Of a stretch of DNA of 64,000 bases, positions 1 to 64,000 are shown in pieces (the first letter of the stretch is position 1; every line of letters begins with the position of its first letter). The stretch is from the NCBI GenBank assembly GCA_934234185.1, contig CAKQHO010000004.1:15576-79575 (forward strand), written 5' to 3'. The notes beneath the pieces are model-generated. The model saw only the letters and a list, made by a program, of their open reading frames with translations. It was not told the origin of the DNA and searched no databases. A program made the position numbers and the translations under genes. Source of the stretch: an uncultured Psychrobacillus sp. (GTDB taxonomy: Bacteria; Bacillota; Bacilli; Bacillales_A; Planococcaceae).

Positions 1-1
1 A

Positions 2-661
2 AGTAAAAAGAAAGGCCCTATTATTGATCTTGCCTGTGGCACTGGCAGGCTGACAATCCCATTAGCGCTAGAAGGTCATCAGATGATTGGGGTGGACATT
101 CATGCTGGAATGCTAAACCGTGCAAGAGAAAAGGCAAAAAACTTATCTGTAGAATGGTTCGAGCAGGATTGCACTACTTTAGACTTGCCGGTCAAAAGCC
201 CATTCATTTATATGGTCGGAAATTCTTTTCAGCACTTCCATACGAATATTTCTCAAAACCAGGTATTATCCTCGGTATGGAGACATTTGGAGGAGGATGG
301 GATTTTTATCTTTGGAATACAATTCCCTCAAGCGGAAGAGCTCTTGCAGCCACCAGTTGAGGAATATTGGAAAACCTATTTTGATCAGTCACAAATGAAA
401 GAAATAGATGTCTATACCATTAGTGAATATGATTCTCTTCGACAAATTCAGCATTATACTACGATTAGAAGAGCCAAACATTCTCAAGAGGAAGGCAGAA
501 CACATATTAGTCTACGTTATACATATCCAAAGGAAATGGAGAGGCTATTAGAATCCAACTCCTTTGAAATTGTAGGAGCATATGGGGATTGGAAGGGAAC
601 GCCAATTAGTAAAAATAGCCTTGAAATGGTTTATATTTGTCGAAAAAAGGTAAGTAAATAG
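2..661 (+). CDS. class I SAM-dependent methyltransferase (5' end outside window)
   Basis: Frame is open from the window edge. It has the SAM-binding motif I 'IIDLACGTGRLT' followed by 'GVDIHAGML' and 'YMVGNSFQH', typical of Rossmann-fold methyltransferases. Confidence 0.7.
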   Translation, partial: SKKKGPIIDLACGTGRLTIPLALEGHQMIGVDIHAGMLNRAREKAKNLSVEWFEQDCTTLDLPVKSPFIYMVGNSFQHFHTNISQNQVLSSVWRHLEEDGIFIFGIQFPQAEELLQPPVEEYWKTYFDQSQMKEIDVYTISEYDSLRQIQHYTTIRRAKHSQEEGRTHISLRYTYPKEMERLLESNSFEIVGAYGDWKGTPISKNSLEMVYICRKKVSK

Positions 662-775
662 TAAGAGTCCCTTGAACGATGGTATTACATCGTTCTTGGG
701 ACCTATTTTGTGTAATCAAAGAGGAATGGTTATAAGAAAAAGAATAAGAAAATAATAGCCAGAGGAAAATGAACA

Positions 776-2080
776 ATGAATTTAGAAAATAGATTGGCTC
801 AGTGGGTAACATATTATGAAGAAAGCGGCTATTTAAACGGCTCGTTATTGATAGCCTCTAACGAAAAAATTTATATAAACAAAGGCATTGGTATGGCGAA
901 TTGGGAGCATATGGTTCCAAATAAACCAACGACAAAATTTCGCATCGGATCCCTTACGAAGGCTTTTACATCATTTGCTATATTTCAACTGCACGAAGAA
1001 AAGAAATTAAATATACATGATTGCATAGGCAAGTATATCCGTAACTATCCACAAGATAACAAAATTACTATTTATCATTGCTTAACAAATACGTCAGGAA
1101 TACCTAATTTCACAAGCTTTGATGATTTTTGGTTCAAATCCATGAGACTCCCTTCTACATTGGAGGAGCTTATAGATTCATTTAAAAATATGGAACTGGA
1201 ATTTGAGCCTGGAAGTAGATTTGAATATTCTAATTCAGGCTACATTGTTTTAACTGCAATCATCGAGTCTGTTTCTAATATGTCCTATGCGGAGTACATT
1301 AAGGAAAAAATATGCCTTCCCTTAGGAATGAAAAATACAGGCTGCGATGATGGCGTTCATGTCATTCCAAATTTGGCTTCGGGCTATTCATTCTGGGAAA
1401 AACCAATACATGCAGCCTACACAGATTTAACATTTCCGTTAGGGGCATATGGATTATATTCTACAACGGAGGATTTACTTATTTGGGATAAGGCTTTAAA
1501 TTCACCTCAACTTCTAAGTGATGAACTGAAAAAGCTCATGGTTGCTCCAAATCATAGCTCATATGCATGTGGCTGGATGGTCTCTGACATGTTTGGAAGA
1601 AAAGCGATGCATCATTTTGGCGATATTAGTGGCTATTGTAGTGATCTTGTGAGGTTCACAGAGGATAACTTAACAATCATCTTCCTTAGCAACATGAGCA
1701 TTACTCCTGTAACTCATTTAACACGTGAAATTGCGAAGGTGATGTTCAAGGAAGATTTATCCGTTTGTTTTCCGTTTACCCCAATCGATTTTACAGACAT
1801 AGAGAGTAAAGTAGGAAACTATTTCGTAAAAGGAGAACAATATCCTAAGTTTCATATTAGTATGAAGAATGCCGAATTATTTTTGACTGTTCCTAAATTG
1901 TACGGTATTGTATATAAATTTAAACTGGTTCCCGTCAAACACGATTCGTTGACTACCATGTTTGTAACTGAAATGATTGATGAGCAGCTTACATTTTACT
2001 ATTCACTTTTAGGGGAATTAGAGTATGTTGAATATAAAGACTTCTATGGACAAAGGCATATTGTAAATAAAAAATTCTAA
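776..2080 (+). CDS. serine hydrolase, beta-lactamase/PBP4* family
   Basis: 434-aa ORF with SxxK motif 'SLTKAF' and YxN-type motif 'YSNSGY'. AGGAAAA-type RBS region upstream. Confidence 0.75.
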   Translation: MNLENRLAQWVTYYEESGYLNGSLLIASNEKIYINKGIGMANWEHMVPNKPTTKFRIGSLTKAFTSFAIFQLHEEKKLNIHDCIGKYIRNYPQDNKITIYHCLTNTSGIPNFTSFDDFWFKSMRLPSTLEELIDSFKNMELEFEPGSRFEYSNSGYIVLTAIIESVSNMSYAEYIKEKICLPLGMKNTGCDDGVHVIPNLASGYSFWEKPIHAAYTDLTFPLGAYGLYSTTEDLLIWDKALNSPQLLSDELKKLMVAPNHSSYACGWMVSDMFGRKAMHHFGDISGYCSDLVRFTEDNLTIIFLSNMSITPVTHLTREIAKVMFKEDLSVCFPFTPIDFTDIESKVGNYFVKGEQYPKFHISMKNAELFLTVPKLYGIVYKFKLVPVKHDSLTTMFVTEMIDEQLTFYYSLLGELEYVEYKDFYGQRHIVNKKF

Positions 2081-2254
2081 GAAATGCGTATGCACCTATT
2101 TCTGCCCCGACAAGCAGATGGGGGACGACGAGGAGGCAGCCCCTCAGTCACACAGCTGGCTTTCATTTAAAGAGCTGGAGCTAGACAATAGTTAATTAGA
2201 TTATATATTTTTTTATTATGTAAAACAGAGCTGAATCAAAAGTCGTCTTTTGGC

Positions 2255-3826
2255 TCAGCTCTTTTGGATCGGGCCTTGGATTCTGTATGTAATCGTAAGA
2301 AACGGAACACCAAAAATCCACATTCGATGCAAAGCAGACAAATGTTTAGGACTTGTTTCTTTCACTTCGAATCGCTCATGAATCGGTAGCTTAAAGAGAT
2401 TTTTTCCTAAAGCAAGATAGATTCCCGCATCACTATCCACGGTAGCTTGACTAGTCAGCGTTAGCTTTCTCTTACTCTGCCTTAATTCTAATACACCAAT
2501 CATGGAGCTCCATGGCAGAGGTAGCGCGATATTCATATAAGTTTTTTCACTAGTGTGGTGAAAGGAATAAAGCGCGACAAATATGACTTCTTCCTTTATT
2601 TTCCGAACCCATGCTCTTGTCTTTTCTCTGCCATCTACGATACTCACGATATTCCCGGTCATTTCTAATTCTTCCTGGCTTAAAGGAAGGTTCAGCTGTT
2701 GAACTCTTTTACTAAAAAGATGATAAACAGCAGCTAGAGGCTTGAACCAGGAGTGCCAGCGAACACTTGCGAAAAGTCGGTAGTTATTGGTATTCTCGTA
2801 GAAATCACTAATTGTAGGCGCAAGCTTTTTTCTATCAATATATATGCTCATATTATCCACTAACCCGCTATATAGCTCGCTTGTTTTATTGCCCTCTAGT
2901 ATCCTTTCACCGATAGACCATTTACCTCGAATGCTACTAATGGGAAAGCTGTAACCTTCTCTAGAAGCAGGAGTCCACAACCACCACCCGATTAAGCCTC
3001 CTAGACCAAAAATGACACAGTTAAAAAATCCATGAAATCTCAGCATAAAATCGATACCAACACCGAAATAACCAAATACAGTTCCTAAGGCGTACAGTAA
3101 AGAGAAGAGAATGGTCACCCCGATTGCTATGAAAGAAAGCATCACAAAAGCCTTTGCCCAACTGTTTGTGAAATTAGTGCTCCAACAAATTGCAATCAGG
3201 CCGTATATACCCACCACATACATTAGAACAGACAGCAGCTCGAGCCAAGGAGAGAAGGTAATACCGAGAGCAACGATAAGTGGTGCAATTAAAAGAATGG
3301 TAGTGATTACACGATAGCCTTTTGGTTTGGCAATTCGACCAAGTAAGCCAACAAAAATAGGCAATAGAAAGGAGGAGTAATGAAAATGAATTGCAGTTAA
3401 CCAAGTGAGAATAGGGGAAAAGCCAGTATCTATCTCGGTGATATGGGCAAAAAACCATATTCCCCCGATAGCTAAGTAAATCATCCCCATATCGATTGAA
3501 AACTCCTCCAGGCGAGAGAACCCTCTAGATAAAAATCTTCGCAAGCCCTTCCCTGCAACAGCAATTGTAAAACACAAATAAATCGCAGCCAGCAGCCAGT
3601 CCATATTTGTTTCCTCTAGGATTTGTAGGAAGAAAACAGATAAATACGCCGGAACACTAAATAGAAAATAACGAACGCTCTTTTTTCTCCAAATTAAGTG
3701 AAGGGCTATAGGGACAAATACAAGCTGAGCAATGGTTAGCATTAAATAATACCAAGGATGTACGCTTAAAGCTGCACTAGCAATAAATAAAAGAGAGAGC
3801 AACAAGAGGCTATGATTAAATTTCAT
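2255..3826 (-). CDS. polytopic membrane protein, YndJ-like
   Basis: Long ORF with many hydrophobic helices plus a soluble C-terminal domain. I prefer the internal ATG at 3826, preceded by AAAGGAGAG, over the ORF-track start at 3865. Family assignment is from recollection of the DoxX/DUF4166/YndJ gene trio. Confidence 0.5.
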   Translation of the reverse strand: MKFNHSLLLLSLLFIASAALSVHPWYYLMLTIAQLVFVPIALHLIWRKKSVRYFLFSVPAYLSVFFLQILEETNMDWLLAAIYLCFTIAVAGKGLRRFLSRGFSRLEEFSIDMGMIYLAIGGIWFFAHITEIDTGFSPILTWLTAIHFHYSSFLLPIFVGLLGRIAKPKGYRVITTILLIAPLIVALGITFSPWLELLSVLMYVVGIYGLIAICWSTNFTNSWAKAFVMLSFIAIGVTILFSLLYALGTVFGYFGVGIDFMLRFHGFFNCVIFGLGGLIGWWLWTPASREGYSFPISSIRGKWSIGERILEGNKTSELYSGLVDNMSIYIDRKKLAPTISDFYENTNNYRLFASVRWHSWFKPLAAVYHLFSKRVQQLNLPLSQEELEMTGNIVSIVDGREKTRAWVRKIKEEVIFVALYSFHHTSEKTYMNIALPLPWSSMIGVLELRQSKRKLTLTSQATVDSDAGIYLALGKNLFKLPIHERFEVKETSPKHLSALHRMWIFGVPFLTITYRIQGPIQKS

Positions 3827-4418
3827 TTGCCTGAAACTCTCCTTTATATTCAAATAATTTCCCAAAAAGAGGATTAGTAATGAGAACGTGAATGGAATAT
3901 ACTTCTCGTTTCTCTACATATGCCTCCTTAACGAGGACGTTTCCCCTAAGCATTTTAGGCAGAGGGATCTCTAATGTTCCTAGCAAAAATCGCTGAGCAT
4001 CTGATTGAATATGCATTTCTCCATCCTCTGTCACCCTGAAGAGTAAATCAGAGTAAAAGAGGCTAGGATCCCCTAAATAATCCTTTACAATGCCTTTCTT
4101 TGAATCTAAGCTCATCAAGGCATGAAAGTATCTCGTTTTATTTGGAAAGAAGAAGGAGCGTTCCCAATAGACCTGACGTTCCTCGTGAGGTCCAAGGACA
4201 TTCGTATTAATAATCTGGAAGGGAATATTCTTTCCTTGCTCGGGAAATAAAAATTTCCATCGGGTTCCTAAGGAAAAGAGTGGTCTTAGAAATGCAGGTC
4301 TGCCTCCTATATAGGCCATCGTACCCTGTCCTTTAAATACGGGACCTGCATACCTCTGCTGAAGCTTAGGATGCAACTGTTCAAAAGCTTCTCCTAGAAT
4401 TTCACGATAAATAGACAT
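3816..4418 (-). CDS. DUF4166-like protein
   Basis: 200-aa ORF translationally coupled to the genes on both sides. Family name is from memory of this conserved three-gene cluster. Confidence 0.4.
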   Translation of the reverse strand: MSIYREILGEAFEQLHPKLQQRYAGPVFKGQGTMAYIGGRPAFLRPLFSLGTRWKFLFPEQGKNIPFQIINTNVLGPHEERQVYWERSFFFPNKTRYFHALMSLDSKKGIVKDYLGDPSLFYSDLLFRVTEDGEMHIQSDAQRFLLGTLEIPLPKMLRGNVLVKEAYVEKREVYSIHVLITNPLFGKLFEYKGEFQANEI

Positions 4419-4430
4419 AATGGTAACTCC

Positions 4431-5327
4431 TTATCTCGTTCTTTTACAGCTCTTCGCTGTTGGTATATCATTGCTAATCCAAAATCCAGCGATAGATAGG
4501 ATAAACAAAGCAAGATTAAACGTAAAGGGATTGAACGGGTGTGTTAATATACCCGGATCAGCAAGGATTGCTGATAGAGTCAATAAAGGAAAAAGAATTA
4601 GTTGAAGTCCAAATAGTTTTTTCTTCCTTCGATAAAACAGCCATACTAGGCCAAATAATATTTCAAGGGCTCCTATTGTGTGCAGCATGGATGTACCCAT
4701 TGAAAAGGGAGATAATGCAGTTAGCATGCGTAGCTCCTCTGGATGAGTCCATACTATTTTGGGAATTAGACCTTGGTATACCCAGATGATAAAAAATAGA
4801 ATAGTAATCATCCAATACAAAAAGAATCGAGTATATTGTGCTCTTGGGGATTCTTTTTTTTCAAGCCATCTTTTTAGGACATCGAAGCTAAGTGCTGTGC
4901 CCCAGCCCATTCCGGGACGAAAAAGATACTTGTCTACTAGTCTTCCAAATGCTCCAAAGTTCGATTGATAATCATACTGGGTTAAAAACTGTATGCTATC
5001 CTCTTTAGGTATGTACTTCCAATAGCCTTTTCCTTCTCGGATAGGGGAGAGTCTTTGAGTTGTTCCGAAATGCAAGGAGCTTGTCCTGGAATGGTCCTTT
5101 GCATGAAATGACCCTACACTTTTTCCCCAGCCAGCAATACTATAGCCAGGAATTATGTTTGTCTTATATTCAAATAACTGAGGCTCGTTATCTATTTTAG
5201 GCAAATAGTTGATAGAAGAAAATCGTACATCCCACTGCTCATGTAAGGAAGGGGTTTGGGTTGCTTCCCAGAGCTCTTCCATAGGCGCTTCAATGTTAAT
5301 TTCTACATAAATAGGCTTTGTTTTCAT
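4431..5327 (-). CDS. SRPBCC-domain / DoxX-like membrane fusion protein
   Basis: Soluble N-terminal half followed by about four C-terminal TM helices ('FFLYWMITILFFIIWVYQGLIPK...'). First gene of a three-gene minus-strand operon. Confidence 0.45.
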   Translation of the reverse strand: MKTKPIYVEINIEAPMEELWEATQTPSLHEQWDVRFSSINYLPKIDNEPQLFEYKTNIIPGYSIAGWGKSVGSFHAKDHSRTSSLHFGTTQRLSPIREGKGYWKYIPKEDSIQFLTQYDYQSNFGAFGRLVDKYLFRPGMGWGTALSFDVLKRWLEKKESPRAQYTRFFLYWMITILFFIIWVYQGLIPKIVWTHPEELRMLTALSPFSMGTSMLHTIGALEILFGLVWLFYRRKKKLFGLQLILFPLLTLSAILADPGILTHPFNPFTFNLALFILSIAGFWISNDIPTAKSCKRTR

Positions 5328-5418
5328 ACCGTCACCTCTTCTTTAGCTTATCATAATTTAAAGGAAAATTACTCTCTATGAAGAATAGAGTAATAGGGAT
5401 AGAAAGGGGTTCTATAGA

Positions 5419-6447
5419 ATGATTTCTCACAAATTACATAATCGATTTTCTGCACTTGAACAGCATGTATTCGAAACCTCCCAATCTCTTTTTAGTACGG
5501 GAGCGGCGGTGATAGTTATACATAATGATGAAATCGTTACGGAAAGGTATTGGGGAAAGCAGTCTACTAATTTAGACGCTAGAGAGGTTCAAGAGGATAC
5601 GCAATTTCATGTTGCATCCGTAAGAAAAAGCTATATCGGATATGCGGTCGCATATGCTGTTTATCATGGCTATGTGGAATCAATTGATGACGAGGTAACA
5701 AAGTATTTCACTGACTTGAATACAGAATTATATAAGGATACGACCGTCCGCCATCTTTTAACACATTCCCATGGCTTAAAAGAGGTAGATGGAGAAATAA
5801 TACGAGAGTTTGCACCGGGAACAAGCTGGGCTTATAGGCAGATTAATATTAAGCTACTTACGGAATTGGTCAAAAAGACAACAGGGAAAAGCGTGGCAAA
5901 GATAATTAGGGAAGAGGTTTTTAAACCTTTAGGCTTCACCCAAAGTGGATGGTACACAGAACCAAACGAAAAACTAGCAGAGGTTATTAAGGAGGATGGA
6001 GAATCGAATTGGTTTCCCTCTACAAGTACAGAAGGTGATCAAGTGAATATGTATGTCTCTGCAAGGGAGTTGGCTTTATGGGGGTATATCTATTTAAAGG
6101 AAGGTAACATAAACGGGAAGCAACTCGTGAATAAAGATATTATAGAATTAGCTAAATCACTACAAAGTCCCTCCACTATAGATAAGGATCTCCCACAGCA
6201 TGGCTTCCTTTGGTTTGTAAAGGACCTTCCGGCTAAGAAAAATGAAATTGGTTCATTAGTTCCTAAAGAATCCTTCCAAATATTAGGGTTTACAGGTCCT
6301 GCAGTGCTGGTCATACCGGAGGAGAATATCGTAGCTGTTCGTATGCTTAATAGCTTTGGCTCGCCAAAGAACTTTGACTTTTTAGGCAGTATTCGTAGCT
6401 TTGGTGATACAGTAATGAAATGTTTAGAGGGGAAGCAAGGTAATTGA
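5419..6447 (+). CDS. serine hydrolase, beta-lactamase family
   Basis: 342 aa with SxxK motif 'SVRKSY' and a 'HLLTHSHG' region typical of class C beta-lactamase-related esterases. Confidence 0.7.
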   Translation: MISHKLHNRFSALEQHVFETSQSLFSTGAAVIVIHNDEIVTERYWGKQSTNLDAREVQEDTQFHVASVRKSYIGYAVAYAVYHGYVESIDDEVTKYFTDLNTELYKDTTVRHLLTHSHGLKEVDGEIIREFAPGTSWAYRQINIKLLTELVKKTTGKSVAKIIREEVFKPLGFTQSGWYTEPNEKLAEVIKEDGESNWFPSTSTEGDQVNMYVSARELALWGYIYLKEGNINGKQLVNKDIIELAKSLQSPSTIDKDLPQHGFLWFVKDLPAKKNEIGSLVPKESFQILGFTGPAVLVIPEENIVAVRMLNSFGSPKNFDFLGSIRSFGDTVMKCLEGKQGN

Positions 6448-6669
6448 TATCCAGCTAGTTAAATAAAATAGTATGGAATACCGATCAAGGCATAGAGGAA
6501 TGAATCCGGCAGATGATGGTTTTCAGCAGCTGAAAAAATTTAAAAGGTGTAATAAAAAATTTGCTAAAGGATTGATTAGAGGTAATAGAGTTTGCTGTGC
6601 TTCAGTCAAGCAATCACCAAACAGCTATACTAACTATTTTCATCCATTGGAGAAAAAATAACACTAGGG

Positions 6670-6696
6670 AGGGGTGTCCAGTTATTGGCCACCCCT
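6670..6696. terminator. hairpin terminator downstream of the anti-sigma/sigma operon
   Basis: AGGGGTG ... CACCCCT stem immediately after the stop of the minus-strand gene at 6703, with T-rich tracts on both sides. Confidence 0.5.
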
Positions 6697-6702
6697 TCAC
6701 TT

Positions 6703-7776
6703 TTACTGTGCCATGTAATCTTCTCTTTTAATGGGATCGAAGGAGCTCTCTAGCCAAACAGCCCATGCAGTAAAACTCCCGTTTAATGTAAAATACACTT
6801 CTTGTATTTCAGGGTATTTCCAGATAACTTCTACTAATTGTTGAAAAATAATGCCGCTTTCATTAGAAGTCATCGAGCCATAAAGGGATCGTAAATCTGC
6901 AAACTCTATCACTGCCACTCCTTTTTCATTAATAGCTATGCCATTCAACATATTTGCAAATCCAAAGGAGGAAAGCTCTCCACTTAGTAACTCGTTAATC
7001 TCTTTCTCAAGCTCAGGAATTCTCTCTCCATGCTGCTCAAGGTCAAAGAACATTCCAGCAGTGTGAGTATAATCTATTTGATTTCTTACTGTTTCGTCTA
7101 GGATTACCTTTGGTTTTATTCTTTGATCCTTAATATGTGAAATGAGCCACTTGTCATCTTCCTTTTGAAATTGAAGATGAATATTGAATGCATCGTTTTC
7201 TTTTGTAATAGCATGAAAAACTAATTGATATACTTCGCTTCCCTTATCTGTAAAGCCATAGTTGATTAGCTCGGAATATACAACGTTACTTACATAACTC
7301 CATTCATTTTCTTCAAATCGATAGCCATCCGGAAATTCTACATACAAGTTGCGGTGAGAATCCCAATCTACAATAGTATTGGAAATAAAGTTATCTTCCA
7401 CACCGTAGCAGTTAAAGCAAAGGAAGTAACGTTGACTAAATCGCTCTAGCTCTATTTTCAGCTTCTCCGCTTCTTCATCTTGTATTAATGAGACTATTTC
7501 CTCCTCCTCGCGTTCTTCTTCAGGTTCAGTTATTACCGTTGGAGGAGCAGGGTCAGGAGTGGACGTGCTGGGTGATTTCTCGGTTGGTGTAATAATGGAT
7601 AGAGTTAAAATAGCAGCTATACTTACTATCATTAAAGCTACACTTGGAATTAGAAAGCGGAAGGTCTTTTTCTCCTCTTTACTAGTGATTTCTTGAATCA
7701 TCCGTTTTTTCGTATCCTTTGTAAAAAGAGACTTGTTGCCAAGGAATTGTTCTACTTCTTTCTTTATATCATTCAT
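6703..7776 (-). CDS. membrane-anchored anti-sigma factor candidate with GerMN-like C-terminal domain
   Basis: Overlaps the stop of the upstream ECF sigma gene by 8 nt. Has a single TM ('FRFLIPSVALMIVSIAAILTLSII') after a short cytoplasmic N-terminus, then an acidic linker. Confidence 0.5.
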   Translation of the reverse strand: MNDIKKEVEQFLGNKSLFTKDTKKRMIQEITSKEEKKTFRFLIPSVALMIVSIAAILTLSIITPTEKSPSTSTPDPAPPTVITEPEEEREEEEIVSLIQDEEAEKLKIELERFSQRYFLCFNCYGVEDNFISNTIVDWDSHRNLYVEFPDGYRFEENEWSYVSNVVYSELINYGFTDKGSEVYQLVFHAITKENDAFNIHLQFQKEDDKWLISHIKDQRIKPKVILDETVRNQIDYTHTAGMFFDLEQHGERIPELEKEINELLSGELSSFGFANMLNGIAINEKGVAVIEFADLRSLYGSMTSNESGIIFQQLVEVIWKYPEIQEVYFTLNGSFTAWAVWLESSFDPIKREDYMAQ

Positions 7777-8329
7777 AATTGGCAGCCTCCCATTCTATGG
7801 AATTTAGTCGTTTCTTTAAGAGGTTTCTTGCTCGGAATAGTCTTGTTTTAATAGTGTTTTCACTCATATTTAAGAGATCGCTAATCTCTGTTACTGACAT
7901 TTCTTCATAATAATAAAGTAATAAAACCTCTCGATATTTAATAGCTAAAGAAAGAATTTCTTTCATAAGATTACTTTTCTCATCGACATCTAGCATGGCA
8001 TGCTCAGGCGTTTTGTTTGTCGTCAGCCGTTCGAGGAAGACATGAGTAAAATTAGATTTTCTATTCTTCCAGCTCCTCAAATGATCATGGCAGCGATTAA
8101 TGGTCATTTTGCAAAGATACGTCTTTAGGGAGGAACGCTGTGCAAATTGCTCGGAGCTCCTGTAGTATTTCCAAAAAACCTCTTGGACGATATCCTCTGC
8201 AGAGCCCAAGTCCTTTACATATAGATAGGCAAGACGAAGCAAATACTCACCATAGTCATCCATTATTTGTTCCAACAAAATTACTGATTTGGTTGGCTTA
8301 CTCAATTTGAACTCTCCCTTCCACGTCAC
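7769..8329 (-). CDS. ECF-type RNA polymerase sigma-70 family factor
   Basis: Region 2 ('LLRLAYLYVKDLGSAEDIVQEVFWKYY') and region 4 HTH ('MSVTEISDLLNMSENTIKTRLFRAR') are recognisable. Confidence 0.8.
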   Translation of the reverse strand: MTWKGEFKLSKPTKSVILLEQIMDDYGEYLLRLAYLYVKDLGSAEDIVQEVFWKYYRSSEQFAQRSSLKTYLCKMTINRCHDHLRSWKNRKSNFTHVFLERLTTNKTPEHAMLDVDEKSNLMKEILSLAIKYREVLLLYYYEEMSVTEISDLLNMSENTIKTRLFRARNLLKKRLNSIEWEAANYE

Positions 8330-8414
8330 ACAATAGACGTAAGCAAGTTTTGTTTCGTTTCATTTTTAAGAGTAGAGGGAGAATATTTTAATGAGAAGTT
8401 ATGAGGAGAAGGCA

Positions 8415-9152
8415 GTCGGGCGATAGAGAGACGTGATCAATCGAAAAGAGGGGGTTATCAATCGAAAATGAGGGTCTATCGATCGAAAAAGGGAGGGAAT
8501 CGAGCGATAATGAAGGGAATCAATCGAAAGCGAGAGACCGAAGAGAATCGAGCGATTAGAGCCAGTAATCGAGCGGAAGTGAAGCGCTATCAATCGAAAA
8601 GAGGGGATTATCAATCGAAAATGAGGGTCTATCGATCGAAAATGGGAGGTTATCGAGCGATTAATGAAGGGAATCAATTGGATAGCGAGAGAACGAAGAG
8701 AATCGAGCGATAATAGCCAGTAATCGAGCGATAAGAGTCAGTAATCGAGCGGAAGTAAAGTGCAATCAATCGAAACCGAGGGTCTATCAATCGAAAAGAG
8801 GAGGTTATCGAGCGATTCTGATAGGGTATCAATCGAAAAGAGACCCATCGATGCGCTATCGATCGAAAAGAGCCAGTAATCGAGCGGAAGTGAAGTGTTA
8901 TCAATCGAAAAATGAGTCCTATCGATCGAAAAGAGGAGGTTATCGATCGATTAATGAAGGGAATCAATCGGATAGCGAGAGACCAATGAGGATCAATCGA
9001 TAATAGCCAGTAATCGAGCGGAAGCGAAGTGTTATCAATCGAAATCGAGGTCCTATCAATCGAAAAGGCGAGGTTATCGAGCGATTAATGAAGGGAATCA
9101 ATCGAAAGCGAGAGACCGATGGGTATCGAGCGATTCTGATAGGTATCAATCA
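8415..9152. repeat. ~740-bp array of degenerate ~21-22-bp modules (cores TCAATCGAAAAG / TCGATCGAAAA / TCGAGCGAT) with higher-order periodicity
   Basis: 'cgattaatgaagggaatcaat' recurs near 8655, 8945 and 9078, with a variant near 8505. The sequence between them is made of TCRAKCGA-type modules. The three minus-strand ORFs here translate to repetitive FRSI/FRLI strings. Confidence 0.85.
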
Positions 9153-9255
9153 TTGTAATCTTCTCCTTGAACATTCTACTTAATCGAGCTTATTTGCTTT
9201 TGAATGAAAAAAGCACCTAGAAGTTTCCTTCTAGATACTTGGTTAGTAACATCGC

Positions 9256-10032
9256 TTATTTTCCTTTGAACACAGGCTTACGCTTTTCAGAGAATGCATT
9301 CAATGCTTCTACTCGGTCCTCTGTTGGAATGGTGATTTCATAAGCTTTTCTTTCAATATGTAGGCCAGTTTGTAAATCCACATTCATCCCATGCTTCACT
9401 GCAAACTTTGCTTGCTGTAAAGCAATTGGTCCGTTAGCAAGTATTAGAGCTGCGAAGCTTTCTGTTTCTGCTTTCAAATTTTCACGGCTTGCAACTTTGG
9501 TTACTAGTCCATAGGAAAGCGCTTCCTCAGCTTTTAATCTTCTAGCGGTAAGTATTAGTTCTAGTGCTTTTGCTTCTCCTATTAGTCTAGGAAGTCTTTG
9601 TGTCCCTCCGGCTCCTGGGATAATCGCAAGGCTAGTTTCTGTTAAACCCATTAGGATATCATCTGCAGCAATACGGAAATCACACGCTAAAGCAAGCTCA
9701 GTCCCTCCACCAAACGCGTAGCCATTTAGCATCGCAATTGTAGGCTGAGGTAAATTTTCTATTTTAGAGAAGACCTCTCCTATTTTAAAAATATTTCTCT
9801 TTACTCGTTGCTCGGTCAATGTTTTTCTTTCCTTTAAATCTGCCCCGACACTAAAGGATTTTTCTCCGGAGCCAGTATAAATTACTAAGCGGATATCTGG
9901 ATTAATACGAATAGATTCAGTGATTTCCTCTAACTCTTTTAGCATTTCATAGTTAAAAGCATTTAGAGCATTTGGTCTGTTTAATGTCACGTATGCAATA
10001 TTCCCCTGCTGCTCATATCTAATTGTCTCCAC
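9256..10032 (-). CDS. enoyl-CoA hydratase/isomerase (crotonase family)
   Basis: 258 aa with 'FSVGADLKE', 'GYAFGGGTELALACDFRIA' and 'GLTETSLAIIPGAGGTQRLPRLIG' oxyanion-hole motifs. Confidence 0.85.
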   Translation of the reverse strand: METIRYEQQGNIAYVTLNRPNALNAFNYEMLKELEEITESIRINPDIRLVIYTGSGEKSFSVGADLKERKTLTEQRVKRNIFKIGEVFSKIENLPQPTIAMLNGYAFGGGTELALACDFRIAADDILMGLTETSLAIIPGAGGTQRLPRLIGEAKALELILTARRLKAEEALSYGLVTKVASRENLKAETESFAALILANGPIALQQAKFAVKHGMNVDLQTGLHIERKAYEITIPTEDRVEALNAFSEKRKPVFKGK

Positions 10033-10170
10033 AATTGATCCCCCTTGCTAATTTTATATTACTACCTTATCATTTTATGATAATTCTGTCATCAAATGTA
10101 AAAAGAGGTCGATTTTCATTTTTCAGTTTGGTACAATTATAATATTAAAAAGTAGATTAGAGGTCCAAAT

Positions 10171-11400
10171 ATGGAAATTTTTATTGCTCGACAGCCGATT
10201 TTCACCAAAGTTGAATCTATTTTTGGCTTTGAGCTACTCTATAGAAACAATGAAAATAATACCTTCCCTAAAATAGATGGCGACACTGCTACCTTAGACG
10301 TACTAACCCATTCCTTTTTAACTATAGGAATAAATGAGCTTGCAGGAGACAAGCTTTGCTTTATAAATTTTACAGAAAACCTTCTGGAGAGGGAGGTTTT
10401 AAAAAAACTTCCACCTAACAGAATTGTAGTAGAAATTCTTGAAGATATTATCATTACACCAGCCCTTCTTGACAAAATCCGTCGAATAAAGGCACTTGGT
10501 TTCTTAATAGCATTGGATGATTTCGTATTTACGCAAAAAGCGGAAAATTATGCGGAGCTTTTCAAACTTGTAAATTTTATTAAAGTAGATTTTCTAGCAA
10601 CCCCCTTGAAGGAAAGACGAGAACTAGAATACATTGTAAAGAAAGAATATCCTCATATTGTTTTACTTGCTGAAAAAGTAGAGACTCGCATTCAGTTTTA
10701 TGAAGCGAAAACTTCCGGCTATAGTCTCTTTCAAGGTTATTTTTTCGCAAAGCCAGAGATTGTAAAGGCTGCAGAAATTCCTCATAATTTGATGAGCTAT
10801 GTGCGTCTGATTACTATGCTTCGTGATGATAGTGTAAATATTGATGACGTGGCTGTGGAAATCGAGCGGGATGTCTCTCTTACGTATAAAGTGTTGAAAA
10901 TGATTAACTCGCCAGCTGTACGGACCAAATCGAAGGTCCGATCCATAAAACATGGAGTTCTGTTACTTGGTTTAGAGGAGTTAAATCATTGGCTACATGT
11001 TTTATTATTAAGAGAATCGCGGGCAAATAAAGAAAATGATGCTATTTTAGAGGCTTCTCTATTTAGAGCGAAATTTTGTGAACTACTAGCTAAGAGAAAC
11101 CGTAAATCAAACTCCTCTGAATATTTTTTAATGGGAATGTTTTCTTTGATTGATACGTTGCTACAACGTAGTATTCATCAATTAGTAAAAGAGTTACCAT
11201 TATCAGATGAGGTTGCTGCTACACTTTCCGGTGATTCGACAGAAATGACTGCTTATTTACAGCTGGCAGTTGCTTATGATGAGGTGCGATGGGATGCTAT
11301 GATAGAGGGTGCTTCCGCATTGGAAATAGACTTTTCTATTTTAAATAGCTATTATACAGTGGCTCGCAAATGGTCTTCAGATATTATTTCGGAATTATAA
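10171..11400 (+). CDS. EAL-domain + HDOD-domain protein (c-di-GMP phosphodiesterase-like)
   Basis: N-terminal 'ARQPIF...FGFELLYR' and 'VVEILED' EAL signatures. C-terminal 'VLKMINSPAVRTKSKVRSIKHGVLLLG' is an HDOD signature. Its 409-aa length matches B. subtilis YuxH/PdeH-type proteins. Confidence 0.7.
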   Translation: MEIFIARQPIFTKVESIFGFELLYRNNENNTFPKIDGDTATLDVLTHSFLTIGINELAGDKLCFINFTENLLEREVLKKLPPNRIVVEILEDIIITPALLDKIRRIKALGFLIALDDFVFTQKAENYAELFKLVNFIKVDFLATPLKERRELEYIVKKEYPHIVLLAEKVETRIQFYEAKTSGYSLFQGYFFAKPEIVKAAEIPHNLMSYVRLITMLRDDSVNIDDVAVEIERDVSLTYKVLKMINSPAVRTKSKVRSIKHGVLLLGLEELNHWLHVLLLRESRANKENDAILEASLFRAKFCELLAKRNRKSNSSEYFLMGMFSLIDTLLQRSIHQLVKELPLSDEVAATLSGDSTEMTAYLQLAVAYDEVRWDAMIEGASALEIDFSILNSYYTVARKWSSDIISEL

Positions 11401-11485
11401 CCTTATAAAAAGATAAGAAATTTAATAAACCTTGATACCATGAACCTCGTTTGAGGGCACTGAAAAAGTCCATTAATATTTGCAG

Positions 11486-11522
11486 CGAGTATGTGAGAGA
11501 GTTTTTTACATGCTCGTTTTTT
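11486..11522 (+). terminator. rho-independent terminator after the EAL/HDOD gene
   Basis: CGAGTATGT ... ACATGCTCG stem followed by TTTTTT. Confidence 0.65.
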
Positions 11523-11651
11523 ATATCGTTGATTTACATACGGCGGACGCTTGTCGGGGCAGGAATAGTCGCTTGCGACTTTTATAATAGAAAAGTTTAA
11601 CTGGAGATAATTATTAAATTTCCCAACTAACGAGGTACTTTAGTTGAAGGT

Positions 11652-11677
11652 GGACCATCTTTTGATGGTCCTTTTTT
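11652..11677 (+). terminator. orphan rho-independent terminator in an intergenic region
   Basis: GGACCATC-TTTT-GATGGTCC perfect stem followed by TTTTTT. There is no annotated ORF immediately upstream. Confidence 0.6.
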
Positions 11678-11786
11678 ATGGATTTTTTTTATTTCTATTC
11701 CAATAATTGTATCTTGGTGGTGATTGCATTTTTTTATAAAAGGAGTACAATAATAAGAACAAACGTTCTGAAGGGAGGTGAGATAT

Positions 11787-12137
11787 ATGCCATTAATTCC
11801 AGAGGAAGCAATGCCTTATTTTGAAAATATGATCTATCTCCCTATGGTCATGACTATATTAGAAAAAGACCGTGGTATTTTTGAAAAAGCTCCTTTCAAG
11901 CTGAAAAAACCGTACATAAACCTAGTAGAAGAAGCAGTAAAGCTTGTACAAAAGGAATTAAAGGAAACGCACTTATATATGAACAGGCACAGTATGAAGG
12001 TTTTACGCGGAGAGGGAGATGATATGTTCACCGAATATGTATTTTTTCATGGTGGGTATGAAGAACATCGTCGCTATTTAAATGTTAGGCTCCGCAACCG
12101 TGTGGAAGAGTTGTTAAGTGTTTATTTAACCAACTAG
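11787..12137 (+). CDS. conserved hypothetical protein
   Basis: ATG at 11787 lies 6 nt after GAAGGGAGGTG. 116-aa ORF converging on comK. Confidence 0.5.
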   Translation: MPLIPEEAMPYFENMIYLPMVMTILEKDRGIFEKAPFKLKKPYINLVEEAVKLVQKELKETHLYMNRHSMKVLRGEGDDMFTEYVFFHGGYEEHRRYLNVRLRNRVEELLSVYLTN

Positions 12138-12676
12138 TGAATGGGAAACTTTCGGTGATGACGATTTCTTGTAGTGACAAATTGCGTGTTTAATAAGTTA
12201 CTCATACGCTTCAAGAAATGGTTATTCAACATATTTGCATATGCAACCTGGCGGCTTATTGTATTTTGAGAGACAGATACCTGTATAGACTCTCCATGGG
12301 GTAAAGTAATCATACATCCATGCTCAGAGGGATAGTAGGCATCAATAGCATTCATGGAAAACCAAACATTTAAATCAGATTTTGGGGAAAGTGTTGGAAC
12401 AAAAACGCAAGGGTAACCATAATCATGGGCAATGACGATTGGAAGCTTCAGATAATTTCCAATGATTTCTTTAGATAATTGTACACTATGGGAAAAGGAA
12501 GAACCGTAAAAAGCACAGGAATGACGGATAATGTCATAAGGCTTTCGACCCACGATAAATGATTCGCCAGAGAAATTAATAACCTTTGTAAAAATTTTGT
12601 TATTTACAGTCTTTGGTTCCAATACAGCGGTTTCAAAAGTAACAAGAAAGGATTTATTTTCCACTATTTTTGACAA
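12134..12676 (-). CDS. comK: competence transcription factor ComK
   Basis: 'RHSCAFYGSSFSHS' and 'PIVIAHDYGYPCVFVPTLSPKS' parallel B. subtilis ComK 'RSCRFFGSSYAGRK' and 'PIMV...FPTLS'. AT-rich upstream region. Confidence 0.8.
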   Translation of the reverse strand: MSKIVENKSFLVTFETAVLEPKTVNNKIFTKVINFSGESFIVGRKPYDIIRHSCAFYGSSFSHSVQLSKEIIGNYLKLPIVIAHDYGYPCVFVPTLSPKSDLNVWFSMNAIDAYYPSEHGCMITLPHGESIQVSVSQNTISRQVAYANMLNNHFLKRMSNLLNTQFVTTRNRHHRKFPIH

Positions 12677-12846
12677 AAATATTCACTCCTTAGTAAATTT
12701 ATAAATTAATTATAGTTAAATTTGGAAAAAAATCAAGTCAATTTATTTATTTTTTAGAAAGTTCCATATTTACTATATAATCTAAATTTTCTTAAAATCA
12801 TTGCAACATACTCTTAGCTTTTATATAATGTAAAAAAGGCATCGGG

Positions 12847-13086
12847 GTGATGGAAATGGACAAACAATATTCATATACAGATTTTATGAAGGCAATAGGA
12901 CAGACTGGGAAAGAAAGCTCTGCAGAAAAATTGTTAAATGAAATATATCTAGATATGTTTTTGAACATCGTCCACCGAGAACAACGTAGTAGTCGATTAA
13001 TGAAATTAATCGACGAGGCATTAGATCGTAAGGACAAGGATGCATTTGCTCATTATACCAACGTGTTAATTCAATTAAAGAGCTAA
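12847..13086 (+). CDS. IDEAL-domain protein
   Basis: C-terminal 'LMKLIDEALDRKDKDAFAHYTNVL' contains the eponymous IDEAL motif. Confidence 0.65.
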   Translation: MMEMDKQYSYTDFMKAIGQTGKESSAEKLLNEIYLDMFLNIVHREQRSSRLMKLIDEALDRKDKDAFAHYTNVLIQLKS

Positions 13087-13088
13087 TT

Positions 13089-13116
13089 AGCCGCTTATTA
13101 AGAGCGGCTTTTTTTC
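13089..13116 (+). terminator. rho-independent terminator
   Basis: AGCCGCT ... AGCGGCT stem followed by a T-run. Confidence 0.7.
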
Positions 13117-13205
13117 TAAAAACTAAATGTAATTAATTGGATAATTTATTTTGCAATTTACAAATAATTACTGACAGGAAATCATTTGGGAGAAGGAGAG
13201 ATCAA

Positions 13206-14786
13206 GTGAAGTACTGGATTAATATTACTTTTGTAGCCATGGTATGTATGCTGCCGATGGTAGTACATGCGGAAGAAAAATGGGTTATTGAAACGTTGGA
13301 GCATCATATAGTTTATTCAGCGCCGGATAAGGGCTCGACTGTTCTGTCAGAGGGGGCGGGAAAACAAACATATGAAGCAACTGATATAAAGGAAGGTTTT
13401 TATCAGATATCTGTCAACGGTACAGCTGGATACATACATAACAAAGAGGCTACCAGTAAGTTTGAAAAACATATAAAATCCTTTGAGGTTTTAGAGGAAA
13501 CAATCCCTTATTATGTTGTCCACAAAGGAGAATACATACAAAGAGGAACGCTATCAAAAGGAATTGTTTTATCTAGAACCAATTCGATGGCTGACTATCA
13601 TATTATAGAGGACGGGAAAGGGGTATTTTATGTGCCTATAAAGGGGACAAGCCCTACCTCTAAAACTCCTATTGCAGTGCAACAAAGGAAGGCTAAATAC
13701 CCGATGAAGCTGAGCAACCCAAAAGAGATTGTAGTGTATGACAAAAATGATAGAAAGATAGGTACGCTAAAAGCTAATTCTTCTATTAATCTACTAGGTC
13801 TTAACAAAGGAAAAGGTGTTATCTCATTTTTAGGAAAAGACGGTCGCATTCCAATGGCAGAGCTTGTCCACAGCAATTTACTTCAGCCTAAAAAGGTATT
13901 AAAGCATGATGAGCTATCATACTTCCTGCAGGTGATTGCAGCTTTGTATCCTAGTTTTACGAAGCTGGAGGTTATAGGGAAGTCAGTAGAAGGCAAAGAA
14001 TTACATGCTCTTAGAGTAGGGAATGGTAAAAGAGAGGTTTTAATCGATGGTGCCATGCATGCGAGAGAGCATATGACCTCTAATCTCCTGGCTGAAATGA
14101 TTGACACCTATACATTCCATTATGAAAAACAGACAAACTACAGCGGCTATAATGTACGAAATGTATTAAATCAAACCTCCATCTGGTTTGTTCCAATGAT
14201 GAATCCAGATGGGGTAACGCTTGTCCAAAGTGGACCAAAATCATTAAAGTTTGGAAGTCTAGCTACTCAAATTAATGGGGGAACAAACTTTAATAGATGG
14301 AAGGCTAACATACGTGGAGTAGATTTAAATGATAACTTCGCATCTGCTTGGGAAAAAATTCGTGGAGGAAGCAATAAGCCTGCGTATATGGCATATAAGG
14401 GCTTTCGCGTATTTAGTGAACCTGAGGCTCGGGCATTAAGAGACTTTGTAAAAAAGCATAACTTTAAGACATACATTTCTTATCACTCCTCGGGACAGGT
14501 GATGTATTGGTTTAACTATCAGGATTCTACAAGACTAAAAAGAGACAGAGGGTTAGCGTCGAAGCTATCCAATATTACTGGCTACCGTGTAATGCCACCT
14601 CAAAATTTACCGGGCTCTGGATCTTCTGCTGATTGGTTCATTCAAGAGACAAAAAATCCTGGGATCACCTTAGAAATTTCTCCGGCAGTTGGCGAAAAGC
14701 CGGTGCCTTTATTCAGATGGGATGCTGTATGGCAACAAAACAAGTCTATTGGCTTATTCCTATCAAAGGAAGCTACGACAAGATAA
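13206..14786 (+). CDS. secreted M14-family zinc carboxypeptidase (gamma-D-glutamyl-diamino-acid peptidase-like) with N-terminal SH3-like repeats
   Basis: GTG at 13206 follows GGAGAAGGAGAG. Signal peptide 'VKYWINITFVAMVCMLPMVVHA'. Zinc motif 'HAREHMTS' and later 'SYHSSGQ'. Confidence 0.75.
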   Translation: MKYWINITFVAMVCMLPMVVHAEEKWVIETLEHHIVYSAPDKGSTVLSEGAGKQTYEATDIKEGFYQISVNGTAGYIHNKEATSKFEKHIKSFEVLEETIPYYVVHKGEYIQRGTLSKGIVLSRTNSMADYHIIEDGKGVFYVPIKGTSPTSKTPIAVQQRKAKYPMKLSNPKEIVVYDKNDRKIGTLKANSSINLLGLNKGKGVISFLGKDGRIPMAELVHSNLLQPKKVLKHDELSYFLQVIAALYPSFTKLEVIGKSVEGKELHALRVGNGKREVLIDGAMHAREHMTSNLLAEMIDTYTFHYEKQTNYSGYNVRNVLNQTSIWFVPMMNPDGVTLVQSGPKSLKFGSLATQINGGTNFNRWKANIRGVDLNDNFASAWEKIRGGSNKPAYMAYKGFRVFSEPEARALRDFVKKHNFKTYISYHSSGQVMYWFNYQDSTRLKRDRGLASKLSNITGYRVMPPQNLPGSGSSADWFIQETKNPGITLEISPAVGEKPVPLFRWDAVWQQNKSIGLFLSKEATTR

Positions 14787-14798
14787 ACTCATAGGAAT

Positions 14799-14831
14799 GA
14801 CCACAGTTGACCTGATACTGTGGTCTTTTTA
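14799..14831 (+). terminator. rho-independent terminator
   Basis: GACCACAG ... CTGTGGTC stem followed by TTTTT. Confidence 0.7.
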
Positions 14832-14904
14832 TATGAAAAAATAAAAGTAAAGAGCATTAATTGTGTGTAAATTAGGGAAAAGATAGGTAAGTCGGTTGAA
14901 TGAA

Positions 14905-15000
14905 AACTATGTGCAAGTAATGGAACCTCAACCGCAAGCGCTAAATAACGGTGAAGTAAGTACAAGTATAGTTAATCACCACGCAAGTAAGGCATTACTG
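14905..15000 (-). repeat. solo copy (inverted) of the TACTTGCG-module repeat family
   Basis: Contains gtgcaagtaatgg, accgcaagcgc and cacgcaagtaagg. These are reverse complements of the (T/A)TACTTGCG(G/A)T modules seen at 33.45-34.1 kb. Confidence 0.6.
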
Positions 15001-15064
15001 GAAACAAACAGGTATCGTATGTTTATTTATTTCTATCCCTTTATATAAATTTAGAATATTTTTT

Positions 15065-15079
15065 CGAAACATACGTTCG
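15065..15079. promoter_or_regulatory. LexA (Cheo) box candidate upstream of uvrB
   Basis: cgaaacatacgttcg; the reverse complement is CGAACGTATGTTTCG. One half-site is a perfect CGAAC and the other is imperfect relative to CGAAC-N4-GTTCG. It lies ~65 nt upstream of the uvrB start. Confidence 0.5.
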
Positions 15080-15143
15080 TTTTAGTCGTTTTCAAAAAGG
15101 GAATATGCTACACTAAAAATATTCAAATATGGGAGGCAAACAT

Positions 15144-17126
15144 ATGGATCAACAATTCGATTTGCAGGCTCCGTATAAACCGGCAGGAGATCAAATAGAC
15201 GCTATCAAACAGCTCGTAGCAGGAGTGAAGGAAGGCAAAAAACATCAAACCTTACTCGGTGCTACAGGTACAGGAAAGACCTTTACTGTGTCAAACGTAA
15301 TTCAACAAATAAATAAGCCTACACTTGTAATGGCTCACAATAAAACACTTGCTGGACAGCTATACAGCGAGTTTAAAGAATTTTTCCCTAATAACGCAGT
15401 AGAGTATTTTGTCAGCTACTATGATTATTATCAACCGGAGGCTTATGTTCCACAGACGGATACATATATAGAAAAGGACTCTAGTGTGAATGAAGAAATA
15501 GATAAGCTTCGACACTCAGCGACTTCTTCCTTATTCGAGCGAAAGGATGTAATTATTATTGCATCCGTATCCTGTATCTATGGCTTAGGGAATCCAGAGG
15601 AATACAGAGAAATGCTCGTATCCCTGCGTACAGGAATGGAAATTGAGCGCAATCAATTACTTCGAAAACTAGTGGACATCCAATATGAACGCAACGACAT
15701 AAATTTTACTCGTGGTACCTTTCGTGTTAGGGGAGATGTAGTAGAAATATTTCCTGCATCAAGAGACGAGAGATGTCTGAGGGTAGAATTTTTTGGTGAT
15801 GAAATAGACCGAATTCGAGAAGTGGATGCTTTAACAGGAGAGATATTGGGAGAAAGAGATCATGTTGCTATTTTTCCGGCTTCCCACTTCGTAACAAGAG
15901 AAGATAAGATGAAAATTGCGATTCAAAACATTGAAAAAGAGCTTGAGGAGCAGCTAGCTTATTTACGCAGTGAGGATAAGCTGTTAGAGGCACAGCGTTT
16001 AGAGCAAAGAACGAGATATGATCTAGAGATGATGGAGGAAATGGGCTTCTGCTCTGGTATTGAAAACTATTCTCGCCACTTAACGTTAAGAGAGGCAGGG
16101 GCTACTCCGTATACCCTAATAGACTATTTTCCAAAGGACTTCCTTCTTATCGTAGATGAAAGCCACGTTTCATTACCACAGGTAAGAGGAATGTATAATG
16201 GTGACCAGGCAAGAAAGTCTGTGTTAGTAAATCATGGCTTCCGTTTGCCATCAGCACTTGATAACCGTCCATTAACGTTTGCGGAATTTGAGAGCCATAT
16301 TGACCAAGCGATTTATGTGTCAGCTACTCCAGGTCCATACGAGCTGGATCATACTCCAGAAATGGTAGAACAAATCATTCGACCAACAGGGCTATTGGAT
16401 CCTGTTATTACAGTGAAGCCGAGAGAAGGACAAATTGATGATTTAATTAATGAAATATATGAGAGAACGAAAAAAGATGAAAGAGTATTGATTACTACAC
16501 TGACGAAAAAAATGTCAGAGGATTTAGCGGATTACTTAAAAGAAATCGGCATCAAGGTTCAGTACTTACATTCAGAGATCAAAACATTAGAACGAATTGA
16601 AATTATTAGAGAGCTTCGGTTAGGCACGTATGATGTGCTTATTGGAATTAACCTTCTAAGGGAAGGGTTAGATATACCAGAAGTATCGTTAGTAGCAATA
16701 TTAGACGCCGATAAAGAAGGATTCTTACGTTCAGAGCGATCCTTGATTCAAACTATTGGACGTGCAGCCCGTAACTCGAACGGTGAAGTAATTATGTATG
16801 CGGATAAAATAACAGATTCTATGCGTAAAGCAATTGATGAGACAAAGCGCCGTCGTACCATTCAAATAGAATATAACGAAAAGCATGGCATTACACCGAA
16901 GACTATTCAGAAAAAGGTTGGAGAGGCTATCCGTGCTACGAAGGTTGCAGAAGAAGAGGGTACTTATGCTCAACAATTAACAAACGGTAAAGTCTTAACA
17001 AAAGAAGAAAAGGGTAAACTACTAGCAAACCTAGAAAAAGAAATGAAGGATGCAGCAAAGGCGCTTAACTTTGAGCGGGCAGCCGAACTACGGGATGCAA
17101 TACTGGAACTCAAGCTGGAAGGGTGA
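15144..17126 (+). CDS. uvrB: excinuclease ABC subunit B
   Basis: '[14 protein letters not shown]', Walker A '[10 protein letters not shown]', helicase motifs, and a C-terminal UVR domain '[11 protein letters not shown]'. ATG at 15144 follows GGGAGG. Confidence 0.97.
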
Positions 17127-19999
17127 GGTTTTTGAAAAACCAAGAGATTAGAATAGAGGGCGCACGTGCCCATAATTTAAAAAATGTTAGCTTGACTATA
17201 CCAAGAGATAAGCTTGTCGTAATGACAGGCTTATCTGGTTCTGGAAAGTCTTCTTTAGCGTTTGATACCATCTATGCTGAAGGACAAAGAAGATATGTAG
17301 AATCGTTGTCAGCGTATGCTAGGCAATTTTTAGGGCAAATGGATAAGCCAGATGTAGATGTTATTGAGGGATTATCTCCTGCCATTTCAATTGATCAAAA
17401 AACAACAAGTAAAAATCCACGATCTACAGTGGCAACGGTAACAGAAATCTATGATTACCTACGTCTTTTATATGCTAGAGTTGGAAAACCAATATGTCCA
17501 AAGCATGGCATCGAGATTTCCTCTCAAACCATTGAGCAGATGGTAGACCGTCTAAGTGAATTTCCGGAAAGAACGAGAATGCAAGTACTGGCTCCCATTG
17601 TATCGGGAAGAAAAGGTTCACATATTAAACTATTAGAGGATATGAAAAAGCAAGGCTACGTTCGCGTTCGTGTTGATGGTGAGCTTATAGATTTAGATGA
17701 TGATATTAATCTTGATAAAAATAAAAAGCATAATATTGAAGTGGTTATCGATCGAGTGGTAATGAAGGAGGGAGTGGCAGCTAGACTTAGTGACTCCCTA
17801 GAATCTGCACTGCGCTTAGGAGATGGCAGGGTACTAATTGATGTTATGGAGCATGAGGAACTTTTATTTAGTGAAAACCATGCATGTCCGATATGTGGGT
17901 TTTCTATTGGTGAGCTTGAACCACGTATGTTCTCCTTCAATAGTCCCTTTGGGGCTTGTCCGGATTGTGATGGGTTAGGAACTAAACAGGAGGTAGACCC
18001 TGATTTGGTAGTCCCAGATAAAAGGCTGACGCTCGAGGAGGGGGCAATTGTTCCCTGGCAGCCTACTAGCTCACAATATTATCCAAGTCTATTAGCAGCT
18101 ATTTGTAAGCATTATGGAATTCCGATGGACGTGCCGGTAGAAAATCTTCCAGCAGACCAATGGAATAAAATAATGTACGGCTCAGGAGACGATAAAATTC
18201 GATTCCGCTATAAAAATGAATACGGACAAGTAAGAGATAATTTAATATATTTTGAAGGTGTTCTTGGTAATATTGAACGTCGTTTCAAGGAAACCTCCTC
18301 GGAATGGACAAGAGAGCAAATGGAAAAATATATGGGTATGCACAAATGTCCAACGTGTAAAGGTTATCGCTTAAAGGAAGAGACGATGGCAGTAAAGGTT
18401 GAATCCATGCACATTGGTCAAATAACCGAATTTTCTATTGTAGAAGCATATAACTTTTTCAAGGAACTACAAATGTCTGAGAAGGATATGCAAATCGCTA
18501 AGCTTATTTTAAGAGAAATTAATGAACGACTGGGCTTCTTAGATAATGTTGGCCTTGATTATTTAACGTTGAACCGAGCATCTGGTACGTTATCAGGGGG
18601 AGAGGCACAGCGTATCCGGCTAGCAACCCAAATAGGTTCTCGATTATCAGGAGTACTCTATATTTTGGATGAGCCATCTATTGGATTGCATCAACGAGAC
18701 AATGATCGCTTGATTGATACACTCAAAAATATGAGAGATATCGGAAATACATTAATTGTCGTAGAGCATGATGAAGATACGATGATGGCTGCAGATTATC
18801 TCGTTGATATTGGACCAGGAGCAGGAATTCATGGAGGTCAGGTTGTTGCAGCTGGCACACCTGAGGAAGTGATGAAAAATTCGAATTCGTTGACTGGACA
18901 ATATTTAAGTGGGGAGAAATTTATCCCACTGCCTCTGGAAAGAAGAAAGCCAGACGGCAGATATATCAAGATAAAGGGTGCTACGGAAAATAATCTGAAA
19001 AACGTAACGGTGGAAATTCCATTAGGAGTATTCACTGCTGTAACAGGTGTTTCAGGATCTGGAAAAAGTACCTTGGTAAATGAAATTCTTTATAAAACCC
19101 TTGCTCATAAAATCAATCGAGCGAAGACAAAGCCGGGAGCAAACAAAGGGGTAGAAGGAATTGAAGAGCTAGATAAGGTAATAGACATCGACCAATCACC
19201 AATTGGTCGTACGCCTAGATCCAACCCTGCAACCTATACAGGTGTATTCGATGATATCCGTGATTTGTTTTCCAATACAAATGAAGCAAAGGTTCGAGGA
19301 TATAAAAAAGGAAGATTCAGCTTTAATGTAAAAGGAGGACGCTGTGAGGCATGTCGTGGAGATGGAATTATAAAAATTGAAATGCATTTCCTACCTGATG
19401 TGTATGTGCCTTGCGAGGTTTGTCATGGTAAACGCTACAATCGAGAAACTCTAGAAGTTCAATACAGAGGTAAAAATATTGCCGATGTACTGGAAATGAC
19501 AATTGAAGATGGCCTAGCCTTTTTCGAAAACCATCCTAAAATCAGTCGAAAGATCCAAACTATTTACGATGTCGGACTAGGATATATGAAACTAGGTCAA
19601 CCAGCTACCACGCTTTCTGGCGGAGAAGCCCAACGAGTTAAGCTGGCATCTGAGCTACACAAACGTTCTAATGGTAAATCATTTTATATTTTAGATGAGC
19701 CGACAACGGGACTTCATGTCGATGACATAGCGAGACTGCTTGAGGTTTTACAGCGTCTAGTAGAAAATGGTGACACAGTGCTCGTTATTGAGCATAACCT
19801 AGATGTTATAAAGACTGCAGACTATTTGATTGACTTAGGTCCAGAGGGTGGAGACAGAGGCGGTACGATCGTTGGTGTCGGAACACCAGAGGATATAGCT
19901 GCAAACAAAAAATCCTATACTGGGAAATATTTAAAAACTGTTTTGGATAGAGATCGGAAGCGAATGAAACAGGTTGTGTCTGAAGCTGCCTCTAAATAA
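17123..19999 (+). CDS. uvrA: excinuclease ABC subunit A
   Basis: 'GARAHNLKN', two ABC ATPase modules ('[14 protein letters not shown]', '[11 protein letters not shown]', 'LSGGEAQR' twice) and zinc-finger cysteines. Overlaps the uvrB stop. Confidence 0.97.
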
Positions 20000-20092
20000 A
20001 TTCGTATATGAAACCTTTTACACGATGAATCGTATTAGATAGAGGGAAAGCAGTTTGCATTATACTTTCAATTTAGGAGGAGGTCTTTCATT

Positions 20093-21223
20093 ATGCAAGA
20101 AGAACGTAAAAGAATACTGGACATGGTTGAAAACGGGACCATTACTGCCCAAGAGGCACTAGAACTATTAGAGGCACTTGGTAAAACAACTACGACAGCA
20201 ACTCCAACAGTGAATGAAGAAATGCATCAAGAACAGAAAACATATGGTAAATCATCGTCCAAACAACAAAATCCTGACTTTGTGGAGGAAATTAAGCGTG
20301 ATTTTACCGTTATAGGTGAAAGATTCATGCAGTTCATGCAAGGGACTGTCGATAAACTAAAGGATTTTGAATTTGATGTAAAAATTACAGATCCGATTGT
20401 ATTTGAAGAGAAGTTTGTAAAAGAAGATGCAGAATTCGAGGATATTAGCATTAATATTGCGAATGGTAAGGTGGAAATAATACCTACTGACGAATCTCAT
20501 ACTTCTGCAGTTGTAAAGGCTAAATGCTACCGAGGAGCTAATGAAACAGAAGCAAAAGCTCGTTTCCACGAGGAATTTATTTTTACAACGGAAGCAAACA
20601 AGCTTCGTGTGTATAGCGATATGAAAACTATCTCAGCGCATGTAGTTTTATTTGTTCCAAAAAAATCATACAATCATATTTCTGCTCGATTATTTAATGG
20701 AGATTTCACAGCGAAAAATCTTGAACTTAATACGTTAAAGGTTAGAACGACGAATGGTAAAGTAGATTTGGATGAACTTACTTTTAAACGTGCAGACATT
20801 GAAACAGGTAATGGAACAGTTCAAGTGCAACGAGTGAAAGGTGATTCTATCGAGGTAGAAACGATGAACGGTCGAATCTATGTAGACGGAAAGCTAAAAG
20901 AAATTGAAGGATCATCTGTAAGTGGTCAAGTAATACTCACCACCAAAGATAAAGATGCTCGCAAAATCGAAGGAACTGCAGTGGCAGGAACTGTAGAGCT
21001 ATATGTTCCAAAAAACGTTTCGATTAAGGGAGAAGTTACTACACAATTAGGTAAAATCGACGTGCAACTAGCGGATGTTACGAAGTGGAATGAAACCGAG
21101 CAACTGCTATATAGAAAAATAGGTTTTACTAAAATAACGGATTCTGAAGCAGACCCTTTAAGAGTATATGGCGATGCGAAAACAGGCTCTGTACTAGTAC
21201 GTTATACAATTGAAGGTGAATAA
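20093..21223 (+). CDS. DUF4097-type beta-strand repeat protein, YvlB-like
   Basis: N-terminal 'RKRILDMVENGTITAQEALELLEALGK' followed by repetitive 'NG.V' beta-strand units. Its position after uvrA matches B. subtilis yvlB. Confidence 0.6.
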   Translation: MQEERKRILDMVENGTITAQEALELLEALGKTTTTATPTVNEEMHQEQKTYGKSSSKQQNPDFVEEIKRDFTVIGERFMQFMQGTVDKLKDFEFDVKITDPIVFEEKFVKEDAEFEDISINIANGKVEIIPTDESHTSAVVKAKCYRGANETEAKARFHEEFIFTTEANKLRVYSDMKTISAHVVLFVPKKSYNHISARLFNGDFTAKNLELNTLKVRTTNGKVDLDELTFKRADIETGNGTVQVQRVKGDSIEVETMNGRIYVDGKLKEIEGSSVSGQVILTTKDKDARKIEGTAVAGTVELYVPKNVSIKGEVTTQLGKIDVQLADVTKWNETEQLLYRKIGFTKITDSEADPLRVYGDAKTGSVLVRYTIEGE

Positions 21224-21232
21224 TAAGGAAAG

Positions 21233-21256
21233 CGGCTCTTTGAGTCGTTTTTTTTT
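21233..21256 (+). terminator. rho-independent terminator
   Basis: CGGCTC-TTT-GAGTCG stem followed by T9. Confidence 0.6.
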
Positions 21257-21309
21257 ATGTTATAAATTGAACATCTGATTTTGGTTAGAAAGAGAATACA
21301 TACAATCAC

Positions 21310-21412
21310 TAGTTACATACGTGCAATTTTCTAGAGGTTACTTGCGATATACATAGCTTTACTTACGCTTCATTCTCGAATACTCGTGATAGAGGTCCTT
21401 ACTAGCATGCAA
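21310..21412 (+). repeat. degenerate solo copy of the TACTTGCG-module repeat family
   Basis: catacgtgcaatt, ggttacttgcgatat, ctttacttacgcttc, gaatactcgtgatag and ccttactagcatgc are spaced at ~20-22-nt intervals. Confidence 0.5.
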
Positions 21413-21577
21413 CGGTTCAATTAGTTGCCCAAAGTGTAAACTTTCTTTCATAATTATAGAAATGAAACCAGACTGTTCATAATTATCAAGATCAAAAGTA
21501 AAATGGATACTTATTATCCTCTCTATCATGATAAAATAAGGAATAGTAAAAAGAGGTTAGGAAGGAGCTGGATAACG

Positions 21578-22507
21578 ATGCCTCATGTAACAACAAAGGA
21601 TGTAAAAGAAAAGTTTAACCTTACCCTTGTAAGTGGAGAAGAAGGGATAGGCAGACATATTGCGGTCAGTGATATTTCCAGACCAGGGATAGAAATAGCA
21701 GGCTACTTTATCCATTACGCTTCAGACAGAATACAGCTTCTTGGGAAAACAGAGCTTTCCTTTTTTGAGATGCTACCTCATAAGGAAAAAAGTGAGCGAA
21801 TGATGAAGCTTTGTGCACAGGATACACCAGTTATTATTGTCGCTCATGGCATGGAGGTACCGGAAGAATTAATCGAAGCATCTCATAGAAAGTCAGTTCC
21901 AGTATTGACCACTTCAATGCCGACAACTAGGTTCTCTAGCTTGCTCACCAATTTTTTAGAGAGTCAATTGGCACCAACTACTGCACTGCATGGGGTGTTG
22001 GTAGATATATATGGAGTTGGCGTATTGATTACAGGAAAAAGTGGAGTCGGGAAAAGTGAGACGGCGCTAGAGCTTGTAAAAAGAGGCCATCGACTTGTAG
22101 CAGATGATTGCGTAGAAATTCGCCAAGAGGCAGAAGATACGCTTGTCGGTAGTGCGCCTAAACTCATCGAGCATCTTTTAGAAATTAGAGGTTTAGGTAT
22201 AATAGATATAATGACACTATTTGGTGCTAGTGCTATTCGAAGCTATAAACGAATTACCCTAGTAATTGAGCTAGAGCTTTGGGATGAGAAGAAGACGTAT
22301 GATCGACTTGGACTTGAAGAAGACAAGATGGTCATTATTGACACTGCCGTAACTAAATTAACGTTACCAGTAAGACCAGGTCGAAATATTGCCGTAATCA
22401 TAGAGGTTGCAGCAATGAACCATCGACTAAAGAGAATGGGTGTTAATGCAGCAGAGGACTTTGCGAAGCGTCTAGATGATGTAATAAGTCAAAATGGAGA
22501 GTTTTAA
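21578..22507 (+). CDS. hprK: HPr kinase/phosphorylase
   Basis: '[39 protein letters not shown]'. ATG at 21578 follows GGAAGGAG, and the ORF-track N-terminal extension is rejected. Confidence 0.95.
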
Positions 22508-22529
22508 GCAGGACTGAAGGGAGCATTTT

Positions 22530-23345
22530 ATGAATACTTTATTAGCAATTAATCCAGTAGCTTTTTCCTTGGGTTCAATCGAAGTTCGATGGTATGGAAT
22601 TATCATTGCATTCGGAATAATATTGGCTTATATAGTCGGTCAACGGGAAATGGTGAAGCGTGGGTTTCATCAAGAGTTTTTAACTGATTTACTTATTTGG
22701 GCTGTTCCGATTGCGATTATAAGTGCCCGCATATACTATGTTATCTTTAAATGGGACTCTTATATGGAAAATCCCGAAAAAATTATTCAAATCTGGAATG
22801 GTGGGATTGCCATTCATGGAGCATTAATCGGATCTTTCCTCACAGGATACTTTTTTTCAAAAAAGAGGAAGACATCCTTTTGGAAGCTGACAGATATATT
22901 AGCTCCGAGTATTTTAATAGGTCAAATAATAGGTCGATGGGGCAACTTTATGAACCAAGAAGCTCATGGTGGTGAGGTGACGAGAAGCTTTCTAGAAAAT
23001 TTAATGCTACCTAACTGGATTATAGAACAGATGTACATAGATGGGGCATATTATCACCCAACTTTTTTATATGAATCCCTTTGGAATCTAGTGGGGGTAA
23101 TTATTTTACTTCTGCTTCGCAAGGTTAATCTACGACGCGGGGAGTCTTTCTTGTTTTACTTAGTTTGGTATTCGTTTGGACGGTTCTTTATTGAAGGGCT
23201 ACGTACAGATAGCTTATATATGATTGAAAGCTTAGAGCTTAGAACGGCGCAGGTTGTGTCTGTGGTTACGATTATTGTTGCAATTGCAATTTTTGTGTAT
23301 AGAAGAAAAACAATGAAGCCAGTTGTTCGTTATCAAGATAAGTAA
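22530..23345 (+). CDS. lgt: prolipoprotein diacylglyceryl transferase
   Basis: '[14 protein letters not shown]' and '[11 protein letters not shown]' signatures in a polytopic membrane protein. Confidence 0.95.
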
Positions 23346-23351
23346 AAAAGG

Positions 23352-24302
23352 ATGGGAAGAGAGATGGGGATTTTAAAGAGAGGGCTTGCTGCTGGGTTAC
23401 AAACAACTTGGACGCTAAGTAAAGTAATATTTCCTATTACATTACTAGTGGTCATTCTACAATATACACCCGTACTTCCTTGGATTATTCAGCTTATTGA
23501 ACCGTTTATGGGGTTATTAGGACTTCGTGGAGAAGCGGCAATACCTTTAGTATTAGGGAATGCTTTAAACCTATATGCCGGGATAGCAGGAATTCTTTCG
23601 TTAGAGCTTACGGTAAAAGAGGTATTTATTTTGGCGACGATGCTATCCTTCTCGCACAATATTTTTATTGAAACAAGTGTAGCATTACGAGTAGGAGTAA
23701 AGCTTTGGGTAGTGCTAGTAGTTCGCTTTGGGCTGGCAATTCTTTCGGCCGTTGTCATTAATCTTGTATGGCAAGGTGGAGGAGAAATAGCGAAATATGG
23801 TATTGTTTCTGCCTCCCAGCAGGTGCCGGACGGTTGGTTAGAGATTGGGCTGCTTGGTCTTCAAAAAGCAACCTTTGGAGTGCTGCAATTAGCACTGATT
23901 GTCATTCCTTTAATGATTATCATTCAGTATTTAAGAGATAAAAATTATATGCAAAGGTTCTCGGAAAAACTTGCTCCATTTACTAGGCTCATCGGAGTCC
24001 AACCGAATGCTTCCTCTACATTAGTAGCAGGATTAGTAATTGGTTTAGCGTTTGGAGCAGGGGTAATGATACAGGCTGTTCAAGAGGAAGGAGTTAGTAA
24101 AAAGGATGCTACGCTGGTCTTTATTTTCTTAGTCGCCTGTCATGCAGTAGTCGAGGATACCCTTATATTTATCCCTTTAGGAATACCAGTACTACCATTA
24201 CTAACCATACGTATTGTGACGGCTTTTATATTAACGATTTTTGTCGCATTCCTATGGAAAAAGGCAGAACAACGTAAACAAGAGGAAGTGTTAACATCAT
24301 GA
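23352..24302 (+). CDS. nucleoside-recognition-domain membrane protein, YvoD-like
   Basis: Polytopic membrane ORF sitting between lgt and ppaX, as yvoD does in B. subtilis. An alternative start is at 23364. Confidence 0.6.
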   Translation: MGREMGILKRGLAAGLQTTWTLSKVIFPITLLVVILQYTPVLPWIIQLIEPFMGLLGLRGEAAIPLVLGNALNLYAGIAGILSLELTVKEVFILATMLSFSHNIFIETSVALRVGVKLWVVLVVRFGLAILSAVVINLVWQGGGEIAKYGIVSASQQVPDGWLEIGLLGLQKATFGVLQLALIVIPLMIIIQYLRDKNYMQRFSEKLAPFTRLIGVQPNASSTLVAGLVIGLAFGAGVMIQAVQEEGVSKKDATLVFIFLVACHAVVEDTLIFIPLGIPVLPLLTIRIVTAFILTIFVAFLWKKAEQRKQEEVLTS

Positions 24303-24946
24303 GATATAAAGCGCTATTGTTCGATTTAGATGGAACCTTATTAAATACAAACGAGCTAATTATTGAATCTTTTTTACATATTTTAGGAGAAAAATTTCCT
24401 GGGAAATATGATAGAGAAGCAGTATTGCCGTTTTTGGGACCTTCCTTGAAGGAAACATTCGACAGCATAGACCCTACTATGACAGAGATGCTGATGGCTT
24501 CCTATCGTGAGTGGAATGTGAGGAATCACGATGCAATGGTTACACCATTTGATGGGGTTGTCGAAACGTTACAGAAGCTGAAGGAACAGGGGTATAAAAT
24601 AGCGATTGTTTCGACGAAAAGACGAGAAATGATTGAAAAGGGCCTAGGGTTAATAAACTGCGAAAAACTATTTGATACAATAGTGGGGCTTGAGGATATT
24701 ACCAATACTAAGCCAGATCCTGAACCGATTCTTTTGGCTTTAAAGCAATTAGATGTAAAACCTAAGGATGCATTGATGATTGGAGACAATTATCATGATA
24801 TCGTTGGCGGACAGCGAGCTGGTACTGATACGGCTGCGGTAGCGTGGTCCATAAAGGGAGAGGCGTTCTTAGCGACCTTCAACCCAACCTATATGCTCCA
24901 GCATATTAGTGAAGTTATTGATATTGCAGCGGGACAGCCAGTATGA
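24299..24946 (+). CDS. ppaX: pyrophosphatase PpaX (HAD superfamily)
   Basis: HAD motif I 'LLFDLDGTL', then 'VSTK' and 'GDNYHDI'. Conserved position after lgt-yvoD. Confidence 0.85.
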   Translation: MRYKALLFDLDGTLLNTNELIIESFLHILGEKFPGKYDREAVLPFLGPSLKETFDSIDPTMTEMLMASYREWNVRNHDAMVTPFDGVVETLQKLKEQGYKIAIVSTKRREMIEKGLGLINCEKLFDTIVGLEDITNTKPDPEPILLALKQLDVKPKDALMIGDNYHDIVGGQRAGTDTAAVAWSIKGEAFLATFNPTYMLQHISEVIDIAAGQPV

Positions 24947-25458
24947 GAAGGACGGAGAGATATCCGGTGAAGGGTGCAAATTCTCTTTGGCATGTGTATG
25001 ATACTGTTCCTTTTTGGAAGGTAATGAAAAATTTTATATTTATTCAAGCCGCAAGATATTCTCCGTTCTTAAGCTGGAAGAATTTCTTCTATAAAACCTT
25101 TTTAAAAATGGAGGTAGGAAAGGAAAGCTCATTTGCCTTAATGGTGATGATGGATGTAATGTTTCCTGAGCGAATAAAAGTCGGGTCAAACACCATTATT
25201 GGTTATAATACGACTATTCTGGCTCATGAATATTTGATCGATGAGTACCGGATTGGTGATGTTATTATAGGTGATAGGGTGATGATTGGAGCAAATTCCA
25301 CCATTCTTCCAGGAGTGACTATTGGAGACGATGCCATCATCTCTGCTGCAACACTGGTCAATGCAGATGTTCCGGAAGGTGCTTTTGTCGGAGGAAACCC
25401 GATGAGAATTATTTATACGAAAGAAGAAATGCAAAAACGAAATAAGAAGCAACATTAG
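24943..25458 (+). CDS. hexapeptide-repeat O-acetyltransferase, YvoF-like
   Basis: Left-handed beta-helix repeats ('IGDRVMIGANSTILPGVTIGDDAIISAATLV'). Synteny with yvoF. Confidence 0.75.
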   Translation: MRRTERYPVKGANSLWHVYDTVPFWKVMKNFIFIQAARYSPFLSWKNFFYKTFLKMEVGKESSFALMVMMDVMFPERIKVGSNTIIGYNTTILAHEYLIDEYRIGDVIIGDRVMIGANSTILPGVTIGDDAIISAATLVNADVPEGAFVGGNPMRIIYTKEEMQKRNKKQH

Positions 25459-25462
25459 AAAA

Positions 25463-25487
25463 CTGAGGGAAAATCCTCAGTTTTTTT
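25463..25487 (+). terminator. rho-independent terminator
   Basis: CTGAGGGA-AAA-TCCTCAG stem followed by T7. Confidence 0.8.
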
Positions 25488-25586
25488 ATTTGCCAATTAA
25501 AAGGAAAATATCTATAAAATTGGATTATGAACTAGCAAGGTCGAAGCTTTATTTATAGTCGTGCATCTTACCTAAAAATGGATTTA

Positions 25587-25615
25587 TTGACGAATAGAAA
25601 TAAATGCGATAAAAT
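25587..25615 (+). promoter_or_regulatory. sigma-A type promoter of the his operon
   Basis: TTGACG, 17-nt spacer, TAAAAT, about 65 nt upstream of hisZ. Confidence 0.5.
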
Positions 25616-25678
25616 TTAAATAATTTATTATATTAGTTCTCTAATTCTCTAGTGTATGAAAGTAGATGAGGTGATTGG

Positions 25679-26857
25679 GTGAGTAAGGTTCAGATGTTTG
25701 AAAAGCCGTTAGGAATGAGGGACTCATTTCCAAGGGTGAATGAACAAAAGGAATATGTTCGGTCAGCAGCAAGAAGCTTTTTACGAGAAAAGGGCTATGA
25801 TTTTATTAAAACTCCTTCTGTTGAATATTTTGAAACGATTGGGAAATTGTCCGCAATTGAGGAAGCTTCCCTATTTAAATTAGTTGATAACCAAGGTGAA
25901 ATGCTTGTCTTACGACCAGATATGACAACTCCAATAGCGAGAATAGCAGCATCGAAGCTCTTAAAGGAAAAGAATCCACTTCGATTAGCCTATTATGCAA
26001 ATGTATTTCGCGCTCAGCAAAGAGAAGGGGGGAGGCCGGCAGAGTTTGAGCAGCTTGGACTCGAGTTAATCGGAGATTTTAGTGCTTACGGAGATAGCGA
26101 GGTCATTTATACAGCAATTGAACTGCTAAAGGCCATAGGGCTAGAAAAATTTCATATCACTATCGGACATGCTGGTCTTTTAGAGGCCTTTTTACGTAAT
26201 AATACACAAACAGTAGAAGAGGCACGCCAACTCAGACAGCTATTAGTAGAAAAGAACTTTGTTGGTTACTCCCAAAGAGTAGAGGAATTACAATTACAAG
26301 ATGAATCGAAAGAAAATCTAAATAGATTAGTAGAGGACACGATTGATACGGGCTCATTAGAAGGCTTTCGACAATATCTCACGGAGGAACAGCAATATTT
26401 AATGGACCAGATCGAACAGCTTCAGCAGCTATTAGCTGTACAGGTGAATGATGTTGACCTCCTGTCCTTTGATCTCTCCTTAGCCAGCCATATGAGCTAC
26501 TATACCGGAATGCTATTCGAAATCTATGCAGAGGGCAGCGGCTTTCCTATTGGTAACGGGGGTAGATACGATGAGCTCTTTCAACAGTTTGGCGTAGAGG
26601 TTGGAGCTACTGGCTTTGGTTTAAGGGTTGATCGATTAATCGAAGTATTAGACAGTCAGTTGAATGTGGAGAAAAATACATTGCTATTATTTGATGAAGC
26701 CTCGTTTATGAAGGCGAACGTGCTGGCAGAAGCAAGAAGGGCTAATGGAGAACGGGTTACTCTTCAATTCCTAGAAAGTATATACGATGTAGAGGCTTTT
26801 AAGCAGAGCTTTCATGAAGTAATAATGGTAGCAGAAGGTGGTTCTTCCGATGAATGA
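25679..26857 (+). CDS. hisZ: ATP phosphoribosyltransferase regulatory subunit
   Basis: 'FEKPLGMRD' N-terminus and class II aaRS-like core ('[11 protein letters not shown]', 'GGRYDELF'). Immediately precedes a short-form hisG. Confidence 0.9.
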
Positions 26858-27488
26858 GTTAACAATTGCAATGCCAAAGGGACGAATTTTTGAGGAGGCA
26901 TACAAGCTTTTTATTGCTGCAGGCTTTCAGCTCCCTACTGAAATAAGTGACTCTCGTAAACTAATAGTAGAGGCACCGGATGAAAGAATTCGCTTCATTT
27001 TAGCTAAGCCGATGGATGTCCCCGTATATGTCGAGCATGGGGTAGCGGATATCGGAATAGCAGGAAAGGATGTCTTGCTAGAGCAACATAGAGATGTCCA
27101 CGAGCTTTTAGATCTCGAAATAAGTAATTGCTATATTGCGACAGCAGGGCTACCTGGGTCGGCAATGAATGAGATTGCGCCACGAGTAGCGACGAAATAT
27201 CCTGCCATAGCGACAAATTTTTATAAAGAAAAGGGAGAGCAGGTAGAAATTATCGAGCTAAATGGCTCCATAGAGCTTGCTCCGATGATCGGTCTTGCAG
27301 ATAGAATCGTGGATATTGTGTCGACAGGGCAGACGCTTAAGGAGAATGGCTTAGTTGAATATGAGCGGATTGTAGATATTTCTTCTAGGCTAATAGTGAA
27401 CCCGGCAAGTTATCGTGTGAAGAGCAAAAGAATAAGAGAATTTGTTAGTCAGTTAAAGCTGGAACTAAAAGGTAGGAGAAGCATATGA
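26850..27488 (+). CDS. hisG: ATP phosphoribosyltransferase (short form)
   Basis: 'LTIAMPKGR', '[21 protein letters not shown]', '[14 protein letters not shown]'. Its ATG overlaps the hisZ stop. Confidence 0.93.
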
Positions 27489-28768
27489 AGATAGAAAAGC
27501 TTACATCCAATATTTCATTACAGCGCTCGGTAGAGGAAATCAATACACAACAGCTAGAAACTGTTCGTCTCGTCCTTCAAGAAGTGAAAGAAAAAGGGGA
27601 TGCAGCTCTAAAAGATTTCACAGAAAAGTGGGATGGAGTGAGGTTATCGAATCTTCGAGTGACGAAAGAGGAGATAGAAGAAGCGTATAATTCCTTCGAC
27701 TCTCAGCTCATAAAGGACTTAATGGAAGCTGCAGAAAATATTAAGGCATTTCATATGAAGCAGGCTCGTGACCAAATAGATTTCCCACTCAACAAAAGCT
27801 CGTATATCCAATATAGAGTAACACCCCTAGATGCAGTGGGGCTTTATGTTCCAGGAGGAACGGCTGCCTATCCCTCTTCTGTCCTCATGAATGCAATTCC
27901 TGCTAAAGTAGCCGGGGTAAATCGTGTAGTTATTGTTTCTCCACCTGATAAGAGCGGAAAACTACCAGCCTCTGTTTTAGTTGCAGCAAAAATAGCAGGG
28001 GTAGAGGAAATTTATAAAGTAGGTGGTGCTCAGGCAATTGCAGCATTGGCATATGGGACAGAGACTATTCTAGCCGTGGATAAAATAACTGGTCCTGGGA
28101 ATAGCTTTGTGGCATTGGCGAAAAGAGAGGTATTTGGTCAGGTTGCGATAGATATGATTGCAGGACCAAGTGAAATTGCCATACTTGCTGACGACACGGC
28201 ATTTGCAGATGAGGTAGCCGCAGACTTATTGGCACAGGCAGAGCATGATCGCTTTGCGAGCTCTGTGTTAATTACCACTAGTGAGCCGTTAGCAAAGGCT
28301 GTTGCGCAAGAGGTCGAGAGACAGTTGAAGGAGCTTCCACGAGAAGAGATAGCACGGGCTTCAATAGAAAATTATGGACGAATTTATGTCGCTGAAACAA
28401 TAGAGCAGGCAATACATGCGGTAAATGAAATAGCTCCGGAGCATCTAGAAATTATGACGGATAATCCCGAAGATATTGCAAGGCATATTCGCCATGCAGG
28501 TGCTATATTTTTAGGCAGATTTAGCAGTGAACCAGTCGGAGATTATTTTGCAGGAACGAACCATGTACTACCAACAAGCAGTACGGCTCGTTTTTCAAGT
28601 GGATTAAGTGTGGATGACTTTGTCAAAAAGACAAGTATCGTCTACTACTCAGAGGAAATGTGGCAGGAGCAATATCCAAAAATCGCACGCTTGGCTCGTC
28701 TGGAGCAGCTAGAGGGACATGCGCGTTCGGTGGAATCACGTAGCTGGAATAAGGAGGAGTCACGTTGA
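27485..28768 (+). CDS. hisD: histidinol dehydrogenase
   Basis: '[17 protein letters not shown]', 'AGPSEI', 'QAEHD', '[13 protein letters not shown]'. Confidence 0.95.
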
Positions 28769-29358
28769 ATAAACGAATAGCTAAAATTGATCGGATGACT
28801 AATGAAACAAAGGTATGGGTAGAAATTGACCTAGATGGCGAGGGAAAAGCTGATATCGATACAGGCGTTCCCTTTATGGACCATATGCTAGATTTATTTA
28901 CCAAGCATGGTTTATTCAACGCAACCATTAAAGCAAACGGTGATACTCATATCGATGATCACCATACAACGGAGGATATAGGAATCGTATTAGGGCAAGC
29001 AGTGAAGGAAGCGTTAGGAGATAAAAAGAGCATCAAACGATATGGCAATGCCTTTGTTCCAATGGATGATGCTCTTGCTCAGGTGGTAATTGACATTTCC
29101 AATCGTCCACATTTAGAATTTCGCGCTCAACTCCCTGCTCAAAAGGTAGGGAACTTTGATACAGAGCTAGTGCATGAGTTCTTATGGAAATTTGCTTTGG
29201 AGGCACGAATGAATGTACATGTCATCGTTCACTATGGAGCCAACACCCACCATATCATAGAGGCAATCTTCAAGGCACTTGCTCGAGCAATAGACGATGC
29301 AATTACGGTAGACCCAAGGGTGAAGGGTGTGCCATCTACGAAGGGCTTACTTACGTAA
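28765..29358 (+). CDS. hisB: imidazoleglycerol-phosphate dehydratase
   Basis: 'TNETKV...IDTGVPFMDHML', 'DDHHTTEDIGI', 'GANTHHIIEAIFKALARA'. Confidence 0.95.
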   Translation: MNKRIAKIDRMTNETKVWVEIDLDGEGKADIDTGVPFMDHMLDLFTKHGLFNATIKANGDTHIDDHHTTEDIGIVLGQAVKEALGDKKSIKRYGNAFVPMDDALAQVVIDISNRPHLEFRAQLPAQKVGNFDTELVHEFLWKFALEARMNVHVIVHYGANTHHIIEAIFKALARAIDDAITVDPRVKGVPSTKGLLT

Positions 29359-29378
29359 CAAGAAAGGGGACAGAGGTG

Positions 29379-30128
29379 ATGTCCATACAGTTATATCCAG
29401 CAATAGATATGAAGGGCGGTAAATGTGTCCGTCTTTATCAGGGAGACTATGAGCAAGAAACAATATATGGCGATTCCCCCTTTGATATGGCTAGAAAGTT
29501 TGCAAGCGAGGGTGCCGAGTGGATTCATCTCGTAGATTTGGATGGAGCAAAAGACGGAGAGAAAATCCATGGAAATGAAGTGCTTCGTATTGCCAGAGAG
29601 CTTCCTGTTCACGTGCAGGTCGGAGGGGGCATCCGCTCGAAGGAAGACGTGGATTACTATTTAACCAACGGAGTGGACCGGGTTATTATAGGTAGCTTAG
29701 CGATTTCTCAGCCAGAGCTTGTTGCAGAGCTATTAGAAGAGTACAGTGGAGAGCAAATTGTCATCGGACTTGATGCAAAGGACGGCATGGTGGCCACTCA
29801 TGGCTGGTTAGAAACCTCCAGTAAATCAGCCGTTGAAGTAGGAAAGTATTTTGCTTCGAAAGGTGCGAAACATATTATTTTTACTGATATTGCTACAGAC
29901 GGAACATTACAAGGACCAAACCTTGCTGCCAACAAGGAGCTGGCAGAGGAAACAGGATTATCCGTTATCGTATCCGGAGGAATCAGCTCACTAGAGGACA
30001 TCGAGGAAGTGGCAAGACTATCGGAATCGACAACAATCAGTGGAGCTATAACTGGTAAAGCTTTATATAATAATCGTTTTACACTATTAGAAGCATTAGT
30101 AAGGGTAAAAGCACTTGAAAGGAAGTAG
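29379..30128 (+). CDS. hisA: ProFAR isomerase (HisA)
   Basis: 'LYPAIDMKGGKCVRLYQGDY', 'VGGGIRS', 'TDIATDGTLQGPN', 'VSGGISSLEDI'. ATG at 29379. The longer ORF-track start overlaps hisB in another frame. Confidence 0.9.
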   Translation: MSIQLYPAIDMKGGKCVRLYQGDYEQETIYGDSPFDMARKFASEGAEWIHLVDLDGAKDGEKIHGNEVLRIARELPVHVQVGGGIRSKEDVDYYLTNGVDRVIIGSLAISQPELVAELLEEYSGEQIVIGLDAKDGMVATHGWLETSSKSAVEVGKYFASKGAKHIIFTDIATDGTLQGPNLAANKELAEETGLSVIVSGGISSLEDIEEVARLSESTTISGAITGKALYNNRFTLLEALVRVKALERK

Positions 30129-30131
30129 GAA

Positions 30132-30761
30132 ATGATGACCAAATTACAATTCGACGAGAAGGGCCTTATACCGGCTATTGTGCAGCATGCCATTACAAGA
30201 GAGGTTTTAACCCTTGCTTATATGAATGAAGAGGCATATCAAAAGACAGTAGAAACTAGAGAAGCCTGGTTTTATAGTAGAAGCAGACAGGAGCTTTGGC
30301 ATAAGGGAGAAACCTCTGGTAATACACAACGAGTGTTAGCGATTAAAGCGGATTGTGATTCGGATGCTATAGTATTAGAGGTATTGCCAGCGGGACCAGC
30401 TTGCCACACAGGAGAAGAAGGCTGCTTTTTTAATCAATTGGAGAAATTTGAGGAGAGCCTTGGCTATAATGTCATCACTTCCTTAATTCAAACGATCGCC
30501 AGCAGGAAGAAAGAAATGCCGGACGGGGCATATACTACCTACTTATTTAATGAAGGGGTAGATAAAATTTGTAAAAAGGTTGGAGAAGAGTCTGCAGAGG
30601 TTATCATTGCATCGAAAAATAATGATGCAGAGGAGCTTAAATGGGAAGCTGCAGATCTTCTTTACCACCTATTAGTGCTGCTGGAAAATCAGCAGGTTAA
30701 CTTTTATGAATTACTAGAGGTTCTCCAAAAAAGACATGAAACCAAATCCAATAAAAAATAA
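30132..30761 (+). CDS. hisI: bifunctional phosphoribosyl-AMP cyclohydrolase / phosphoribosyl-ATP pyrophosphatase
   Basis: 'LIPAIVQH', 'YSRSRQELWHKGETSGN', 'DCDSDAIVLEV...GPACHTGEEGCF', then a HisE-like C-terminal half. Confidence 0.92.
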   Translation: MMTKLQFDEKGLIPAIVQHAITREVLTLAYMNEEAYQKTVETREAWFYSRSRQELWHKGETSGNTQRVLAIKADCDSDAIVLEVLPAGPACHTGEEGCFFNQLEKFEESLGYNVITSLIQTIASRKKEMPDGAYTTYLFNEGVDKICKKVGEESAEVIIASKNNDAEELKWEAADLLYHLLVLLENQQVNFYELLEVLQKRHETKSNKK

Positions 30762-30791
30762 TAGTTTGTGATATACTGAAGAGTATACTAA

Positions 30792-30825
30792 TAAGGGACG
30801 TTGCCAAACGTTCCTTATTATTTTT
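30792..30825 (+). terminator. rho-independent terminator of the his operon
   Basis: TAAGGGACGTT-GCCA-AACGTTCCTTA stem followed by a T-rich tract. Confidence 0.75.
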
Positions 30826-30837
30826 CGGAGGAATATC

Positions 30838-32364
30838 TTGAATAAGAAAAAAACAAAAGACAACAAGCAAAATATCATATCGTTCTTGCCGACAGGCGAG
30901 TACTACTATAAAAAAGCATTAGATGAGCTTCAAAAGGATGAATATGAAAAAGCTCATAAGTATTTGAAGAGAGCTTCTGATCTAAGTCCAGATGATCCAT
31001 TGATTTTACTTCAGTATGCGATACTGCAAATGGAATCAGAAAAATATGATTTTGCTCATGAATTACTTAGAAGTGCCCATGCACTAGATCCGAATGAGGG
31101 AGAGACTATGTTCTTTCTGGCAGAAGTAAATGCACATCTCGGAAACTTTATGGATGCTAATAAATTCGCAAAAATGTATATAGAGAAAGATATAAATGGA
31201 GAATATAGCGAAGAAGCAATGGAGATTATAGATTTCACGGAGCAGGAGGATATCGTCTCCCTTCAGCTTGATACACCATCAAGCGATGCACTTTTCCTCC
31301 AAGAAAAGGCGCGAAGAATGATGGAGCAGGGGAAGTTTCCAGAGGCTATCGAGCTTTTAGAGAATCTAATCACCGACCATCCAGACTTTTGGGCAGCCTT
31401 TAATAATCTTGCGCTAGCTTATTTTTATGTAGGCGAGGAAGAGCAAGCAAAGGCCCTTTTACATCAGGTGCTCCGAGAAAATAAGGGAAACATCCACGCA
31501 CTATGTAATCTGGCGGTAATTCATTACTATGAAAAGAATACAGAGGAGCTCGAGGAAATTACAGAGTTTCTTACAAAGATTAATCCGTACTTTATCGAGC
31601 ATCGCTACAAGCTTGGTGCAACATTTGCTTTAATTGGGAAGTACGAGCAGGCATTTAAGTGGCTAAGAAGCCTCCAGCGTAAAGGATTTGAAGCAGACCC
31701 TGGTTTCTATTTTTGGCTATCTCATTCAGCCTATTTTGCTGGGCATGAGGACATAGCGAGAAATGCTTGGAACCAGCTGCTAAAGATAGACCCAGAGAAG
31801 GCGGGCTTTGAGCCATGGCTGCCTCATATGAAGGATATGGCAGAAAAAGAGCCAGAGGAACATAAGGAATTTATTTTAGAGAAAATCCAAGATAAGCATG
31901 TGAGTGAACGAATCTTTGGTTTCTACCTATTAGGAAAGTCAAAGCATCGACAAGAGATTATCGCACATCCTAAATGGATTGTAGTAGACGAGCTGACCAC
32001 TATGGAAAAGCTATTCCTCGCTAATTCATTAGGACATAAGTTCGATGAGAAGGAACCGGCAGAAAAGGCATTTCTTCGAGCAATCGCCGCTACTGATCTA
32101 CTTTACCACGAACACAAGCCATTAGATCAATCTGCTACTTATTTATTTCAAATGTGGTTTGTTTTAATTGAACGTGCTTTAACAAAGGGCTATCCGTTTA
32201 AAAACCCTAAGGCGCTTGCTGCTGCAACGGAATATATGTTTGTTTCGTCGCGCACAAAGAATGCAACAAAGAAGCAATTTGCAGAGAAGTATGGAATAAC
32301 CACATCTACACTGACGAAGTATGTAAATGAGCTTATCCAATTTTTACCGTTATTCGACAACTAG
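30838..32364 (+). CDS. TPR-repeat protein (YvcD-like position)
   Basis: 508-aa ORF with a TTG start. Repeated TPR-like helices ('YEKAHKYLKRASDLSPDDP', 'FPEAIELLENLITDHPDFWAAFNNLALAYF'). Confidence 0.6.
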   Translation: MNKKKTKDNKQNIISFLPTGEYYYKKALDELQKDEYEKAHKYLKRASDLSPDDPLILLQYAILQMESEKYDFAHELLRSAHALDPNEGETMFFLAEVNAHLGNFMDANKFAKMYIEKDINGEYSEEAMEIIDFTEQEDIVSLQLDTPSSDALFLQEKARRMMEQGKFPEAIELLENLITDHPDFWAAFNNLALAYFYVGEEEQAKALLHQVLRENKGNIHALCNLAVIHYYEKNTEELEEITEFLTKINPYFIEHRYKLGATFALIGKYEQAFKWLRSLQRKGFEADPGFYFWLSHSAYFAGHEDIARNAWNQLLKIDPEKAGFEPWLPHMKDMAEKEPEEHKEFILEKIQDKHVSERIFGFYLLGKSKHRQEIIAHPKWIVVDELTTMEKLFLANSLGHKFDEKEPAEKAFLRAIAATDLLYHEHKPLDQSATYLFQMWFVLIERALTKGYPFKNPKALAAATEYMFVSSRTKNATKKQFAEKYGITTSTLTKYVNELIQFLPLFDN

Positions 32365-32421
32365 GCAAATATGTTGATGAACGATTAAAAATTAGTTAGA
32401 TTGTAGATATGTGTTATGTAG

Positions 32422-33375
<954 letters not shown>

Positions 33376-33383
33376 TTTATAGG

Positions 33384-33414
33384 CTGTGGGAGCTTTAGGC
33401 TCCTGCAGTTTTTT
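33384..33414 (+). terminator. rho-independent terminator of trxB
   Basis: CTGTGGGAGC-TTTAG-GCTCCTGCAG stem followed by T6. Confidence 0.8.
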
Positions 33415-33446
33415 CTTGCATGTGATTTTTACTTTACATTTGATTT

Positions 33447-34110
33447 GGATTTATTTTACAAATATATTTAATCGATTAACGATTACTACCAATACGTGCG
33501 GTTTAGGACTGGTTACTTGCGATTGATGGGGGAATACTTGCGGTAGGATAGCGGTTACTTGCGGTTAGTGTAGAAATACGTGCGAAAGTGGTATTTCCTT
33601 CGATTGGTATAGCTGATAACTGGATTTATTTTACAGATTAATATTTATTATTAGGAGATAACTACCAATAAGTGCGGTTGAGGACTGTTTAGTTGCGATT
33701 GATGGGAGAATACTTGCGGTTGTGCGGAGTTTACTTGCGGTTAGGGCAGAAATAAGTGCGAAAGCGACATTTCCTTCAATTGGCGCAGCTGATAATTGGA
33801 TTTATTTTACAGATTAATATGACATTTTAGGAGACGACTACCAATACGTGCGGTTGAGGACTGGTTACTTGCGATTGATGAGCGAATACTTGCGGTTGTT
33901 CGGAGTTTACTTGCGGTTAGGGCAGAAATACGTGCGAAAGTGGTATTTCCTGCGATTGGCGTAGCTGCTAACTGGATTTATTTTACAGATTAATATTACA
34001 TATTAGGAGATAACTGCCAATACTAGCGGTTTGATATTGGTTACTTGCGGTTGTGCGGAGTTTACTTCGGGTTAAAGCAGAAATACTTTCGAAGACGGAC
34101 TTTCTTAGAT
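33447..34110 (+). repeat. 176-bp tandem repeat, ~3.7 copies, each unit built of ~22-bp TACTTGCG/TACGTGCG modules plus an AT-rich segment
   Basis: 'ggatttattttaca' recurs at 33447, 33622, 33798 and 33974 (periods 175/176/176). Inside each unit are accaatacgtgcggtt, ggttacttgcgattg, gaatacttgcggt, agtttacttgcggtt and aaatacgtgcgaaag. Confidence 0.9.
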
Positions 34111-34352
34111 GAAAAGAAAGTACTTTACTGAGTGAAATATTTTATTCATTATATTTTAACCTCCTCTTAATTTCCATGTAACTGTCCTGACATATAGAAA
34201 GTGTATAGTAAGGTATATAAATTGACCCCCTTTTTATATAGGTAAAATTTTGGACAGGCTGTTTCTTGGATAATAATCCTGAAGCAGCCTCTTTTTGTGC
34301 ATTTTATTGTATAATAAGTAGTAAGAATAGAGGAAAGTTGGAGTGACAATTC

Positions 34353-34850
34353 GTGCAAAGAATCGCTAATCTGCTTATATGTAAGGATAACCAAGTTCTT
34401 TTATTGAAAAAGCCGAGAAGAAATTGGTACGTTGCCCCAGGTGGAAAGATGGAGGAAGGCGAATCCATATTGATATCTGCTGTTCGGGAATTTACGGAGG
34501 AAACAAATGCAGTACCCATAGATCCACATCTTAAAGGAATTTACACAATGGTAATTGAAGAGAATGGTCTAAAAAAAGACGAGTGGATGTTGTTTACATT
34601 TGTCGCAAAGGATATAGAAGGTACCCCTTATGAAGAAAATAGAGAAGGTGTCCTAGAGTGGCATCCGGTAGAGGCGCTAGAACATTTACCGATGGCAGAA
34701 GGAGATCGGACGAATTTAATGTTTGCTGCAAAGGAATTAGGTATGCAGTATGGCACGTTTGTCTATACACCAGAATTTGATTTGATCAAGGAAACGATAC
34801 AACGATCATGGGAAGGAGAACTGAAAAGTGGAGACTCTGCAAAAGCTTGA
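34353..34850 (+). CDS. NUDIX hydrolase (YvcI-like)
   Basis: Nudix box '[23 protein letters not shown]'. GTG start. Synteny with yvcI upstream of rapZ. Confidence 0.85.
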
Positions 34851-35712
34851 TACGGAGGTTGTCATTATTACTGGCATGTCTGGAGCTGGCAAAACCGTTG
34901 CAATCCAGAGCTTTGAAGATTTAGGGTATTATTGTATTGATAATTTGCCTCCAGAGCTTTTGAGTACCTTTATCAAGCTCATGATTGATTCAAATAAACA
35001 ACCGAGAAATATTGCTGCTGTGATGGATTTACGAGGGGGAGAAATGTTCCATTCCTTAGTGGATTCCATTAACCAGCTACAAGAGGAGAGTACGGTGACT
35101 CCTAAAGTGTTATTCTTAGATGCGCAGGACGAGGTGCTCGTAAGAAGATACAAGGAAACAAGACGATCCCATCCACTAGCCAATTCCGGGCGTCCGTTAG
35201 ATGGTATTAAGAAAGAAAGAGAGCTGCTTTCCGAGTTAAAGGGAAGAGCCCAGGTTATTTATAATACCTCTCAGATAAAGCCACGCGAGCTACGAGAAAA
35301 AATCCAAGAGGAATTTATGACACAAGGGAAAAAAGTATTTACCGTAAATGTCATGTCGTTTGGATTTAAGCATGGTATTCCGATTGATGCTGATCTTGTA
35401 TTTGATGTGCGGTTTTTACCAAACCCTTTCTATATTGAGGAGCTTAAACTGAAATCAGGCCTTGACGAAGAAGTTTCCGGCTATGTATTAAAATGGGCAG
35501 ATACGAAAACGCTGATTGAAAAGCTGACAGATTTATTCCAGTTTATGATTCCCCAATATAAACGGGAAGGAAAAACCCAACTAGTCATTGCATTTGGCTG
35601 CACAGGTGGTCAACATCGCTCTGTCACGTTAGCAGAGTATTTTGGCAAGCTATTAAAGGAAGATGATCAGACTGTCATCACGCATAGAGATGTCACGATC
35701 AGGAAGGAATAA
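34828..35712 (+). CDS. rapZ: RNase adapter protein RapZ (YvcJ)
   Basis: Walker A 'GMSGAGKT' and C-terminal '[10 protein letters not shown]'. Confidence 0.92.
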
Positions 35713-35716
35713 CTAG

Positions 35717-36715
35717 ATGCATCGTTCAAATAAGCGTAAAAAAATAGTCATCATTGGCGGTGGTACTGGCTTATCTACTTTACTTCGTGGATTAAAAAAG
35801 CTACCTCTCGATATTACCGCAATCGTCACAGTAGCTGATGACGGTGGTAGCTCTGGCCGCTTACGTGATGATTATGAAATCCCGCCACCTGGCGATGTCC
35901 GAAACGTGCTTGCTGCGCTTTCTGATGTAGAGCCACTGGTTGAGGAAATGTTTCAGTTTCGTTTTACACACTCAGCTGAGCTAGAGGGACATACGCTAGG
36001 GAATCTAATGATTACTGCACTGACCTCTATCACAGGAGATTTTGCACATGCTATTACAGAAATGAGCAAGGTGCTCAAAATTCATGGTAAGGTATTGCCG
36101 GCAGCCAATCAGCTAGTTACATTGAATGCACAATATGAGGATAAAACAATCATTAGTGGGGAATCTAAAATACCTACCTACGGCAAGAAGATTGAAAAGG
36201 TTTTTATTACACCAGAGGATGTTAAGCCATTACCGGAAACAATTGCCAGCATTCGTCAAGCCGATATAATCGCAATCGGTCCTGGAAGCCTATATACTAG
36301 TATATTGCCAAATCTATTAGTAGAAGATATCAGACGAGCTGTTATGCAATCGAATGCCAAAAAGGTGTACATCTGCAATCTGATGACACAGGCTGGAGAA
36401 ACAAATAATTACACAGCATGCGATCATGTGGAAGCATTGATTCAGCATGTTGGTCAAAATTTCCTTGATAGCATTCTGATAAGCAATGAAGAGGTTCCGG
36501 AGAACGTGCAGTTTTTATATAAACAGGAAAAAGCATCTCCTGTAAGAATTGATATAGAGAAATTAGAAACGCTTCAAATAGAAATTGTGAAAAAAGACAT
36601 TTCTGTGGTTTACAATGGAGCAGTTCGCCATGATGCTACAAAGGTTGCAAATTGGCTAATGGAATACGCAAATACACAGGCAGACACGAATCCTAAAGAA
36701 GGCAATCTCGTGTAA
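35717..36715 (+). CDS. yvcK: gluconeogenesis factor YvcK (UPF0052 / CofD-like)
   Basis: 'IGGGTGLSTLLRGLK', 'VTVADDGGSSGRLR', 'GPGSLYTSILPNLL'. Confidence 0.9.
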   Translation: MHRSNKRKKIVIIGGGTGLSTLLRGLKKLPLDITAIVTVADDGGSSGRLRDDYEIPPPGDVRNVLAALSDVEPLVEEMFQFRFTHSAELEGHTLGNLMITALTSITGDFAHAITEMSKVLKIHGKVLPAANQLVTLNAQYEDKTIISGESKIPTYGKKIEKVFITPEDVKPLPETIASIRQADIIAIGPGSLYTSILPNLLVEDIRRAVMQSNAKKVYICNLMTQAGETNNYTACDHVEALIQHVGQNFLDSILISNEEVPENVQFLYKQEKASPVRIDIEKLETLQIEIVKKDISVVYNGAVRHDATKVANWLMEYANTQADTNPKEGNLV

Positions 36716-36742
36716 TGCCCAGGAGAAAGGGGGAAACGGATC

Positions 36743-37684
36743 ATGTCGTTTGCTTCTGAGACAAAAAAAGAAATGACACAGGAGGAATCTAAGCCCTGCT
36801 GTGCTAAGTCTGAGCTTTCTGCATTAATTCGGATGAATGGTTCCTTATCTTTTAGCAATAAAATGCTAAGTTTAGACGTTCAAACAGAGAATGCTGCTAT
36901 CGCAAGAAGATTATATACATTGATTAAAACTATTTATAAATATGACGTTGAGCTGCTTGTTCGTAAAAAAATGCGTTTAAAGAAAAACAACGTATACATC
37001 TGTCGTATAAGAGATGGAGCCAAGCACTTACTGGAAGACCTACTGATTTTAAAAGAAGGCTTTGAATTTGAATATTCCATTGCTCCAGAGCTCATCAAGA
37101 AAAATTGCTGTAAGCGTGCATATCTGAGAGGTGCCTTTTTAGCAGGAGGCTCAGTGAACAACCCAGAAACCTCTTCCTACCATTTAGAGATATACTCCCT
37201 TTATAAAACGCACAGTGATGCATTGGTAGATGTGATGAATAAATTCGAATTAAATGCAAAGACCATTGAACGTAAAAAGGGTTTTGTGGCATATTTAAAG
37301 GAAGCAGAGAAAATATCCGATTTTTTAAGTATTGCTGGTGCTCACCAAGCTCTGTTAAAATTCGAGGATGTTCGTATTATACGAGATATGCGAAATAGCG
37401 TAAACCGATTGGTCAATTGTGAAACAGCCAATCTGAACAAGACCATTAGTGCTGCTATTCGCCAAGTAGAAAATATACGATTTATCGAAAATACAATCGG
37501 CTTGGACCAGCTTCCAGAAAAATTAAAGGAAATTGCTCGCTTACGTGTAGAATACCAAGATGTTACACTAAAAGAACTAGGTGATATGGTATCTACGGGT
37601 ACCGTAAGTAAATCGGGTGTCAACCATCGTCTAAGAAAATTAGATGAAATTGCAGATGCTCTACGCAGAGGAGAAACCATTTAG
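36743..37684 (+). CDS. whiA: sporulation/cell-division regulator WhiA
   Basis: '[17 protein letters not shown]', LAGLIDADG-like middle domain, and C-terminal HTH '[12 protein letters not shown]'. Confidence 0.92.
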
Positions 37685-37704
37685 AGAAAGAGGCTGATAG
37701 GATA

Positions 37705-37962
37705 ATGATGGAGCAACAGGTGGAGGTAAAATTACAATCAGGTTTACAAGCAAGACAAGCTGCACTTTTCGTTCAAGAGGCTAACCGCTATATTGCGGAC
37801 GTTTTCCTTGAAAAAGACGATAAAAAAGTAAACGCCAAAAGTATTATGGGTATTATGAGCCTAGCAATCGGCAAAGGCGCAACCATAACCCTAAGCGCAG
37901 AAGGCTCCGACGAGGATGAAGCAGTAGAAGCCCTGGCAAAATTCATTACAAATAAAGACTAA
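37705..37962 (+). CDS. crh: HPr-like catabolite repression protein Crh
   Basis: Near-collinear with B. subtilis Crh ('VEVKLQSGLQARQAALFVQEANR...KKVNAKSIMGIMSL'). Gln replaces the HPr His15 position, and Ser46 is retained. Confidence 0.9.
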   Translation: MMEQQVEVKLQSGLQARQAALFVQEANRYIADVFLEKDDKKVNAKSIMGIMSLAIGKGATITLSAEGSDEDEAVEALAKFITNKD

Positions 37963-37967
37963 TTCTT

Positions 37968-38000
37968 AGCTGTCCCTTCCATAGAGGACAGCTTTTTTCT
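37968..38000 (+). terminator. rho-independent terminator of crh
   Basis: AGCTGTCC ... GGACAGCT stem followed by T6. Confidence 0.8.
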
Positions 38001-38081
38001 TTTTAAGGCATGCTTCGTTAGTTCGTGCTCCTAAATTGTATGGTTTCTTAGGCTAAGACAAGATCAATCTTAAAAACAAAT

Positions 38082-38108
38082 AAAAAACCCAAGAGATTTC
38101 TCTCTTGG
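38082..38108 (-). terminator. rho-independent terminator of clpP
   Basis: CCAAGAGA-TTTC-TCTCTTGG stem with an A6 run on the plus strand (T6 on the minus strand), just after the clpP stop. Confidence 0.8.
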
Positions 38109-38121
38109 ATTCATTCAACTA

Positions 38122-38715
38122 TTATTTTTTTATATCATTGCGTTCCAAAATTTTATCAATTAGACCGTATTCTTTCGCACGCTCTGCAGTCATGAAGTTA
38201 TCGCGGTCTGTGTCTCTCGAAACGATTTCGATTGGTTGACCAGTGCTTTCTGCCATGATGTGGTTTAATTTGTCACGTAGGAACAAGATGCGTTTTGCAG
38301 CGATCTCGATTTCTGTTGCTTGCCCTTGTGCTCCGCCAAGTGGTTGATGAATCATAACCTCTGCGTTAGGAAGTGCGTAGCGTTTTCCTTTTGCTCCAGC
38401 AGTTAGAAGGAATGCACCCATGGATGCAGCCATACCGATACAAATTGTTTGTACATCTGGCTTGATGAATTGCATAGTGTCATAGATTGCCATACCAGCA
38501 GTTATACTTCCGCCAGGGCTGTTGATGTAGATAGAGATATCCTTTTCTGGATCCTCTGCTTCTAGGAATAATAATTGAGCAACGATAGAGTTAGCCACGT
38601 TGTCATCAATTGCGCTTCCTAGCATGATAATACGATCTTTTAATAATCGTGAGTAGATGTCGTAGGCACGTTCTCCACGATTTGTTTGTTCAATAACTGT
38701 AGGTATTAAATTCAT
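38122..38715 (-). CDS. clpP: ATP-dependent Clp protease proteolytic subunit
   Basis: '[34 protein letters not shown]', catalytic '[11 protein letters not shown]', 'MIHQPLGG'. Confidence 0.98.
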
Positions 38716-38794
38716 CCTGTTTTGCCTCCTTAAAGGTGGTTATAGATTTGCTTGCTAAGTTATTCCTTAGCTGTAACTTTATCATACACATAAT

Positions 38795-38811
38795 GGTCAA
38801 GGAAGGTCAAA
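38795..38811. promoter_or_regulatory. CtsR operator upstream of clpP
   Basis: GGTCAAGGAAGGTCAAA matches the tandem heptad consensus (A/G)GTCAAA-NAN-(A/G)GTCAAA. It lies 80-96 nt upstream of the clpP start. Confidence 0.8.
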
Positions 38812-38832
38812 TATTAAGCTTGAAAAAGTCCC

Positions 38833-38861
38833 TTGAATTAATTTCTATACATTTGTATAAT
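38833..38861 (+). promoter_or_regulatory. strong sigma-A promoter, presumably the native tRNA-Arg promoter, now separated from the intact tRNA
   Basis: TTGAAT, 17-nt spacer, consensus TATAAT. It ends 13 nt before the 26-nt tRNA 5' fragment at attL. Confidence 0.65.
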
Positions 38862-38871
38862 AGTAAAGTCT

Positions 38872-38900
38872 CTTGCCCCTGTAGTTTAATGGATATGACG
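38872..38900 (+). repeat. attL core: 29-bp direct repeat containing the first 26 nt of tRNA-Arg (truncated copy)
   Basis: cttgcccctgtagtttaatggatatgacg is identical to 60952-60980. The sequences diverge immediately on both sides. Confidence 0.9.
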
Positions 38901-38936
38901 CGGCAAGATTGCGATGGGCAATCGCTATAAAACCGG

Positions 38937-39036
38937 TCGTACTGCGATAGCGCAGCGATACCTACGTAGTATTCTTTCGCTTAAAATACTACGTAAGAAT
39001 ATGACGTAACCTCCAATACCTCCGTTGATTCGCGTA
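38937..39036. repeat. left-arm repeat cluster (candidate arm-type recombinase/RDF binding sites)
   Basis: tcgtactgcgatagcgca (38937-38954) and atactacgtaagaatatgacgtaa (38986-39009) recur at 60801-60818 and 60777-60800. There is an internal palindrome, tacgtagtatt (38963-38973) / aatactacgta (38985-38995). aatacctccgttgattcgcgta (39015-39036) is inverted relative to 60870-60890. Confidence 0.75.
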
Positions 39037-40029
39037 ATAACGAATTGGACGGGGGTTTTTATATTGTCACGAAAATCAATACAGAAGTCGTTGGTAAACG
39101 AAATCAATAGGGCGGTAGGAAGAGAAGATAAGGTGAGTGCCGTTTCCTTTGTGGATGCCATTGATACGTTTATTAATAACGGAGAAATAAAAGGACTCTC
39201 TGAACGTACATTATTCACTTATAACCACGAATTAAAACGTCTAAACTTGCATTTTATTAAAAACGGTGTAGACACGTCGGACATACTTAATATTCGGGAG
39301 TCACATTACGAACAGTTTGTAACTGATTTGCTTAAAGCAGGGTACGCGAGAACTACGATAGGTATGCGTCTTCAGACGGCCAAGATTCTTGGGAACTTTT
39401 GTGTCCGTAAGGGTTATATACCTAAGAATTACGCGGCGGAGGTGCCATCATTAAAGGTGAGAAAAAAGGTTGGCGATACTTTTACAAAGTCGCAACTTAA
39501 GCGTATCTTGGCTTCTCCTGATGTTACTACCTTTGAAGGTTTACGTGACTTAACGATGATGTTGGTATTTTCTGATACAGGCATTCGGTTGAGCGAATTG
39601 CAAGCCATCAAAATTAAAGATATTGTATTCTCTGACAATGCTTTAAATGTTCAACGTACAAAGAACGGCTATGCCCGGCGTATTCCACTTACAAAGCGTT
39701 TAGGAGACGTTTTAAGGCTCTATCTACAAGTCAGAGGTGTGGAAGATGCAAATGACTTACTCTTTGTTAAATCGGATAATACGGGCATTTCTCAAGTGAC
39801 TATACAGTTTCAGATACGTGAACATGGACGTAGAAGCGGTGTTATTAAACAAGTCCAATGTAGCCCTCACGTATTCCGTAGAACATTTGCTAAGTTTAAG
39901 ATACAGGCAGGGGTAGACATATTTACTTTACAAGCACTAATGGGTCACAGTGACATAGGAGAGTTGCGTAATTACGTCGCTGTTTATTCTACTGATTTAG
40001 ATGCCGCGATAGAAAAGGGGATAGATTAA
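39025..40029 (+). CDS. tyrosine recombinase / integrase (Int1)
   Basis: Catalytic signature 'TGIRLSE' (Arg), 'HVFRRTFA' (HxxR), 'LMGHSD' (His), 'RNYVAVY' (Tyr). Adjacent to attL. The true start is uncertain; GTG at 39133 follows AGGAAGAG. Confidence 0.88.
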   Translation: MIRVITNWTGVFILSRKSIQKSLVNEINRAVGREDKVSAVSFVDAIDTFINNGEIKGLSERTLFTYNHELKRLNLHFIKNGVDTSDILNIRESHYEQFVTDLLKAGYARTTIGMRLQTAKILGNFCVRKGYIPKNYAAEVPSLKVRKKVGDTFTKSQLKRILASPDVTTFEGLRDLTMMLVFSDTGIRLSELQAIKIKDIVFSDNALNVQRTKNGYARRIPLTKRLGDVLRLYLQVRGVEDANDLLFVKSDNTGISQVTIQFQIREHGRRSGVIKQVQCSPHVFRRTFAKFKIQAGVDIFTLQALMGHSDIGELRNYVAVYSTDLDAAIEKGID

Positions 40030-40111
40030 TTTAGATTCAAAATAAAAGAAAATTTTAAAATGAGCTTGGATATAATTTTTCAAGCTCATTTTTATATGCT
40101 TTTATAGGAGC

Positions 40112-40348
40112 TCACTTTTTCAAATTTTTTATTATATCTTCATTCCACATTAAAAATTGCCAGGTGCGTTTAGCGTATCCTCCATATCCATTATCTTTTT
40201 GGCTTATTTCAGCAAATTGCTTGCCTAATTCTGTTAAAACCCACTTACCTGGTTCGCCGTTGATGTAACCATTTTCTTTCAATAACAAGTTTACCTCTCT
40301 TGATGTAATACCTAAAACTGTTCCAAGCATCTTGGCAGACATATTCAT
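40112..40348 (-). CDS. small DNA-binding-like protein (regulator or excisionase candidate)
   Basis: ATG at 40348 follows AGAGGAGGG. HTH-like 'SAKMLGTVLGITSREVNLLLKE'. AT-rich patch, second gene of a two-gene minus-strand operon. Confidence 0.5.
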   Translation of the reverse strand: MNMSAKMLGTVLGITSREVNLLLKENGYINGEPGKWVLTELGKQFAEISQKDNGYGGYAKRTWQFLMWNEDIIKNLKK

Positions 40349-40410
40349 GTATTTCCCTCCTCTTCTAAATTTGCAGTACTCAAGCTTCAATTTAAAATAG
40401 CTGATTTCTC

Positions 40411-40644
40411 TTATTCTACGATAAAAATATCCTCGACTGCATACTTCTTAGGGCGTTCCTTTTCGATACTGATTTGATTTAAGACGGAGAGAATGGAAAC
40501 GATATTTCCTAAACTGATTGATTTGCTACTGCCATTCACCATGTCTCTTATAGTTCCTGGACGGATCTTCGATTCTACTGCTAATTTGTTAATCGTTATA
40601 TCGAGTTCTTTTAGCGTATGTCCTAAAGTGAATTTAACTTCCAT
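40411..40644 (-). CDS. XRE-family HTH regulator
   Basis: ATG at 40644 follows AGGGAGG. 'LKELDITINKLAVESKIRPGTIRDMVNGSSKSISLGNI' has the Cro/C1-type HTH pattern. Confidence 0.65.
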   Translation of the reverse strand: MEVKFTLGHTLKELDITINKLAVESKIRPGTIRDMVNGSSKSISLGNIVSILSVLNQISIEKERPKKYAVEDIFIVE

Positions 40645-40917
40645 CCCCGTTACCTCCCTATTTATTTCCATTATAGCGTATGGACAAGCTAAATAAATAT
40701 GACGAAAATTGTAATACTTTTAAAGTAGTACGAATAAAGTACGATATAAACAATTCCAGATGACGGTCCTGTTCGATTTCTACGTTGGAATCGGATTAGG
40801 TAACGGTTAATACTTACCTATACAACGCCTGCAACACGATTTTTCTACTTCCAGTTAGGCGCAACTCTTACTACGTAAGATAACCGTCTGTGGCGATAAC
40901 TTTAAGGAGGGGTATCG

Positions 40918-42279
40918 ATGTTATTCGAGGTGATAACGACTTCACTTATGGGAGGGATAGCGCTAAATGCGTTTGTGAAAAGGAAGGGATTAGTTACGAA
41001 TGATTCGGGGAAAATTCAGCGGATCATTTCACTTAGCGGATTAAACGTTCGCGATGGGAAAGACGTACTCACTACGCAACTTATACGTAAAAAGCAATAC
41101 GAGTGGGGCTGGGAGTATTCTTATCGCATCCCGTTAGGGCGTAGCTACGAGGACTATCTCGCTAAACAGCGCGTCCTCGAGGATGGACTAAACAATCGAC
41201 GCCAGCGGATAACATTTGCGGACTTGAAGGCGTTGCAGCTAGACGGCAATATCATCGAGAATTTAAAAAACTTATGGACTAATAAGTTGACTGAACGGAA
41301 GGAAATCGAGATTATATTCGATGGATTGCTTAAAATACGCGTCTATAACGAGCCATTACCTTCGGAGGTGCCGTATGTACCTGGCGCTAATTGGAGCGTA
41401 CCTATTGGCGTTACTCGCGATAGGAATACGTTTAAATTCCACGACTTCGAGCGTATTCCTCATGTGGTCTTAGGTGGCGCTACTAGATACGGTAAATCAA
41501 ACTTTATCAATACGATGATTACGAGCTTGCTGCAGAGTAATCCCGATCATTTACGTTTACATCTTATCGATTTAAAGGGCGGTGTAGAGTTATGCGATTA
41601 CGAGAACATACAACAGACGGTATCTATTGCTTACGAGCCGGAAGAAGCCTTAAATACTCTACGCACTGCCTACGAGGAAATGAGGGAGTTACAGATGCGT
41701 TTACGTGTACTAGGGAAGAAGAACGTCCAGGAGGCAGGTATTAAGGAACGCCATTTCGTGATTATCGACGAAGTTGGCGAACTAAATCCGAGTGAAGCGG
41801 TAACTCGTGAGGAAAAATCTCTTAAACTTGAATGTCAGACGTTAATGAGTCAGATTGCTAGATTAGGCGCAGGATTAGGCTTCAGACAGATTCTTGCTAC
41901 GCAATATCCGACTGGCGATTGTATACCGCGTCAGTGTAAGCAAAATAGCGATGCGAAGATAGCTTTTCGAGTACAATCGGCTACTGCGTCAAGGGTCGTA
42001 TTAGACGAAAGTGGTGCCGAGTTATTGCCGCAAATTAAAGGTCGTGCTATCTATCAAACGGCTGATAAGCGAGAGATACTGCAAACGCCTCTTATTACTA
42101 CCGAGATTATTCAAGGAACGATTAGGCCTTACATCGCAGAGAAGGAGGCTAAGGCGATTGATAAAGAAATCACTAGACCAACGCGACGAGAAGATACTGC
42201 TGGCGCTCAAAAAGTGGGACTTTCTAACGCGGGACCAGTTACAGACGTACTTCAAGTTAGGTTCGATACGGAATACTAA
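40918..42279 (+). CDS. FtsK/SpoIIIE-family DNA-translocase / coupling-protein-like ATPase
   Basis: N-terminal TM ('LFEVITTSLMGGIALNAFV'), Walker A 'GGATRYGKSN', Walker B 'HFVIIDEVGEL', 'ILATQYP' (the FtsK ATQRP-like motif). Strong RBS AAGGAGGGG. Confidence 0.85.
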   Translation: MLFEVITTSLMGGIALNAFVKRKGLVTNDSGKIQRIISLSGLNVRDGKDVLTTQLIRKKQYEWGWEYSYRIPLGRSYEDYLAKQRVLEDGLNNRRQRITFADLKALQLDGNIIENLKNLWTNKLTERKEIEIIFDGLLKIRVYNEPLPSEVPYVPGANWSVPIGVTRDRNTFKFHDFERIPHVVLGGATRYGKSNFINTMITSLLQSNPDHLRLHLIDLKGGVELCDYENIQQTVSIAYEPEEALNTLRTAYEEMRELQMRLRVLGKKNVQEAGIKERHFVIIDEVGELNPSEAVTREEKSLKLECQTLMSQIARLGAGLGFRQILATQYPTGDCIPRQCKQNSDAKIAFRVQSATASRVVLDESGAELLPQIKGRAIYQTADKREILQTPLITTEIIQGTIRPYIAEKEAKAIDKEITRPTRREDTAGAQKVGLSNAGPVTDVLQVRFDTEY

Positions 42280-42760
42280 TAGAGTCCTAAAGGAGCTATC
42301 ACCGTATCTTTTATCGATTCGAGACGGCTATCAGACGATTTATTATCTAAATAACGAGGGTAGAGCTTATGTCGATTGCTCTAAAATCCGCAAGAAAGCA
42401 TCCAACGTAAAACATACCGTCATGCGTAACCAGTTCTGGCTACATAACGGCTGTCCTCCCGACTGGAAGAACGAAGTTAAAGTCACGGATGGGAAGGTTA
42501 AAGCGGTAGTAGATGCGATGTTTACGAAGAGTTTGCAAACGCATTTCCTCGAAGTGGACCACGCACAGATCATGCGAGAGAATAGGGCGAAGATAGGGCG
42601 ATTTAAGGAGTTTTACGAGCGAGGTCTTATCGAAAAGACGCTTGGACACTTTCCAATCGTTGTGTGGCTTACCACAACGGAACATAGGCGTAGACAATTG
42701 GAGGAAGCGTCGAAGGTCTTGCCGCGCTTTAGAGTATACACGTTAGAGGATTTACGATAA
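42158..42760 (+). CDS. replication-relaxation family protein (relaxase/replication-initiator-like)
   Basis: N-terminal 'RDEKILLALKKWDFLTRDQLQTYF' is a winged-helix pattern typical of that family. The TTG start at 42158, 9 nt after GAAGGAGG, is inferred. The ORF-track start at 42011 would add 49 aa inside the FtsK-like gene. Confidence 0.6.
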   Translation: MIKKSLDQRDEKILLALKKWDFLTRDQLQTYFKLGSIRNTNRVLKELSPYLLSIRDGYQTIYYLNNEGRAYVDCSKIRKKASNVKHTVMRNQFWLHNGCPPDWKNEVKVTDGKVKAVVDAMFTKSLQTHFLEVDHAQIMRENRAKIGRFKEFYERGLIEKTLGHFPIVVWLTTTEHRRRQLEEASKVLPRFRVYTLEDLR

Positions 42761-42775
42761 AAGGGAGGAAATCGA

Positions 42776-43300
42776 ATGTTTAACCGTAAGCATAAAATCG
42801 AGGTCGTACCGGAATCCGAATATACGGACTTCAGCCATCGCGTACCAGGTGACGCATATGCAACGAGAAAGACGGTCGCAATAGCGGCTACGGTGCCTGC
42901 AGCGGTAAGTATCGGATTATTAGCGCATAGGCTGTCGGAAGGAAACGCAAGTGCCGAGCAAGCCATAACGGCTTCAGCGCCAATAGTCGAGCAGGCTCCG
43001 ATTTTCGCTCCGCAGTATGCTCCGATACAGACGTCTAATTACGATATGATACCGACGGGATTTGTCGCTGATAAGTCGTTGGAGATGTTAGCTAACGTAC
43101 TGGATCCTGTTATTCAGATACTCGTAGCGATTAGCTTTCCGATTGCTAGCGTAATCATGATAGGCGCGTGTTTCTTCTTTATGTTCGGCAATAGCGAGAA
43201 GGCATGGTCGATGATTATGAACGCAGGACTCGGCTATGTTTTAATTCAACTATCGCCTCTATTCCTCGATATTCTGCGCAAAGTAGGCGAAGCGGTATGA
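42776..43300 (+). CDS. small membrane protein with VirB2/TrbC-like topology
   Basis: N-terminal hydrophobic segment ('VAIAATVPAAVSIGLLA') plus two C-terminal TM helices ('VIQILVAISFPIASVIMIGACFFFMFG', 'MIMNAGLGYVLIQLSPLF'). Strong RBS. The family assignment is speculative. Confidence 0.4.
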   Translation: MFNRKHKIEVVPESEYTDFSHRVPGDAYATRKTVAIAATVPAAVSIGLLAHRLSEGNASAEQAITASAPIVEQAPIFAPQYAPIQTSNYDMIPTGFVADKSLEMLANVLDPVIQILVAISFPIASVIMIGACFFFMFGNSEKAWSMIMNAGLGYVLIQLSPLFLDILRKVGEAV

Positions 43301-43397
43301 CGATTAGCTAACGAAAAGTTAATGAAGCCCTAACGGACAGTAATTTTTGCGGTGTATTAGTTTTAGTATATTGCTAGAATTTGAATTAAAGGGAGGG

Positions 43398-44369
43398 ATG
43401 ATTGTGGTACGAAAAAAATCTGTATTTACAGTGACAGATGATTTATCAGATGTATTTAATAATCTAACTATCAAGTCAGATGTAACTGTACTAAAGGCAT
43501 TAGAAATAATTCTTAAACAAATGAAAACAACTGGCAATCGTGAAAGGACTCTCTATGATTATGACAAACAAATAAACCATTTCGTTAGGATTACAGGAGT
43601 GGTAAATATCTCTGATATAACAGTTTTTCACATTTACGATTGGATTGAGAGTATGGAAGTAAGTAATGTAACTAAGTTGACCCGTTTGAAGTGTCTTAAA
43701 GCTTTCTTGAATAGATGCTTTAAACTTGGTTGGTTATCTATTCAATTTTGGAATGACATAAAAATTAAAGTTGATAGCCCGATAAAAGAGGGAGCGACAG
43801 AACAAAATGTTCAAACTTTATTAAGACATTTGGATTTTAATGATTTTTTTCAATTACGCGATGCTACAGCTATTTTGACTATGTATCAGACTGGTATTAG
43901 AATTGGTACATTATCGAAAATCACAGAGGGACACATTGACTTAGAGGAAAATGTATTACGAATACCTGGTTCAATAGTAAAAAATCATGAAGAGTTAATA
44001 CTGCCCTTTGACGATGTCTTAGCTCGTTTATTTACGGTACTATTTAAACAAAATGCCATTGTCAGAAAGAATGCAAACAGAAGTAATCAATTGGTATTTA
44101 TAACGAGAAGTGGCGGCTCTAGTCAAAATACAGCGATGAAGAATAACATAATTAGTAAACGTATTGCTCAATACGCTAAAAAATTCAATATAGAAAACGT
44201 TAATCCGCACGCTTTAAGACGTGGATTTGCAATAAATTTGCGAAAAAAGGGTGCTAATATATCACTAATTTCTAATGCATTGGGACATAGTGATTTATCG
44301 GTAACCACACGTTATTTACATTACGATAAATTAGAAATCGCAGAAGAATTACGCAATTTTCTCAAATAA
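43398..44369 (+). CDS. second tyrosine recombinase / integrase (Int2)
   Basis: 'TGIRIGTLSKI' (Arg), 'HALRRGFA' (HxxR), 'LGHSDLSVTTRYLHY' (His, Tyr). Lies in an AT-rich patch. The start is ATG 43398 or GTG 43404, after AAGGGAGGG. Confidence 0.85.
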   Translation: MIVVRKKSVFTVTDDLSDVFNNLTIKSDVTVLKALEIILKQMKTTGNRERTLYDYDKQINHFVRITGVVNISDITVFHIYDWIESMEVSNVTKLTRLKCLKAFLNRCFKLGWLSIQFWNDIKIKVDSPIKEGATEQNVQTLLRHLDFNDFFQLRDATAILTMYQTGIRIGTLSKITEGHIDLEENVLRIPGSIVKNHEELILPFDDVLARLFTVLFKQNAIVRKNANRSNQLVFITRSGGSSQNTAMKNNIISKRIAQYAKKFNIENVNPHALRRGFAINLRKKGANISLISNALGHSDLSVTTRYLHYDKLEIAEELRNFLK

Positions 44370-44410
44370 ATGACGCCTTTCCGAGAAACTTTCGGCCAGG
44401 CGTCTTTTTT
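44365..44410. terminator. bidirectional terminator between int2 and the repressor gene
   Basis: GACGCCT ... AGGCGTC stem flanked by AAATAAA on one side and T6 on the other. Confidence 0.7.
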
Positions 44411-44623
44411 CTATTTACTTTCATTTTTTGAATAGAAAATAATATCTTGCACATTACAATCTAACGCCTCGCAAAGTTTTTGAAGAGTATCAAACTCAAT
44501 TCCATTATTTCTTCCATTAATGATCTTTGATATTCCATTTCTGTGTAGACCCGTCTTTTCTGCAAGGGTACTTATAGTGAATCCTTTCATTTTCATTGTT
44601 TCTTTTAATTTAATAACTATCAT
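44411..44623 (-). CDS. XRE-family repressor (CI-like)
   Basis: 70 aa. 'FTISTLAEKTGLHRNGISKIINGRNNGIEFDTLQKLCEAL' has the HTH_3 pattern. It is divergent from the operator-containing region. Confidence 0.8.
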   Translation of the reverse strand: MIVIKLKETMKMKGFTISTLAEKTGLHRNGISKIINGRNNGIEFDTLQKLCEALDCNVQDIIFYSKNESK

Positions 44624-44666
44624 TTTATGACCTCCTAGTAGATTCTGCTATAAATTATACTATTAG

Positions 44667-44767
44667 CACACTATAGTGTGAATGTAATTTTAAAAAACTT
44701 TTAAAATACTGTTGACTTTGCACACTATAGTGGTTATTATTGGATTAAGAGGTAAACACTATAGTGG
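44667..44767. promoter_or_regulatory. genetic switch: three CACACTATAGTG operators and a rightward sigma-A promoter
   Basis: O1 is cacactatagtgtg (44667-44680), a perfect 14-bp palindrome. O2 is cacactatagtgg (44721-44733) and O3 is aacactatagtgg (44755-44767). The promoter is TTGACT (44712-44717), 17-nt spacer, TATTAT (44735-44740), with O2 inside the spacer. Confidence 0.75.
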
Positions 44768-44797
44768 TTACTAAGATGTGTAAGAAGGGAGATAGAA

Positions 44798-44932
44798 ATG
44801 AGGGTGATACGAAAATTAGATAATTATTTTCTCGGGACTGGCGAAGCAAGTGTAACAGATCGCATTTGGTTTTATGGAACATATTTAACAGTAATTACAA
44901 TAACAATCGGAATAGGAGAGAGTTTAATATGA
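44798..44932 (+). CDS. 44-aa hydrophobic peptide, first gene of the rightward operon
   Basis: Not in the ORF track (under 60 aa). ATG follows AAGAAGGGAG. Sequence 'MRVIRKLDNYFLGTGEASVTDRIWFYGTYLTVITITIGIGESLI' has one predicted TM. Its stop overlaps the next ATG (ATGA). Confidence 0.45.
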   Translation: MRVIRKLDNYFLGTGEASVTDRIWFYGTYLTVITITIGIGESLI

Positions 44933-45213
44933 AAAACAATAGAGTTACACAATTAGTATTCGATGTAGATGGAAGCGTAATGTCGGTATGTGAAACGATC
45001 ACTCTTGCGGTAGGCATTAAAGCGGATATTTACACGGCGCCAGGTGCTACTAAGCCTCGCGAAATTGTTTTGACTATTGGTGACGATAGTATCGAAATGA
45101 CATACTCGGAAGAGCTTGCGGAAATGCTTGATAAATTACATGAGGTTAGTGCATTAGAACTACTGACGGCTTGCTATCGTACTCTATGGCAGTCTAAGGC
45201 GAAGATAGCGTAA
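44929..45213 (+). CDS. hypothetical protein
   Basis: ATG at 44929 is coupled to the upstream peptide. 94 aa with no recognisable motif. Confidence 0.55.
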   Translation: MKNNRVTQLVFDVDGSVMSVCETITLAVGIKADIYTAPGATKPREIVLTIGDDSIEMTYSEELAEMLDKLHEVSALELLTACYRTLWQSKAKIA

Positions 45214-45578
45214 TGGAAAGTCACGATAGCTATGCGACCCAACTATTCGACCTGTACGAAAGTACAAAAGCCACTAGCCAACGTCTAGTCCGAGAACTAT
45301 CGAAGTACGACCGTAATCTAAGTGCTTTCTATCACGATGTTGAAACGAAGGACATAGCACCTGCGGATGCGCCCGAGTACATGAAGGCTCTGCAAAACAT
45401 TCTTTTGAAGCGCCGAGCAATCAAGCAGGAAATGCACCAGATAGACATAATCGAAAGAAGCCTTCGCACTAGCATAGACGCGTTAGAAACGAAGCGTTAT
45501 AAGGCTTTCAGACGAATCGAAAAGTATAATCGTTCGTTAATCTTGCCAATAACGATAAGTGATGTGCTACACGATTAA
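45213..45578 (+). CDS. hypothetical coiled-coil protein
   Basis: 121 aa. TAATG overlap with the upstream gene. Confidence 0.6.
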   Translation: MESHDSYATQLFDLYESTKATSQRLVRELSKYDRNLSAFYHDVETKDIAPADAPEYMKALQNILLKRRAIKQEMHQIDIIERSLRTSIDALETKRYKAFRRIEKYNRSLILPITISDVLHD

Positions 45579-45596
45579 AAACGGAAGGGTGAGTAG

Positions 45597-45743
45597 ATGG
45601 ATGAATTAATTAAGTTAGCCGAGGAACTGAGCCGTAAAATACGAGACAATGGAAAGCAGATTGATAACCCGGCGATGGTTATGTCGGTGCTGAACGAACT
45701 GGAATTTTTCATCGAGAACATCAGCTCTGACGATAACGAATGA
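45597..45743 (+). CDS. 48-aa hypothetical protein
   Basis: Not in the ORF track. ATG follows GGAAGGGTGAG. 'MDELIKLAEELSRKIRDNGKQIDNPAMVMSVLNELEFFIENISSDDNE'. Confidence 0.45.
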   Translation: MDELIKLAEELSRKIRDNGKQIDNPAMVMSVLNELEFFIENISSDDNE

Positions 45744-45776
45744 TTGACGATAACCTTAAAGGAGGTGAGGAACGAA

Positions 45777-45932
45777 GTGAAGCGTGAGCCCAAGGAGGAA
45801 CTTATCGAACATCGCGGCTGGGTGTCAATCGAGCCTGCAGGAACGAAAAGGAATAAACAAAGGATGGCCGCTTTAATCGCCCAACTAGATAGAATCGCTG
45901 ACCTTGCCGAAGGAAAGCGAAAAGCTAACTGA
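45777..45932 (+). CDS. 51-aa hypothetical basic protein
   Basis: GTG at 45777 lies 6 nt after AAAGGAGGTGAGG. Confidence 0.45.
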   Translation: MKREPKEELIEHRGWVSIEPAGTKRNKQRMAALIAQLDRIADLAEGKRKAN

Positions 45933-46040
45933 TTACGTATTTATTATCGTACACTTGCGAGCAAACTCTCTGACATCTGCGTTAGTGTACACTCAATGCG
46001 ACTCTTTAAGCCGATGGGAATCGAAAAAGTTTCATATAAA

Positions 46041-46198
46041 ATACTCGCGCCAACGAGTATGAATACGGTGTGACTGCGCCAACAGTAACGCCAATCGAAA
46101 TTACGCCAATAGTTTCGATGAACTTAATATAGTAACTTGCGCCAACAGGTTACGAACGAAGAGGGATGTCGCGCCAACGATGTTCCTCTTTTTTGTTG
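46041..46198 (+). ncRNA. candidate structured RNA (or ssDNA element): five hairpins with invariant CGCCAA hexaloop, the last one terminator-like
   Basis: H1 46041-46060 ATACTCG[CGCCAA]CGAGTAT. H2 46071-46088 TGACTG[CGCCAA]CAGTAA. H3 46094-46119 ATCGAAATTA[CGCCAA]TAGTTTCGAT. H4 46133-46152 TAACTTG[CGCCAA]CAGGTTA. H5 46160-46189 AGAGGGATGTCG[CGCCAA]CGATGTTCCTCT followed by TTTTTTGTT. The stems differ in sequence but stay complementary, and the G-T wobbles work only on the plus strand. Confidence 0.45.
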
Positions 46199-46206
46199 CA
46201 CTTAGT

Positions 46207-46221
46207 GGGGGTAGCGTCCCC
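46207..46221 (+). other. GC-clamped hairpin with TAGCGT loop (ssoA CS-6-like)
   Basis: GGGG[G]-TAGCGT-CCCC sits immediately downstream of the CGCCAA hairpin array. TAGCGT equals the CS-6 hexanucleotide described for ssoA-type single-strand origins, as I recall it. Confidence 0.3.
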
Positions 46222-46492
46222 TTCTATAGTAGAGCGGAAAAAGTCAATGTAGCAATTTAAAGTGTTCAAGTAGCAGTATGAAGTAGAAGGTTAAAAATAC
46301 TGTGCGAAACAGATTACGACTGTATATAAGACTATATAACGTAATCAATGATGCAATTTCGTTATGTCTACCGTCTATACGAAATAGGATGTCTTTTAAA
46401 TTTACCCTACATCTTAGTTTATCAGACGCCTATAAGGTTGGGAAATGCCGTACAAAGCTATTGAAACGTATCTAGCTAAATTGAGGAGGTAA

Positions 46493-46585
46493 CTCCGCAC
46501 TAGCGATTCTCAAACGATATAACTAGTAGGGGAAGTTCTCCGAAAAGCTCCGCACTAGCGATTTTCAAACGTTAATACTAGTATA
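46493..46585 (+). repeat. two ~38-bp direct repeats, 55 bp apart (iteron-like)
   Basis: ctccgcactagcgattctcaaacgatataactagta (46493-) and ctccgcactagcgattttcaaacgttaatactagta (46548-). Each contains an ACTAG...CTAGT inverted pair. Confidence 0.75.
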
Positions 46586-46773
46586 GGCTAATTTCTTTCT
46601 AGCATATATACGAGAGCAATCGGACAAGGTTTCACTTTTTCAATAATATTACGATTCAATCAAGACGGATGCCATAATTTAACCATTTAGCTGCCTATAT
46701 AGGTGAGGAAAAAGGGGTTGCGTTTTTTATTTACTTATCTAGTCTTAAATTTATTTCAAAAGTAGGTGATTCG

Positions 46774-47001
46774 ATGAAGTTGACCGCAAAGGATCTAGAG
46801 GATATTCGTAATTACTATGCTATCAGTCAGTCGCAACTGGCGGAGAAGCTTGGCATATCACAGTCTTACGTAGCACATATGGAGCGCAATGCTAGACCTA
46901 TTCCAGCGTACGTAGCGGACAAGCTAGAGATAACGCCTGAACGTTTAGAAGCAATTAGGAGCGCAGCTTATGAACGAGAAAAGTTTATTAACGAAAAGTA
47001 A
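46774..47001 (+). CDS. XRE-family HTH protein
   Basis: 'AISQSQLAEKLGISQSYVAHMERNARPIP' has the HTH_3 pattern. RBS AGTAGGTGA. Confidence 0.7.
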   Translation: MKLTAKDLEDIRNYYAISQSQLAEKLGISQSYVAHMERNARPIPAYVADKLEITPERLEAIRSAAYEREKFINEK

Positions 47002-47020
47002 TCGTAAAGGTGGTCGTAAT

Positions 47021-47206
47021 ATGGCAATGAAACGAATTAAGTCGTTATGGCTTGCAAGAGCGTTAATAGCGAAGGGATATAACGTTGTAGATACCGACAA
47101 AGAGGGCGAAGATATCGTATGGTACTTTAACGACTCGACCGAGTTTAATCGTACAGTAGGCGAGCTAATAGACGCTAATAAACGAGATAAAGGTTATCCA
47201 CGTTAG
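47021..47206 (+). CDS. small phage-associated protein (DUF5659-like)
   Basis: ATG at 47021 lies 6 nt after AAAGGTGG. 'LWLARALIAKGYNVVDTDKEGEDIVWYFNDSTEFNRTVGELI' resembles the DUF5659 pattern as I remember it. Confidence 0.4.
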   Translation: MAMKRIKSLWLARALIAKGYNVVDTDKEGEDIVWYFNDSTEFNRTVGELIDANKRDKGYPR

Positions 47207-47446
47207 AAATTAATTATCTACGACCGATCCGACAAGCTTTGCTTGGAGGTATGTTTTGAACTAATAACGCCACTAACTAAAACATAGCTCCACAATAAAA
47301 TTGTGTCGCATATGCGTTAAAAATAAACGCTATTTTTATTTAAGGGAGACACGCTACAAACCGCGGTATATCAACGTTTCTAAAAATTTTTGCGACTTTT
47401 TTTTCGCAGAATAAGTTATGATTTCGAAAATTAGGAGGCGGTAATA

Positions 47447-48652
47447 TTGACGGAAATAACAGTAGTAGATGCGGTAATGGGAAGCGGTAAGACGGAGTGG
47501 GCGATTCGATATATGAACGAAGCAAGTCCAACGGAGCATTTTATCTATATAACGCCATTCCTTGCGGAAGTAGAGCGTGTTAAGAAGAGCGTCACAGGGC
47601 GTACTTTCGTAGAGCCTACCATTTATAATGGGACGTCTAAACTCGAGGATTTGAAGCGTCTGATAGCGTCTGACAGGGACATCGTAAGTACACACGCATT
47701 ATTCGCTCGTGCTGACGAAGAAGTAATCGACTTATTGGAGCAATCGGGCTATACGCTGATACTTGACGAGGTGATGGACGTAGTAGACAGCGTTGCGATA
47801 AAGAATACGGATATAAGACGTCTACAATCTAACGGAGACATACTCATCGACAAAGAAACAAAGCGCGTTAAATGGACCGGGGATCCTGACGATAACAGTC
47901 GCTACCGAGACATACGAGAACTTGCACAAGCGGGCAATTTATACGTATTCCGTACATCGTTCATGGTATGGGCGTTTCCGCCAGCAGTATTTAAGGCGTT
48001 CCCGAAAGCTTATGTATTAACGTATCTATTTAAATGCCAGATGCAGCGATATTACTTCGATATGTTCGGCTTCGAATACGCATATAAGAGCGTTGCTATG
48101 GTAGAAGGCGATTATAGGTTGATAGATTACGATGTAAAGCGCGAGAGACGAGAAGAACTGTATAACTTAATCGAAGTCTACGAAGGCAGATTGAACGATA
48201 TAGGAAACGGCAAGTTTGCACTAAGCCAAGCGAAGCTAAAGAAGTGTGACGGTGGATTCCTCGATTCAATAAGGAATAATACGGCAAACTTTTTCCGCCA
48301 TTACGCTAATGCGAAGAAAGCGGACGCATATCTATCTACGCTAAAGGAAGTGCAGGGCCTAGTAACGCCAAGAGGCTTTAAGTCGTCGGTCATTGCGCAT
48401 AACATACGAGCTACTAACGAGTATTCGGACAGATGGGCGGTCGCATACCTGATTAACCGATTTATGAATAAGGACAAAATGGCGTTTTTCCAAGATAACG
48501 GTGTATCGGTAGACGAGGACCTATATGCAATATCGGAATTATTACAGTGGATTTGGCGCTCGAGAATCAGACGAGGGGAGCCAATCAAAGCGTATATTCC
48601 TGCGGAGCGAATGAGGGGACTACTAAAAAGATGGGCTAATTACGAAATCTAA
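47447..48652 (+). CDS. P-loop NTPase, SF2-helicase-like
   Basis: TTG start after TTAGGAGGCGG. Walker A 'AVMGSGKTEWA', Walker B 'LILDEVMD', 'VSTHALF' (motif III-like), and 'QWIWRSRIRRGEPI' (motif VI / arginine-finger-like). Confidence 0.55.
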   Translation: MTEITVVDAVMGSGKTEWAIRYMNEASPTEHFIYITPFLAEVERVKKSVTGRTFVEPTIYNGTSKLEDLKRLIASDRDIVSTHALFARADEEVIDLLEQSGYTLILDEVMDVVDSVAIKNTDIRRLQSNGDILIDKETKRVKWTGDPDDNSRYRDIRELAQAGNLYVFRTSFMVWAFPPAVFKAFPKAYVLTYLFKCQMQRYYFDMFGFEYAYKSVAMVEGDYRLIDYDVKRERREELYNLIEVYEGRLNDIGNGKFALSQAKLKKCDGGFLDSIRNNTANFFRHYANAKKADAYLSTLKEVQGLVTPRGFKSSVIAHNIRATNEYSDRWAVAYLINRFMNKDKMAFFQDNGVSVDEDLYAISELLQWIWRSRIRRGEPIKAYIPAERMRGLLKRWANYEI

Positions 48653-48698
48653 GAGAAAAATAGGCAACAGCTAAAAAACTAAAAGGGGAATCAGCTAA

Positions 48699-49388
48699 AT
48701 GAAATCAACTCCTAACTATAGACTTCCAGGAACAGGCGCAATAGACTTCGCTAGACCGTACGTGAATAACGTCTCACGCGACGATGCTTCACCGATCATT
48801 ACCAAACTAATTGCCGGCGAGCTTCACGATGCTACTGACAAGCGAATTAAGCGGTGTGCATACTGTAATTTCTTCTTCCGAGATGCAACAAAGCCAAATA
48901 ACGCTAAAACGTGCTGCAAGCCGTGTAAAATCGCTAAAGATTCGTTAGAGCGCAGTATTAAAAATGCGGATAAAGAACTACTATCTCCAACGAAGAGGAA
49001 AACGTTAGTCGAAAAGTTTTACTATAGTCACTTAGAATATTCGTTTTGGATTGACGGAAAGGAAATGATAAAACATTCAAATCGCTACGAGTCGCCTAAC
49101 GAGGACATCGAGAAGATTGCCGCTGCTAAACAACGCGACGCACTACTCGGCGGTAAAAAGAAACGACCGCAAGTTATTCCGTATAATGGAGACGAGAAAA
49201 AACAGCAAAAAGTTTACGTCAAGTATCCGAAGTATGATCGTTCTAATTCAGAAGTAACCGTAAAGAAGGTGACATACGATATTGAAGCATACTTAATCGA
49301 GAAATACGGAGAAAGACGAATTAGAGAGGAACGCGTACGAGTCGGATTTATGAAAGCGAGGGCGAAAGGGTATGAGACGATAATTTAG
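48699..49388 (+). CDS. hypothetical protein with CxxC...CxxC zinc-ribbon
   Basis: 'KRCAYCNFFFRDATKPNNAKTCCKPCK', with a lysine-rich C-terminal half. Good RBS. Confidence 0.55.
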   Translation: MKSTPNYRLPGTGAIDFARPYVNNVSRDDASPIITKLIAGELHDATDKRIKRCAYCNFFFRDATKPNNAKTCCKPCKIAKDSLERSIKNADKELLSPTKRKTLVEKFYYSHLEYSFWIDGKEMIKHSNRYESPNEDIEKIAAAKQRDALLGGKKKRPQVIPYNGDEKKQQKVYVKYPKYDRSNSEVTVKKVTYDIEAYLIEKYGERRIREERVRVGFMKARAKGYETII

Positions 49389-49480
49389 CCGCAGTAAAGT
49401 TTGTTATATAGGGTAGGCGAGTTAAACGCCGTTATTATTTTTAAGTATCTACTGAATAAAATGAATGGAGGTGAAAGAAT

Positions 49481-49732
49481 ATGAAAGAGAATAGATTCAA
49501 GAAAATAAGATTGTGGAAAAATCTTACTGTTAGAGAAATTGCAGAAGCTTTGAATTTGTCAGTCGGTACAATAAGTGCAGTAGAAAATGGTCATAAGGAA
49601 GCCTCACCAGAGATTAGAGCAGCTTACGCTAGGACATTTCCTATTGACGAAAGCTACGTTTCTTTTTTGTCTAACTATCAAAAATTAGATGAAGAATACC
49701 ACAATAACATTATATGTCAAAAAAGAGCGTAA
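49481..49732 (+). CDS. XRE-family HTH protein
   Basis: 'LTVREIAEALNLSVGTISAVENGHKEASPEI'. AT-rich patch. RBS AATGGAGGTGA. Confidence 0.7.
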   Translation: MKENRFKKIRLWKNLTVREIAEALNLSVGTISAVENGHKEASPEIRAAYARTFPIDESYVSFLSNYQKLDEEYHNNIICQKRA

Positions 49733-49757
49733 GTCAAGCGGAAATGGATGTGGAATA

Positions 49758-50066
49758 ATGACAAATATAAAATGCGATAGTTGTAAAGAGAAATTCGAAA
49801 TCAAGCGTATTAATACGTTTCATCTAGGTAATGGAATCGAGAAGTCCTCGTTCTCTTGCCCGCATTGTACAGCAGAGTATGTGACGTGCTATACGGATAA
49901 ACAAATTCGCAAATTACAACTCGAAATTAAGCGATTACGCGCTAAATCGAAGAAATTTCGTGGAGAAGGGCGAGAGGAAATCGTCCAGCAAATCGAAGAT
50001 ATGTCCGAGCGTTGTAAAACGCTAATAAGAGAATTAACGATAAGCGTAACTGGAAGCCAGGTCTAA
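49758..50066 (+). CDS. zinc-ribbon + coiled-coil protein
   Basis: 'CDSCKEKF...FSCPHCTAEY' followed by a basic coiled coil. ATG at 49758 is preferred over the ORF-track start at 49689. Confidence 0.5.
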   Translation: MTNIKCDSCKEKFEIKRINTFHLGNGIEKSSFSCPHCTAEYVTCYTDKQIRKLQLEIKRLRAKSKKFRGEGREEIVQQIEDMSERCKTLIRELTISVTGSQV

Positions 50067-50085
50067 CGACAGATGGCTTTTTTTG
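50054..50085 (+). terminator. rho-independent terminator candidate
   Basis: AAGCCA ... TGGCTT stem with an inner TCT/AGA pairing, followed by T7. Confidence 0.5.
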
Positions 50086-50108
50086 TTGCCTAAAAAGGAG
50101 CGAATTAC

Positions 50109-50450
50109 ATGAACACGATCAATGAACTTATACGAGTGTTAGAGGAAATGTCGATTATGTGCTTTGTTTCTAACGCTGAACTAAAGGAAGCTGACACTAA
50201 AAAGCGCAAAGAGATAGCAAAAACTTACCTAACGAAAGCTAACGATTTAGAAGCGAAATTGAAATCATTAGAACTTAACGAAAAAGACAGTCAGCACATC
50301 GGACTATTGCGAGATGCCTTCAGAAATCTTTCGAAATTCTACTCGAATATATCGAAAGGCAGAACTGTCTTAGCTTATCAAAATGGACTGATGATGCAAA
50401 AGAAAGTGGCTGACTACTCGAAAAAGAAAGGTATAGGAAAGGGCGGTTAA
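50109..50450 (+). CDS. hypothetical helical protein
   Basis: 113 aa. RBS AAAAGGAG. Immediately precedes the tape-measure gene, with a 1-nt gap. Confidence 0.6.
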   Translation: MNTINELIRVLEEMSIMCFVSNAELKEADTKKRKEIAKTYLTKANDLEAKLKSLELNEKDSQHIGLLRDAFRNLSKFYSNISKGRTVLAYQNGLMMQKKVADYSKKKGIGKGG

Positions 50451-50451
50451 A

Positions 50452-52566
50452 ATGAGTCAAGACATAGTAGTAAAAGTTGGAGCCGACGTATCCGATTTAC
50501 AAAAGAATCTATCGTCGGCAGTTTCAAAGATTCAGAGTTTAGGAAGCGATTTGTCTGCGGTAGGCAGGAGTATGGCAACTACATTCGGAGGAGCGACATT
50601 AGCCATTGGTGGAGGTTTAACATATGCGATAAAACAAGCGGCAGACTTCGATAGTCAGATGCGTAAAGCAGGAGCTATCGCGGGAGCATCAGCAAAGGAA
50701 CTCGATGCAATGCGAGATGCGGCTCTCGATTTAGGGGCAAAAACTTCTGAATCTGCTAGCAGTGTCGCGGTGGCAATGACGGAGATGGCTGCGAAGGGGT
50801 TTAATGCAAACCAAACGATCGCCGCAATGCCGGGAATTATTGCAGCTGCAGAAGCGTCAGGTGAAGATTTGGCATTATCGGCTAATACTGTTTCCTCCGC
50901 ACTTAATATATGGGGCTTAGAGGCTTCTGAAGCGAGTCGAGTTGCTGATATTTTAACTGTGACCGCGAACGAATCAGCAGCAGGAATGCAAGATATGGCT
51001 CTGGCCCTGAAGTACGCTGGCGGGCCAGCAGCGGCGTTAGGAATTTCTCTAGAAGAGTTATCGGCTTCTATTGGCCTAATTGTTGATAGTGGGATTGACG
51101 GGTCTACGGCGGGTACTGCGCTTCGTGCGTCATTATTGGCGCTTAACAATCCGGCAAAAGCACAGGCAAAGATAATGGATAATCTAGGATTCTCAATGAT
51201 TGATGCAAAAGGTAACGCTAAAGGCTTATCAAAGATGATTGCAGACTTGGCGGAATCTACTGCGCACATGTCCGAAGCGGATAAAGTCGCTACGATTGCA
51301 AAACTAGTAGGCACCGAAGCGGTATCGGGCTTTTTAGCACTTATGAAGGCAGGTCCTGACGCTATCGACGCTAATACCGAAGCGCTTCGTAATAGTGAAG
51401 GCGCGGCAAAGGAAGCATCAGACGCAATGAAAAGCGGTATCGGCGGTGCCCTTGAAAATATGATAGGCGCTTTCGAAACTTTATCAATCAAGATTGGTGA
51501 CCAATTAATCCCGTACGTTAAAACTGCAGCGGAATGGCTTGCGGCACTTGCGGACAAGTTCTCAAATTTAAGCGAGGGTACACAAAAGTTCATAGCGGTA
51601 GGAACCGCGATGGTCGGCATTTTTACAGGAGTTATAGCGGGAATAGGCGTTCTAATGATGGCGGTGGGGTCGGTTATTACAGGGTTTACCGCATTTACCG
51701 GGTTACTAGGATCGCTAGCAGGGGCGCTAGGTATTACTGGCGGAGCAAGTGGACTGCTGGGAGCCGCTTTCGGTGTCTTAACTGGACCAATCGGAATTAT
51801 AACAGCAGCAATCGCAGGGATTATCGCGGTAGTCGTATTAGCCTATAAAAATATCGATTGGTTCCGAGAGGGAGTAAATAACGCATGGGCTAAGGTGAAA
51901 GAGGCGACAAGCAAGGCATTCGAAGCAGTAAAGAAAGTCATTTCTACGATTGTAAGTTCGGTAGTCTCGGCTACTAAGGCGCAGCTAGATAAGTTCGTAG
52001 CGTTTTGGGACGAGAATGGTAAGGCGATTATAGACATCGTTAAGTTTGCCTTCGACGACATCGTTATGAAGATAAAGCTGGCGTTGGGAATTATCAAAGG
52101 CGTATTCGAGATGGTGTGGCCTCTTATAAGTGCGACGGTAAGATACGCATGGGAAACAATCAAGCTAGTCGTATCCACCGCAATCAATATCGTACTTGGA
52201 GTTATTCAGACGTTCCTGAAACTAATGCAAGGCGATTGGAAGGGCGCTTGGAATACGATTAAAGAAATACTGATTGCGATATGGGACGATATAGGCGCTT
52301 TCCTGAAAGGTATCAGTCTCGAACAGACGGGTAAGGACATCATCAACGGACTAATCAAAGGTATCGCGTCGATGGGAGGAGCTATATTAGATGCCGCAAA
52401 AGGTCTAGCGAATAGTATTCCTGCTGCAGTTAAGTCAGCCTTAAAGATACATTCTCCTATTAAAAAGTCGAGTCCAAAAACAAAGCGCAAAGCAAACCGG
52501 TTAAAAGAACTCTTAGTAAGCGCAAAAGTAGATAGTATTTCAATTAAAGAGGTGTATTCTCGTTGA
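50452..52566 (+). CDS. phage tail tape-measure protein (TP901-family core)
   Basis: 'FDSQMRKAGAIAGASAKELDAMRDAALDLGAKT', 'VADILTVTANESAAGMQDMALALKYAGGPAAALGISLEELSASIGLIVDSGIDGSTAGTALRASLLALNNP', followed by a Gly/Ala-rich hydrophobic segment. This is the classic TMP core pattern. Confidence 0.85.
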   Translation: MSQDIVVKVGADVSDLQKNLSSAVSKIQSLGSDLSAVGRSMATTFGGATLAIGGGLTYAIKQAADFDSQMRKAGAIAGASAKELDAMRDAALDLGAKTSESASSVAVAMTEMAAKGFNANQTIAAMPGIIAAAEASGEDLALSANTVSSALNIWGLEASEASRVADILTVTANESAAGMQDMALALKYAGGPAAALGISLEELSASIGLIVDSGIDGSTAGTALRASLLALNNPAKAQAKIMDNLGFSMIDAKGNAKGLSKMIADLAESTAHMSEADKVATIAKLVGTEAVSGFLALMKAGPDAIDANTEALRNSEGAAKEASDAMKSGIGGALENMIGAFETLSIKIGDQLIPYVKTAAEWLAALADKFSNLSEGTQKFIAVGTAMVGIFTGVIAGIGVLMMAVGSVITGFTAFTGLLGSLAGALGITGGASGLLGAAFGVLTGPIGIITAAIAGIIAVVVLAYKNIDWFREGVNNAWAKVKEATSKAFEAVKKVISTIVSSVVSATKAQLDKFVAFWDENGKAIIDIVKFAFDDIVMKIKLALGIIKGVFEMVWPLISATVRYAWETIKLVVSTAINIVLGVIQTFLKLMQGDWKGAWNTIKEILIAIWDDIGAFLKGISLEQTGKDIINGLIKGIASMGGAILDAAKGLANSIPAAVKSALKIHSPIKKSSPKTKRKANRLKELLVSAKVDSISIKEVYSR

Positions 52567-53207
52567 CTTTAATTTTATGTTCAAATTTAAACGGCATGAT
52601 GGTAGGAATGTCCTCAGATACAAGACAAGTAATAAGTATAGGAAATATTTTAAGCATGAGGCATGTGGATTCAGAAGGGAAAATTAAGAGACTTTCTAAT
52701 TATGTAATTTTCGGGGGTGGGGGCAAGAATTATTACGTAGACAAAATTAGAGAGCATCTAGAAAAAGAACGGTTCGATTTCCTTGATGAATATTTACCGA
52801 CTGTCGAACTTTTAATTAAAGAGGTTATGAAGGAAAGAGAGAGCCATGAATTATTCCAGTTTATTTTAAATGGATTTAATTCAGATGGAACTACTGGAAT
52901 CATAACTTTTAACGCAGAATCAGACACACAAGCAGAATATAAAGTCTTAGAGTATGGATATTTCCTAGACGAGATAATTGCTCCGTCTGATGATGAACTA
53001 TCAGCAATAGAAGGTTTCCCGATTGAATTCCCGAGTGATATAAGCACTCTCCCACAAACGGTGGTAGAAAGATTTGCGACCATACAGAAAGCTTGTAATG
53101 AGAATGATCCTGAAACAGTTTCCAATAAGTGCGTTTACTCTGTCATCATGAGAGACCCAGTTACTCTAGAGTTCAAGATATATGAAGATACTATTACATT
53201 AACCTAA
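52563..53207 (+). CDS. candidate Ntn-hydrolase of the proteasome beta / HslV type
   Basis: TTG start overlaps the TMP stop. The N-terminus '(M)TLILCSNLNGMMVGMSSDTRQ...KIKRLSNYVIFGGGG' parallels HslV 'TTIVSVRRNGHVVIAGDGQ...KKVRRLYNDKVIAGFAGG', with Thr directly after the initiator. AT-rich patch. Confidence 0.35.
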   Translation: MTLILCSNLNGMMVGMSSDTRQVISIGNILSMRHVDSEGKIKRLSNYVIFGGGGKNYYVDKIREHLEKERFDFLDEYLPTVELLIKEVMKERESHELFQFILNGFNSDGTTGIITFNAESDTQAEYKVLEYGYFLDEIIAPSDDELSAIEGFPIEFPSDISTLPQTVVERFATIQKACNENDPETVSNKCVYSVIMRDPVTLEFKIYEDTITLT

Positions 53208-53221
53208 AAGGGGATAATTAA

Positions 53222-53620
53222 ATGAAAAAATCTACAGTAGAAGCAGAAAACACTAAAAAATTCACTATTGAAGGAGAAGCCCACGAGTTAAAACTTAATT
53301 GGGAATCGATGAAGCAATTAAACAAAATGTATGGAGATGGACAGTTCCAATTGATAGGCAGTGCATTAACGGGGGATTTAGAAACTTATAGTAGAATAAT
53401 TTACGCTGGTTTAATCCATACAAATAAAGATTATACAGTCTATCAAGTTGAAGATGCTATTAACGAAGCTTTCGAAAGTGGAAAAATCACACTTTCAGAG
53501 CTGTACGACACTATTTACACTGTATTACTAGATAATCCGTTCTATAAAGCTACAGTCGATAAGATGATCGGTAAGAGTTCGGAAGTAAAAGAGGCACTTG
53601 AAATGGTGCGAGGTAGATAA
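53222..53620 (+). CDS. phage tail assembly chaperone-like protein
   Basis: 'FTIEGEAHELKLNWESMKQLNKMYG...GSALTGDLETYSRIIYAGLIHT...TVYQVEDAI...LSELYDTIYTVLLDN' follows the pattern I associate with siphovirus gpG-type chaperones. Unusually, it lies downstream of the TMP. Confidence 0.45.
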   Translation: MKKSTVEAENTKKFTIEGEAHELKLNWESMKQLNKMYGDGQFQLIGSALTGDLETYSRIIYAGLIHTNKDYTVYQVEDAINEAFESGKITLSELYDTIYTVLLDNPFYKATVDKMIGKSSEVKEALEMVRGR

Positions 53621-53630
53621 AGAAAAGATG

Positions 53631-53665
53631 AAGCCCTTTGCGAGAAATCGCGGGGCTTTTCATTT
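53631..53665 (+). terminator. rho-independent terminator candidate closing the AT-rich insert
   Basis: AAGCCC...GCGA-GAAA-TCGC...GGGCTT interrupted stem with a GNRA loop, followed by TTTTCATTTTT. Confidence 0.5.
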
Positions 53666-53687
53666 TTATAAGACAAGGGGGAAGCGT

Positions 53688-54002
53688 ATGGGACGAAAAT
53701 TAGAAATAAGACAGGACTTGCAGCGCCACGGACCTGGTGCTTTCAGCGTTATCGTAAGTGTGACAGAAGGTGAAGTGGAGCTATCGAAAGAGTTTACGTA
53801 TTACAAGACAAATAAGATTTTTCCACTCTATAAGTCGCTTATAGCAACTTTACGGAACTATCGAGATGTAGATGTGATGCTTCATACGGATTTTCCGCGC
53901 TTATCTAGAGAGATTAAAAATATCGAGAAAGCAGAGCGTCCATTATCGATAATGCTTCTTGAATTGCTTACTGACAACAACATAAATATCGAAGTTAAAT
54001 AA
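53688..54002 (+). CDS. hypothetical protein
   Basis: ATG at 53688 follows AAGGGGGAAG. 104 aa. Confidence 0.55.
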   Translation: MGRKLEIRQDLQRHGPGAFSVIVSVTEGEVELSKEFTYYKTNKIFPLYKSLIATLRNYRDVDVMLHTDFPRLSREIKNIEKAERPLSIMLLELLTDNNINIEVK

Positions 54003-54026
54003 ACGCACACAGAAGGAGAATGACAA

Positions 54027-54140
54027 ATGATAAATGAAGAGTTAAGCAGACAAGCGGAGATGTTACTTGTAGAAATCAACCTTATAAACGAAGAAACTTC
54101 GGCAACTCTCGAGAGAATCGAGGCTTCGGCTTATGAGTAA
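54027..54140 (+). CDS. 37-aa hypothetical protein
   Basis: Not in the ORF track. ATG follows AGAAGGAGAA. Its stop overlaps the HNH gene start. Confidence 0.4.
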   Translation: MINEELSRQAEMLLVEINLINEETSATLERIEASAYE

Positions 54141-54651
54141 AAAGATATGTAGTATTTGTAATGAAATGAAGCCATTAGAAATATTCGAAAAGGACAACAG
54201 GAATAAAAGTAAGTTAGGGGCTAGGTGCCGTCCTTGTAAAAACAACATAGAAAGCAACGCTAAGTCGTATCATTCTTTTTGGAATCTCTCACTCAAAAAA
54301 GGGGTTCCGGTAGAAGTTGAAAAAGCGGATATAAAGATACTTTTTGAGGTTTTTGAGAATACGTGTATCTATTGTGGTAAAAGCGAAGAAGAGGCAGGCA
54401 CTATGCATCTGGAACATATTGTGCCAGTGGTTGCAGGAGGTCGCTCTCATATTTCTAATTTAGTAGTATCTTGTAAGGGATGCAATATGAAAAAAGGAAA
54501 AAAGAGTGTCTTAGAATTTTACCGCTCGCACCAACCGTTCGACGGGCGTCGCCTTGATTACATTTTTAAACACGTTGCTTATTTTTCGAATAGGGATCCC
54601 GAAGAAGTTGCTCGAGAATATTACGGTGCGGCTAAGAAGGAGGTTGGTTAA
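54133..54651 (+). CDS. HNH endonuclease with N-terminal zinc-ribbon
   Basis: 'CIYCGKSEEEAGTMHLEHIVPVVAGGRSHISNLVVSCKGCNMKKG' HNH core. N-terminal 'CSICNE...CRPCK'. Confidence 0.85.
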   Translation: MSKKICSICNEMKPLEIFEKDNRNKSKLGARCRPCKNNIESNAKSYHSFWNLSLKKGVPVEVEKADIKILFEVFENTCIYCGKSEEEAGTMHLEHIVPVVAGGRSHISNLVVSCKGCNMKKGKKSVLEFYRSHQPFDGRRLDYIFKHVAYFSNRDPEEVAREYYGAAKKEVG

Positions 54652-54800
54652 TGCGAAAAGTAGAACGAGGCGTCACTATCGTCGAAGTCGAAGGCGGCTT
54701 TCCGATGACCGTTTATAAGCTTCGGAAGATGTCGTTAGAAGCGATAAAACGATATGGACTGGAAAAGTACGTAAGGGTGAGTGATAAGGATGACGCATAA
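54651..54800 (+). CDS. 49-aa hypothetical protein
   Basis: Not in the ORF track. TAATG overlap with the HNH stop. RBS AAGAAGGAGG upstream. Confidence 0.45.
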   Translation: MRKVERGVTIVEVEGGFPMTVYKLRKMSLEAIKRYGLEKYVRVSDKDDA

Positions 54801-55161
54801 TCGGAAAATAACGAAGTATATCGAGAATCACTGCGCTAATTATGCCGGGGGCGGTCTTTGTCACCTTGCTACGTCGGAAAACGGCTCTCGACTATGCCCA
54901 TTCTTCTACGACTTGGGGCGTAAATGCAAATACGCAGAGCAATCCGTACTACCTGGCGATTATTCGATACTAGCGCTATACAATATGAACAACAAGGGAA
55001 CTACTTCTGCCGACTACTGCGAACGATGCAAAGAGCCATTTGAGCGGTCGAGTCCTCGCCAAATACGTTGTAAATCATGCACTGAAATCGTGCGTAGGAA
55101 TAATCGGAGATATTATAACGCTAACTACCGCAATAAGACGGTTAATAAAAGTACATTTTAG
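54790..55161 (+). CDS. cysteine-rich protein ('Cys-rich VLP'-like)
   Basis: 'HCANYAGGGLCHL...CPFFYDLGRKCKYAEQSVLPGD' contains the VLP motif. C-terminal zinc ribbon 'YCERCKEPF...IRCKSC'. Confidence 0.5.
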   Translation: MTHNRKITKYIENHCANYAGGGLCHLATSENGSRLCPFFYDLGRKCKYAEQSVLPGDYSILALYNMNNKGTTSADYCERCKEPFERSSPRQIRCKSCTEIVRRNNRRYYNANYRNKTVNKSTF

Positions 55162-55282
55162 AAGCTGAACAGCTCGTATTTGGCTAGTTTTAACGTATAT
55201 ATACGGGATAAAAAGAAGTCAGGTGTATTTCTAAGGGGATACGCTTATTTGTCGTCAAAATGTACTTGCGGGAGTGGTGACA

Positions 55283-55543
55283 ATGTACAAAGTGAAGATA
55301 AAAAGAACAAAGGAAGAGACGAAGCTGAACGTTAAAACTAGTGTCCCGGACGAAAAGCCGTTCATATTCAAGTCATTGAGTCCGACGATAACGCGTGAAC
55401 ATATACGACTGATACTTCCGAGGATGATTGATTGTGAACGGGACAAGCGTAATAGGAAAGCGTATCGGAAAGAGGAACTTACGAAACTACGTGAAGAGAA
55501 AGCAGCTAAGGCAGAGCGTTTTAAGGAGGTGCCGAATGAGTAA
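55283..55543 (+). CDS. hypothetical basic protein
   Basis: ATG at 55283 lies 5 nt after GGGAGTGG. 86 aa, Lys/Arg/Glu-rich. Confidence 0.5.
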   Translation: MYKVKIKRTKEETKLNVKTSVPDEKPFIFKSLSPTITREHIRLILPRMIDCERDKRNRKAYRKEELTKLREEKAAKAERFKEVPNE

Positions 55544-55670
55544 ATTTAAAAAACGAGATGAGCGCGACAGTAAGATGCGTAAAAAACGAGTAGTATCGGT
55601 CAATAAAAACGGTATTAAAGCCGAAGGTCAACGTCCATCAAAACCGGTATATACTCGCGAAAATGAATGA
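55536..55670 (+). CDS. 44-aa highly basic protein
   Basis: ATG follows AAGGAGGTGCCGA and overlaps the upstream stop. 'MSKFKKRDERDSKMRKKRVVSVNKNG...'. Confidence 0.45.
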   Translation: MSKFKKRDERDSKMRKKRVVSVNKNGIKAEGQRPSKPVYTRENE

Positions 55671-55687
55671 GAATGGGAGTATGATAA

Positions 55688-56089
55688 ATGCCTAGACAAC
55701 GACCGATTGAGCGATATGTGCCAAAGCCTGCTAGGCAAACGATAAGTAGGTTGCGGCGTTATGAATTAGAAGAACAATTTAAAGCGGCAGACAAAAAAAC
55801 TTACCTTGAAGGAGAGAAAATAATTATGAATAAATGGGCTGGAGTTAAAGAAATGGTGAAAAGTCAGGTACAAAAACATTTTAATACAGAGGAAGAATTA
55901 CAACAATTCCTAAAAGAAAACCCGCAGTATACGATAAATCAAAGATTCGGATTTTATACAAAGATGATAAATGTAGTGCTTTATGAAAGAGGTTACGCAT
56001 TTACAAAGCAAAACGAGATCGGCTACCGAGTGCCTACACGCTGGCTTACTGCGGAGGAAGTCGAAGAATACCTGAAGGAAACCGCTTAA
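55688..56089 (+). CDS. hypothetical protein (paralog A)
   Basis: 133 aa. The C-terminus 'VVLYERGYAFTKQNEIGYRVPTRWLTAEEVEEYLKE' resembles the C-terminus of the next gene. Confidence 0.6.
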   Translation: MPRQRPIERYVPKPARQTISRLRRYELEEQFKAADKKTYLEGEKIIMNKWAGVKEMVKSQVQKHFNTEEELQQFLKENPQYTINQRFGFYTKMINVVLYERGYAFTKQNEIGYRVPTRWLTAEEVEEYLKETA

Positions 56090-56093
56090 TAAC

Positions 56094-56405
56094 ATGATTA
56101 TCGAATATCACGAGTGCTGGCCTGTTCGTAAAATGGTCCGCAGGCAGGAGTATCGGTCGTTCTCTAATCGGGACGACCTTTCGTTATGCCTTCATACGTG
56201 CGACTACGATAACCATTGCGTGCTAGAAGAATCTGCGGAGGCTATAACGGTAATACTATACGACTATAGCTACGCATTGACTTCGCACGACCGATTCGGA
56301 GAGCGATATGTCATACGCTGGCTATCCGAAGAAGAGAGCGAGAGATACCTCGCGGATAATACGTATCATCCATATAAAAACGCAAGGAATGACGAAAATG
56401 ACTAA
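56094..56405 (+). CDS. hypothetical protein (paralog B)
   Basis: 103 aa. C-terminus 'VILYDYSYALTSHDRFGERYVIRWLSEEESERYLAD'. Confidence 0.55.
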   Translation: MIIEYHECWPVRKMVRRQEYRSFSNRDDLSLCLHTCDYDNHCVLEESAEAITVILYDYSYALTSHDRFGERYVIRWLSEEESERYLADNTYHPYKNARNDEND

Positions 56406-56568
56406 ATTAAACGTTTACTATAACGCAGTTACACACGCTATTAATATCGATCGTGGCTCGCAGATAACCGAAATAAAGATGCCGAAAGACGTTACTGCGA
56501 TAGAAGTTACAAGAATGATAACGTCAGAGGCGTTCAAGCCGACTATCGACGGAATTATACTAAAATAA
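56398..56568 (+). CDS. 56-aa hypothetical protein
   Basis: ATG at 56398 lies 9 nt after AAGGA and overlaps the upstream stop. Confidence 0.45.
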   Translation: MTKLNVYYNAVTHAINIDRGSQITEIKMPKDVTAIEVTRMITSEAFKPTIDGIILK

Positions 56569-56581
56569 CGGGGGAATAACG

Positions 56582-57157
56582 ATGACTAACTTACAAACAT
56601 TCGAGAAACAAATTAACGGAGACATTCAACGCTATAGAACTGCAGTAAACTTCGCTACTGGTACAGAGGAAGAGAAAGCGGCAAAGCAAGCGGAAGCATT
56701 CGCGGAACTAGAAAGCAAAGTAACCGCTACACGCGAGGATTACGAGCAATATCGTACTGGTGAGATTGAGCGCACTGAAAAAGAAAGACACTTGTTTAGG
56801 CATCCTGAATTAAAGCACCAAGATTCAAAAGTTGCGAAATCAATTGCGGATAAGTTCTACGTAGAATTGATCGCTGCAGAAGACGCGCAAGCACAGAACA
56901 ACGTATTAAGGGAGCTAGAAGATACGCTGAAATACTTCGAAGATGGCGCTAAATTCGCTTTCTACGAGCATATTCCGATGATTAACTCGCTATTAGTCGA
57001 TAAGGCAGCGTCTAAGGGCGCATTGCAAGCGGTAATTGCCGAGATGAAGGATTATGTGAATCCGTATGAAGTTTGGCATAAAGAAGCGCAAGAGCTACCG
57101 ACTGTTATCGGTGAGGACTTCGATACGATTAAGGCTGAACTTGAACAGGGGGAATAG
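56582..57157 (+). CDS. hypothetical acidic helical protein
   Basis: 191 aa. RBS GGGGGAA. Coiled-coil-like, so a scaffold-like function is possible but unsupported. Confidence 0.6.
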   Translation: MTNLQTFEKQINGDIQRYRTAVNFATGTEEEKAAKQAEAFAELESKVTATREDYEQYRTGEIERTEKERHLFRHPELKHQDSKVAKSIADKFYVELIAAEDAQAQNNVLRELEDTLKYFEDGAKFAFYEHIPMINSLLVDKAASKGALQAVIAEMKDYVNPYEVWHKEAQELPTVIGEDFDTIKAELEQGE

Positions 57158-57159
57158 TT

Positions 57160-57561
57160 ATGCGTCCTACCCGAAGATATAAGGAATATAGCGATAAATT
57201 CTCAACTGAAGAAGGTAAAACCCGGCGCAATGACATTCTTGCGTCGGAATACCCTCAATATACCCACGGCGGCGTTACATTAGACGCTAGTAAATTTCCC
57301 GTTGGCTATAACGATAGTGGGCATCTAATCGCAAGGAATATAAATACCGGAAAATATGAGCCGTATACGGAAACGATACCAGGGAAATTAACCTCAAAAT
57401 ACGATAATTTCGGTATATTGAACGAAGGATTTAATAACGATGGAGTGAACGATTTAGTATCGGGTCTAGCGGTAATAGAAGGTAGCGTGTATCTTCATAC
57501 TCTGCCGTCAAAACCAACGGAAGCATTTAGACGAGCTACTCCGAAAATACATTACGTATAA
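57160..57561 (+). CDS. hypothetical protein
   Basis: 133 aa. RBS AGGGGGAA. 2-nt gap from the upstream gene. Confidence 0.6.
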   Translation: MRPTRRYKEYSDKFSTEEGKTRRNDILASEYPQYTHGGVTLDASKFPVGYNDSGHLIARNINTGKYEPYTETIPGKLTSKYDNFGILNEGFNNDGVNDLVSGLAVIEGSVYLHTLPSKPTEAFRRATPKIHYV

Positions 57562-57578
57562 AATAGGGAGGAAACGCT

Positions 57579-57902
57579 ATGTACAAAGAATATCGCATCA
57601 AAGTCGAGAAGGATATTCACGGCAGAACTTCGGTTACTGGACGTCCGCAGATGCCAGGATTCCGCTATACAGTGACGGCTGAAACCGATACTAGTGTCGA
57701 GAAATTGACGTCAGTAACGAATAAGCCGCTATACGAGGCACTAGACGAGGCACTATCGATCCTGCTAATGTTACTGGCGCAACGTGACGAGCAGGCAATT
57801 GTTAAAGTCGTTCATTATACCGTACCTGTAAGCGATGGGCTTAAACGGATGCTAGCGGATAAGTACGCCAGCGAATCGCAATTCGTAAATCTGATACTAT
57901 AA
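57579..57902 (+). CDS. hypothetical protein
   Basis: 107 aa. RBS TAGGGAGGAAA. Last gene of the long rightward operon. Confidence 0.6.
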   Translation: MYKEYRIKVEKDIHGRTSVTGRPQMPGFRYTVTAETDTSVEKLTSVTNKPLYEALDEALSILLMLLAQRDEQAIVKVVHYTVPVSDGLKRMLADKYASESQFVNLIL

Positions 57903-58152
57903 ACGGCGCTCTACTTCTTAAACGGAGGTAGGGCGTCTCTTTTTTTGCTGATTTTCGGTGATAATAACTAATATATGTAATTACGTAGAGATACGTAGAA
58001 TAGAGCGCTAGAGTCCGATTGACTTGCAACGGTAAAACACGGTCAAACTCCGATTGAAAATAGCGCAATGACGTATGCATTTTAACGTAGATATAACATT
58101 AAATAAATACGCGCTTGCACAGTCGAAACATTGCACGCATAGGACACGTTCA

Positions 58153-58824
58153 TTATAGCGGTATATTATATAGAAGAAACTCCGTTTTACTGATGTCCGA
58201 TAATGCCGAATTTTGCACGATTTTCGCTATATTTTAACGGGCATAACTGTGCACTTTTCGTGTTAGATTACGTTATATTTTTTGCAATTTTAACTCGTCA
58301 AAACACGTCAAATCCATCGGAGTACATCGGAGTAAATAACGATAATTTCATGCAAGTTGGCGCAAGTTTTATCGTACATTATCAGACTATAACCGCAAGT
58401 TTACTAAAATGACGTAATTAGCTTCGTTTATATAGAAGGAATGCGGATTCTACGGTTTAGTACGCTTTAGTTTATGGTTGCGATTTCTTGCGATTTATCA
58501 GGCGACTTGCTGCCGCGTGCGAGAGTCCAAACGCTTTAAACGTGTCCATCGGTTCGATTATCGTACTAGGTCGATGTAAACTAACGAAATATTATCGCAG
58601 TATATAGAAGAAAGCCGTAAATGGCGTTTTACATACGTTGTCACTATGAGCATATCGCAGGGTTCAATCAGGCGATCCGTTCACCAGGCGATGCCTTCGA
58701 AAAACCGAGGGGTCGCATAACGTTATTATCGAATAGCTATATAGAAGAAACTGCGTAATTATGATGCGACTATTTGCGACTCTACTCGGAACTAGCGCAA
58801 TTATCGAAGGTTATATAGAAGGAA
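58153..58824 (+). repeat. iteron field: five TATATAGAAGRAA boxes, four of them preceded by ATTATMG
   Basis: Boxes lie at 58167-58179, 58429-58441, 58601-58613, 58738-58750 and 58812-58824. ATTATAG/ATTATCG lies 3-7 nt upstream of boxes 1, 3, 4 and 5. The region also holds CAGGCGA three times (58499, 58669, 58685) and TTGCGATTT twice in tandem (58478, 58488). Confidence 0.8.
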
Positions 58825-58920
58825 AGCGAAATAATCAGTTCCGAATAGTTCCGATTTACAAGGTGAGAGGGTCTGGCGTGCGTGTCTCCGATTACTTTGC
58901 GTAATCATAACTGTTAAGTA

Positions 58921-58949
58921 TTGACTACGATATGCCAACGTGATAAGAT
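58921..58949 (+). promoter_or_regulatory. sigma-A promoter candidate of the serine recombinase, bracketed by CGTAATCAWAA repeats
   Basis: TTGACT, 17-nt spacer, TAAGAT, with TG at -15/-14. CGTAATCATAA at 58900-58910, CGTAATCAAAA at 58961-58971, CGTAATCATAA at 58974-58984. Confidence 0.5.
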
Positions 58950-58998
58950 AGCCTTATAAACGTAATCAAAACTCGTAATCATAAATGGAGGCTATCGA

Positions 58999-59562
58999 AT
59001 GACACGATACGGCTACGCAAGGGTAAGCGGAACGTCACAGGACTTAACAGAACAGATTGCGAGATTACAAGACGCAGGATGCACCGAGATATTAAGCGAG
59101 AAGCATACCGGTACTAAGAAGGAAAGACCGGAGTTCCAACGTGTGCTATCGCTATTGCAAGAAGGAGATACGTTAGTAGTTACGAAGCTAGACCGCTTTG
59201 CTCGTTCGGCAGAGGATGGCATAACGATTATCAAGGCGCTTATAAGACGCGGTGTAAGCGTTCATATACTGAATATGGGCGTAGTAGAGGACACGCAGAT
59301 AGGTCGCTTGCTTCTTACGATAATGGCAGGCTTCGCGGAGTTCGAACGAGATATGATCGTGGAGAGACTAGCGGAAGGAAAGGCGCAAGCAAAGCAGCGT
59401 GACGACTACCGAGAAGGTAGACCGAATAAGTTTTCGAAGAAGCAACTCGACCATGCTATGACGTTACTAGAGACGCATAGCTATACGGAAGTCGAGCGCA
59501 TGACAGGCATAAGTAAAGCGACACTGACGAGACACAAACGAAAGATCAAAGCGAAGACATGA
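58999..59562 (+). CDS. small serine recombinase (resolvase/invertase family)
   Basis: '[12 protein letters not shown]' (catalytic Ser), '[12 protein letters not shown]', and C-terminal HTH '[14 protein letters not shown]'. 187 aa. Confidence 0.9.
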
Positions 59563-59664
59563 TCGAATGTGGTCGTGTCTTTTTTTATACGGGGGGGCTT
59601 GCGAAAATCAAACCGCGCTGTCCTGGTGGCTGAAATTTACGAGCAAAAAATTTTCACTTGGGGG

Positions 59665-60636
59665 TCAATCTGAATTTAGTTCTTTCTCCTTTTGTAGTAT
59701 TAACCTTTCTAATTTTGTCCAGCTTTCTTTAAACATTGAAGGATCTTCATTGAAAAATTTAACCTCCACTTTTGAATCATCTTCTTCTTTTTTGAAATCT
59801 GTTTCCAGAAGACCATTTAATATACCTAAAGTAATATCAACGTTAGATATAGGGCTGCCAGTAAACAAATCTAGGGAAGTAAAGAGAAAATGTTTTTTGT
59901 TAAAATCATCGAGGTGATTAAATTTAAACTCTTCACAGTATTTAGTTAGTATTTTGTAATACGTATAAACTGTTAACTCAATATTCTGCTTAGTGTTCGA
60001 TTGTTTATCGATTGGTTGGTTGTCGTAAAACAGCTCGTTATCTGACTGTAGCAAAAAGAAATTTTCTATGCTCATATTGCAGTGGACAAATTTTGAGAGA
60101 GATCCATAGGTTTCTTTATAAAAAATTAACAAGCCAGTTTCTTTCGCCATTTCCTCTACTGATGGGATAACTTTATATTGCTTGTTGGTTTGGTCAGTAT
60201 ATAGTTGCTTGCAGTCATTTATTATTTGATGACGTTTGTCCCAAAGTTTTGTATTAACTAAGTATTTTACTGGTCGAGAGTTTACTAAAGCGTATAGTAA
60301 TTGAGCTTGGTCTCTTACTCTTTCTCTAAGGTAGTATTCAAATGAATTAGTCTTTGAAAGATACTCAATTCTAATGAAAATTTCTACAATTTTCCTGGAA
60401 ATTATCTTTGCATCGTGAACGTGGTTATGCTCTATTAATGTAAAGTATGAATGCATACTTTTATATGCATTTAAAAGCAATAAATTTAATACCCTGTTTT
60501 TAGGGTTCGATTCTTCGAATACCATTTCTTTTGATATCTCTGTGCTTATTTTCATAAGGTCTTCATAGGCATCTGAATAGATTTTTGGGTTATTTACTAA
60601 ATCCCTTAACATCTCTTTTAATTCCTTTTTATCCAT
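59665..60636 (-). CDS. hypothetical cargo protein, possibly DUF5677 / AbiV-like
   Basis: ATG at 60636 follows TAGGAGGT. An all-helical-looking, Lys/Asn-rich 323-aa protein in a very AT-rich patch. 'LLLLNAYKSMHSYFTLIEHNHVHDAKIISRKIVEIFIRIEYL' and 'YGSLSKFVHCN' resemble the DUF5677 pattern as I recall it. Confidence 0.3.
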   Translation of the reverse strand: MDKKELKEMLRDLVNNPKIYSDAYEDLMKISTEISKEMVFEESNPKNRVLNLLLLNAYKSMHSYFTLIEHNHVHDAKIISRKIVEIFIRIEYLSKTNSFEYYLRERVRDQAQLLYALVNSRPVKYLVNTKLWDKRHQIINDCKQLYTDQTNKQYKVIPSVEEMAKETGLLIFYKETYGSLSKFVHCNMSIENFFLLQSDNELFYDNQPIDKQSNTKQNIELTVYTYYKILTKYCEEFKFNHLDDFNKKHFLFTSLDLFTGSPISNVDITLGILNGLLETDFKKEEDDSKVEVKFFNEDPSMFKESWTKLERLILQKEKELNSD

Positions 60637-60776
60637 ATTGTAATACCTCCTATTCCATACCATAATATACCACTACTATATATGAAAAAGGATCTTATTT
60701 ATAGATTATTTTTAAAGATGCTAAACATAATTGGAAAAGATACCTTGCACAGAAAACACAAGCGTTAATCCTACAA

Positions 60777-60890
60777 ATACTACGTAAGAATATAACGTAA
60801 TCGTACTGCGATAGCGCATCGAAATATAAGCGATATTGCCTTAGCGATTAATCGTATGGTATACTAACCTACGTGAATCAACGGGGTATT
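60777..60890. repeat. right-arm repeat cluster (partners of the left-arm sites)
   Basis: atactacgtaagaatataacgtaa (60777-60800) and tcgtactgcgatagcgca (60801-60818) are direct copies of the left-arm motifs. tacgtgaatcaacggggtatt (60870-60890) is the inverted partner of 39015-39036. Confidence 0.75.
60836..60865 (+). promoter_or_regulatory. outward-facing promoter candidate inside the element, ~90 nt upstream of the intact tRNA-Arg
   Basis: TTGCCT, 18-nt spacer, TATACT, preceded by TGG (extended -10, TGnTATACT). Confidence 0.4.
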
Positions 60891-60951
60891 ACAAGGGGAT
60901 TTCGCATTAAATGCGGATAAAGCCAGTGATACCAACGGTTTGAGGCTTACG

Positions 60952-60980
60952 CTTGCCCCTGTAGTTTAATGGATATGACG
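60952..60980 (+). repeat. attR core: 29-bp direct repeat (start of the intact tRNA-Arg)
   Basis: Identical to 38872-38900. Confidence 0.9.
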
Positions 60981-61026
60981 TAAGATTCCGGTTCTTGAGA
61001 TGGGGGTTCGATTCCCTCCAGGGGCG
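60955..61026 (+). tRNA. tRNA-Arg (anticodon CCG)
   Basis: Manual cloverleaf. Acceptor GCCCCTG/CAGGGGC. D arm GTT(T)-AATGGATA-(T)GAC. Anticodon stem TAAGA/TCTTG with loop TTCCGGT. T arm GGGGG-TTCGATT-CCCTC. Discriminator G. CCA is not encoded (TCA follows). Confidence 0.85.
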
Positions 61027-61036
61027 TCACATAGAA

Positions 61037-61072
61037 AACACGTTAGCCAAATTGGTTAGCGTGTTTTTTTAT
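61037..61072 (+). terminator. rho-independent terminator of tRNA-Arg
   Basis: AACACGTTAGCCA ... TGGTTAGCGTGTT stem followed by T7. Confidence 0.8.
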
Positions 61073-61286
61073 TTTCAATCTGGATCATTCTGTGGAACCG
61101 TCTCCTCATAGAGAGGGCAGATAAGTTGCTGATGTTTTTATCCACCTTCCTATACTACCCAAACCTTGCCAATTTATATCCTCGTATATTTATTATATTG
61201 GTAAAATGATGCAGCTAGAACAAGAAATTTTACTGTTATAATTACTTAGTTAACAACTAGAATTGACAGATAAGGTGGTACATAAG

Positions 61287-63044
61287 GTGAAAAAAATAGT
61301 AACAATGCTTTTATCCATCCTGCTTGTACTTGGCCTTCTTCCTAAAGAAGAGGCCCTAGCCGCGTCTTTTACGGACGTGACAAACTACCAGGATGAGATC
61401 AATTATTTAGTTTCGAAAAAAGTAATTAATGGCTATCCAGATGGATCATTTAAGCCATTGAATAACCTAACTAGAATGCACGCAGTAACCATGATTTTGC
61501 GTGAGAAGGGAATCACAGATCTTACTGCTCCTGATCCAGGTTTTACGGACGTTAAGCCAGGTACTAAAGGATACGAAGAGGTAGCAAAGGCTGTGCAGCT
61601 TGGTTTTATTTCAGGTAAAAATGCTGCGAATGGCACGAAATATTTTGATCCACAAGGAACATTAACTAGAGGACAAATGGCAAAAATCCTTGTATTAGGA
61701 TATGGCCTTCCTATTAATAATAATTACTCTTTTACAGATGTGACAGCTGACAATGGGTTTAAAAGCCAAATCAGCACATTAGCAAGCCAAAATATTACAA
61801 CAGGCTATGAAGATGGCTCCTTTAAGCCAAACGGGAAAATTACTCGCCAGCATTTCGCTGTGTTCATGGCGCGATTATTAAATGAGAGCTTTAAACCAAA
61901 GCCAGCTCCGGCTTCTAAAAAAATGTATGCCCACTTTATTGACGTTGGACAAGGGGATTCCATTCTTCTTCAAACACCAAACAACAAAACAATGCTGATT
62001 GATGGCGGTACAAAGGCTGCTGGTTCGAAGGTAGTTAGCTTCTTAAAATCAAAGGGCATTACAAAGCTGGATTATGTAGTAGCTACTCATCCAGATGCAG
62101 ACCATATTGGTGGGTTGATTGAAGTACTGAAGAATTTTAAAGTGACAAACTTTATAGACCCTGGAAAAACGCATACTACTCAAACCTACCTTGAGTTAAT
62201 GAAGTTAGTCGATACAAAAGGAATTAATTATACTATTGCTACAACTGGCAGTAAGATTACTATAGATTCTTCTATAGGAGTCCAAGTGCTTCATGCAAAT
62301 AAAAATGCAAGTGATTCCAACGATGCCTCTATCGTACTAAAAGCTACTTATAATAAGGTATCCTTCTTATTAATGGGGGATGCTAGTACAGAGCTAGAAT
62401 CTACCATCATGGCTAAATATGACGTAAAGGCAACGGTATTGAAAGCTGGACATCATGGCTCAAATACAGGGAGCTCCGCTAAGTTCATAAGCAAAGTGAA
62501 TCCAGCTTCTACCATTTTAAGCTATGGGAAAGATAATTCCTATGGTCATCCACATAAAGAAGTGGTCACTAGATTAAAAAATGTAGGTTCTAAAATTTAT
62601 TCAACCGCTAATTCTGGAACTATTACGGTAATGACAAATGGAACAACACACACCGTGTCGGCGAAGGAATGGACAGGAACTGGAACAGGTTCAAGCACTG
62701 GATCAGGATCAGGCAGTACTACTACGCCTACTACTCCTACTACCTCTTCTAACGTCAAGATAGTTAGCAAGGATCTTAGCGCGGAAATAGTGGGAATAAA
62801 AAACAATGGTTCTACAAGCGTCAACCTGCAAGGCTGGAAGCTGGTATCAGTAGAAGGTAATCAATCATATACATTTGGCTCTTATACGCTTGGGGCTGGA
62901 AAAACAGTATATGTTACAAGTGGTCCTAACGCTAAAACTGGTACTAGCTACCTTAAATGGACCGGCTCGGCTATCTGGAACAACAGTGGAGATGCTGCAA
63001 AGCTTTACAATGCTAGTGGTAAGCTAGTAAGTGAAATGAAATAA
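61287..63044 (+). CDS. cell-surface protein: signal peptide + 3 SLH domains + ComEC-type MBL-fold hydrolase + lamin-tail domain
   Basis: GTG at 61287 follows TAAGGTGG. SLH repeats ('FTDV...INGYPDGSFKP', three times). 'HFIDVGQGDSILLQTPNNKTMLIDGG' and 'HPDADHIGG' MBL motifs. Thr/Ser/Gly linker. C-terminal 'NLQGWKLVS...GAGKTVYVTSG' is LTD-like. Confidence 0.75.
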   Translation: MKKIVTMLLSILLVLGLLPKEEALAASFTDVTNYQDEINYLVSKKVINGYPDGSFKPLNNLTRMHAVTMILREKGITDLTAPDPGFTDVKPGTKGYEEVAKAVQLGFISGKNAANGTKYFDPQGTLTRGQMAKILVLGYGLPINNNYSFTDVTADNGFKSQISTLASQNITTGYEDGSFKPNGKITRQHFAVFMARLLNESFKPKPAPASKKMYAHFIDVGQGDSILLQTPNNKTMLIDGGTKAAGSKVVSFLKSKGITKLDYVVATHPDADHIGGLIEVLKNFKVTNFIDPGKTHTTQTYLELMKLVDTKGINYTIATTGSKITIDSSIGVQVLHANKNASDSNDASIVLKATYNKVSFLLMGDASTELESTIMAKYDVKATVLKAGHHGSNTGSSAKFISKVNPASTILSYGKDNSYGHPHKEVVTRLKNVGSKIYSTANSGTITVMTNGTTHTVSAKEWTGTGTGSSTGSGSGSTTTPTTPTTSSNVKIVSKDLSAEIVGIKNNGSTSVNLQGWKLVSVEGNQSYTFGSYTLGAGKTVYVTSGPNAKTGTSYLKWTGSAIWNNSGDAAKLYNASGKLVSEMK

Positions 63045-63153
63045 TGACGTGGCTGTAGGTGAACATCCTGTTCGCTTGCAGCTTTTTTATTGCGAACGCT
63101 GCGCGTTACGATAATACTCTCACATAACCGCCAAGAGGCTGCTTTATTCCATA

Positions 63154-63196
63154 AAATAGACACCTATTGCCACAAAGCAATAGGTGTCTATTTTTA
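63154..63196. terminator. bidirectional terminator
   Basis: ATAGACACCTATTGC-CACAAA-GCAATAGGTGTCTAT perfect 15-bp stem flanked by A/T runs, between convergent genes. Confidence 0.85.
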
Positions 63197-64000
63197 GTTT
63201 CTATCATGATCTAAAACATGCTTTTTTGTAATCGAAAACGTTACAACGAAGTAGAGGGAATAAATTAATGCGATCACCGTTACAATGAGAACTGATATAG
63301 ACGTCATACTGAGCTGTTCTTCTAAACCGAGTAATTGGATAAATTGCTCTGAAATAATTGCAACGGGGAGAGCTAATAGAATCGGAACCATAATTGGGAA
63401 TGCAAAGAAGAGAAGAATTTGCTTTGCCAATGTCGCCGTTTGCATGGATTTCGATACTCCGATCCGATATAAAATACGATATTTTTTCTCATCATCGCTC
63501 GTTGTTGATAATGTCTTTAGTGCGAGAATCGCTAATGCTAGTAGTACAAAAACAAAGCCCATATACAACACACCGACGATTAAAATTGCTGAAAAGGCCA
63601 TGCTTTCAGCACGTTGATAGCTTTTAATCCGATAATCACTTGTCTCGATATTATAATTTTCCATAGGTATTTGATAAGTAAACTCCTGATGTAAAGCTAC
63701 TGTATCAAAATCCATTGAGGCTAAATCTACAGCATAAGCTGTTTGAGCAAGCTGCATGCCATCAACTACTTCATCCGGAACCACAATAACAAAATATACC
63801 CAAGCAAGTGCAGGCAAAATTCCTTTTACATGGCTTAGTTTATATGTCTTCCCATGATGAGAAATCGTTTGACTTGAAAAATCGTAGCTGTCAATTGGAC
63901 CCATATTCGAGTAGATAGCATATTCATGTTCCAATGTAATCGGCTCTTCGCCGATTGCCTGTAGCAGGATGTTTAAGTCGGATACACGCATATAGGTATC
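63194..64000 (-). CDS. FtsX-family (BceB-type) ABC transporter permease, C-terminal part; 5' end outside window
   Basis: The frame stays open to the window edge. An extracellular-domain-like segment is followed by TM helices ('AFSAILIVGVLYMGFVFVLLALAILALK', 'LLFFAFPIMVPILLALPVAII', 'VLIVTVIALIYSLYFVVTF'). Confidence 0.7.
   Translation of the reverse strand, partial: DTYMRVSDLNILLQAIGEEPITLEHEYAIYSNMGPIDSYDFSSQTISHHGKTYKLSHVKGILPALAWVYFVIVVPDEVVDGMQLAQTAYAVDLASMDFDTVALHQEFTYQIPMENYNIETSDYRIKSYQRAESMAFSAILIVGVLYMGFVFVLLALAILALKTLSTTSDDEKKYRILYRIGVSKSMQTATLAKQILLFFAFPIMVPILLALPVAIISEQFIQLLGLEEQLSMTSISVLIVTVIALIYSLYFVVTFSITKKHVLDHDRN

Follow-up and report, generated by a model that had tools for sequence, protein, structure and literature searches.

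The field of repeats that separates a long operon from a small serine recombinase gene in this uncultured Psychrobacillus sp. is conserved, non-coding and cis-acting, and the patterns detected in it are best explained as the region, built of several modules, where a satellite-like island has its packaging recognition and its genome terminus. We advance this function tentatively, on sequence patterns, and put its probability somewhat short of even. The anatomy of the field, its conservation, its lack of RNA-gene, origin or centromere features, its synteny with phages and its similarity to mapped termini are directly observed, and it is the resemblance of parts of three units (A, B and D) to mapped termini of related phages that points to a role in DNA packaging. 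All coordinates are those of the window, meaning the whole 64-kb stretch of DNA that was analyzed.

Structure of the field

Five exact copies of the 13-mer TATATAGAAGRAA, hereafter the box, span 58167–58824, all on the + strand (Table 1), and they are irregularly spaced, as the sequence-only reading had it, lying 262, 172, 137 and 74 bp apart. No further copy with 0 mismatches was found anywhere else in the window; with up to 2 mismatches there were 23 matches in the window, compared with 9.6 ± 3.0 in shuffles. ATTAT(C/A)G does precede four of the boxes, box 2 being the one without it, at a distance of 3–10 nt rather than the 3–7 nt given earlier. Each box opens a unit (X, A, B, C and D, from left to right) built on a common plan, in which the box is followed by 20–60 bp with one or two duplications of 10-bp period and with phased CpG and T-tracts, so that the DNA is probably bent. 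The short local duplications that had been noticed after the boxes proved to be stronger than claimed: ten distinct segments between 57940 and 58900 recur exactly 10 bp away with 7/8 identity or better, compared with a mean of 0.9 and a maximum of 3 in control windows of the same element, and offsets other than 10 bp give approximately none within the field. Units A, B and D, three of the five, also contain ATTTATCAGGCGA and a GC-rich block 50–86 nt past the box, and units X and C have the box and lack the CAGGCG site. The three occurrences of CAGGCGA recorded earlier lie at 58499, 58669 and 58685, and by analogy a putative cut in unit A would fall after 58500.

Individual units have their own duplications. 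The pre-box pairs are flanked by TCCGATTGA at 58014 and 58049, unit X has tandem pairs at 58262, 58292, 58313 and 58352, unit C has the pair TGCGACT ×2 (58765–58783) and is identical in the related element L005, and unit D has the pair AGTTCCGA ×2 (58837–58856). The start-of-field motif occurs twice in L118 and in a diverged form in L005, L119 and L120.

Table 1. Features of the repeat field and of the adjoining recombinase region
Positions	Strand	Feature	Remarks
57905–57937	+	Intrinsic terminator of the long + strand operon	Left limit of the field; 14-bp stem, then T run
57950–57976	+	Start-of-field motif GATTTTCGGTGATAATAACTAATATAT	Unique in the window
57982–58048		Pre-box region	Pairs TACGTAGA ×2 (57982) and ACGGTMAAAC ×2 (58029); strand unassigned
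58167–58179	+	Box 1 (TATATAGAAGAAA)	Opens unit X (58167–58428)
58429–58441	+	Box 2 (TATATAGAAGGAA)	Opens unit A (58429–58600)
58451–58498		Unit A tandem pairs, 10 bp	TACGSTTTAG ×2 and TTGCGATTT ×2, giving phased T-tracts; strand unassigned
58494–58545	+	Unit A terminus-like site	ATTTATCA/GGCGA, GC-rich block, then AAACGCTTTAAACGTG
58601–58613	+	Box 3	Opens unit B (58601–58737)
58664–58713	+	Unit B sites	CAGGCGAT ×2, 16 bp apart (58669, 58685), and CGTTCACC
58699–58713	+	Invariant GAAAAACCGAGGGGT in unit B	
58738–58750	+	Box 4	Opens short unit C (58738–58811)
58812–58824	+	Box 5	Opens unit D (58812–58898)
58856–58898	+	Unit D terminus-like site TTTACAAGGTGAGAGGGTCTGGCGTGCGTGTCTCCGATTACTTTG	One of the profile-building sites
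58899–58998	+	Recombinase module, outside the field	Candidate res site, promoter, ribosome-binding site
58999–59562	+	Small serine recombinase	187 aa, Resolvase and HTH domains
59591–59664	+	Conserved block 3′ of the recombinase	G run (59591–59597), ~45 nt, CGAGCAAAAAATTTTCACTTGGGGG (59640–59664)

A coding-free field had been drawn at 57903–58998. Its conserved part ends at 58898, its left end is occupied by the operon terminator, and the last 100 bp belong to the recombinase. From sequence comparison, this last stretch is apparently a res-promoter module in its own right, which accompanies the recombinase gene and can be swapped along with it. It has CGTAATCAWAA repeats at 58900, 58961 and 58974 (the candidate res site) and a promoter, TTGACT-17-TAAGAT at 58921–58949, followed by a GGAGG ribosome-binding site. 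Identity with L119 is 96% from 58899 onward whereas the sequence upstream differs, and L005 has a Tyr-recombinase module in its place. A serine-resolvase res site would have binding subsites just 5′ of the recombinase gene that co-vary with the recombinase; this module appears to behave in that way, and the field itself (57.94–58.90 kb) does not. The G-run/CGAGCAAAAAATTTTCACTTGGGGG block follows the recombinase, Ser or Tyr, in all 5 elements, and it is similar to the right terminal-repeat boundary region of phages.

Several known motifs were compared with the box and set aside. In an informal comparison, neither the known Bacillus sites for sigma-H, E, K, F/G, B and D nor ECF, Spo0A, LexA, CodY and SPO1 middle or late promoters fit it. 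TATAGAAG resembles the SP6 promoter in its start region, although the sequence corresponding to −17 to −5 of a T7/SP6-type promoter is not conserved at fixed spacing. The box also resembles the complement of the 16S rRNA 3′ end, but no start codon is kept downstream.

Conservation in related elements

Alignment of homologous elements, which had been proposed as a check, bears the boxes out: the 13-mer is invariant in 16 of 18 copies from the window element, L003, L005, L118, L119 and L120, the other two being degenerate, and the adjoining 107-aa protein is only 63–75% identical. The elements carry 2–5 boxed modules. Orthologues of units A, B, C and D recur from element to element in the same order, unit A corresponding to the first unit of L003, L005, L118 and L119. 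The two copies of a tandem pair change in concert from element to element (TCCGATT/TCCGATT, CCCGATT/CCCTATT, TGCGATT/TGCGATT). Orthologous units differ by indels whose lengths are not multiples of 3, and the ORF noted at 58203–58412 does exist, although neither it nor any other ORF of the field is conserved in relatives.

The position of the field beside a small site-specific recombinase is kept in 5 related elements and 3 phages. Three field-bearing relatives (L003, L005 and L118) have terS homologues of the HTH_Tnp_1_2 family, with 46–54% identity, followed by the field and then by the small recombinase; terS lies 1.2–2 kb upstream of the field with 3–5 small genes between. The window element has no recognizable terS, and the correlation between terS and field fails for that element itself. 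Three other relatives, L006, L121 and L122, have no field at all. Of the carriers found, a single one is cultured, Psychrobacillus psychrodurans GCA_022603175.1, which has L003. Among genome contigs the pattern ATTATYG-N3-7-box gave 111 loci, all of them single chance matches, and nothing related was found in the metagenome and viral contigs scanned. A literature search on a 10-mer returned nothing relevant.

Similarity to phage termini

An nhmmer profile built only from 11 field sites around CAGGCG was run against a search space of 1.06 Mb in 131 records, some 110 of which were unrelated. Its best match was in Bacillus phage 268TH002 at L134:2951–3001 (E 6e-4), spanning the left boundary (L134:2959) of a direct terminal repeat of 310 bp whose boundaries we re-derived from phage sequences, and the third-ranked match was the terminal-repeat boundary of phi18-2. 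The field thus contains sequence homologous to experimentally mapped genome termini. With blastn, the L005 orthologue of the unit D site matched the 268TH002 boundary over 46 nt at 72% identity (E 0.001), a score that 1 of 100 shuffled queries reached. The similarity is short (~50 nt) and moderately significant. The ends of 268TH002 and phi18-2 were mapped with PhageTerm (PMC9476937), whereas those proposed for the element are putative. Packaging with short terminal repeats is also the mode of Paenibacillus phages whose terS is of the same family (PMC6070908).

Gene order adds to the comparison. The order terS, terminal repeat, small Tyr recombinase, terL is found in the Bacillus phages 268TH002 and phi18-2 and the Sporosarcina phage Lietuvens, and in these phages and Bacillus phage 268TH007 the left terminal-repeat boundary has the same place as the field, past terS or head genes and beside the small recombinase. 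The same phages have in common with units D and A the pattern TTTATCAG(G/C)CGAG..TGGCG..GTG..CC(T)CGAT(T/C)ACTTTCG, and with the element the far-side G/C-run blocks and a CpG-rich composition. They differ in having a single boundary 72 nt past terS, no exact box and a repeat of 310–437 bp, whereas the elements have 2–5 boxed modules, genes between terS and field, and the recombinase inside the putative repeat. Directly 5′ of terS, phage Mgbh1 has a 1.3-kb non-coding stretch that alone in the 59-kb genome shows an excess of 10–12-bp tandem duplications like that of the field, and Mgbh1 positions 6819–6857 are weakly similar to the unit B sites. For the box itself no significant counterpart was found in the phages, which have only the weak look-alikes TATATGAAGCG, TATAAGAAGCG and TCTAATAGAAGGAA after terS.

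Genomic setting

The field lies in a phage-like island of about 22 kb (~38.9–60.95 kb of the window) that is integrated in tRNA-Arg, with a 29-nt att repeat within the tRNA at 38872/60952. Among its genes are those for an integrase, a cI-like repressor, a YonV-like protein, a tape-measure protein with a chaperone, an HNH protein and a homologue of Mgbh1 gp17, a head-module gene; portal, capsid and large terminase were not found in the gene content, in which many ORFs have no annotation. This PICI-like gene content suggests a satellite-like, phage-derived island.

Packaging and alternative explanations

If the field does serve packaging, the element would be replicated into concatemers after induction or helper infection, with the field on the side of the concatemer junction, and a small-terminase oligomer would dock on the box and the phased repeats. 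Because the window element lacks its own terS, it would rely on the small terminase of a helper phage. The large terminase might then cut at or near the ATCA/GGCGA junction, judging from the likeness to the PhageTerm-mapped termini of 268TH002 and phi18-2. More speculatively, packaging could run rightward through the recombinase gene and the G-run/TCACTTGGGGG block 3′ of the recombinase could act as the right terminal-repeat boundary. Against packaging, a terminal repeat from field to G run would measure 0.7–1.1 kb and contain a gene, compared with 310–437 bp in the phages, and the boundary that lies so close to terS in phages is separated from it by 3–5 genes in the elements. Packaging also leaves the need for several modules unaccounted for. 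It is conceivable, although we think it rather unlikely, that the field is an array of alternative packaging-initiation modules, alike in box and cleavage motif, in which the 10-bp tandem “barcode” particular to each module docks a small terminase from a different helper phage. Several helpers could in that case package a single satellite, or the satellite could select among terminal-repeat lengths, and a multi-helper adaptor of this type would be a mode of satellite-helper matching not described so far.

An alternative explanation could be that the boxes serve as promoters, or mark conserved transcript 5′ ends, and are recognized by host RNA polymerase with a factor of the element or helper, yielding either co-oriented, short, unstructured “sibling” sRNAs or leading-end early promoters like A1–A3 of T7. 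We consider this unlikely but far from negligible, and to that extent the set of promoters proposed in the sequence-only reading survives. The box is asymmetric, AT-rich (TATATA) and then purine-rich, and its orientation is always that of the flanking genes; a −10-like TATTAT lies just 5′ of several boxes, and L003, L005, L118 and L119 have a −35-like hexamer 16–18 bp further 5′ even though indels have shifted the sequence. Unit sizes of 74–262 nt suit sRNAs, Lietuvens has its own sigma factor, and tandem early promoter clusters beside terminal repeats are classical in T7, which makes promoters compatible with a terminus location. However, most boxes have no −35 element at a fixed distance, a simple promoter scan flagged none of the boxes in the window, the box precedes a protein-coding operon in no element, and sigma-A promoters are not usually invariant at 13 of 13 positions. 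The battery of small RNA genes that had also been suggested is not favoured. No intrinsic terminators were found between boxes, no complementary targets of the duplicated 8–10-mers occur in the window, and Rfam returned only tRNA-Arg at gathering thresholds, the field having no match at E up to 10. The whole field folds worse than shuffles on both strands (z +1.5 and +0.9) and single units fold no better than shuffles (z +0.5 to +1.4), with the exception of unit B (z −2.2), and RNAalifold consensus energies were −5.6 and −4.3 kcal/mol with few compensatory pairs and weak covariation; such a battery would have a promoter and a terminator for each unit and a structure supported by covariation. 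It is very improbable that the boxes are instead places where one long transcript is cut by a sequence-specific endoribonuclease, in the manner of type III antitoxins or a CRISPR-like array. This would suit the repeated 13–27-nt junction GAATATTATCGCAGTATATAGAAGGAA that parts the units, the lack of internal terminators, and PemK/MazF-like genes beside the field in L003 and near it in L121, but no convincing promoter was seen at the field start, a cognate nuclease gene is not conserved across field-bearing elements, the units differ greatly in length and are conserved between elements, and the junction has no hairpin.

Two further explanations concern DNA transactions other than packaging. The field had been suggested to be a plasmid-like replication origin or partition centromere, in which the repeats would bind an initiator or a centromere-binding protein and the adjoining recombinase would resolve multimers, and it does share with plasmid iterons and ParR/ParB centromeres helical-phase direct repeats, probably in bent DNA, beside small Ser or Tyr recombinases of multimer-resolution type. 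In L005 and L118, moreover, a winged-helix Rep-like gene lies past the recombinase and YhjD, and L005 is a 21.9-kb contig without large integrase, so at least some relatives look episomal. Nevertheless we consider the proposal improbable: the spacing of the boxes is irregular, no two of the ten tandem pairs are alike, so that they are neither regular, near-identical iterons nor copies of one iteron and would need many binding specificities, and the 13-mer is invariant between diverged elements, whereas iterons and centromeres diverge together with the proteins that bind them. No rep, parA, parM or tubZ adjoins the field in the window, its neighbours being the 107-aa protein and the resolvase; no DnaA box (≤1 mismatch) or parS (≤3 mismatches) occurs in the field, and ParA, ParM and TubZ domains are absent among the element proteins scanned. 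A likelier origin lies beside the replication genes, where there are a hairpin array (46.03–46.2 kb) and direct repeats (46493–46583), and the Rep-like gene of the relatives is on the far side of the recombinase with a repeat region of its own. Least probable of all, boxes and pairs could be accessory or crossover sites of the adjoining recombinase (a res site, an invertible segment or a cassette array). The field is always directly 5′ of a small recombinase gene and unit X looks like an extra box-plus-unit inserted exactly at a box, but the field is unchanged while the recombinase module swaps (three Ser types and one Tyr type), the recombinase shared by the window element and L119 has its own repeat set starting exactly at 58899, and all boxes are direct with a constant unit order between elements.

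Comparison with known systems

In SPP1, pacL and pacR are phased short repeats in bent DNA bound by the small terminase, and the pac region, of about 270 bp, lies inside gene 1 and directs headful packaging. The field is similar in its short direct repeats in helical phase and in the probable bending that flanks a cleavage site, putative here; it is unlike SPP1 pac in being ~0.9 kb long, non-coding and multi-module. SaPI and PICI satellites hijack packaging through their own TerS or a helper cos site. The elements resemble them as integrated islands of ~15–22 kb with int, a repressor, replication and head-assembly-related genes and, in relatives, their own terS, and in parallel with them would need a packaging signal matching the terminase of the helper, although the window element differs in also carrying tape-measure and chaperone genes. 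We know of no satellite with a packaging array of several modules or with this 13-mer. The left end of T7 has the terminal repeat, short-repeat arrays and then the tandem early promoters A1–A3, and the field is like it in placing several co-oriented promoter-like elements and short-repeat arrays beside a terminal-repeat boundary. The T7 promoters, however, are canonical sigma-70 promoters driving protein genes, whereas the promoter-like elements of the field have neither a −35 element nor ORFs after them.

Packaging signals decide which DNA is carried by phage particles and therefore how satellites and islands spread by transduction, and to our knowledge recognition sequences are essentially unknown for Gram-positive phages with short terminal repeats and for any satellites exploiting them. 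The field offers a compact, conserved candidate signal, combining an invariant 13-mer, concerted duplications of one helical turn and a motif that matches a mapped genome end, and it links rare 22-kb islands of Psychrobacillus-like Bacillales to the CpG-rich phages 268TH002, phi18-2, Lietuvens and Mgbh1. Should several helpers be served by the multi-module design, this would represent a new principle of satellite-helper matching; if the boxes are promoters, they would represent a new and very strict class without −35 element.

Additional features of the island

The same island has a hairpin array with the loop motif GCGCCAAC at 46047–46178, and the inverted copy that had been pointed out in the field, GTTGGCGCAAGTT at 58356–58368, is real and is the only one found. 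The 107-aa protein gene borders the field, and its predicted model (pLDDT 84) shows an RNase-H-like fold, for which the nearest structures are Argonaute PIWI, RNase H and RuvC (TM ~0.6); no homologue was found in plasmid and phage collections. The gene is also present in elements without the field and is therefore not tied to it. A lead on YonO was dropped because the element has no YonO. CpG spacing peaks at 10–12 bp, but coherent long-range periodicity was not found. CpG observed/expected is 1.2–1.7 in the element and related phages compared with 0.6–0.9 in the host flanks, an excess that is element-wide and not particular to the field.

Results

The repeat field between the terminator of the long operon and the recombinase gene (Table) contains five mismatch-free copies of the 13-mer box TATATAGAAGRAA, starting at 58167, 58429, 58601, 58738, and 58812, with no further exact copy elsewhere in the 64-kb window. 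ATTAT(C/A)G lies upstream of four of the five boxes, CAGGCGA occurs three times, and an inverted copy of GCGCCAAC is found at 58356, all as the sequence-only reading had described. The short local duplications in that description were likewise confirmed and are the strongest statistical feature of the field: 10 separate segments matched themselves at 7/8 identity or better when offset by exactly 10 bp, compared with a mean of 0.9 and a maximum of 3 in control windows of the same element, and essentially no duplications at other offsets. Each of the ten duplicated words differs from the others.

Immediately upstream of the field lies the gene for a 107-aa protein (57579-57902). This protein has 11 homologues with 63–96% identity, no match in Pfam or PHROG, and a confidently modeled RNase-H-like fold (pLDDT 84), which is structurally closest to Argonaute PIWI, RNase H, RuvC, and terminase nuclease, with TM of about 0.6. 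Contigs of these homologues contained six more fields (L003/L004 from Psychrobacillus psychrodurans, L005, L118, L119, L120, and a partial one in L123), with the field absent from three relatives (L006, L121, and L122). Of the 18 box copies from the window element, L003, L005, L118, L119, and L120, 16 have the identical 13-mer and two, at L005:10855 and L119:~660, are degenerate; one more degenerate copy, in L123, is outside this count. The box-started units A, B, C, and D are orthologous between elements in one fixed order, the window having X as an additional unit, and conserved words include TCAGGCG, AAACGCTTTGAAACGTGTAAC, CGTTCACC, and GAAAAACCGAGGGGT. Both copies of a tandem pair change together between elements (TCCGATT/TCCGATT, CCCGATT/CCCTATT, TGCGATT/TGCGATT), so that identity within pairs is maintained, by either selection or homogenisation. 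In L003 the 107-aa gene is separated from the field by an insertion of two genes (L003:10496-11053), one of 61 aa and one PemK/MazF-like of 122 aa, which probably form a toxin-antitoxin pair.

From 58899 on, the window and L119 share 96% identity, and directly upstream of this point they diverge. The segment comprises three CGTAATCAWAA repeats, a TG-extended promoter, a ribosome-binding site, and the gene, with the repeats travelling with the recombinase gene in an arrangement resembling a Sin- or beta-type res site. A candidate res site is provided by the CGTAATCA repeats, and the right-hand 100 bp of the region is a module separate from the field. L003 and L118 carry different serine recombinases, each preceded by different repeats, and in L005 a 193-aa tyrosine recombinase takes this place. 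The non-coding block after the recombinase, consisting of CCCGGGGG (a G-run), about 55 nt, and then CGAGCAAAAwwTwTCACTTGGGGG, was present in five of five elements with any recombinase type, and is similar to the sequence around the right repeat boundary in the phages described below.

Small terminase (terS)-like proteins of L003, L005, and L118 belong to the HTH_Tnp_1_2 family and have homologues in Sporosarcina phage Lietuvens (54% identity), Bacillus phages 268TH002, 268TH007, and phi18-2, the Paenibacillus Halcyone cluster, and Mgbh1; terS was not recognised in the window element. Packaging in these phages uses short direct terminal repeats, whose lengths are 310 bp in 268TH002 and 268TH007, as mapped with PhageTerm (PMC9476937), 377-378 bp across the Halcyone cluster (PMC6070908), 437 bp by annotation in Lietuvens, and 309 bp in phi18-2. 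In Lietuvens, 268TH002, and phi18-2, terS is followed by the terminal repeat, then by a small tyrosine recombinase gene, and then by the large terminase gene (terL), a neighbourhood to which the succession of terS homologue, field, and small recombinase in relatives within the element family corresponds. The left repeat boundary of 268TH002 and phi18-2 reads ttttatCA^GCCGAGGCTCACTGGCGCGTGACCCCTCGATCACTTTCGG (^, boundary), and unit D of L005, tttatCAGGCGAGAGGGTCTGGCGTGCGTGCCTCCGATTACTTTCG, has 72% identity with it over 46 nt (E 0.001). An nhmmer profile built from 11 field sites only, searched against 1.06 Mb including about 110 unrelated loci, placed the boundary of 268TH002 at the top (E 6e-4) and that of phi18-2 third. 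The terminus-like motif follows the box by 50-86 nt in units A, B, and D, and a box-like word (TATATGAAGCG or TATAAGAAGCG) precedes the cut by 60 nt in 268TH002 and phi18-2; the box profile found nothing significant in the phages. The non-coding stretch of Mgbh1 is dense in tandem words that have a 10-12-bp period, is the sole place in that genome with such an excess, and has weak similarity to unit B; the published description reported no significant repeats in the genome (PMC5135824). CpG excess is common to the element and all these phages.

Features of the element and its relatives (window positions unless a locus is named)
Feature	Position	Strand	Remark
29-nt exact direct repeat	38872-38900 and 60952-60980		5′ end of tRNA-Arg(CCG)
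Tyr integrase, FtsK-like, Replic_Relax, weak TrbC-like, second Tyr integrase	39025-44369		left part of island
Four short hairpins	46030-46200; loops 46047, 46076, 46139, 46171		common loop GCGCCAAC
Strong terminator	57905-37	+	closes long operon; left flank of region 57903-58998
CGTAATCAWAA x3	58899-58990		one copy, then tandem pair 13 bp apart; overlaps recombinase promoter
Serine recombinase gene	58999-59562		187 aa; right flank of region 57903-58998
Non-coding block after recombinase	59591-59664; L003:12380-12450; L005:11745-11825; L118:2340-2412; L119:1660-1733		
Mgbh1 (L128, NC_041879) non-coding stretch	5770-7240		1.3 kb, unannotated, directly upstream of terS

Discussion

The reading with most support takes the field as the element's packaging-recognition and terminus region, made up of several paralogous modules. 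We put it just short of an even chance; the similarity is short, the box is without a phage counterpart, the window element lacks terS, and some relatives lack the field. The non-coding block after the recombinase and the repeat-rich stretch of Mgbh1 are in keeping with this reading. The box and phased duplicated words would allow docking and bending by the small terminase, and, by homology to the mapped termini, ATCA^GGCGA with the GC-rich block would be the place of cleavage. Packaging junctions are already known as a kind of element; what is new is that 2-5 boxed modules are arrayed in a satellite-like island, sharing an invariant 13-mer and carrying one-turn duplications that evolve in concert. 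That the field is a multi-helper packaging adaptor is improbable.

The main alternative, that the boxes are promoters, we consider unlikely, although promoters would also be at home beside a genome end, as are the early promoters of T7. As for the earlier suggestion of a promoter set, the B-unit box in four relatives follows a -10-like TATTAT that has a -35-like hexamer 16-18 bp upstream of it, but such an arrangement is absent at most boxes and no protein gene is preceded by a box, so that promoter function is possible but not favoured. The proposed battery of small RNA genes, if these are structured, is unlikely: there are no intrinsic terminators between boxes, single units are no more stably folded than their shuffles on + or − strand (z +0.5 to +1.4) except unit B on the + strand (z −2.2), z for the field as a whole is +1.5 (+ strand) and +0.9 (− strand), RNAalifold yields weak consensus structures, and Rfam has nothing in the field. 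A processed RNA array is very improbable. Nor did the idea of an origin or centromere fare well, and we think it quite improbable, since no DnaA or parS boxes occur in the field, no rep or par genes adjoin it, box spacing is irregular, and the tandem pairs are heterogeneous; 46.0-46.6 kb, beside replication genes, is a better origin candidate. Least probable is that boxes and pairs are recombinase accessory sites, because the field is kept while recombinase types and their own upstream repeats swap between elements, which argues that it is not the recombinase's own site.

The tRNA-Arg(CCG) repeat bounds an island of about 22 kb (38.9-60.95 kb) in which CpG observed/expected is 1.2-1.7, about twice the flank value of 0.6-0.9 and matching the approximately 1.7 of Mgbh1 and Lietuvens. 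Near both ends further common words occur in shuffled order (38937-39009 vs 60775-60837). Besides two tyrosine integrases and the block of FtsK-like, replication-relaxation, and TrbC-like genes, the island encodes cI-like repressor, YonV-like, and HNH proteins, a tape-measure protein together with its chaperone, numerous small ORFs, and a homologue of Mgbh1 gp17, whose gene is positioned between scaffold and capsid genes in that phage. With this content, and with no portal, capsid, or large terminase found among its genes, the island has the look of a phage element that is either satellite-type or defective. Its left part may represent a small mobilisable element that sits within the phage-like part or in tandem with it; phage 268TH007 is reported to have a four-gene insert with FtsK and replication-relaxation genes (PMC9476937). 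The hairpin array, followed by a 36-nt direct repeat (46493/46548) upstream of an XRE/YonV-like replication block, is likely an element origin or regulatory site. The segment of about 480 bp at 54800-55283, which follows the HNH gene and a 49-aa ORF, was assigned no gene by the source metagenome annotation, contains only overlapping weak ORFs, and may be another cis-acting region. Outside the island, 33446-34053 is a tandem array of 176-bp period (3.5 copies, internal 21-nt sub-repeat ACTTGCGGTTGA...) upstream of genes starting at 34353, and 8436-9121 is a long array of 21-nt period (ATCAATCGAAAAGAGG...) with higher-order periods of 134 and 155 bp, overlapping small minus-strand ORFs and with locally raised CpG.
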